Shown one piece after another: positions 1 to 30,460 of a stretch of 30,460 nucleotides of DNA. How positions within the stretch are numbered: position 1 is the stretch's first letter; the number at the start of each line of letters is the position of its first letter. The DNA is from a virus (lineage: Duplodnaviria; Caudoviricetes): positions 1 through 30,460 of the IMG/VR virus record IMGVR_UViG_3300048852_000107. One strand, written 5' to 3'. The notes below the pieces were generated by a model. That model searched no databases. It was not told the DNA's origin and saw nothing but the letters and a program-made list of their open reading frames with translations. The translations under genes were made by a program, and so were the position numbers.

Positions 1-156
1 TTATCCTGCTGAATCAGGCGTGTCAGGCTCTGGCGCAGGCTTGCACCTCGCCACCTTCGTTAGCCGCTCATCCCAGCGCGCTTCATCCTCATCGCCCTCG
101 ACCTCGCGGGCGAGTTCCTTGAACTTGTCGAGCTGGGTGCGCGGTTCGTCAGGCAT
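1..156 (-). CDS. small hypothetical protein (51 aa, MPDEPRTQLDKFKELAREVEGDEDEARWDERL...)
   Basis: ATG at 156 preceded by GAGG, TAA at 1-3; charged helical composition. Confidence 0.6.
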   Translation of the reverse strand: MPDEPRTQLDKFKELAREVEGDEDEARWDERLTKVARCKPAPEPDTPDSAG

Positions 157-177
157 CCTCGTCCTCGTCGTCCAGTC

Positions 178-367
178 GCGACGTCGTTGATCACCTCGGC
201 ACGCGGCCGGCGCCGGCGGCGCAGGAAGATCCCGCCCATGCCGACGAACGGCTCGGCGTAGAGATCGCACTCCACCGCGTCGATGATCCGCACGAGCCGG
301 GAGGCCAGGTTGCGCTTTCCACCGATATATCCCGCGGCGGGTGCCACTGAACACTGGTACTGGACAT
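178..367 (-). pseudogene. truncated, frameshifted Dam/D12-class DNA adenine methyltransferase remnant
   Basis: Contains YIGGKRNLA, YAEPFVGMGGIF (motif I) and EVIND, then diverges; no DPPY motif. The ATG at 367 (MSSTSV) is out of frame with the VAPAAGY segment. Confidence 0.8.
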
Positions 368-466
368 GTAGGATTTCGCTCTCTTGTAGGAACCCCGCCC
401 GAGAATTTCCGGGTGCGGGATGGCCGGACTGGCCGATCTGCCATGGCGAGCGTATCCTCGTCGGTG

Positions 467-522
467 AGCCGAGCCGCCACTCGGCTTGCCCCCGCCCGGC
501 CCTTGGTCCGGGCGGGGCGCAA
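467..522. other. tandem hairpins downstream of the portal gene
   Basis: AGCCGAG/CTCGGCT (467-486) and a perfect 10-bp stem CCCCGCCCGG/CCGGGCGGGG (490-517); no U-tract. Confidence 0.5.
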
Positions 523-1581
523 TCATGCCGCCACGGCGGCTACGCGCTCCCGGAAGCGCACGATCTCGCGCCCCGTCTCGTCGTTGAGCTGCAGGAAGCG
601 CGCCTGCAGCGGCGCGATCTCCAGCTCGAAGAACGTGTCGGTCGCCTGCAGGGGGTTGCCGAAGCCGCTCGATCCCTGTGCCGGCACGATGCCGAGCAGC
701 TGGGGCGGCACGCGATGCGCGGCGAGCACATCGTCGCGCGTCGCGTTCTTGATGCCCAAAAACTCGTCCTTCGCGCCCACCTCGGCGATCGGCAGGATCT
801 TGAGGCTCCCTTCCTTCCCGCCCGGCGCATGGACGAACAGGTTCTTGAAGTTGCCCGGCCCCTTGGACTTTTTCAGCGCATCGCGGAGCGCGTTGGTGTC
901 GTTCTCGTCGATGTCGCCTGTTGCATAGAGGATGTACCCGGCGTGGCTGCCGTTGAGGTAGTAGCGCCGGCGGAACAGCGTCGCCGCCTCGTTTAGCAGC
1001 GCCGACTGCAGCGCGCTCAGATATTCGGGAACCCCATAGATCTCCTGGTTGATGTCGGGCTGGCGCAGCATGAACACGCTGCCGGGCCGGAACTCGGTCT
1101 CTTGTCGATATCCCGGCACGAAGAAGTAGCGCCCCTCCCCCACGCCGCGGCGCGTGTATTTCGCCAGCGCATGCTCATAGCGAAGCACGCCGCCCAGCAC
1201 ATTGCGCCGCTCCTCTAGGAAGCCAAAGCCGAACACCAGATAGTCCTGCACCATCGCCTCGAATGCGGCACGGCTAAGCAGTGGCGAGGGCTCGAACGAA
1301 GCGACCAGCAGGTTGCGCTTGAGATAGATGGCGCTGCTGTGGTGCGGAGAGACGCGGAACGCGCGCGCCAGGCCGTCGACGGGAATCGGCGGCTCGTACC
1401 AGCGAGCGTTGTGGACGCATTCCAGCATGTCGATCAGCTCGCGCCGGCCCAGCACCGGCTCCGGATCGCCGAAGCTGAATGCCAGCTCCCGCGATTGCGT
1501 GCTCGCGCTCGCCTCGATGGCTCCAGGCGCCGCCGCCGCCGATTCCACCCGCGACATTCGCCGCGTCCTCCGCTTCGCCAT
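523..1581 (-). CDS. Q: phage portal protein (PBSX/P2 gpQ family)
   Basis: FSFGDPEPV, WYEPP, PDINQEIYGVPEY, KGPGNFKNLF and HRVPPQL motifs; start taken at the ATG at 1581. Confidence 0.95.
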   Translation of the reverse strand: MAKRRTRRMSRVESAAAAPGAIEASASTQSRELAFSFGDPEPVLGRRELIDMLECVHNARWYEPPIPVDGLARAFRVSPHHSSAIYLKRNLLVASFEPSPLLSRAAFEAMVQDYLVFGFGFLEERRNVLGGVLRYEHALAKYTRRGVGEGRYFFVPGYRQETEFRPGSVFMLRQPDINQEIYGVPEYLSALQSALLNEAATLFRRRYYLNGSHAGYILYATGDIDENDTNALRDALKKSKGPGNFKNLFVHAPGGKEGSLKILPIAEVGAKDEFLGIKNATRDDVLAAHRVPPQLLGIVPAQGSSGFGNPLQATDTFFELEIAPLQARFLQLNDETGREIVRFRERVAAVAA

Positions 1582-3388
1582 CGATGATCTCCATGCGCGT
1601 CTTCGGCCGCGCCTTGCCGTCCAGGGGTTCGTTGATGAGGATGTGCATGATCGCCCAGGCCAGATCGGCATGGCCGATGTCGTCGCTGCGGCTCGCCTTG
1701 AAGGTGATCGCCGCGCCCGATCGGGTGAGCGCCTTCTTGATCGACAGGAAGCTCGACTGAACGTCGATCCACCCGGCGTCGAACTCGATCCGCTGGCGGG
1801 CGAAGCTGTGCTGCGCTTTCATCACCATCGTCGCCTTCGCCTCGAGCGAATATTCGATCTTGGTAAGGCCGCGCACATTCTCGCGCTGCAGGCACTGATA
1901 GACGCCGGCGCCGACGCCGCCGGCGTCCACGCCCAGATAGGTGCAGTTGTAGCGCGTCAGGCGCGCAACGATGAACTCGGCCTGCGCCTGGAAGTCGAGC
2001 CCGCGCAGCTGGTGGCGCTCGATCAGCCGGAACTTGCCGCTCGGCCCTTCCGGCGGCAGCGCGATCACCAGCGCGGCATTGTCCCCGTCCTCGCTCTCCT
2101 GCGGGTCATAGCCCGCCCACACCGGTCGATTGCCCACCGGCTTCGGCGCCAGCAGATCCACGTCGCGCCAGTCCACCACGGCGTCCACCGTCGCGCGCTG
2201 CAGCTCGTTGAACTTGAAGGCCGACAGGCTGTCGTCGACGAACTGGCACATCAGCAGGTTGGCGAATTCGTCGGGCGCATATTCGATGCGCAGCTCGTCG
2301 ATGTCGAACAGGTCGCACCCGCGCGCCGCAGCATCCTCGATCGTCACGATCTGGCGCCAGATATTGTCCTCGCAGAGCACGCCCGCCTTCAGCCGGGCAT
2401 GGCTCACGTCGATCGTGACGCGGTTTTCCTTCTTCACCCGGCGGTTGCGGCGCTCTCCGGTCCAATAGGGGTGCGCCTGGTGCGCGACGCTCGACGGGGT
2501 GGAGAAGTAGGTCCGGCGCCAGCGCTTGTGCATCGCCATGGCGCTGGCGACCTTGTTCAGCTCTTCAAACCCATAGGTCCAGAAAAACTCGTCGAAGTAG
2601 AAATTGCCGTGGTAGCCTTGCGCGGTGCGGGCGTTGGTGCCGAGGAAGATCAGCTCGGCCGCGGGCTCCCCTTCCGGCATCGTGTCCGCGGTCACCACGA
2701 TCGGATCGCCGGTCAGCTTCACGCCCACGCGCGCCGCGAACTGGATGATGTAGCCGCGAAAGATATGCGCCTGGTTCTTGGAGGCGGACAGGAAGATTTG
2801 GTTGCCGCCGCCGCGCAGCGCGTCGAGCAGCGCCTCCCGGGCGAAATACCAGGTCGCGCCGATCTGGCGCGATTTCAGGATCATGCGGGTGCGCTGGTCC
2901 TTCGCCGCCCACCAATCCTCCTGGTAACCGAACAGCTCCTCCTCGAAGATCGCCTCGAGCTGCTCCACCTGCTGGCAAGTGAAGTGGTTCTTCTTCGCCT
3001 TCTTCTTCTCGCCGGCGTTTCGGTTTGCCACCTTCTCGTTGAGGTCGCCCTCGTGCCCGCCCGGCGCCTCGTACCGGCGCACCCGCGCGGTCGAGACCAC
3101 CGCACGCATCAGCAGGTCGATTTCCTTGAAGTCGCCGCCCGTCTTCGCATCCTTGGCGATCAGCAGGTTGAGCCGGCACTCGAGCGCGTCTTCGATCTTC
3201 GCGATCGACGGCGCATCGTCCCACTTCTCGCGGTCCTTCCACGCCTGCACGGTCGATCGGTTGAGCCCCAGCTCCCCCGCGATCTGGGTGATCCCCCACC
3301 CGCGCCAATAGAGGCTGCGCGCCTGGCGGCGCGCGTCGACCGGGATCGGCATGGTCGATGCTGGCAGGGGTTCGTCGATCGGCGTCAT
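1274..3388 (-). CDS. P: terminase ATPase subunit (P2 gpP), with a ~102 aa read-through tail over the portal gene
   Basis: N-terminal HTH (LYWRGW), LKSRQIGATWYFAREA, YFDEFFW (Walker B) and GHADLAWA motifs. Confidence 0.95.
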   Translation of the reverse strand: MTPIDEPLPASTMPIPVDARRQARSLYWRGWGITQIAGELGLNRSTVQAWKDREKWDDAPSIAKIEDALECRLNLLIAKDAKTGGDFKEIDLLMRAVVSTARVRRYEAPGGHEGDLNEKVANRNAGEKKKAKKNHFTCQQVEQLEAIFEEELFGYQEDWWAAKDQRTRMILKSRQIGATWYFAREALLDALRGGGNQIFLSASKNQAHIFRGYIIQFAARVGVKLTGDPIVVTADTMPEGEPAAELIFLGTNARTAQGYHGNFYFDEFFWTYGFEELNKVASAMAMHKRWRRTYFSTPSSVAHQAHPYWTGERRNRRVKKENRVTIDVSHARLKAGVLCEDNIWRQIVTIEDAAARGCDLFDIDELRIEYAPDEFANLLMCQFVDDSLSAFKFNELQRATVDAVVDWRDVDLLAPKPVGNRPVWAGYDPQESEDGDNAALVIALPPEGPSGKFRLIERHQLRGLDFQAQAEFIVARLTRYNCTYLGVDAGGVGAGVYQCLQRENVRGLTKIEYSLEAKATMVMKAQHSFARQRIEFDAGWIDVQSSFLSIKKALTRSGAAITFKASRSDDIGHADLAWAIMHILINEPLDGKARPKTRMEIIDGEAEDAANVAGGIGGGGAWSHRGEREHAIAGAGIQLRRSGAGAGPARADRHAGMRPQRSLVRAADSRRRPGARVPRLSAPQQRHLSQAQPAGRFVRALATA

Positions 3389-3433
3389 TGCGCGGCGAAC
3401 CTAGCCACGCATCCCTCCGCCGATTGAGCAGCG

Positions 3434-3462
3434 GGCCTTGTAGAGCCGCCTAATACAAGGCC
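3434..3462. promoter_or_regulatory. putative Ogr-binding late-promoter palindrome for the divergent P and O operons
   Basis: GGCCTTGTA-N11-TACAAGGCC (TGT-N13-ACA); the motif recurs upstream of J and V. Confidence 0.8.
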
Positions 3463-3557
3463 GCTCGCTTGAGAAACGGCGTGCCTTGACCCCCTTTTCG
3501 CCGGGTCAGCGCGGCTGCGGCCGCCACCATCGAACCGATCACGGGGACCGCACCGCC

Positions 3558-4391
3558 ATGGGCAAGAAGAGCAAGTTCTTCCGCGCTTTCGTCGAAGGCC
3601 AGACGATCAGCGACGGCCGCGTCATCACCGCGGAGATGATCGATGAGATCGTCGCGACGTTCAACACCGATACCTACACCCCGCGCATCAACATCGAGCA
3701 CATCTCCGGCTACAGCCCGGAGCCTCCGTTCAACGGCTATGGCGACGTCGTCGCGGTGAAGGCCGAAGACGTCGAGCTGCAGATCGCCGGCAAGACTGAA
3801 AAGCGCCGCGCGCTCTATGCGCAGGTCGCGGGCAACGACCAGCTCGTGAAGCTGGCCGATGCCGACCAGAAGCCATTTCCCTCGGTCGAGCTCACGCCCA
3901 GCTACGCCGGCAGCGACAAGTTCGGGCTGATCGGGCTCGCCCTCACAGACAAGCCCGCCAGCATCGGCACCGAGAAACTGCAGTTCTCGCGCAGCGCTCC
4001 CGGCACCGTCTTCTCCGCCTCGACCGATGGCGTCGAGATCGAATTCGAAGAGTCGGCAGCCGACGCATCGAAGGTGGAAAGCGCGGTCGCCGGCTTCTTC
4101 TCGGCGCTGGCCGCGAAGTTCAAGTCTCCCGAGGAGGAGAAGCCAAAGAAGGCGGATCCGGTCACCCCGACGCCCGCCCCGGCCAACGACAATTTCGCGG
4201 CCTTCGCGACCGAGATGGGCCAGACCGTCGCCGCGGCGATCACCGCAGCCGTGAAGCCGTTCAGCGAGGCGAACGCCGCCCTGCAGAGCGAGTTCGCCAC
4301 GATCAAGGCGAAGCTCGAGCAGACGCCGGAACAGGGCTTCAACCGCAAACCGGCGAGCGGCGGCTGCAACACGGTCCAGACCGACTGCTGA
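3558..4391 (+). CDS. O: capsid scaffolding protein (gpO)
   Basis: SKFFRAFVEGQTISDGRVI, RINIEH, GLALTDKPASIGTEKLQFS, C-terminal TDC. Confidence 0.93.
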   Translation: MGKKSKFFRAFVEGQTISDGRVITAEMIDEIVATFNTDTYTPRINIEHISGYSPEPPFNGYGDVVAVKAEDVELQIAGKTEKRRALYAQVAGNDQLVKLADADQKPFPSVELTPSYAGSDKFGLIGLALTDKPASIGTEKLQFSRSAPGTVFSASTDGVEIEFEESAADASKVESAVAGFFSALAAKFKSPEEEKPKKADPVTPTPAPANDNFAAFATEMGQTVAAAITAAVKPFSEANAALQSEFATIKAKLEQTPEQGFNRKPASGGCNTVQTDC

Positions 4392-4447
4392 TCACCTCTC
4401 GCCGATCCACACCGCCACATCCCAGAATTTCTCGCCAGGAGCCCCCG

Positions 4448-5506
4448 ATGCGCAACGAAACCCGCCTGCTCTACACCGCGCTCGTCACCCAGGTCGCCGG
4501 CCTCAACGGCGTCGCGGACGCCACCGTGCGCTTCTCGGTCGCGCCGGCGATCGAGCAGAAGCTGGAGGAGAATATCCAGCACTCGAGCGAGTTCCTGCAG
4601 CTCGTCAACATCATCCCCGTCGATCAGCAGGAGGGCGACAAGGTCGGCTTCGGCGTCACCCGTCCGATCGCGAGCCGCACGGCCACCAATAGCGCGAACG
4701 GCACGCGCCGGCGCCCGATCGATCCGACCGACACCAACGACAAGGGCCGCTATCGCTGCGAGCAGACCAACAGCGACGTCACGATCAAATATTCGAAGCT
4801 CGACGCCTGGCGCCACAAGCCAGAGTTCCAGACCCTCTATCGCGACACGATCGTCAAGCAGCAGGGCCGCGATCGCATCATGATCGGCTGGAACGGCGTC
4901 AACTGCGCCGCCACCACCGATATCGTCGCCAATCCGCTCCTGCAGGACGTGAACTATGGTTGGCTCTACAAGATCCGCGAGTTCGCGCCGGAACGCCACC
5001 TGGATGATGGCGCGCTGAGCGTGGATCCGACCAAGGCGATCTATGTCGCCGCTGGCGAGGTGGGCGTCGAGGTCGACTATGTGAACCTCGACGCACTGGT
5101 GCACGACGCGACCGAGCTGCTCGACGAATGGCACCGCGACGATACCGACCTGGTCGTGATCGTCGGCCGCGACCTGGTCCACGACAAGTACCACAACATC
5201 ATCAACGCTGCCGGCGACACGGCAACGGAGATGGAGGCGCGCGACCGCATCCTCACCCTGCCCAAGCAGATCGGCGGCAAGAAGGCGGTGATGGTGCCGT
5301 TCTTCCCCCAGAACGCGCTGCTCATCACCAGCCTGGATAACCTGTCGATCTACGTCCAGAACGAGACGCGCCGCCGCCAGATGCGCGACGAGCCCGAGTT
5401 CGACCAGGTCGCCGACTATCAGTCGGTGAACGAAGCCTATGTGGTCGAGGATTACGGCCGCTGCGCCTTCGTCGAAAACATCGTCATGGCCAAGAAGCCG
5501 GCCTGA
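4448..5506 (+). CDS. N: major capsid protein (P2 family gpN)
   Basis: MRNETR start, DRIMIGWNG, NPLLQDVN.GWL and YQSVNEAYVVEDY motifs. Confidence 0.96.
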   Translation: MRNETRLLYTALVTQVAGLNGVADATVRFSVAPAIEQKLEENIQHSSEFLQLVNIIPVDQQEGDKVGFGVTRPIASRTATNSANGTRRRPIDPTDTNDKGRYRCEQTNSDVTIKYSKLDAWRHKPEFQTLYRDTIVKQQGRDRIMIGWNGVNCAATTDIVANPLLQDVNYGWLYKIREFAPERHLDDGALSVDPTKAIYVAAGEVGVEVDYVNLDALVHDATELLDEWHRDDTDLVVIVGRDLVHDKYHNIINAAGDTATEMEARDRILTLPKQIGGKKAVMVPFFPQNALLITSLDNLSIYVQNETRRRQMRDEPEFDQVADYQSVNEAYVVEDYGRCAFVENIVMAKKPA

Positions 5507-5554
5507 TCCGTCGGCTTCTCCTCCCCGTAGCCCGCTCGCCCCAAAGGAACCGCA

Positions 5555-6418
5555 ATGAGCCTCGCACGCAAGCACCGGGACGCCATGATGGCGGCCTTGG
5601 CAGCCAAGTCTGAACCGGCGGTCGCTCCTGTTGTGGCGGGCGGGCTCACCCCCGATACGACGCCCCCCTCGGCGGGGGCACCCGCACGGCCGAGCCTCGC
5701 CCGCGCCGCACGCGACCGCGCGCTCTCCCAGGCATCCGCCTCGGCAGAGCGTGCGGTCGCGCCTGAGCTGGACGCCGGAACGCCCGAGCAGCGCGCCGCC
5801 GCGCAGATGCAGCTGCGCCTGCAGCACGATCTCCGCCGGCTGAAGGACATCCAGTCGATTGAGAAGAAGATCGAGGCGAAGCGCGAGATGCTGCCGGAAT
5901 ATGCGGCATGGGTCGAAGGCTTGGTAGCGGCGGATGCTCCGACCACGGACGAAGTGCTGCCCACCGTCATGATCTGGCGGATCGATACCGGTGACTTCGC
6001 TGGCGCGCTTACCCTCGCCGAGCATGTCCTCGCCCACGATGTTCCCCTGCCCGCTCGCTACGAACGTACCGCTCCCGCGCTGATCGTCGAGGAGATCGCT
6101 ACCGCCGCCCTCAAGGCGCAGGGCGCCGGCGAGAGCTTCGCACTCGAGATCCTCGAGCGTGTCGCCGAGCTTACCGCCGATGCGGACATGCACGACGAAA
6201 TCCGCGCCAAGCTGGCGAAGGCCATTGGCGTCGAGCAGATGCGCGCCGCCGAGGATGGGGCGGCCGAGCCGCTGGCGCAGGCTTCTGCTGCCGCGATTGC
6301 GCTCGGCACGCTCCGCCGCGCCCAGCAGCTCAATGAGCGAGTCGGCGTCAAGGACCGGATCAAGCGGCTCGAGAAGATGCTCGCGCCGCCCAAGGAACCC
6401 GCGGCCGCCGCCGCCTGA
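5555..6418 (+). CDS. M: terminase small/endonuclease subunit (gpM)
   Basis: LKDIQSIEKK, VMIWRIDTGD, DMHDEIRAKL and GVKDRIKRLE motifs; position after N. Confidence 0.92.
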   Translation: MSLARKHRDAMMAALAAKSEPAVAPVVAGGLTPDTTPPSAGAPARPSLARAARDRALSQASASAERAVAPELDAGTPEQRAAAQMQLRLQHDLRRLKDIQSIEKKIEAKREMLPEYAAWVEGLVAADAPTTDEVLPTVMIWRIDTGDFAGALTLAEHVLAHDVPLPARYERTAPALIVEEIATAALKAQGAGESFALEILERVAELTADADMHDEIRAKLAKAIGVEQMRAAEDGAAEPLAQASAAAIALGTLRRAQQLNERVGVKDRIKRLEKMLAPPKEPAAAAA

Positions 6419-6536
6419 CAAGCTCGCCCCCCGGCGCTCGGGGGCGGATCGCGCGCGATGGGAGGGGCTTCGTGCCTGAGGGCCATCGCTGACCCGGTCC
6501 CCACCCCCGTAACTGGCGGGCTGCGATGAGGAAGCC

Positions 6537-6737
6537 ATGCACTATCTCAACGCCCTCGCCCTGTTCGCCGCCGCGGCACTGCTCTGCTTCTGCGTCGTCG
6601 CCTCCGTCGCCGGAATGATGACTGCCATCCTCGACGACGATCGGCACGCCCAGGCCGCGGGGATCGCAGCGGCCACCGGCGGCTTCGCCGGCGCGATCGC
6701 CGCCCTGGCAATCATCTCGCGCCTGGTGATGCTGTGA
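6537..6737 (+). CDS. small hypothetical membrane protein (66 aa, two hydrophobic segments)
   Basis: GAGGAAG RBS; stop overlaps the L start (GTGA). Confidence 0.6.
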   Translation: MHYLNALALFAAAALLCFCVVASVAGMMTAILDDDRHAQAAGIAAATGGFAGAIAALAIISRLVML

Positions 6738-7207
6738 GCGGCTTTTCCTGCACCCCCTCGCTCGTGCCGCCCCCCGGGCAGCCCGCGGCCGATCCGATCG
6801 CCAACGACGGCTGGTTCCCGGCAATCGATCCCGCAGTGCTGCGCGAGGAGCGCCGGATCCGTGATGCCGTCACCGCCGATCGCCTGCGCGCTGCGGTGCT
6901 CGAGGCGATGATCTGGACCAACGATCAGCTCGCCGAGTGGCGCGCCGCCCAGACTGCCGACAGCTTCGAAGGCGTGCCCTCGCTCCCCCTCGCCGGCGAG
7001 ACCCGCAACCTGGTGCTCTATCGCACCGCTGTCGGCGCCTGGACCAAGGCGCTGCTGGTCGAGCGCCAGCGCGATACGGATCTCACCGGCGCCGGGCAGC
7101 GCAAGGTCGAGGAGCTGGATGAATCGATCGGCGAGCTGCGCCGCGACGCGCTCCACGCCGTGCGCGGGATCCTCGGCCGCACCCGAACCTGCGTCGAGCT
7201 GATCTGA
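6734..7207 (+). CDS. L: head completion/stabilisation protein (gpL)
   Basis: IANDGWFPAID, LYRTAV and ILGRTRTCVELI motifs. Confidence 0.9.
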   Translation: MSGFSCTPSLVPPPGQPAADPIANDGWFPAIDPAVLREERRIRDAVTADRLRAAVLEAMIWTNDQLAEWRAAQTADSFEGVPSLPLAGETRNLVLYRTAVGAWTKALLVERQRDTDLTGAGQRKVEELDESIGELRRDALHAVRGILGRTRTCVELI

Positions 7208-7422
7208 TGGCGGATCGCATTACCTCGGCACAGGGCGATACGCTCGACGAACTGCTCTGGCGCGAACGCGGCCTTGGCATCGACGCGGTCGACGCTGTGC
7301 TCGCCGCCAATCCCGGCCTCGCGGATCTCGGCCCCATCCTCCCGATCGGCACGCCGGTCATCATCCCCACGATCGCCACCCCCGCTGTCCAGGTGCGCGA
7401 GATCGTCCAGCTCTGGAGTTGA
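7207..7422 (+). CDS. X: tail protein X
   Basis: AQGDTLDELLWR, ANPGLADLGPILPIGT and VQLWS motifs. Confidence 0.92.
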   Translation: MADRITSAQGDTLDELLWRERGLGIDAVDAVLAANPGLADLGPILPIGTPVIIPTIATPAVQVREIVQLWS

Positions 7423-7424
7423 GC

Positions 7425-7775
7425 ATGCCGGCCAAGCTGCAAGTCTTCCTCGACGCCCTCCTCACGCTCCTCGCCGGCCTTGCCCCCGGCGCGCTCGGCG
7501 CCGCTGTCGGCATGGCGTGGAAGAAGGGGCTCACCTGGCGCGATCGCTTCGTGCAGCTCGCGGTGGGCATTGTCGTTAGCTGGTTCGCCACGCGCGCGCT
7601 GGGCGCAATCTATCCCCATTGGGATCCGTTCGTGCTTCAGGCGGCGGCGTTCACGGTCGGCATGATCGCGTTCGAAGCCACGCCGCGCTTCATCGCGGCC
7701 GCGGCCGACGCGATCGCCTCCATTCCTGCGCGCCTCGCAGATCGATTCCTCCCCGGCAGAAAGGATGGCGAATGA
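7425..7775 (+). CDS. probable holin
   Basis: About three hydrophobic segments; located between X and the endolysin. Confidence 0.7.
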   Translation: MPAKLQVFLDALLTLLAGLAPGALGAAVGMAWKKGLTWRDRFVQLAVGIVVSWFATRALGAIYPHWDPFVLQAAAFTVGMIAFEATPRFIAAAADAIASIPARLADRFLPGRKDGE

Positions 7776-8275
7776 GCACGCCCACCAAGCTTGCGCGCCG
7801 GCCCAAGTCCCTGATCGCGGCGATCGGCGTCGCCGCGGCGCTGATCGTCTCGCCGCTCGTCGCCAAATGGGAGAGCGGCGGAAAGCAGCACCTCGCCGCC
7901 TATCGCGACATCGTCGGCATCTGGACGATTTGCGACGGCGACACCAGCAACGTGCGCCCCGGCATGGTCGAGACGCCGGAAGGCTGCGAGCGCCGCCTCG
8001 AGGCGCAGCTCGTGGCCCATGCCGAGCCGGTACTTCGCTGCACGCCGGGCCTTCGCGATCGCCCCGATCAGCTCGCCGCCGCGGTGAGCCTCGCCTACAA
8101 TATCGGCACCGGCGCCTATTGCGGCTCGACCGTCGCGCGCCGGTTCAACACGGGCGACATCCGCGGCGCCTGCGACGCTTTCCTCATGTGGACCAAGGCC
8201 GGCGGCCGCGTCGTCCAGGGCCTGGTCAATCGGCGCCGTGACGAACGCAGCATCTGCCTTCGGGGGCTCGCATGA
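7772..8275 (+). CDS. endolysin, GH24 lysozyme with probable N-terminal SAR domain
   Basis: Ala-rich hydrophobic N-terminus, then WE...YRDIVGIWTICDG, AYNIG and GLVNRR. Confidence 0.9.
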   Translation: MSTPTKLARRPKSLIAAIGVAAALIVSPLVAKWESGGKQHLAAYRDIVGIWTICDGDTSNVRPGMVETPEGCERRLEAQLVAHAEPVLRCTPGLRDRPDQLAAAVSLAYNIGTGAYCGSTVARRFNTGDIRGACDAFLMWTKAGGRVVQGLVNRRRDERSICLRGLA

Positions 8276-8778
8276 TGGCCGCCTTGGCAGTGGGGCGCTG
8301 GATCTCCGGCGCGCGCGAATGGCTCGTGCTCCTCGCCGTCGCTGCAGTCGCCGCCTGGTTCTATGTCGACGCCCGCCAGATGCGCGCCGACCGCGATGCC
8401 TGGGCGCGCTGGGGAGACCAGCTCTGCGCGTTCGCCGGCGCCAACACCGCGCCCGCGACGGTGGAAGTCCAGACCGACAAGGGCAAGCGCAGGGTCGAGA
8501 AGGGCCGCGGCCAGCTCTGCGCGGAGGCGGTGCAGGATCTCGCGGCCTTCAAGGCGCGCAGCCAGACCGAGTCTGCCCGTCTGCTCGCGGAGGCCCAGCG
8601 CGAACGTGAGCAGAAGGCAGCAGCCGATCGTGCCGCGTCCCACAGCGACGCCGCCGATCGGCGCGCGGCGCAGGCGAAAATGGAGGAAGTAGATGCGCAG
8701 GTTGGCGATGACGATCGCGTTGGCGGCGACTGGTTCGCTCGCCTCAATGAGCTTGCAGGGCTGCACCGGCGCCGTTGA
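8272..8778 (+). CDS. probable i-spanin (Rz-like)
   Basis: N-terminal TM segment plus helical/coiled-coil periplasmic region; follows the endolysin. Confidence 0.7.
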   Translation: MMAALAVGRWISGAREWLVLLAVAAVAAWFYVDARQMRADRDAWARWGDQLCAFAGANTAPATVEVQTDKGKRRVEKGRGQLCAEAVQDLAAFKARSQTESARLLAEAQREREQKAAADRAASHSDAADRRAAQAKMEEVDAQVGDDDRVGGDWFARLNELAGLHRRR

Positions 8779-9016
8779 ACGCCGCGCGCCCGAGGTGATC
8801 GCCGTGCCGGTGAGGGACACGCCGCCCGCAGACCTGCTCGCCTGCCCCGAAGCTGCTGAGCCCTTTCCCACGGACGCGCAGGCCACCATGCCGGCAGCGG
8901 TACGCGGGCCGCTCGCGGGGCTCGCGATCGGCTATCGCGATCTCTTCGACCGCACTGAGCGGCTGATCAACTGGATCGCTCCGGGGACCTGCCCCGCAGG
9001 AGCCCCGCGCCCGTGA
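8693..9016 (+). CDS. probable o-spanin lipoprotein (Rz1-like)
   Basis: Signal peptide with LQGC lipobox; Pro-rich mature part; overlaps the i-spanin 3' end in another frame. Confidence 0.72.
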   Translation: MRRLAMTIALAATGSLASMSLQGCTGAVERRAPEVIAVPVRDTPPADLLACPEAAEPFPTDAQATMPAAVRGPLAGLAIGYRDLFDRTERLINWIAPGTCPAGAPRP

Positions 9017-9525
9017 AGAAGCCGGACGAACTCCGCCGCGTCCTGCTCGCGCATGTGCCCGAGCTCGGCCGCGACGCGGACAAGCTCAGCATCTTCATCG
9101 ATCGTGGCGGCATCGCCGCACGCGCGGGAAGCCTCGGCTTCGAATATCGCTACACGCTCAACGTGGTTGTCCAGGACTATGCCGGCGAAGTGGACGCGCT
9201 GATCGTCCCCGTGCTCGCCTGGATCGCCGAAGCGCAGCCGGACCTCCTCGAGCGCGCGGTCGCGGGTGGCACCGAGCCCTTCGTCTTTGAGTCCGAAATC
9301 CTTGACGGCGATGCCGCGGACGTGTCGATCAACATTGAGCTGACTGAGGGCGTGATCGTGAAGCCGAAGGATGGCGGCGGCTTCACCGCCGAGCGCGTCG
9401 ACGATCGCCCGCCCGCCGACAAGTTCCCCGGCGTGTGTTGCGTGCCTCTCTGGCAGCTCTTCCTACGCGACCAGCTCATCGCGCAAACCAGCGATCCCGA
9501 CTTCGAACCCGCACCCTCCCCGTGA
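9013..9525 (+). CDS. R: tail completion protein (gpR)
   Basis: MKKPDELR, FEYRYTLN, WIAEAQPDL and SINIELTE motifs; GTG start. Confidence 0.9.
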   Translation: MKKPDELRRVLLAHVPELGRDADKLSIFIDRGGIAARAGSLGFEYRYTLNVVVQDYAGEVDALIVPVLAWIAEAQPDLLERAVAGGTEPFVFESEILDGDAADVSINIELTEGVIVKPKDGGGFTAERVDDRPPADKFPGVCCVPLWQLFLRDQLIAQTSDPDFEPAPSP

Positions 9526-10184
9526 GCGACCTCGCCAAGATCGAAGCCCTCGCCGCCGCCCTGCTGCGCAAGCTGGGCTCTGACGAACGCCGCCGGATCC
9601 TGCGCGCCATGGCGCGGGATCTGCAGGCCTCACAGTCGGCGCGGATCGGTAGTCAGCGGAATCCCGATGGCAGCGCCTTTGTGCCGCGCAAGCAGCGCAA
9701 GCCCGCGCGCTCGGGCAACTATGCGGTGAAGTTCCTCTATCCGAAGGGCGCCGCCGAGCCGCGCCTGGTGCTCATGAAAAGCTGGGTGCACGAGGGCAAT
9801 CTGCTCACCGGCTACGACGTCGAGGCGGGCGGGATTCGCAGCTTCTTCTGGGACAAGGTGGATCGTTGGCTGCCCGTCGAGCCCGAGGAGCAAAACAGGG
9901 GCGCAGACAAGTTCCGGCGCAAGGGCAGAATCCGCAACGCCGCCATGTTCCGCAAGCTGCGCAACCGGCGAAACTTGCTAGCTGGCGCGAGCGATCGCGA
10001 GGCATGGATCGGGTTCAGCGGCCGGGCGTCCCAGATCGCGCGCATCCACCAGGAGGGCGGAATCGATCGGCCCGCTCTCGGTGCGGCGCCAGTGCGCTAC
10101 TCCCGTCGCGCGCTGCTGGGGCTCACAGAGGCGGAGAGCGCTCGAATGCTGAACCTATTGCTCGCGCGAATCACTCTCCAGTGA
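9522..10184 (+). CDS. S: virion morphogenesis/tail completion protein (gpS) with internal insertion
   Basis: RIGSQRNPDGSAFVPRK, MFRKLR, ARIHQEG and RALLGLT motifs; GTG at 9522. Confidence 0.88.
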   Translation: MSDLAKIEALAAALLRKLGSDERRRILRAMARDLQASQSARIGSQRNPDGSAFVPRKQRKPARSGNYAVKFLYPKGAAEPRLVLMKSWVHEGNLLTGYDVEAGGIRSFFWDKVDRWLPVEPEEQNRGADKFRRKGRIRNAAMFRKLRNRRNLLAGASDREAWIGFSGRASQIARIHQEGGIDRPALGAAPVRYSRRALLGLTEAESARMLNLLLARITLQ

Positions 10185-10206
10185 CTGAGCAGAAACCAAG
10201 GTCTCG

Positions 10207-10731
10207 TTAGCTGGCGGGCAATGCCGAACCGCTGCGCTGCCCCACGCTCCTGCGCTTCGCGCGCATAGCCCCTCCTGTCATTCCCACACCGAGCAGCATC
10301 ATCGCCCAAGTAGCCGGTTCAGGGACCGACGAGACAGCAACGAGCGAAACACGAACGTTGTCGATGCCAGCGGCTAGACCTTGGCTGTCCATGCCGGAGA
10401 AGACTATGGTGTTGTCGCCATAGTACTTGAAGGTGGTTGAGTAGTCCTGAAAACCACTCCCGGTCGGCGCCACAGAGAATACGCTCTTGCCATGAATGGA
10501 AACATCAATCCAATTTGGAGAAAGCGAGTCGGCATTACCTTGGGCTGCGAACACGAGCTGATAGATGCTTCCCTGGATCAAATTGCCGCGAAACTTATAG
10601 GCGATTCCGTCCTCAACCGAGTAGCTAGTGACGGTTTGTGCGACGGGAGTGACGATATGCGCCGCTTCAGCAACGGAAGGCACAGACGCAGCAACGGCAA
10701 GGAATGCCAACGGTTTCAAAGACTTCCGCAT
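10207..10731 (-). CDS. PEPxxWA-CTERM sorting-domain surface protein (moron)
   Basis: Signal peptide, C-terminal VPEPATWAMMLLGVGMTGGAMRAKRR, AGGAGG RBS, lower GC than its neighbours. Confidence 0.92.
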   Translation of the reverse strand: MRKSLKPLAFLAVAASVPSVAEAAHIVTPVAQTVTSYSVEDGIAYKFRGNLIQGSIYQLVFAAQGNADSLSPNWIDVSIHGKSVFSVAPTGSGFQDYSTTFKYYGDNTIVFSGMDSQGLAAGIDNVRVSLVAVSSVPEPATWAMMLLGVGMTGGAMRAKRRSVGQRSGSALPAS

Positions 10732-10890
10732 TCAGCCCTCCTTTGCTTACGATTCGATTAATGTTTATACCTGCAAGCAGGGAAACGTACCAGAAATATT
10801 TCCTGAAAGTGTCTCTCGGTGGGAATCGCTGATCTCGCCGCTTCTGGTCGGCTTAAGCAACGAGGCCTAAATCCCACAGCGGACACGCTC

Positions 10891-10915
10891 CCTTGTAGAG
10901 TCCCACTCTACAAGG
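10891..10915. promoter_or_regulatory. putative Ogr-binding late-promoter palindrome upstream of J
   Basis: CCTTGTAGAG-TCCCA-CTCTACAAGG, with perfect 10-bp arms. Confidence 0.8.
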
Positions 10916-10950
10916 CCACCCGCTAGCAGCGGGGGGCGGGCCGCCGCGAC

Positions 10951-11862
10951 ATGGCGGCCATGCCGGACTCCTCCGCCACCTTCACCGCCGTCGATCTATC
11001 CCGCCTGCCCCCGCCGGCGGTGATCGAGCAGCTCAGCTTCGAGCAGATCTACGGCCAGATGCTCGCCAGCCTGCTCGCGGTGGTGCCGGAGTTCGATGCC
11101 ACGGTAGAATCCGATCCGGCGGTGAAGATCCTGCAGATCTCCGCCTATCGTGAGATGCTGCTGCGCGGCCGCATTAACGACGCGGCGCGAGCCGTGATGC
11201 CGGCCTTCGCCACCGGCACCGATCTCGATAACCTGGCCGCGCTGATGAACGTCGAGCGCCTGCTGCTCGACAAAGGCGATCCGGCAAACGGGGTGCCCCC
11301 TACCTATGAGAGTGACGCGGATCTGCGCAGCCGCTTCGTGATTGCTGCCGAGGGCTATTCCGTGGCGGGCCCCGAGGGTGCCTATATCTTCCACGCCCGC
11401 TCCGCCTCAGGTGACGTGCTCGACGCCAGCGCGATCAGCCCCGCGCCTGGCCAAGTGCTGGTGACCGTGCTCTCCCGCGTCGGCGATGGCACTGCGGCGC
11501 CCGAGCTGCTCGAGCTGGTCGAGGCGCATGTGTCGGACGAAACGCGGCGCCCGCTCACCGATGCCGTAACGGTCCAATCCGCCACCATCGTGCCATACCA
11601 GATCGTCGCGACCATCACGACGTTCTCAGGCCCCGACGGCTCGATCGTGCTCGCCGAGGCGATCAAGCGCGCCAACGAATATAAGGATCGCCAGCACCGC
11701 CTGGGCCTCGACGTCACGCGCTCGGGGCTCTTTGCCGCGCTCCACTGCGAGGGCGTACAGAACGTCGTGCTAACCTCCCCTGCGGCGGACATCGTAATCG
11801 ACCGCGAACACGCGAGCTGGTGCACGCTGGTCGACGTGACGCATGCGGGCGTCGGCGAATAG
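10951..11862 (+). CDS. J: baseplate assembly protein J
   Basis: VDLSRLPPP, ESDP, SVAGPEGAY and RRPLTD motifs; the start may be 10960. Confidence 0.93.
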   Translation: MAAMPDSSATFTAVDLSRLPPPAVIEQLSFEQIYGQMLASLLAVVPEFDATVESDPAVKILQISAYREMLLRGRINDAARAVMPAFATGTDLDNLAALMNVERLLLDKGDPANGVPPTYESDADLRSRFVIAAEGYSVAGPEGAYIFHARSASGDVLDASAISPAPGQVLVTVLSRVGDGTAAPELLELVEAHVSDETRRPLTDAVTVQSATIVPYQIVATITTFSGPDGSIVLAEAIKRANEYKDRQHRLGLDVTRSGLFAALHCEGVQNVVLTSPAADIVIDREHASWCTLVDVTHAGVGE

Positions 11863-12410
11863 TGGGCAGCCTTCTCCCTCCAAACGCCAGCGCACTCGAG
11901 CGTGCGATCGAGCAGGCCACCGCGCGCATGACAGAGCTGCCGGTTCCACTGCGCCAGCTCGTGAACCCGGACACCTGCCCGATCGACCTCCTCCCCTATC
12001 TCGCCTGGGCGCTCTCGCTCGATAGCTGGTCGAGCGACTGGCCCGATCAGGTTAAGCGGAACCGCGTCCGTCGCGCGATGGAGATCGCTCGGAGCAAGGG
12101 CACCGCCGAATCGGTGCGTGCAGTGGTCGAGAGCTTCGGCGGCGGTGTGGCGATCCGCGAATGGTGGCAGATGACGCCGCCCGGCGAACCCTACACTTTC
12201 GAGCTGATTGTCACCCTCACCGGCGCCGGCGGCACGCCCGCCAGCGCCGCTTTCGCGGATGCCGTGATCAACGAAGTCCGCCGCACCAAGCCGGTGCGGT
12301 CGCACTTCATCTTCACCCAGGGCGTGAGCCTGTCCGGCCAGGTCGGCGTCATCGCTGCCGCTCGCCCCACCACCTTCCGCCGCCTGCAGGTGCAGGCGCC
12401 TGCCGCCTAA
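11862..12410 (+). CDS. I: tail protein I
   Basis: SLLPPNAS.LE, CPIDLLPYLAW, KGT, EWWQ and KPVRSH motifs; GTG at 11862. Confidence 0.92.
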   Translation: MGSLLPPNASALERAIEQATARMTELPVPLRQLVNPDTCPIDLLPYLAWALSLDSWSSDWPDQVKRNRVRRAMEIARSKGTAESVRAVVESFGGGVAIREWWQMTPPGEPYTFELIVTLTGAGGTPASAAFADAVINEVRRTKPVRSHFIFTQGVSLSGQVGVIAAARPTTFRRLQVQAPAA

Positions 12411-12421
12411 CGGAGACCGAA

Positions 12422-14629
12422 ATGGCACTCGAGCTGGTCATCACCAACGCGGGCCGCGCGGCCCTGGTCGCGGCGTCCAACGACGGCACCAACGCGGTCC
12501 GCATCGCCTCGGTCGGCGTGTCGCCCACGGCTATTGCGGCTTCGCCCGCCACCGCGGCGCTGCCCGGCGAAGTGAAGCGGATCAACACCATCTCCGGGGC
12601 GGCTGCGTCTGAAGACACGATCCACGTCACCGTGCGCGACGAAACGACTGCGGTCTACACGGTGCGCTCGATCGCGCTCTACCTGCAGGACGGGACGCTC
12701 TTCGCCGCCTATGGGCAGGCCGATATCGTGGCGGAGAAGGCGGCGCAGGCGCTGCTGCTGCTCGCGATCGACGTCCAGTTTGCGGACATCGACGCGACGA
12801 CGATCACGTTTGGTGATGCCAACTTCATCAATCCGCCGGCGACCACGGAAACCGCCGGCGTCGTCGAGCTGGCGAGCGATGCTGAGACGTCGGCCGGAAC
12901 CGACGCCCAGCGTGCTGTCACGCCGAAGAGCCTTTCCTTCGCCTTGAACGCCCGCTTCGCCACCTGGGGCACCGATATCTGGCGCGCGAGCAACGATGGC
13001 GCCGGATCTGGCCTCGACGCGGATCTGCTTGACGGTCGGCAGGGTAGCGAGTTCGCGCTGCTCGCCGGCGCTGCGTTCAGCGGCACCGTGAGTGCCCCGC
13101 TGGTCGTGGGCACCAATTCGGAAGGGTTTCGCGTCGCGCACGGCACCCCCTTCTATTCCTTCTACAACGCCGCGCAGACGGTGCGCTTCGGCTACATCCA
13201 GCACACCGGCACCGGGAATGAGCTTACGATCGTCAACGATCGACCTGGTCGCATTCAGCTCTCGAGCGGGGGCACCTCGGTCTATATCGGCGCAACCGGC
13301 CTGCTCGTGGGCGCCAATGCCGTCTGGCACTCGGGCAACTTCAACCCCTCCACCAAGGCGAACCTTTCGGGCAGCACCTTTACAGGCCCGGTTTTCGCGC
13401 CGTCTCTGCAGACGGATGATTACTCATATCTGGCGCGCATCGATCCCAATACGATCGACCTTGCATTCGATGCTGGCGATTTCGTTCGCTACAATCGAAC
13501 GCAGAACACCTACTATCAAAACATCGCCGGTGTAGCGCGGACTACGCTCTCCGAGAGCGAGTTCAATGTCCATGTGGCTCTCAAGCAATTCGGCAATCAG
13601 GTCTGGCACGCGGGCAACTTCAATCCCCCAGATTACGCCATGCTCAGCGGAGCGAACTTCAACGGGGCAATTACCGCGCCGGCGTTTGCGATCGACGCGA
13701 ATGTCAGGTTCAACAAACCAGCCGGGACGCTGGTGGACCTTCAAGTTGACGCTGGTGACACGCTGCGCTTCGCTCAGGCTACCAATCAATGGGATTTCAT
13801 AATCGGCGGATCGACTTCGTTGTCGATCACTACGACCGGATTGACGGTTCCTGGTACGCTCAACGCTACTCATCTGCAGGTGAGTGGCAGCGCCGTCTGG
13901 CACGCGGGCAATCTAAATCCCGCCAACTACGCCCTCCTTTCCGGTGCAAGCTTCACCGGGAACGTGACTGTTGTGGGAACGGTTGTGGCGACGGCGGTCG
14001 GAGGCGGAAGAGTCAACTTGCTCCCTGGCACTGCCGGCAACAGCGGCTATGTCGAGTTCAGCGATCTGAACGGCACGCGCCAGGCCTATATCGGTTTTGG
14101 GATCAACAACGGCGCGTTGCCATTCGTTTCGTCGACTGGTGCAGGCTTCTCGTTCACAGGCGGACCTGTAGCAGTTGCCGGCGCCCTCTCCGCAACGGGC
14201 GCGATCACGCGCTCAGGACATCAAGTCTGGGATGCCGGCAACGACGGCCATGGCTCTGGACTCGACGCTGATCTGCTCGATGGGCGGCATGCGTCCGATT
14301 TCGCGCTGCTCGCCGACTTCGCCAACAATCTCACCGGCAGCGGCTACCAGCGTCTCCCCGGTGGTCTCATCATCCAATGGTGCGCGGGCGGTGGAGCCAA
14401 CGGCGGCTATGAATCAACGCAGGGCGTCAACTTCCCGATCGCATTTCCCAGCGCCTGCCTGCACGCCCAGGTAACCACCCGCTTGAGCAGCGCGACGACT
14501 GCAGGCGACGCCTTTTGGCAGCTGATCGGAAGCCCGACCACTACCGGCGTCACCGTCCAGCGCCAGATCACCGGTTCACCGAGCGACAACGCCTTTTCCT
14601 GGCCGTACGTCCTCGCGATCGGCTATTGA
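12422..14629 (+). CDS. H: tail fibre protein (gpH-like) with internal repeats
   Basis: ITNAGRAA N-terminus, two GSGLDADLLDG repeats, three VWHxGNxNP repeats, C-terminal GYQRLPGGLIIQW domain. Confidence 0.88.
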   Translation: MALELVITNAGRAALVAASNDGTNAVRIASVGVSPTAIAASPATAALPGEVKRINTISGAAASEDTIHVTVRDETTAVYTVRSIALYLQDGTLFAAYGQADIVAEKAAQALLLLAIDVQFADIDATTITFGDANFINPPATTETAGVVELASDAETSAGTDAQRAVTPKSLSFALNARFATWGTDIWRASNDGAGSGLDADLLDGRQGSEFALLAGAAFSGTVSAPLVVGTNSEGFRVAHGTPFYSFYNAAQTVRFGYIQHTGTGNELTIVNDRPGRIQLSSGGTSVYIGATGLLVGANAVWHSGNFNPSTKANLSGSTFTGPVFAPSLQTDDYSYLARIDPNTIDLAFDAGDFVRYNRTQNTYYQNIAGVARTTLSESEFNVHVALKQFGNQVWHAGNFNPPDYAMLSGANFNGAITAPAFAIDANVRFNKPAGTLVDLQVDAGDTLRFAQATNQWDFIIGGSTSLSITTTGLTVPGTLNATHLQVSGSAVWHAGNLNPANYALLSGASFTGNVTVVGTVVATAVGGGRVNLLPGTAGNSGYVEFSDLNGTRQAYIGFGINNGALPFVSSTGAGFSFTGGPVAVAGALSATGAITRSGHQVWDAGNDGHGSGLDADLLDGRHASDFALLADFANNLTGSGYQRLPGGLIIQWCAGGGANGGYESTQGVNFPIAFPSACLHAQVTTRLSSATTAGDAFWQLIGSPTTTGVTVQRQITGSPSDNAFSWPYVLAIGY
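12977..14315 (+). repeat. imperfect 91-bp direct repeats (12977-13067, 14225-14315) plus shorter repeats at 13322, 13601 and 13895 within the tail fibre gene
   Basis: IWRASNDGAGSGLDADLLDGRQGSEFALLA versus VWDAGNDGHGSGLDADLLDGRHASDFALLA; GTCTGGCAC.CGGGCAA occurs three times. Confidence 0.85.
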
Positions 14630-14641
14630 GGAGACCACCCA

Positions 14642-15124
14642 ATGTCGCTGCACTACAGCGCTGCGCGTAACAGCTTCTTCGATTCCGCGATCCACGCCGA
14701 GCTGCCTGCCGATGCCGTGCCGATCACCGCGGCCCGGCACCGTGAGCTTATGGCAGGCCAAACCGAGGGGAAGTGCATTGTCCCGGACAGCAAGGGGCGG
14801 CCTCGCCTTGCGCGCCGGCCAGCTCTCCCGCTCGAGCAGCAGCGCGAGGCGGCGCTGCGACGAGTGCGCGCCGAGGCGCGCCGCCGGATCATCGAAGTCG
14901 CCAACCTCGAGCAGCAATCGAACGACAATGCGGCGATCGCGATGATGGCGCTCCAGCTCACGGCCGGAGCTTCGACGATCGACGCGTTCGAGGCGGTCGC
15001 CCGCCGCGAGCGGATCGACGCGATCCGCGCCGCGAGCGATCGCCTGCAGGCGGCGATCGCGAGCATGGACGCCAAGCAGCTCTCCGCGCTCGGTGTCGCT
15101 GCGGCCGAGCACTGGCCAGCCTGA
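14642..15124 (+). CDS. tail fibre assembly protein (gpG-like)
   Basis: YSAARNSFFD...LPADAVPIT...G.P motif and C-terminal WP; follows the fibre gene. Confidence 0.75.
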   Translation: MSLHYSAARNSFFDSAIHAELPADAVPITAARHRELMAGQTEGKCIVPDSKGRPRLARRPALPLEQQREAALRRVRAEARRRIIEVANLEQQSNDNAAIAMMALQLTAGASTIDAFEAVARRERIDAIRAASDRLQAAIASMDAKQLSALGVAAAEHWPA

Positions 15125-15231
15125 CTCAGTCGACGATCGTGGATGCCGGCATGATTGCAGGGGGACATTGTGCGTTGAAGGTCAGTGTCACCGGACCCAT
15201 CTTGTAGGAGCGTCGCCCTTAGGTATTCTCC

Positions 15232-15393
15232 ATTACCGACCGCATCCTGATCGCTTACCTGCTGCTGGGCTTCATTGTCGCCGCTGCGGTCACCCTGATT
15301 GTCTGGGTCCGGCACAACTCTCACGAAGCCAAATACCGTCGCTCCAAAATGCGGGAGGCTGCAGCGCGGAATGTGTCGACGCGGCTCAAATAG
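15232..15393 (+). CDS. small single-TM peptide (53 aa) with ATT start or a mutated start
   Basis: (I/M)TDRILIAYLLLGFIVAAAVTLIVWVRHNSHEAKYRRSK...; AGGT lies 7 nt upstream; an in-frame TAG just upstream prevents an earlier start. Confidence 0.5.
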   Translation: MTDRILIAYLLLGFIVAAAVTLIVWVRHNSHEAKYRRSKMREAAARNVSTRLK

Positions 15394-15548
15394 CAGAAAG
15401 TCCCGGTTCGCTGTGACCGAGCCTTTCCGCTCCAGCATTCAACGGTGCAGCTGATCTCCGATCTGCGGCTCTCGGCCGGCGAATGGTGTGGCTAGCGGAC
15501 CCTACGCCTCCGTACTTCGTTGAGGAGCACGAGGAGAGCGTCATGTAC

Positions 15549-15677
15549 CTAGGTCCCGAAAATGACAACGAGTCCCCCCCAGTGGACGACGCCGCAGATC
15601 TCGAGGAAGCGCAGGAAGACGCCGCCGAGAAGCGTGAGGAAGAGGGTGGCTATCAATAGAGATGGTAATCGCGGCAC
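15549..15677 (-). CDS. small hydrophobic peptide (42 aa)
   Basis: GTG start gives MPRLPSLLIATLFLTLLGGVFLRFLEICGVVHWGGLVVIFGT. Confidence 0.4.
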   Translation of the reverse strand: MPRLPSLLIATLFLTLLGGVFLRFLEICGVVHWGGLVVIFGT

Positions 15678-15798
15678 CTTACCGGCGCGGAAGGGACAGC
15701 CGGCGGTCCGTTTGATCTGCGCCCTGACCGTGAACCAGCTGTACGGCTCAATCTGAGGCGACAGCTTGGGCTCGCTGATCAAGCGCAGCCTGGCCCGG

Positions 15799-15822
15799 CC
15801 TTGTAGAGGCTCGCTCCACAAC
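15799..15822. promoter_or_regulatory. putative Ogr-binding late-promoter site upstream of V
   Basis: CCTTGTAGAG-GCTCG-CTCCACAAC (TGT-N13-ACA). Confidence 0.75.
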
Positions 15823-15868
15823 CCCCGTTCCGCGCGAAGCTGCCCCGCCGGCGGCATTGTCCGGCACC

Positions 15869-16441
15869 ATGAGCGATCTGCCGGATCCGCGCCGCATTAT
15901 CGGCAACATCCTTCGCCTGGGGACGATCGAGAGCGTCGACCTGGGCGAAGCGACGTGCCGTGTCCGCGTGGGCGACAACGTAACCGGCGACATTCCCTGG
16001 CTTGCTCCTCGCGCTGGAGAGCTGGTGCGGATCTGGTCGCCGCCGAGTATTGGCGAACAGTGCCTGCTCTTCTGCGCGGAAGGTGACACCGAGGCCGGGA
16101 TCGCCGTGACCGGCCTGTTCTCGAACGCGCACCCCGCCCCCTCGTCCGATCCGCTCGTGATGATCGCTTTCAAGGATGGCACCCAGCTCTCCTACGATCC
16201 CGAGGCGCACGCGCTTAAGGTCGAGATCTCGGGCGGCGGCACCGCCGAGCTCGCGGCACCCGGCGGGCTCACGATCACCGCCGACACCGTGATCACCGGC
16301 AACGTGCAGATCTCTGGCTCGGTCGAAGTGAGCGAGACGGTCACCGCCAGCGATGACGTGATCGGCGGTGGCAAGAGCCTCAAGAGCCACAAGCACACCG
16401 GAGTCCAGGCCGGCGGCGCCCAGTCGGGGCCGCCAGCATGA
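15869..16441 (+). CDS. V: baseplate spike protein V
   Basis: GNILRLGTI, WSPPSIGEQ and SLKSHKH (HxH) motifs. Confidence 0.93.
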   Translation: MSDLPDPRRIIGNILRLGTIESVDLGEATCRVRVGDNVTGDIPWLAPRAGELVRIWSPPSIGEQCLLFCAEGDTEAGIAVTGLFSNAHPAPSSDPLVMIAFKDGTQLSYDPEAHALKVEISGGGTAELAAPGGLTITADTVITGNVQISGSVEVSETVTASDDVIGGGKSLKSHKHTGVQAGGAQSGPPA

Positions 16442-16809
16442 ACGGCATGGACGCGCGCACCGGCAAGCCACTCGAGGGCGAGGATCACCTGCGCCAGTCG
16501 ATCGCCGATATCCTAACCACGCCGATCGGGACCCGTATTGGGCGGCGCGACTATGGATCGCTTCTCGCGGATCTGATCGATCAGCCTGCGAACCCGGCGG
16601 GCCGGATCCGCCTCTATGCCGCCACCGCGCTCGCCCTGCTGCGCTGGGAGCCTCGCATCGCCCTCACGCGCGTTGCGCTCGAGCAGACCGGCCCCGGCGC
16701 TTTCAACGTGATCGTCGAGGGGCGTCGCACCGACGTTGCCCGCCCCAACGTCCGCACCCGCATCACCGTGCCGCTCGCCTCGCGCGGCGGCCTTACCGTC
16801 TACGCCTGA
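16438..16809 (+). CDS. W: baseplate wedge protein W (gp25 family)
   Basis: HLRQSIADILTTPIGTR, RDYGS and RWEPRI motifs. Confidence 0.93.
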   Translation: MNGMDARTGKPLEGEDHLRQSIADILTTPIGTRIGRRDYGSLLADLIDQPANPAGRIRLYAATALALLRWEPRIALTRVALEQTGPGAFNVIVEGRRTDVARPNVRTRITVPLASRGGLTVYA

Positions 16810-16821
16810 AGGGAGCTTTCC

Positions 16822-17973
16822 ATGCACGGAATCACGATCACCGAAGTCACCGAAGGCACGCGCAGCCTCGCCACCATCGCAACGGCGGTGATCGGCCTGG
16901 TCGCAACCGCCCCCGCGGCCGACGCCGCCGCCTTCCCCCTCGACCGCCCCGCCCTGGTGACGGACATCGAGGCCGCGATCGGCGTCGCCGGCGCCGCCGG
17001 CACGCTTCGCAACGCACTGCGAGCCATCGCGGACCAGGCCCGCTGCCCCGTGGTTGTGGTGCGCGTCGCTCCCGGCGCCGACGCTGCTGCGACCGATGCC
17101 GCAGTCATCGGCGACGACGTGAACGGCGTGAAGAGCGGAATGCAGGCGCTGCTCGCGGCCGAAGCGCAGGTCGGCGTCAAGCCGCGCATAATCGGGGCGC
17201 CAGGGCTCGATACCCAGGCGGTGACCACGGCGATGATCGTGATTGCCCAGAAGCTGCGCGCCATGGCCTATGCGGCGGCGGTCGGCGACACCGTCACCGA
17301 AGCGATCGCCTATCGTGCCAATTTCACGGCGCGCGAGCTGATGCTCATCTACCCCGACTTTGTCGCATTCGACACGTCGGCCGAGGCGAACGTCACCAGC
17401 TTCGGCACCGCCCGTGCGCTTGGGCTTCGCGCCCGGATCGACACCGAACAGGGCTTTCACAAGACGATCTCCAACGTCGCCGTGCAGGGCGTGGTCGGCC
17501 TCACCAAGGACGTCCAGTTCGACGTCCAGGATGCGAACTGCGAAGCGAATCTGCTCAACGCCGCCGAGGTGAGCGCGTTGATCCGCGCCGGCGGCGGCTT
17601 CCGCATTTGGGGCAGCCGCACCTGCGCGGAGGAGCCGCATTTCGTCTTTGAAAGCGCCACGCGCACTGCGCAGGTCCTGATGGACACGATTGCCGAGGGC
17701 ATGATGTGGGCAATCGACAAGCCGCTGCGCCCGAGCCTGGTCAAGGACATCGTCGAGACGATCAACGGCAAGATCCGCGAGATGAAGGCCGCAGGCCAGC
17801 TCATCGACGGCCGCGCCTGGTTCGATCCCGAGAAGAACCCGACGACATCGCTCGCCGGGGGCAAGCTGGTGATCGACTATGATTACACGCCGGTACCGCC
17901 GCTCGAGCACCTGACCCTCACCCAGCGCATCACCGATTCCTACCTGGCCGACTTCTCGCTCGGCCAGGGCTGA
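16822..17973 (+). CDS. FI: tail sheath protein
   Basis: HGITITE, KPRIIGAPG, GFRIWGSRT and DYDYTPVPPLE motifs. Confidence 0.95.
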   Translation: MHGITITEVTEGTRSLATIATAVIGLVATAPAADAAAFPLDRPALVTDIEAAIGVAGAAGTLRNALRAIADQARCPVVVVRVAPGADAAATDAAVIGDDVNGVKSGMQALLAAEAQVGVKPRIIGAPGLDTQAVTTAMIVIAQKLRAMAYAAAVGDTVTEAIAYRANFTARELMLIYPDFVAFDTSAEANVTSFGTARALGLRARIDTEQGFHKTISNVAVQGVVGLTKDVQFDVQDANCEANLLNAAEVSALIRAGGGFRIWGSRTCAEEPHFVFESATRTAQVLMDTIAEGMMWAIDKPLRPSLVKDIVETINGKIREMKAAGQLIDGRAWFDPEKNPTTSLAGGKLVIDYDYTPVPPLEHLTLTQRITDSYLADFSLGQG

Positions 17974-18017
17974 ACCGGCGCCGCCCGCCCCTTTCCCCAA
18001 GTTTCAGGAGCTGATCG

Positions 18018-18524
18018 ATGGCCCTTCCCCGCAAGCTGAAATCCCTCAACCTGTTCAACGAAGGCCTGAGCTATCTCGGCCAGGTTGCAAGCGTCACCCT
18101 CCCCAAGCTCACCCGCAAGCTCGAGGATTGGCGTGGCGGTGGCATGGACGGCACGGTGAAGATCGACATGGGCGCCGAGCCGCTCGAGCTGGAATTCACC
18201 ACCGGCGGCCCCATGCGCGATGTGCTGCGCCAATATGGCCTCACCAGCATCTCCGGCGCCTTCCTGCGCTTCGCCGGCGCCTGGCAGGACGACGCCACCG
18301 GCAGTGTCGACACCGTCGAGATCACCGTTCGGGGCCGGCACGAAGAGATCGACATGGGCGAGGCCAAGCCCGGCGAGGGCGGCGAGTTCAAGGTGAAGTC
18401 CGCCCTCACCTACTACCGGCTCGACTGGAACGGCATCACCGAGATTGAGATCGACGTGCTCAACGGCGTCTTCATCGTGGGCGGCGTCGATCGCATGGCC
18501 GAGATCCGCGCGGCCATCAGCTGA
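18018..18524 (+). CDS. FII: tail tube protein
   Basis: MALPRKLK, LPKLTRKLE.WRGGGM and EIDV motifs. Confidence 0.95.
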   Translation: MALPRKLKSLNLFNEGLSYLGQVASVTLPKLTRKLEDWRGGGMDGTVKIDMGAEPLELEFTTGGPMRDVLRQYGLTSISGAFLRFAGAWQDDATGSVDTVEITVRGRHEEIDMGEAKPGEGGEFKVKSALTYYRLDWNGITEIEIDVLNGVFIVGGVDRMAEIRAAIS

Positions 18525-18583
18525 TTCCCCTGGGGCCGCGTCATCCGGCGCGGCCTTCCTCCTCCTGCAGAAAGCCCGTTACG

Positions 18584-18919
18584 ATGGAAACCGCTCAGCC
18601 CTCGACCGTCCCCAACGACAGCCCCGCCCAGCGCAGCTTCACCACCGAAGCCGCGATCATGCTGGGCGACAAGGAACTGATCGCCAGGGGCACCAGGATC
18701 TACGTGCGCAAGCCCGGCTCGGGCGAGCTGCGCGGCCTGCAGCTCCAGTCGCTCTTCCAGCTCGATGTGCTCCAGCTCGAGGCACTGGCTCCGCGCATCA
18801 CCACGCCGATGATTCACAAGGGCGCGATCATGGATCCCGCGGACCTGATGCAGTTCGGCGCAGAGGTGCTGGATTTTTTGCTGCCGCAGGCCGCGAAGCC
18901 GGACTTCCCGCAAGCGTAG
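18584..18919 (+). CDS. E: tail assembly chaperone gpE
   Basis: RKPGSGELRGL, PRITTP and DPADL motifs. Confidence 0.88.
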   Translation: METAQPSTVPNDSPAQRSFTTEAAIMLGDKELIARGTRIYVRKPGSGELRGLQLQSLFQLDVLQLEALAPRITTPMIHKGAIMDPADLMQFGAEVLDFLLPQAAKPDFPQA

Positions 18920-19056
18920 ACGATGTGATGGCCGATGTGGCGAGCGTCTTTCACTGGTCGCCTTCGGTCATGGATCCGATGAGCCTGCCCGAGCTGATGG
19001 GGTGGCACGGCCGCGCGATCGAGCGGCTCAGGGCGATGAACGGCGTGAAGGACTAG
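18874..19056 (+). other. programmed -1 frameshift site TTTTTTG (18874-18880) and E' extension giving gpE+E'
   Basis: Same slippery run as P2 gene E; the -1 frame encodes MADVASVFHWSPS...ELMGW, typical of E'. Confidence 0.85.
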
Positions 19057-19060
19057 CCTC

Positions 19061-21556
19061 TTGGACCGTAATCTCCGCATCCGCATGCTGCTCGAGGCGA
19101 GCGAGAAGGTAACCGGGCCGCTGCGCAACGTCGCCAGCGGCTCCAACCGCACGGCCCGCGCCCTCAAGGCGACGCGCGATCGCCTCAAGCAGCTCGAGCA
19201 GGCACAGGCAGACATCGGCGCCTTCCGCTCGCTCAAGATGGGGCTGCGCACCACCGAGGCGCAGCTCGGCAGCGCGCAGGCGGGGGTCGCCGCGCTCGCT
19301 CGCGAGATGGACGCCGCCGGCACGCCCTCGCGCAAGCTCGCGCGCGACTTCGACAACGCGCGGCGCGCGGCCGCGGCACTCAAGATCCAGCACGAGCAGC
19401 AGTCGAGCGAGCTTCAGCAGGTTCGCAGTCGCATGCGGGATGCAGGCCTGGGCGCCGATGGCCTCGTCGCCCACCAGCGCGAGCTGCGTGCCGCGATCGC
19501 GCGCACCAATACCGAGCTGCAAGAGCATGGCCGACGCCTGCAGGCGGCCGACACGCGGGCTCGCCGCTTCGCTGCCGGGCGCCAGCGCTTCTCGGCGATC
19601 CAGAATGGCGCCACCGGCCTTGCCGCCGGTGGCTTCGCGGCGATCCAGACGGGCGAGTCGATCGGCCGCCCCGTGCTCGGCGCCGTAGCGGCCGCCCAGC
19701 AGTACCAGTCGGCGATGACCGACATTGCCCAGAAGGCGAACCTATCTCGCCAGGAAGGCGAGCGCATGGGCCTGGCGCTGGCGCGCGCGGCGCGCGCCGC
19801 GAACCAGATGCCCGCGGATCTGCAGGCGGGTGTCGATGCGCTGTCCGGCTTCGGCCTCGATCCGCGCGAGGCGACGCGCATGATGGCGCCGATCGGCCGC
19901 GCCGCTACCGCCTACAAGGCCGAGATCGCGGATCTCTCAGCCGCGGCCTTTGCTGTGAGCGACAACCTGAAAGTGCCGGTCGACCAGACCGCGCGCGTCA
20001 TCGACGTGATGGCCGCGGCGGGCAAGGCCGGCGCTTTCGAGATGCGCGATATGGCGCAGCACTTCCCAGCCCTCACTGCGGGCTATCAGGCGCTGGGGCA
20101 AAAGGGCGTTCCCGCCGTCGCGGATCTCTCCGCCGCGCTGCAGATCGCGCGCAAGGGCGCCGGCGATTCCGCCAGCGCCGCCACCAATGTCGCCAACCTT
20201 CTGCAGAAGATCACGTCGCCGGCGACGGTACGCGCCTTCCAGAAGAACTACGGTGTCGATCTGCCGGCGGCGCTCAGGCGCGCCTATCAGGAGGGCAAGA
20301 CACCGATCGAGGCGATCGCCGAGCTGAGCAGCAAGACGCTGAACGGCGACATGTCGAGGCTCGGCTACCTGTTCGAAGACGCCCAGGTGCAGCAGGCGCT
20401 GCGCCCGCTGATTGCCAATATGGAGGAGTATCGCCGGATCCGCGCGGAGGCCGGAGCATCCAGCGGCACCACCGATGGCGACTTCGCCGAACGCATGAAG
20501 GATTCCGCCGAGAAGGCACGCGAGCTGAAGGTCCGCGCACAGACACTGGCCATCACGCTTGGCGCGCAGCTCCTCCCCGCTGCAAATCGGGTCGCTACAA
20601 TGGCCTCTGCTGTCGCGGACCGGATCTCGGCATGGTCGCAGCGGCACCCGGTGCTGGCAAAGGGGATCGCCCTCGCGCTTGCGGGCCTGAGCGCGCTGTT
20701 CGTGGTCGTGGGCGGCGGCGCTATCCTCATCGCCGGACTGGCCGCGCCTTTCGCCGCGCTCTCGGCAACGGCGGCGGTGCTGGGCATCGGCATGGCCCCG
20801 CTGATCGGCATCGTCGGCGGCGTCGTGGTCGGCATCGGCGCGCTCGTCGCTGCCGGCTATTATCTCTACGCGAATTGGAGCGGGATAGCGGCCTGGTTCG
20901 GCCGGCTCTGGCAGGGCATCAAAAGCTTCTTCTTCACCAGCATCCAGGCGATCGGCGCCTTCCTCCTCGGCTTCACGCCACAAGGGTTGTTGCTCCAGGG
21001 GTTCATGCGGCTGCTCGCCTGGCTGCGCGGCGACATGGCCGGCCAGCTCGTCTCCGCGGGCGGCGATCTGGTGCGCGGCCTGATCCGCGGCATCACCGGC
21101 ATGCTCGGCCAGCTCCACTCGACCATCGTCAACGCGGCAAGCTCGGCGGCCAACTGGTTCAAGGCGAAGCTCGGCATCCGCTCGCCCTCGCGCGTCTTCG
21201 CCGCCTTTGGCGGGTTCATGATGCAGGGGCTCGATCGCGGCATCGCTGCTACCCAGTCCGAGCCCGTCCAGCGGATCCAGACGCTCTCGCGCGAGCTGAT
21301 CACGGCCTTCAGCGTCGGCACGGCAGCGACCGCGGCGATGCCGGCGGCCGCCGCCCCGCCGCGCGCGGCCATTGCTGCCCAGGCACCGGCTCCGGGCCCA
21401 GCGTCCAGGATCGAGATCCACATTCACCAGCAGCCCGGCCAGTCTGCGCAGGATCTCGCGCGCGCCGTGCGCGCCGAGCTCGAGCGGATTGACGGCGATC
21501 GTCGGGCCACGCGGCGCAGCACCATGCTCGATTCGCCCGACGGGGAAGACGCATGA
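19061..21556 (+). CDS. T: tail tape measure protein
   Basis: 831 aa, Ala-rich helical with hydrophobic segments and LGIRSPSRVF; TTG start. Confidence 0.93.
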   Translation: MDRNLRIRMLLEASEKVTGPLRNVASGSNRTARALKATRDRLKQLEQAQADIGAFRSLKMGLRTTEAQLGSAQAGVAALAREMDAAGTPSRKLARDFDNARRAAAALKIQHEQQSSELQQVRSRMRDAGLGADGLVAHQRELRAAIARTNTELQEHGRRLQAADTRARRFAAGRQRFSAIQNGATGLAAGGFAAIQTGESIGRPVLGAVAAAQQYQSAMTDIAQKANLSRQEGERMGLALARAARAANQMPADLQAGVDALSGFGLDPREATRMMAPIGRAATAYKAEIADLSAAAFAVSDNLKVPVDQTARVIDVMAAAGKAGAFEMRDMAQHFPALTAGYQALGQKGVPAVADLSAALQIARKGAGDSASAATNVANLLQKITSPATVRAFQKNYGVDLPAALRRAYQEGKTPIEAIAELSSKTLNGDMSRLGYLFEDAQVQQALRPLIANMEEYRRIRAEAGASSGTTDGDFAERMKDSAEKARELKVRAQTLAITLGAQLLPAANRVATMASAVADRISAWSQRHPVLAKGIALALAGLSALFVVVGGGAILIAGLAAPFAALSATAAVLGIGMAPLIGIVGGVVVGIGALVAAGYYLYANWSGIAAWFGRLWQGIKSFFFTSIQAIGAFLLGFTPQGLLLQGFMRLLAWLRGDMAGQLVSAGGDLVRGLIRGITGMLGQLHSTIVNAASSAANWFKAKLGIRSPSRVFAAFGGFMMQGLDRGIAATQSEPVQRIQTLSRELITAFSVGTAATAAMPAAAAPPRAAIAAQAPAPGPASRIEIHIHQQPGQSAQDLARAVRAELERIDGDRRATRRSTMLDSPDGEDA

Positions 21557-21960
21557 CGATGATGAGCCTCGGCATGTTCGCCTTCTCGCTTCCCACCCTC
21601 GCCTTCCAGGAGCTGCAGCGCCGCCAGTCCTGGCGCCACGCGCGCAGTGCCCGGGTCGGCGCGCGCGACGCGGTGCAGTTCGTCGGGCCCGATTCCGCCA
21701 CCATCTCTCTCAACGGCAGCGCGCCCGCCGAGCTTATGGAGGGCCGCGCATCGCTCGATCGGCTGCGCGAGATGGCAAACGGCGGAGAGGCCTGGCCGCT
21801 CGTTGATGGCGCCGGCACCGTCTACGGCGCCTTCGTCATCACTGCGATCGATGAGCGGCAGACGCATTTCCTGCCCGACGGCACACCCCGCATGATCGAT
21901 TTCGGCATCGACTTGCTGGAGGTCGACGCGGCCGAGGGCGCCGCGCGCAGCGGCGTATGA
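21553..21960 (+). CDS. U: tail protein U
   Basis: MMSLGMFAF, QFVGP and LVDGAGTVYG motifs. Confidence 0.92.
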   Translation: MTMMSLGMFAFSLPTLAFQELQRRQSWRHARSARVGARDAVQFVGPDSATISLNGSAPAELMEGRASLDRLREMANGGEAWPLVDGAGTVYGAFVITAIDERQTHFLPDGTPRMIDFGIDLLEVDAAEGAARSGV

Positions 21961-22961
21961 CCGTCGCCGTCCCCGATTTCCGCGTCCTGCTCGGCCAGCA
22001 AGACCTGTCGCCCCGGATCCGCCCGCGCCTGATTTCGCTGCGGCTGGTGGAAAGGCGCGGCGGTGAGGCCGATCAGCTCGATATCGTGCTCGACGACAGC
22101 GATGGCCGCCTCATGCTCCCGCCCGAGGGCGCCGAGCTGACGCTCCAGCTCGGATGGAGTGCCGGGAGCGACGTGCCGCTCGGCCTGATCGACAAGGGGC
22201 GCTTCATCGTCGACGAGCTCGAACATTCCGGCCCGCCGGACACGCTCACCATCCGCGCCCGCTCGGCCGATTTCACCAGCGCCATCGCCACGCGCCGCGA
22301 GCAGAGCTGGCATGATACGACGCTGGGCGACATCCTGCGCCAGATCGCCGGGCGGCACGGCCTCGCCGTCCGCTGCGCCCCGGCGCTTGCCGCGATGGCG
22401 CTCAAGGCGCTCTCCCAGTCGCGCGAGAGCGATATCGCCTTCCTGCGCCGCCTGGGCCGCGAGCATGACGCGCTGGCCACCATCAAGGCGGGTTCGCTCA
22501 TCTTCGCGCCGATCGGCGCCGGCACCACCGCTGGCGGCCAGCCCCTCCCCTCGACGGTGATCCGTCGCCGCGACGGCGATCGCCATACATTCCGGATCGA
22601 GAAGCGGCAGGCCGTGGGCCGCGTCACTGCCGCCTGGCACGATCGCAGCTCGGCGAAGAGGAAGACCGTCACCGCAGGCGCGGGCGACGGGCCCGAACGC
22701 AAGCTCGCGCGGGTCTTTCCGTCCCAGGAGGCCGCTCGCCGCGCTGCCGAGGCGGAGGCAAGGCGCGGTGCGCGCGCACCGCGCAAGCTGAGCCTGAACC
22801 TCGCCCTTGCGCGGCTCGACCTCTATCCCGAACAGAAGATGCGCGCCTTAGGCTTCAAGGCGGAGATCGATGGCACCGACTGGTTGCTGGCAGAGGTGGA
22901 GCACCAGCTCGATGGCAGCGGCGGGTTTGCGAGCCAGCTTCAGCTTGAGCTGACCGGCTAG
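21957..22961 (+). CDS. D: late control/baseplate hub protein D
   Basis: EADQLDI.LDD, HSGPPD, ARSADF and ESDIAFLRRL motifs. Confidence 0.93.
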   Translation: MTVAVPDFRVLLGQQDLSPRIRPRLISLRLVERRGGEADQLDIVLDDSDGRLMLPPEGAELTLQLGWSAGSDVPLGLIDKGRFIVDELEHSGPPDTLTIRARSADFTSAIATRREQSWHDTTLGDILRQIAGRHGLAVRCAPALAAMALKALSQSRESDIAFLRRLGREHDALATIKAGSLIFAPIGAGTTAGGQPLPSTVIRRRDGDRHTFRIEKRQAVGRVTAAWHDRSSAKRKTVTAGAGDGPERKLARVFPSQEAARRAAEAEARRGARAPRKLSLNLALARLDLYPEQKMRALGFKAEIDGTDWLLAEVEHQLDGSGGFASQLQLELTG

Positions 22962-23108
22962 TGCGGTGGCCGCATGCGGCCGAAAGTGGGCCGATTGCTG
23001 AAGCGCAGGTCCTGGTCACCGAAACGTCAAGGCCGCCGCGCGGTTTGTCAAAGAAGCACGGCGACCGCCGAAGCATAAGCTGCCGTTGTTCGCGAACGGA
23101 TGAATTCG

Positions 23109-25499
23109 TCATTCAGGCAGAAAGCCCAATTCAAACACCTTCGGACGCAGTTTCGAGGTCAACGCAGCATAGGCGGCCTTGAATGGATCGAAGTCGGTCA
23201 GCTCGGTGTCGCTATAGGCTTCGAGCGCGCGGCGAATCTGATACCATCCGGCATCGGGGCGCCCAAGCTTGTATTCGTCGCGGATCTTGCGCGGGAAGCT
23301 GGTAGCATGGAATCGCGTCCACAATTTGCGGCCCTCGTCGAGCACTGACCGTGCCTCGGGCGAGAAGGTCATACCGGCCATGTGGCGGACCATGAAGTCG
23401 CTCTCGAACCGCCCCTTGGCGCCAACCTCGGCTTCGGTGAAGGGAATGAAGTGATTGACGAGGCTCCAGTCGCGATCGTTCCAGCGCAGCCCGTCGGCCC
23501 CGGCCGTCAGGTTCTTACCAGCGAACAGCATCCAGACGAGGCAGTCAGATTTGAACTCATCGGTCAGTGGCTGCGACGGCTGCAGGAATTGATCATTGTG
23601 ATTTTGCCAAGTGTGCGATGCCAACATGCGCACAGAAAACACGACCGCAGCTTGCCACAGGTTTGACGGACTCAGCCAGACACCGCCGCCATTGCCTCCC
23701 GTGAATATCGAAGACGTGATTAAGGTCTCTTGCCCAGCGTGTTGTAGATCATTGTTGCTGGCATATAGATACCCGAGTGCTTCATTGAGCTGCTTCTTCG
23801 GCCGCGGGTTACTCGCAACCGTCAGAGCGTTCGAAAGGGGCAGAGCCGGACCGCCCTTCGCGCTCGTTTTCGACATCCACACATTTAACAAGCACGCAGC
23901 TGGACGAACCGCGTAGGTCTTTTCGCGAATCAGCGTACCGGACCGATCGAGTACGTTAGTCGTAATGTCGGAAAGCGGCGCTCTACTACCCTGATCCCAT
24001 ACCAGAAAGCCGATCGGAAAATTGCCCTTGAGGCCGTCAAAGGCGCGGTTGTGCACCACGAAGCCGCCGAGATACTGCGCCTGCCAGATACGGCGAAAAG
24101 GTTCGAAGTTCGGCGCGTTCACATATTTGAGCGTGCTGAACATCGCGAGCTTGGCGTTTGGCAGCTCGTGACGAATGCGGACGAGAAACTGCGTGAACAG
24201 CTCTTTGCTTGCGTAACCAACATTCATTTGACGCATCCAGCCGTTGATGCGGGTTTTTTCGATGCCGACCTTGTTCTCGTCGCCCTTCGCAATCCCTGAT
24301 CCGCTTTCAGCATACGGCGGGTTGATCAGCACCAGAATCGGCTTGGCGCCCTTCCTGCCCTCTTTTGCATCAGCAATCGCTTGGCGCAGCGCCATCGGCA
24401 GCTTGTTCGACAAGCCGTAGTCGATCTCGCCAAAATCGGTGACGTCGTCGTTCAGATAGTCGTACTGAAAAATCTCCGCACCTGCGAACGCCGGGTTCGA
24501 TTTCATGATCGTCACATCGGCTTGGTCGAGCGTCGACATGAAGACGTTGCGGAGATTGCTGTGCTTGGCCTCGAGATTGCCTACGCCCGCACACATGTCC
24601 CACACCAGATAGCGGTCTTGCCAATTTTCGCCCAGCGTGGCGCGCAGCTGGTCATAAGCTTTGTCGACAATGTGCAGCGGCGTGTAATAGGCGCCCTTGA
24701 ACTTTTGCTCGTCGACCGGCAGCAGGCTGTCGCGCCGTTCGAGCAGGTAGTGGCGATGCTTCTGCTCGGGCGGGCGATGGTAGATCGCCCAGAAGTTGCG
24801 ATAGCCGCGGTCGTTCGCGAGTTCGTAGGTTTCACCGTTGAGCAGGAAGGTTGGCCCGTCCGCTGTCATGAGCAGCCGCGCGGGCAGATTGTGCATCGCC
24901 TCGTGCTCGCCGTCGTGCATAATGTCGGCGAAGAAGAGCACGGCATAATCCGCGGGCGTCCTCACGCCCAGTTCCTCACCGATCATCGCGACCCAGCGGT
25001 CGAACACCTGCCGCAGATTATCGGGCGTGATCGGCGTGCGGATAATGCGGCGTTGTTTGATCGCCTCCTTTACCGCCTTGACGAACGCCGCCTCGTCATG
25101 CGCGATCTCATATTCAACGATGTGCGTCTGGACGTAGGGAGCGATCTGCGCTCCCAGTTCCTTGCCCGCGCCCGATCCGGATTTCGGCCAGACTATGCTC
25201 TTGTCGTCGAGCAAAGGCAGGGCCTTCTCGGTCGGCATGATAGCGGCCTTGTCGCGGTCGATGACGGCAAGGAAGGCAGGGATCGGCTCGCCGCGTTTTT
25301 TCGCCGCGCGAATGTAGAACATCAATTGCGCGAACATGACGATCGGCGGTGTCGAAACCGCTTTTGCCTCGAACCAGACCTCCTGTGTCTGGATATCGAC
25401 AAGGTTCTTGGAAACGCCTTTAAGCCCCAGGGCTGAGATATAGGCGTCTTTGACGTCCTCCTCGGTGCGGGCCTTGGCGAGCGCGTGTGCCAGTGTCAT
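23109..25499 (-). CDS. fused PD-(D/E)xK nuclease plus gamma-class N6-adenine methyltransferase (type IIG-like restriction-modification protein)
   Basis: TEEDVK...VD...WFEAK, GAYYTP, WDMCAGVGNL (motif I), INPPY (motif IV), long C-terminal putative TRD; start is ATG 25499 or TTG 25526. Confidence 0.8.
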   Translation of the reverse strand: MTLAHALAKARTEEDVKDAYISALGLKGVSKNLVDIQTQEVWFEAKAVSTPPIVMFAQLMFYIRAAKKRGEPIPAFLAVIDRDKAAIMPTEKALPLLDDKSIVWPKSGSGAGKELGAQIAPYVQTHIVEYEIAHDEAAFVKAVKEAIKQRRIIRTPITPDNLRQVFDRWVAMIGEELGVRTPADYAVLFFADIMHDGEHEAMHNLPARLLMTADGPTFLLNGETYELANDRGYRNFWAIYHRPPEQKHRHYLLERRDSLLPVDEQKFKGAYYTPLHIVDKAYDQLRATLGENWQDRYLVWDMCAGVGNLEAKHSNLRNVFMSTLDQADVTIMKSNPAFAGAEIFQYDYLNDDVTDFGEIDYGLSNKLPMALRQAIADAKEGRKGAKPILVLINPPYAESGSGIAKGDENKVGIEKTRINGWMRQMNVGYASKELFTQFLVRIRHELPNAKLAMFSTLKYVNAPNFEPFRRIWQAQYLGGFVVHNRAFDGLKGNFPIGFLVWDQGSRAPLSDITTNVLDRSGTLIREKTYAVRPAACLLNVWMSKTSAKGGPALPLSNALTVASNPRPKKQLNEALGYLYASNNDLQHAGQETLITSSIFTGGNGGGVWLSPSNLWQAAVVFSVRMLASHTWQNHNDQFLQPSQPLTDEFKSDCLVWMLFAGKNLTAGADGLRWNDRDWSLVNHFIPFTEAEVGAKGRFESDFMVRHMAGMTFSPEARSVLDEGRKLWTRFHATSFPRKIRDEYKLGRPDAGWYQIRRALEAYSDTELTDFDPFKAAYAALTSKLRPKVFELGFLPE

Positions 25500-25680
25500 C
25501 GAGTATGGTGGCCCCGTTTCGCTCAAAGATAGGTTGGCAGGTATACGGCTGTTTCGGTGGTTGGCGATATCTAAGCGGACCCTAAGCTAGCCAACTCATA
25601 GCGGTCGTTCACGCGCTATCCACGAATGGCCGGTTACGGGATCGCTCGCGAGTAGAGCGAATGATCGAATGTGAGGGCGC

Positions 25681-26238
25681 TTAGATGCTCTTTGAGGCCT
25701 GAGCCGCTTCCTGCAAAAATTGGATCATCTTAGCCGACAAAGGAGTTGCCGCCCGCCGGTTCCGGCGGGCGAATTTGGCTTGAAGGCTGCTATATTCATG
25801 TTGAGCCACTTCTAGCGTGCGCCCCGCGCTGAAGAGCCGGGACCGCCGTTCGTTTCGACGATCGGGATCATCGTTCAAAACCGCGTCAATTCGGCTGTTC
25901 ACCGCATGAACCGAACTACGAATGATCGCTATAGATTCAACCATGCTCGAAGGGAGCTTTGAGATATCTAGCTCTCGAAGAACTTCGATCATCTCACTTG
26001 CGCGCGCGCCTCTCAGCGCGAACTCAGTTGGCTTTGCTGGATCGGTCAAGGCGTCTAGACGCTCAGTAACAAAGTCAACGGAGTGCCGCGCAAGACGAGC
26101 GGCGGCAACAGCCGCGCCACGTCGATCAAACCACTGTTGAAGACCAACATAAGCGAAGCCGGCACCAATTGCTGCGACAGACGCCCAAGCTTGAATTGCT
26201 GCATAGGTTTCGCCCGATCCCGACGCTCCGTAAGCCAT
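25681..26238 (-). CDS. hypothetical protein with N-terminal TM helix (185 aa)
   Basis: G-rich RBS; hydrophobic AIQAWASVAAIGAGFAYVGL followed by a helical domain; lower GC. Confidence 0.7.
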   Translation of the reverse strand: MAYGASGSGETYAAIQAWASVAAIGAGFAYVGLQQWFDRRGAAVAAARLARHSVDFVTERLDALTDPAKPTEFALRGARASEMIEVLRELDISKLPSSMVESIAIIRSSVHAVNSRIDAVLNDDPDRRNERRSRLFSAGRTLEVAQHEYSSLQAKFARRNRRAATPLSAKMIQFLQEAAQASKSI

Positions 26239-26602
26239 TCCCCCCCCTTATGGATGTGCTCGTGCTCAAAGTGACATTGGCTTAATCGGCAGCAGTTTCA
26301 CAATCCCCGAAATCCCCGGGACCGTCGGCTGCTGTCGGGATTGCCGGTGAGCTTACCTGGCAGAGTTTGGGGTGCGCAACTGCCGTTGCGCTCCAGCTGA
26401 ATGAACAGCCGGGATCGTGGGAATACGGCCGTAAAGCGGCCTGGCTGCCGTCCTCCCAGAAGCGGAGGCAGATTAGTCGCTCAGCAAACGCAGCTTCTAG
26501 GATCCCGCGAGATTGCGCTGTACGGCGGGAATGCGGGTGAAAGCCTCCGCTCGGCTACTACTGCAGAGCCCATCTTCCCATGTTGGATTCTGTCCGCGAC
26601 AA

Positions 26603-26627
26603 GAACGGATCAGGAACGATTCGGAAC
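26603..26627. promoter_or_regulatory. alphaproteobacterial LexA (SOS)-type box
   Basis: GAAC-GGATCAG-GAAC (N7) at 26603-26617 plus a third GAAC at 26624; intergenic. Confidence 0.65.
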
Positions 26628-26637
26628 CAGCGAAAGA

Positions 26638-26928
26638 GTGAGCGAACCGGTATATCGGCTGACCCCAGGGTGCGAGCTGGCGTGCCCGCGATGCGAGATT
26701 ATGTGCGCGGTGCTCGCGGCTGCTCGGGATCAGTACTGGCGCGATCTCGAGGAGCTTCATCGTGTTCGGGCGCTTCGTCCCTCGCGGGTGCAGGCATCAG
26801 ATCTTGAAGCTGCGAAAGACCGGCTGGCAGCAGCCGAGCGAGAGTTCGCGCGAGTTCGTCCACCGGCTTGGATAGATCCAACGTTCGAAGCAGACCCTCG
26901 TACATCCGCGCCAGTGCAGCTTCACTAG
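26638..26928 (+). CDS. Cys-rich hypothetical protein antisense to the repressor; candidate SOS-induced antirepressor (96 aa)
   Basis: GTG 20 nt after the LexA-type box; CELACPRCEIMC followed by amphipathic helices. Confidence 0.5.
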   Translation: MSEPVYRLTPGCELACPRCEIMCAVLAAARDQYWRDLEELHRVRALRPSRVQASDLEAAKDRLAAAEREFARVRPPAWIDPTFEADPRTSAPVQLH

Positions 26929-27247
26929 GAAGAGCGACTTGCATCGTGACCAATTGAAGCGACGGCGCTTGGTCCGACGCGACTGGCGTGACAGTTTGTC
27001 CTCGCGCGGCCCTTTCGAGCTGTTCGGCTCGCTCCACAGCGTTCCTTACGAACCTGATCCAGCGGGGTACCGACTTGGTGTGACCCTTCTCGAAATTTGA
27101 CACCGCTTGTTGCGTTAACGTCATGTCATCGCCGGCGCGCGACGCCTCAAACGTGGCTCGCTTCGCTACCTCAGCCGCGCTCCACCCGAGCCGCCGTCGT
27201 GTTTCAATTAGCCAGTCAATTTGGTCGAGTACGTTGTGCACCGGCAC
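26699..27247 (-). CDS. CI-like XRE HTH repressor without an S24 peptidase domain
   Basis: RRRLGWSAAEVA...LTQQAVSNFEKG HTH; divergent from the cro-like gene. Confidence 0.82.
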   Translation of the reverse strand: MPVHNVLDQIDWLIETRRRLGWSAAEVAKRATFEASRAGDDMTLTQQAVSNFEKGHTKSVPRWIRFVRNAVERAEQLERAARGQTVTPVASDQAPSLQLVTMQVALPSEAALARMYEGLLRTLDLSKPVDELARTLARLLPAGLSQLQDLMPAPARDEAPEHDEAPRDRASTDPEQPRAPRT

Positions 27248-27249
27248 AC

Positions 27250-27314
27250 GCTACAAACTTTTTTGTAGCCGCAAGCTCACAAAATGCTTGTGACTTCTTG
27301 TTGTTTTTTGTAGC
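27250..27314. promoter_or_regulatory. operator region between cI and cro
   Basis: GCTACAAA-CTTT-TTTGTAGC (27250-27269), TCACAA-N5-TTGTGA (27277-27293), half-site TTTTGTAGC ending at 27314; AT-rich. Confidence 0.78.
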
Positions 27315-27322
27315 TGACGGTT

Positions 27323-27640
27323 ATGGATACCGCTTTTGCACATCAAGCGTTCCGCGACGCAGTCACCGCCGCGAAGTCGCAGGGCGCCTTTGCGCGCGGC
27401 GTGGGCACCTCGCAGCAGAGAATATCGTATCTCCTGAAGCACCACCGGCTTCTGCCCGGCGAACTCGTGCTCCGTGCCGAAGATCTCACCGGCGTGTCGC
27501 GCCATCGGCTCCGTCCAGACCTTTACCCGCAGGACGACGCTGCTTCTGTCCCCCTTGCCCATGGCAGCGTCGTAGCCCCCGGCGCTCCGATCGTCGCGTG
27601 CGATCAGAGCGCCGCTTCGCACTCCGGAGCGGACGCATGA
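27323..27640 (+). CDS. Cro/YdaS-family HTH regulator
   Basis: SQGAFARGVGTSQQRIS and TGVSRHRLRPDLYP motifs. Confidence 0.85.
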   Translation: MDTAFAHQAFRDAVTAAKSQGAFARGVGTSQQRISYLLKHHRLLPGELVLRAEDLTGVSRHRLRPDLYPQDDAASVPLAHGSVVAPGAPIVACDQSAASHSGADA

Positions 27641-28131
27641 CGCTGCGTCGCGATCCCGTTACCTTCCAGCACGCGCTCACCCGCGTTGCCGCTGTGCTCA
27701 CCGTGGCGCGCATGGCGCGGACGGTGGGCCGCAGCCAGCGTCTGGTGCACAAATGGATGCACCCGGAAGCTGGCGCCTATCCCACGATTTCTCAGGCGCT
27801 CGCGCTCGATACGGCCTTCGTGGCCGCGGGCGGCGACGGTGCGCCCCTGCTCGAAACCTATGCCCAGCAGCTCGACAATGAGCTTGGCCGTCAGGTCGCC
27901 TCCCGCATCGCGCTCGCCAATGATCTGGCGACGGCCGCGAAGGAATGCGGAGAGGCGATCGCGCACGGCCTGGCCGTCTCGCAGCCGGGCTCTGGCCCGC
28001 GCGAGGCACACCGCGCGCTGGGCGAAGCTGAAGAAGCCAAGTCAGCGATGGCGGTCGTTGTCCGGCGTCTCTCGTCTTTCCTGCCGCGCGGCGCGGGGCC
28101 GCGCGGGGAAACCATGGGGGGAACCCAATGA
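27637..28131 (+). CDS. CII-like regulatory protein
   Basis: ATGA-coupled to cro; N-terminal HTH-like segment and helical AKECGEAI C-terminus; positional inference. Confidence 0.6.
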   Translation: MTLRRDPVTFQHALTRVAAVLTVARMARTVGRSQRLVHKWMHPEAGAYPTISQALALDTAFVAAGGDGAPLLETYAQQLDNELGRQVASRIALANDLATAAKECGEAIAHGLAVSQPGSGPREAHRALGEAEEAKSAMAVVVRRLSSFLPRGAGPRGETMGGTQ

Positions 28132-28442
28132 CTGCCAAAACCTACCGAAGAAATCCCGGCATCCCCTGCCCGCATTGCCTCGGGCGCACCAAGGTTCGCA
28201 CCAGCGAACAGGTCACGCGCCTGGTGCGCGAGCTCCGAATCGTCTGCGACGATATCGAATGCGGGCACAGCTTCGTCGCGCAGCTCTCCGCGATCCGCAC
28301 GGTTCGCCCCTCCGCCCGGCCAAATCCGGCGGTCCATCTGCCCCAGGGGGGCTGGAGCGTGCCGGCAAACGATCGCGAGCCGCGCCCGGCCAATGACGAC
28401 AAGCCACCTGCGGCCGAGGGGGCCACCCCCATGGGCACCTGA
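28128..28442 (+). CDS. ogr: Ogr/Delta-family zinc-finger late transcription activator
   Basis: CPHC...VRTS...C(DDIE)CGHSF and PSARPNP motifs. Confidence 0.9.
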   Translation: MTAKTYRRNPGIPCPHCLGRTKVRTSEQVTRLVRELRIVCDDIECGHSFVAQLSAIRTVRPSARPNPAVHLPQGGWSVPANDREPRPANDDKPPAAEGATPMGT

Positions 28443-28540
28443 TCCCACGGGCTAGCCGCCACCCCTCCCCGCTTCTTCCCCCCAACCCGGCAAGCACGCG
28501 CTTCCGGGCATGCCCTTCCTTTGCCTGAAAGGTCCGCCAC

Positions 28541-28957
28541 ATGCTCCATCTCGCTCTCTTCCCGAATCTGCCTGAGGCCGGGCCCGTCACGCCATGGGTC
28601 TATCTGCGGATGCGCAGACGCGCGGCGGGCCTCACGATCCGTGACGCTGCCCGCCGCCTCGCGCCCACCTCTGCCGATATCGAGCGTGTAGAGGCCCTGT
28701 TACGGCGCCTAGAGACGCCAGGGCGCCGGGCGCTCTATCGATCCACCATCGAGAGCCTGGGCACCGCATTCTCGCTCGATCCCAGCGTCTATTGGCAGCT
28801 CGTTGAGGAAGCCCCCGATCGTCACCCTCGCATCTGCCGGGATTGCGGCTGCAGTGAGCACGATGCCTGCACTTCGGCAGACGGCCACTCCACCTGTGGA
28901 TGGGTGAACGCCTTCCACTGTACGCGCTGCGCCGATGCGCGGCGGGAGGCCGCGTGA
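28541..28957 (+). CDS. HTH protein with C-terminal Cys-rich domain
   Basis: YLRMRRRAAGLTIRDAA and CRDCGCSEHDAC...C.W...CTRC. Confidence 0.72.
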   Translation: MLHLALFPNLPEAGPVTPWVYLRMRRRAAGLTIRDAARRLAPTSADIERVEALLRRLETPGRRALYRSTIESLGTAFSLDPSVYWQLVEEAPDRHPRICRDCGCSEHDACTSADGHSTCGWVNAFHCTRCADARREAA

Positions 28958-29088
28958 TGCGCGCGCGATCGCTGTGGCTCTCGCTCGCCCGCGCGCTGGC
29001 GATCGGCCTCGCCGTTTGCTTCGCGGCGGTATTCACTCTGCCGCTCGTGGCGATGACGATCGCGCGCGCCCGTTCGGAGGGCCGCTGA
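28957..29088 (+). CDS. small membrane peptide (43 aa)
   Basis: TGATG-coupled to the upstream gene; one TM segment. Confidence 0.55.
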   Translation: MRARSLWLSLARALAIGLAVCFAAVFTLPLVAMTIARARSEGR

Positions 29089-29089
29089 A

Positions 29090-29233
29090 ATGGCCCGCCC
29101 TCGCCGCAGCGCGATAATCGCCCTGGGGCTGCTGGTTGGCGTTTTAGTCGCCGGCGCGCTCGATACGCTCACCGCCGGGCCCGGCGTGGCCGTGGTCTTC
29201 GGCATCGATCCAGCGGCCGAGGTGCTCGAATGA
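29090..29233 (+). CDS. small hydrophobic peptide (47 aa, MARPRRSAIIALGLLVGVLVAG...)
   Basis: GGAGG RBS; ATGA overlap with the next gene; too short for the provided ORF track. Confidence 0.55.
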   Translation: MARPRRSAIIALGLLVGVLVAGALDTLTAGPGVAVVFGIDPAAEVLE

Positions 29234-29418
29234 GCGGCCGCGCCCACTTCCGCCAGGCCGATCTCACCCGCGCCGTCCGCGCCGCGCGGGCGGGCGGCCT
29301 CGCCGTTGTCCGGACAGAGATCGAGCCCGATGGCCGGATCGTCTTGATCCATGCCGCTGCCGCGGATCCGGCGGCGACGCCTTTTGATGCGTGGAGGGCA
29401 AGCCGCGATGCGCGTTAA
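29230..29418 (+). CDS. small basic protein upstream of the integrase, putative excisionase/RDF
   Basis: FRQADLTRAVRAA...EIEPDGRI; overlaps the int start; function inferred from position. Confidence 0.6.
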   Translation: MSGRAHFRQADLTRAVRAARAGGLAVVRTEIEPDGRIVLIHAAAADPAATPFDAWRASRDAR

Positions 29419-30460
29419 GCTGAAGGGGATCAACAGCGTCCGCAAGAAGCTCGCCGGCGGCGGATCGGTCACTTATTATTATGCCTGGAAGGGCGGCCCC
29501 CGGCTTGAGGGGGCGTTCGGCTCCCCCGAATTCATCGCGAGCTATCACCAGGCGCACGAAAAGGCGAAGCGGCGCGAATCGGATACGCTGCGCTCGCTCC
29601 TCGATGCGTTTCAGGATTCGTCGGACTTCACCGATCTCGCGCCCCGCACGCGCGCCGACTATCGCAAGCAGATCCGCGTTATCGATGCCGAGTTCGGGGA
29701 CTTCCCGCTCGCGGCGCTGGCGGATCGCCGCACCCGCGGCGAGTTCATGGCGTGGCGTGATCGCCTGGCGCTCACGTCGCGCCGCCAGGCCGATTATGCC
29801 TTCGCGGTCCTCGCGCGCACGCTCTCCTGGTCGGTCGATCGCGGCCTCGCCACCGTAAATCCGTGCAAGGCGGGCGGACGCGTTTATCGCTCCGGCCGCT
29901 CGGAGAATATCTGGACCGAGCTCGACGAAGCCGCCTTCTATGCAAAGGCGCCTGCGCACCTGCATCTGGCCCTCACGCTCGCGCTATGGACCGGCCAGCG
30001 CCAGGGTGATCTGCTCGCGCTCACCTGGGCGAATTACGACGGCAGCCATATCCGGCTGATCCAGCGCAAGACCATCCGCAAGAACCGGCGCAGCACCGGC
30101 AAGCGGATCATCATCCCTGTAGGCGCCCCCCTTAAGGCCAGGCTCGACGCGCTCGATCCTGCCGGCCGCACGCGCACCCAAACCATCCTGCTCACCGAAC
30201 GGGGCACGCCCTGGACCGAAAGCGGCTTCCGCGCCTCGTGGCGCAAGGCGTGCATCAAGGCGGGGGTGGAAGGCGTCACCTTCCACGATCTGCGCGGTAC
30301 AGCCGTTACCCGCCTCGCCCTCGCCGGAGCCACGCCGCCAGAGATCGCAACGATCACCGGCCACTCGCTCCGCGACGTCCACGAGATCCTCGACACCCAC
30401 TACCTCAGCCGCGATCCGCGCCTCGCCGAAGCGGCGATCCGCAAGCTCGAATCCGGCTGA
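29408..30460 (+). CDS. int: tyrosine recombinase/integrase
   Basis: TGQRQGD (R), FHDLRGT (HxxR), ITGH and HY catalytic residues. Confidence 0.95.
   Translation: MRVKLKGINSVRKKLAGGGSVTYYYAWKGGPRLEGAFGSPEFIASYHQAHEKAKRRESDTLRSLLDAFQDSSDFTDLAPRTRADYRKQIRVIDAEFGDFPLAALADRRTRGEFMAWRDRLALTSRRQADYAFAVLARTLSWSVDRGLATVNPCKAGGRVYRSGRSENIWTELDEAAFYAKAPAHLHLALTLALWTGQRQGDLLALTWANYDGSHIRLIQRKTIRKNRRSTGKRIIIPVGAPLKARLDALDPAGRTRTQTILLTERGTPWTESGFRASWRKACIKAGVEGVTFHDLRGTAVTRLALAGATPPEIATITGHSLRDVHEILDTHYLSRDPRLAEAAIRKLESG

Follow-up and report, generated by a model that had tools for sequence, protein, structure and literature searches.

What could induce a temperate phage whose repressor is incapable of self-cleavage? 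The question is raised by the immunity region of the window, i.e., the whole stretch of DNA analysed here, a single viral record of 30.5 kb (30,460 nucleotides). It carries markers of a P2-like temperate phage: a portal protein, tail gene D, an Ogr activator and an integrase (phrog_68, phrog_52/PF05954, PF04606, PF00589). The repressor has a weak helix-turn-helix (HTH) match (HTH_3, E 0.025) and no S24 match, and a four-Cys reading frame runs into its gene from the opposite strand, beginning with a GTG 20 nt past the end of a LexA-type box (Table 1). The initial annotation had proposed that DNA damage would produce both an antisense RNA against the repressor mRNA and a metal-binding antirepressor. 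Its coordinates for the box, the GTG, the frame and the 230-nt overlap (26699-26928) are all correct.

Table 1. Features of the immunity region and its surroundings, with positions in the window
Feature	Position	Strand	Basis or remark
Cys-gene promoter, putative, sigma70-type	26575-26603	+	Suggested by a by-eye reading of 51 box-anchored loci
LexA-type box, GAAC-N7-GAAC (reads GTTC-N7-GTTC on the other strand)	26603-26617	+	Sequence match; same motif at host recA/lexA
GANTC site immediately 3' of the box	26618-26622	.	In 37/51 loci GANTC falls within 35 nt on the 3' side of the box, versus 5.5 in shuffles
Four-Cys gene, 96 aa, candidate antirepressor	26638-26928	+	Conservation, stop depletion, omega, AlphaFold model
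Unconstrained repressor tail, about 30 aa, over antisense helix 1	26699-26791	-	Omega 1.26 in the repressor frame versus 0.33 in the antisense frame
Conserved module at the repressor C-terminus (residues ~100-152), predicted to form two helices	26792-26950	-	Omega 0.22; its second helix and antisense helix 2 share coding DNA
XRE-type HTH repressor, 182 aa, no S24 domain, divergent from the cro-like gene	26699-27247	-	Repressor role suggested by the cI-cro position
cro-like HTH gene, opens the rightward early operon	27323-27640	+	phrog_35 E 1e-12; Pfam YdaS E 3.6e-8
Ogr/Delta-type late activator, P2-like phage context	28128-28442	+	PF04606 E 3.9e-14

Low-GC cargo on the minus strand separates tail gene D from the switch, in a slot whose gene content varies from relative to relative. 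It consists of an 805-aa frame (23109-25526) with an NPPY motif, methyltransferase-like by eye and with no Pfam or PHROG match, and a 185-aa frame (25681-26238) with a hydrophobic N-terminus. Candidate operators lie in the interval between the repressor and cro-like genes (27247-27312): a palindrome, GCTACAAA-n-TTTGTAGC, and additional copies of TTGTAG.

The case for box and gene rests on relatives, because one box per 30 kb is the chance level (1 match in the window versus 0.65 expected; 53 of 100 shuffles reach it). Likewise, the window alone could not prove the gene, since an antisense frame is open by chance at about 28% of single loci. A repressor search returned 37 homologous proteins, and repressor-based locus searches gave 57 loci, of which those with names belong to Sphingomonas or Sphingomonadaceae. 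Searches with antisense alignments yielded 35 viral loci and matches in 27 of 401 genomes of the family. The final set holds 78 distinct loci including the window, 36 of them picked via the repressor and independent of the antisense gene; two loci at contig ends (L050, L057), copies of at least 97% identity and 11 host recA/lexA loci were left out before counting. The loci are related, forming 50 clusters at 70% identity (30 of them boxed), so locus counts overstate independence. For dN/dS, 66 loci with a recognisable anchor provided 22 disjoint pairs, and the locus tree was a quick tree of few columns. Used as a single-sequence query, the Cys protein gave no match in a set of 74 candidates; profiles alone succeeded, and a profile search retrieved 74 proteins, including stand-alone forms of 60-80 aa. 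A class-wide sample, with 12 candidates scored per genome, gave a match in 1 of 401, the centre genome only. The module or the Cys gene is present in about 6-7% of the 401 sampled Sphingomonadaceae genomes.

These relatives show that the 96-codon frame, which runs over the 3' end of the repressor, is a real gene under selection. Not one stop interrupts the antisense frame over the 2,646 overlap codons of the 36 loci picked via the repressor, where synonymous resampling predicts 41.8; applied to the HTH part as a control, this test counted 107 versus 110.6 expected. The four Cys residues are invariant (36/36 repressor-chosen loci, 78/78 loci, 79 sequences); co-conservation of frame and Cys with the repressor was a check that the initial annotation had proposed. 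Codons TGC and TGT both occur at each of the four positions. The start codon, of three kinds (ATG 14, GTG 8, TTG 6), is exactly 11 codons ahead of the first Cys in 28 of 36 loci, and 7-13 codons ahead in 75 of 78. The 18 codons outside the overlap have an omega of 0.15 (22 disjoint pairs), i.e., they are under purifying selection. At an invariant Pro of the repressor, CCT, which makes the antisense stop, is used in 29/36 loci versus 46/243 other Pro codons. Natural controls come from four small AT-rich genomes (nine loci), in which the module is kept, the tail is gone, the box is absent and stops crowd the antisense frame. Stops in this frame were what the initial annotation had named as telling against it, and the 36 repressor-chosen loci have none in the overlap.

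Could the frame nevertheless merely shadow the repressor gene, with the box a coincidence? The chance-level box count in the window, the high omega of the last 42 antisense codons and the lack of a Pfam or PHROG family would all fit a shadow. Such a reading conflicts with the selection outside the overlap, with the mixed Cys codons and three start kinds at one position, with the filling of the frame by stops where the gene is absent and with the existence of stand-alone homologues. It is refuted at the sequence level, and we give it hardly any credence.

The start itself has some irregularities. Its Shine-Dalgarno sequence is weak in the window (-3.5 kcal/mol), and two loci (L048, L049) have a box and a strong GGAGG with ATG, GTG and TTG absent near the usual start; a non-standard start is possible there. 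A 175-aa upstream extension from ATG 26401 was rejected as not conserved. In four soil metatranscriptomes, short exact pieces of the locus occur in unstranded contigs of depth 2-12, one of them within the overlap (26752-26903), from which strand and level are unreadable.

The Cys motif, C12-x3-C16-x2-C19-x3-C23 (CxxxCxxCxxxC; 26671-26706), lies nearly entirely outside the overlap, and its four Cys probably bind a metal. AlphaFold (mean pLDDT 75) predicts helices at residues 17-46 and 53-73, forming a helical hairpin after the Cys knot. The C-terminal residue is His in the window, in 43 of the 78 loci and in several stand-alone forms. None of the 79 members matches a PHROG family; Pfam gave nothing above cut-off (DUF6510 and DUF6158 matches are weak and sub-threshold), and Rfam gave 0 matches. 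Foldseek found no PDB match at E 0.001, PDB sequence profiles reached at best E 0.007 with generic helices (neither giving a structural match for a Zn or Fe-S site), and the ESM Atlas search (best 0.75) returned no family explaining the protein. Homology to known antirepressors was not found in PHROG, Pfam or PDB. Two of 10 protein clusters looked up are named, both 'hypothetical'. The invariant Cys and the frequent terminal His would also suit a protein that triggers destruction of the repressor, as a protease adaptor or by metal-dependent cleavage, instead of blocking its oligomerisation. As no protease family or fold was matched and the model is a plain helical hairpin, we consider this very improbable.

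Short stand-alone four-Cys homologues, many with a terminal His, were observed at L121 (1447-1662) and L122 (1441-1659) and as proteins P0072, P0081, P0084, P0088, P0098, P0101 and P0105; a second group has an N-terminal extension. The L121 homologue lies opposite what we take to be a small Arc-like regulator. Since L121, L122, P0088, P0098 and P0101 are free of repressor overlap and box, the Cys domain is also used outside the cassette.

Within the overlap, the two genes are staggered: antisense helix 1 runs over the free repressor tail, and antisense helix 2 (residues 53-73) lies on helix 2 of the module (residues 132-152). At module helix 2, fourfold-degenerate sites of the repressor differ in 39/180 cases versus 274/516 in the HTH part (same 14 pairs, p 1e-13), which is the reduced synonymous variation that the initial annotation had proposed to look for; module helix 1 has a weak effect (37/91 differ, p 0.03). 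Synonymous divergence is alike on the two flanks (0.585 and 0.614); recent recombination therefore fails to account for the reduction. The core of the overlap is dual-coded, helix on helix. The earlier impression that both frames look protein-like stands elsewhere and fails in two places: the last ~30 residues of the repressor are unconstrained, and the last 42 antisense codons, with a joint omega of 1.74, mostly follow the repressor, whose frame has 0.22 in the module.

The box is co-conserved with the gene, as had been proposed. An exact GAAC-N7-GAAC occurs 20-45 nt upstream of the reference start in 26/36 and 50/78 loci, with a background of 0.0004-0.0006 per such window; it is reversed at the same place in three more loci (L112, L125, L182), has one mismatch in two and stands at position -53 in one. 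The third GAAC of the initial annotation (26624-26627) is present in the window and recurs in 2/51 boxed loci, i.e., it is not conserved. Homologues without a box, which that annotation had counted as adverse, do exist: most loci keep the box, and about 20 overlapped loci (about a quarter), mostly one lineage in the quick tree, have none near the gene. In these box-less loci the Cys gene is kept and selection on it is alike (omega 0.14 across 6 pairs). In Sphingomonas genomes GTTC-N7-GTTC lies upstream of recA (5/5) and lexA (5/5), and a second, weak LexA-like match lacks the motif. The motif is the Caulobacter consensus, according to the accessible part of a preprint (bioRxiv 10.1101/2025.01.26.634973).

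The box abuts a putative promoter with a -35-like TTCCCA (26575-26580), a 17-nt spacer containing TGTTGGA (26581-26587) and a -10-like GACAAG. The motif TCC[TA]ACA/TGT[AT]GGA was found 5' of the box in 44/51 loci versus 2.0 in shuffles, the pattern having been picked post hoc from the same data; by itself it retrieved one new gene copy (L158). Its identification as the Caulobacter RogA site GGAA-N4-TTCC was rejected, as the full form here is GGAA-N2-TTCC. A consensus promoter and terminator scan gave 0 hits. GANTC, which we take to be the CcrM methylation motif, clusters between box and start codon, and coupling to CcrM methylation is possible. In a box-less sub-lineage (L082, L084, L087, L089), a LuxR/GerE-type HTH gene (Pfam match in L087) stands head-to-head with the Cys gene, 15-18 nt upstream, and is a candidate for an SOS-independent input. 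At L053 the sole box precedes a divergent umuDC-like pair (S24 and IMS families), 159 nt upstream of the Cys gene, and may serve both directions. Host genomes G001, G002, G004 and G005 (L134:1468-1514; L135:1501-1545; L136:605-649; L153; L154) have a chromosomal S24-type repressor divergent from a cro-like gene of about 60 aa. The promoter of this Sphingomonas pair is built alike, with TAGGAWWWWTCCTA or AGTWGGA followed by the LexA box, and the repressor of the pair might act also on the prophage promoter.

The putative promoter is directed into the repressor gene, and no terminator-like site was found in 26200-27400. Both would suit induction in cis, in which the LexA-controlled transcript would silence the repressor gene, either by pairing with its mRNA or through colliding polymerases, while the protein would be secondary. 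The selection acts at the protein level, however, and one locus (L119) retains box and gene without overlap. In Bacillus AimX systems, moreover, antisense RNA looked inconsequential, as far as the available portion of that preprint goes (bioRxiv 10.1101/2025.11.23.689978). We therefore judge induction in cis improbable, and the antisense-RNA arm of the initial annotation is weakened by the phi106 system described in the same preprint.

The remaining evidence concerns the partner of the Cys protein. That the repressor is non-cleavable, as initially annotated, agrees with its relatives: among the best five families listed for each of 74 overlapped repressors, S24 appears in 0 and an HTH family in 67. 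The 37 homologues have N-terminal HTH domains of several unrelated groups, and the C-terminal module is common to all except the S24-bearing P0034; it occupies the place where the S24 protease would be and is probably the oligomerisation domain of the repressor. In 10 of 22 pairs, HTH identity is at most 40% while the modules are 65-100% identical, from which it follows that the unit of box, gene and module moves between HTH domains and is reused on unrelated ones. Around P0034-related S24 repressors, 12 viral loci have neither the Cys gene (0/12) nor the box (0/12) within 1.2 kb of the repressor end; these control loci had 1.5-kb flanks, and half of them match in the S24 part only. Of the 401 family genomes, 25 have a module match: 19 with the overlap, 1 split, the 4 gene-less small genomes and 1 that looks spurious. 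Several genomes have a Cys-gene match without a module match, representing stand-alone forms or very diverged modules. In the split locus (L119), another gene stands between the boxed Cys gene (1453-1743) and the module-bearing repressor (2366-3151), and the antisense frame is not open beneath the module.

Other module-bearing proteins were observed. The C-terminus of the L081 repressor has the module duplicated in tandem, and nine loci (L172, L173, L175, L176, L184-L188; genomes G037, G141, G221 and G285) encode XRE regulators with the module, some in tandem, which look like domesticated repressors. Mimicry of the SinI/SinR style was rejected, sequence support being absent (module versus Cys protein, hhalign probability 0.3%). 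A complex prediction of module, Cys protein and Zn scored 0.38 versus 0.24 for a control, a result that speaks neither for nor against binding, with alignments drawn from the same DNA, so that covariation is mechanically coupled.

We favor the reading, with a probability of roughly 0.6, that the four-Cys protein is a LexA-controlled antirepressor that inactivates the repressor by acting on its C-terminal module, which the opposite strand encodes. From sequence, we infer its functional steps (LexA binding, damage induction, metal binding and antirepressor activity) as follows. In the lysogen, host LexA would occupy the box and repress the Cys gene. DNA damage would remove LexA and release the gene, whose product, probably metal-loaded, would bind the repressor module. 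The cro-side promoter would thereby be freed and lytic growth would start. Convergent transcription may contribute interference and would not be required.

The Cys protein could instead be an SOS-induced effector of some other target, such as a host protein, the repressor of another prophage or an activated promoter, with the overlap reflecting compaction and the repressor being relieved otherwise. Stand-alone homologues free of overlap, the conserved box-less lineage, modules without the gene, the split arrangement and the dissimilarity to known antirepressors are compatible with this, and we regard it as unlikely while giving it appreciable weight. What speaks for the repressor as target is that gene and box are missing beside the 12 S24 repressors and accompany the module when the HTH is exchanged, and that even in the split locus the un-overlapped boxed gene lies about 0.6 kb from a module-bearing repressor.

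If the Cys protein is an antirepressor of the module, antirepressor and target would travel as one cassette because they share DNA, and this cassette would render any HTH repressor SOS-inducible. A broader proposal, which we hold tentatively and consider somewhat less than an even bet, is a portable SOS-induction cassette of about 350 bp, with antirepressor and attacked repressor domain encoded helix-on-helix on opposite strands, that can be plugged in behind any HTH in place of S24. In this proposal, signals from LexA, from a second palindromic operator and from GANTC methylation would also converge on the promoter, and LexA would have been exchanged for another input in one lineage. If so, lock and key would be inseparable by recombination. 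The antirepressor reading names a testable trigger for widespread Sphingomonadaceae prophages with repressors incapable of self-cleavage, in which the gene is usually missed by annotation. As a natural instance of an extended antisense overlap selected on both strands, the locus is also unusually clean, with un-overlapped and gene-less copies as controls. Should the two products bind, they would be interacting partners from complementary strands, which bears on how overlaps tie co-evolving pairs to each other.

How does this arrangement compare with known systems? Auto-cleaving S24 CI repressors of the lambda/P22 type share an XRE HTH followed by a C-terminal domain, and a related HTH is fused to S24 in P0034; here, in place of S24, there is a module of about 50 residues with an overlapping antisense gene. 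Coliphage 186 is P2-related. Its Tum protein, like GfoA/GfhA of Salmonella Gifsy and AntC of N15, is a LexA-repressed small protein that binds and inactivates a non-cleavable repressor, in the accessible text of Lemire et al. (PMC3121763). A host-type LexA box at the promoter of the small gene and a repressor without an auto-cleavage domain are features in common, whereas sequence homology to the Tum and GfoA families is absent in PHROG and Pfam, and the gene lies inside the immunity region here and outside it there. Literature searches, with most subscription papers outside their scope, returned nothing on the four-Cys family or the sphingomonad case; the overlapping exclusion genes of PMC9936078, as far as its accessible part describes them, are not comparable.

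The initial annotation had known of no such arrangement. A precedent exists, however, in Bacillus phage phi106, whose 29-aa aimX lies just 3' of a LexA site and overlaps the end of the S24-less aimC antisense by 30 bp; AimX binding was modelled at AimC's C-terminal domain, and the antisense RNA was most likely inconsequential (Kabel et al., bioRxiv 10.1101/2025.11.23.689978, in the part available). In the same part of that source, AimX-AimC of extended arbitrium resembles our locus in its short HTH repressor without an auto-cleavage domain, its cI-cro-like pair, its small convergent antirepressor ORF next to a LexA site and overlapping the repressor end antisense (the antirepressor role here being a candidate one), its many members without a LexA site, and its antirepressor, a helical protein whose model sits on the oligomerisation domain at the C-terminus. 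Both the convergent small ORF overlapping the repressor end and the divergent cro-like gene of that layout are present in the window. By inspection, without profiles, no arbitrium genes were noticed in the immunity region, and upstream of the small ORF, where aimR-aimP was not found, the window has unrelated cargo and tail gene D, varying among loci; the box here is alphaproteobacterial. AimX, as described in the available part, is also controlled by AimR-AimP, whereas the protein described here has 96 aa and four Cys, and its 230-nt overlap extends over most of the module. New are thus the protein family, the alphaproteobacterial host and the 230-nt dual-coded portable cassette, with the reservation that the supplementary figures of Kabel et al., beyond the part available, may show longer overlaps; the logic is already known from 186 Tum and Gifsy. 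The conserved gene and unit are real and well supported, and they are best read as a variant of LexA-controlled antirepression whose overlap is unusually deep and mutually constrained.
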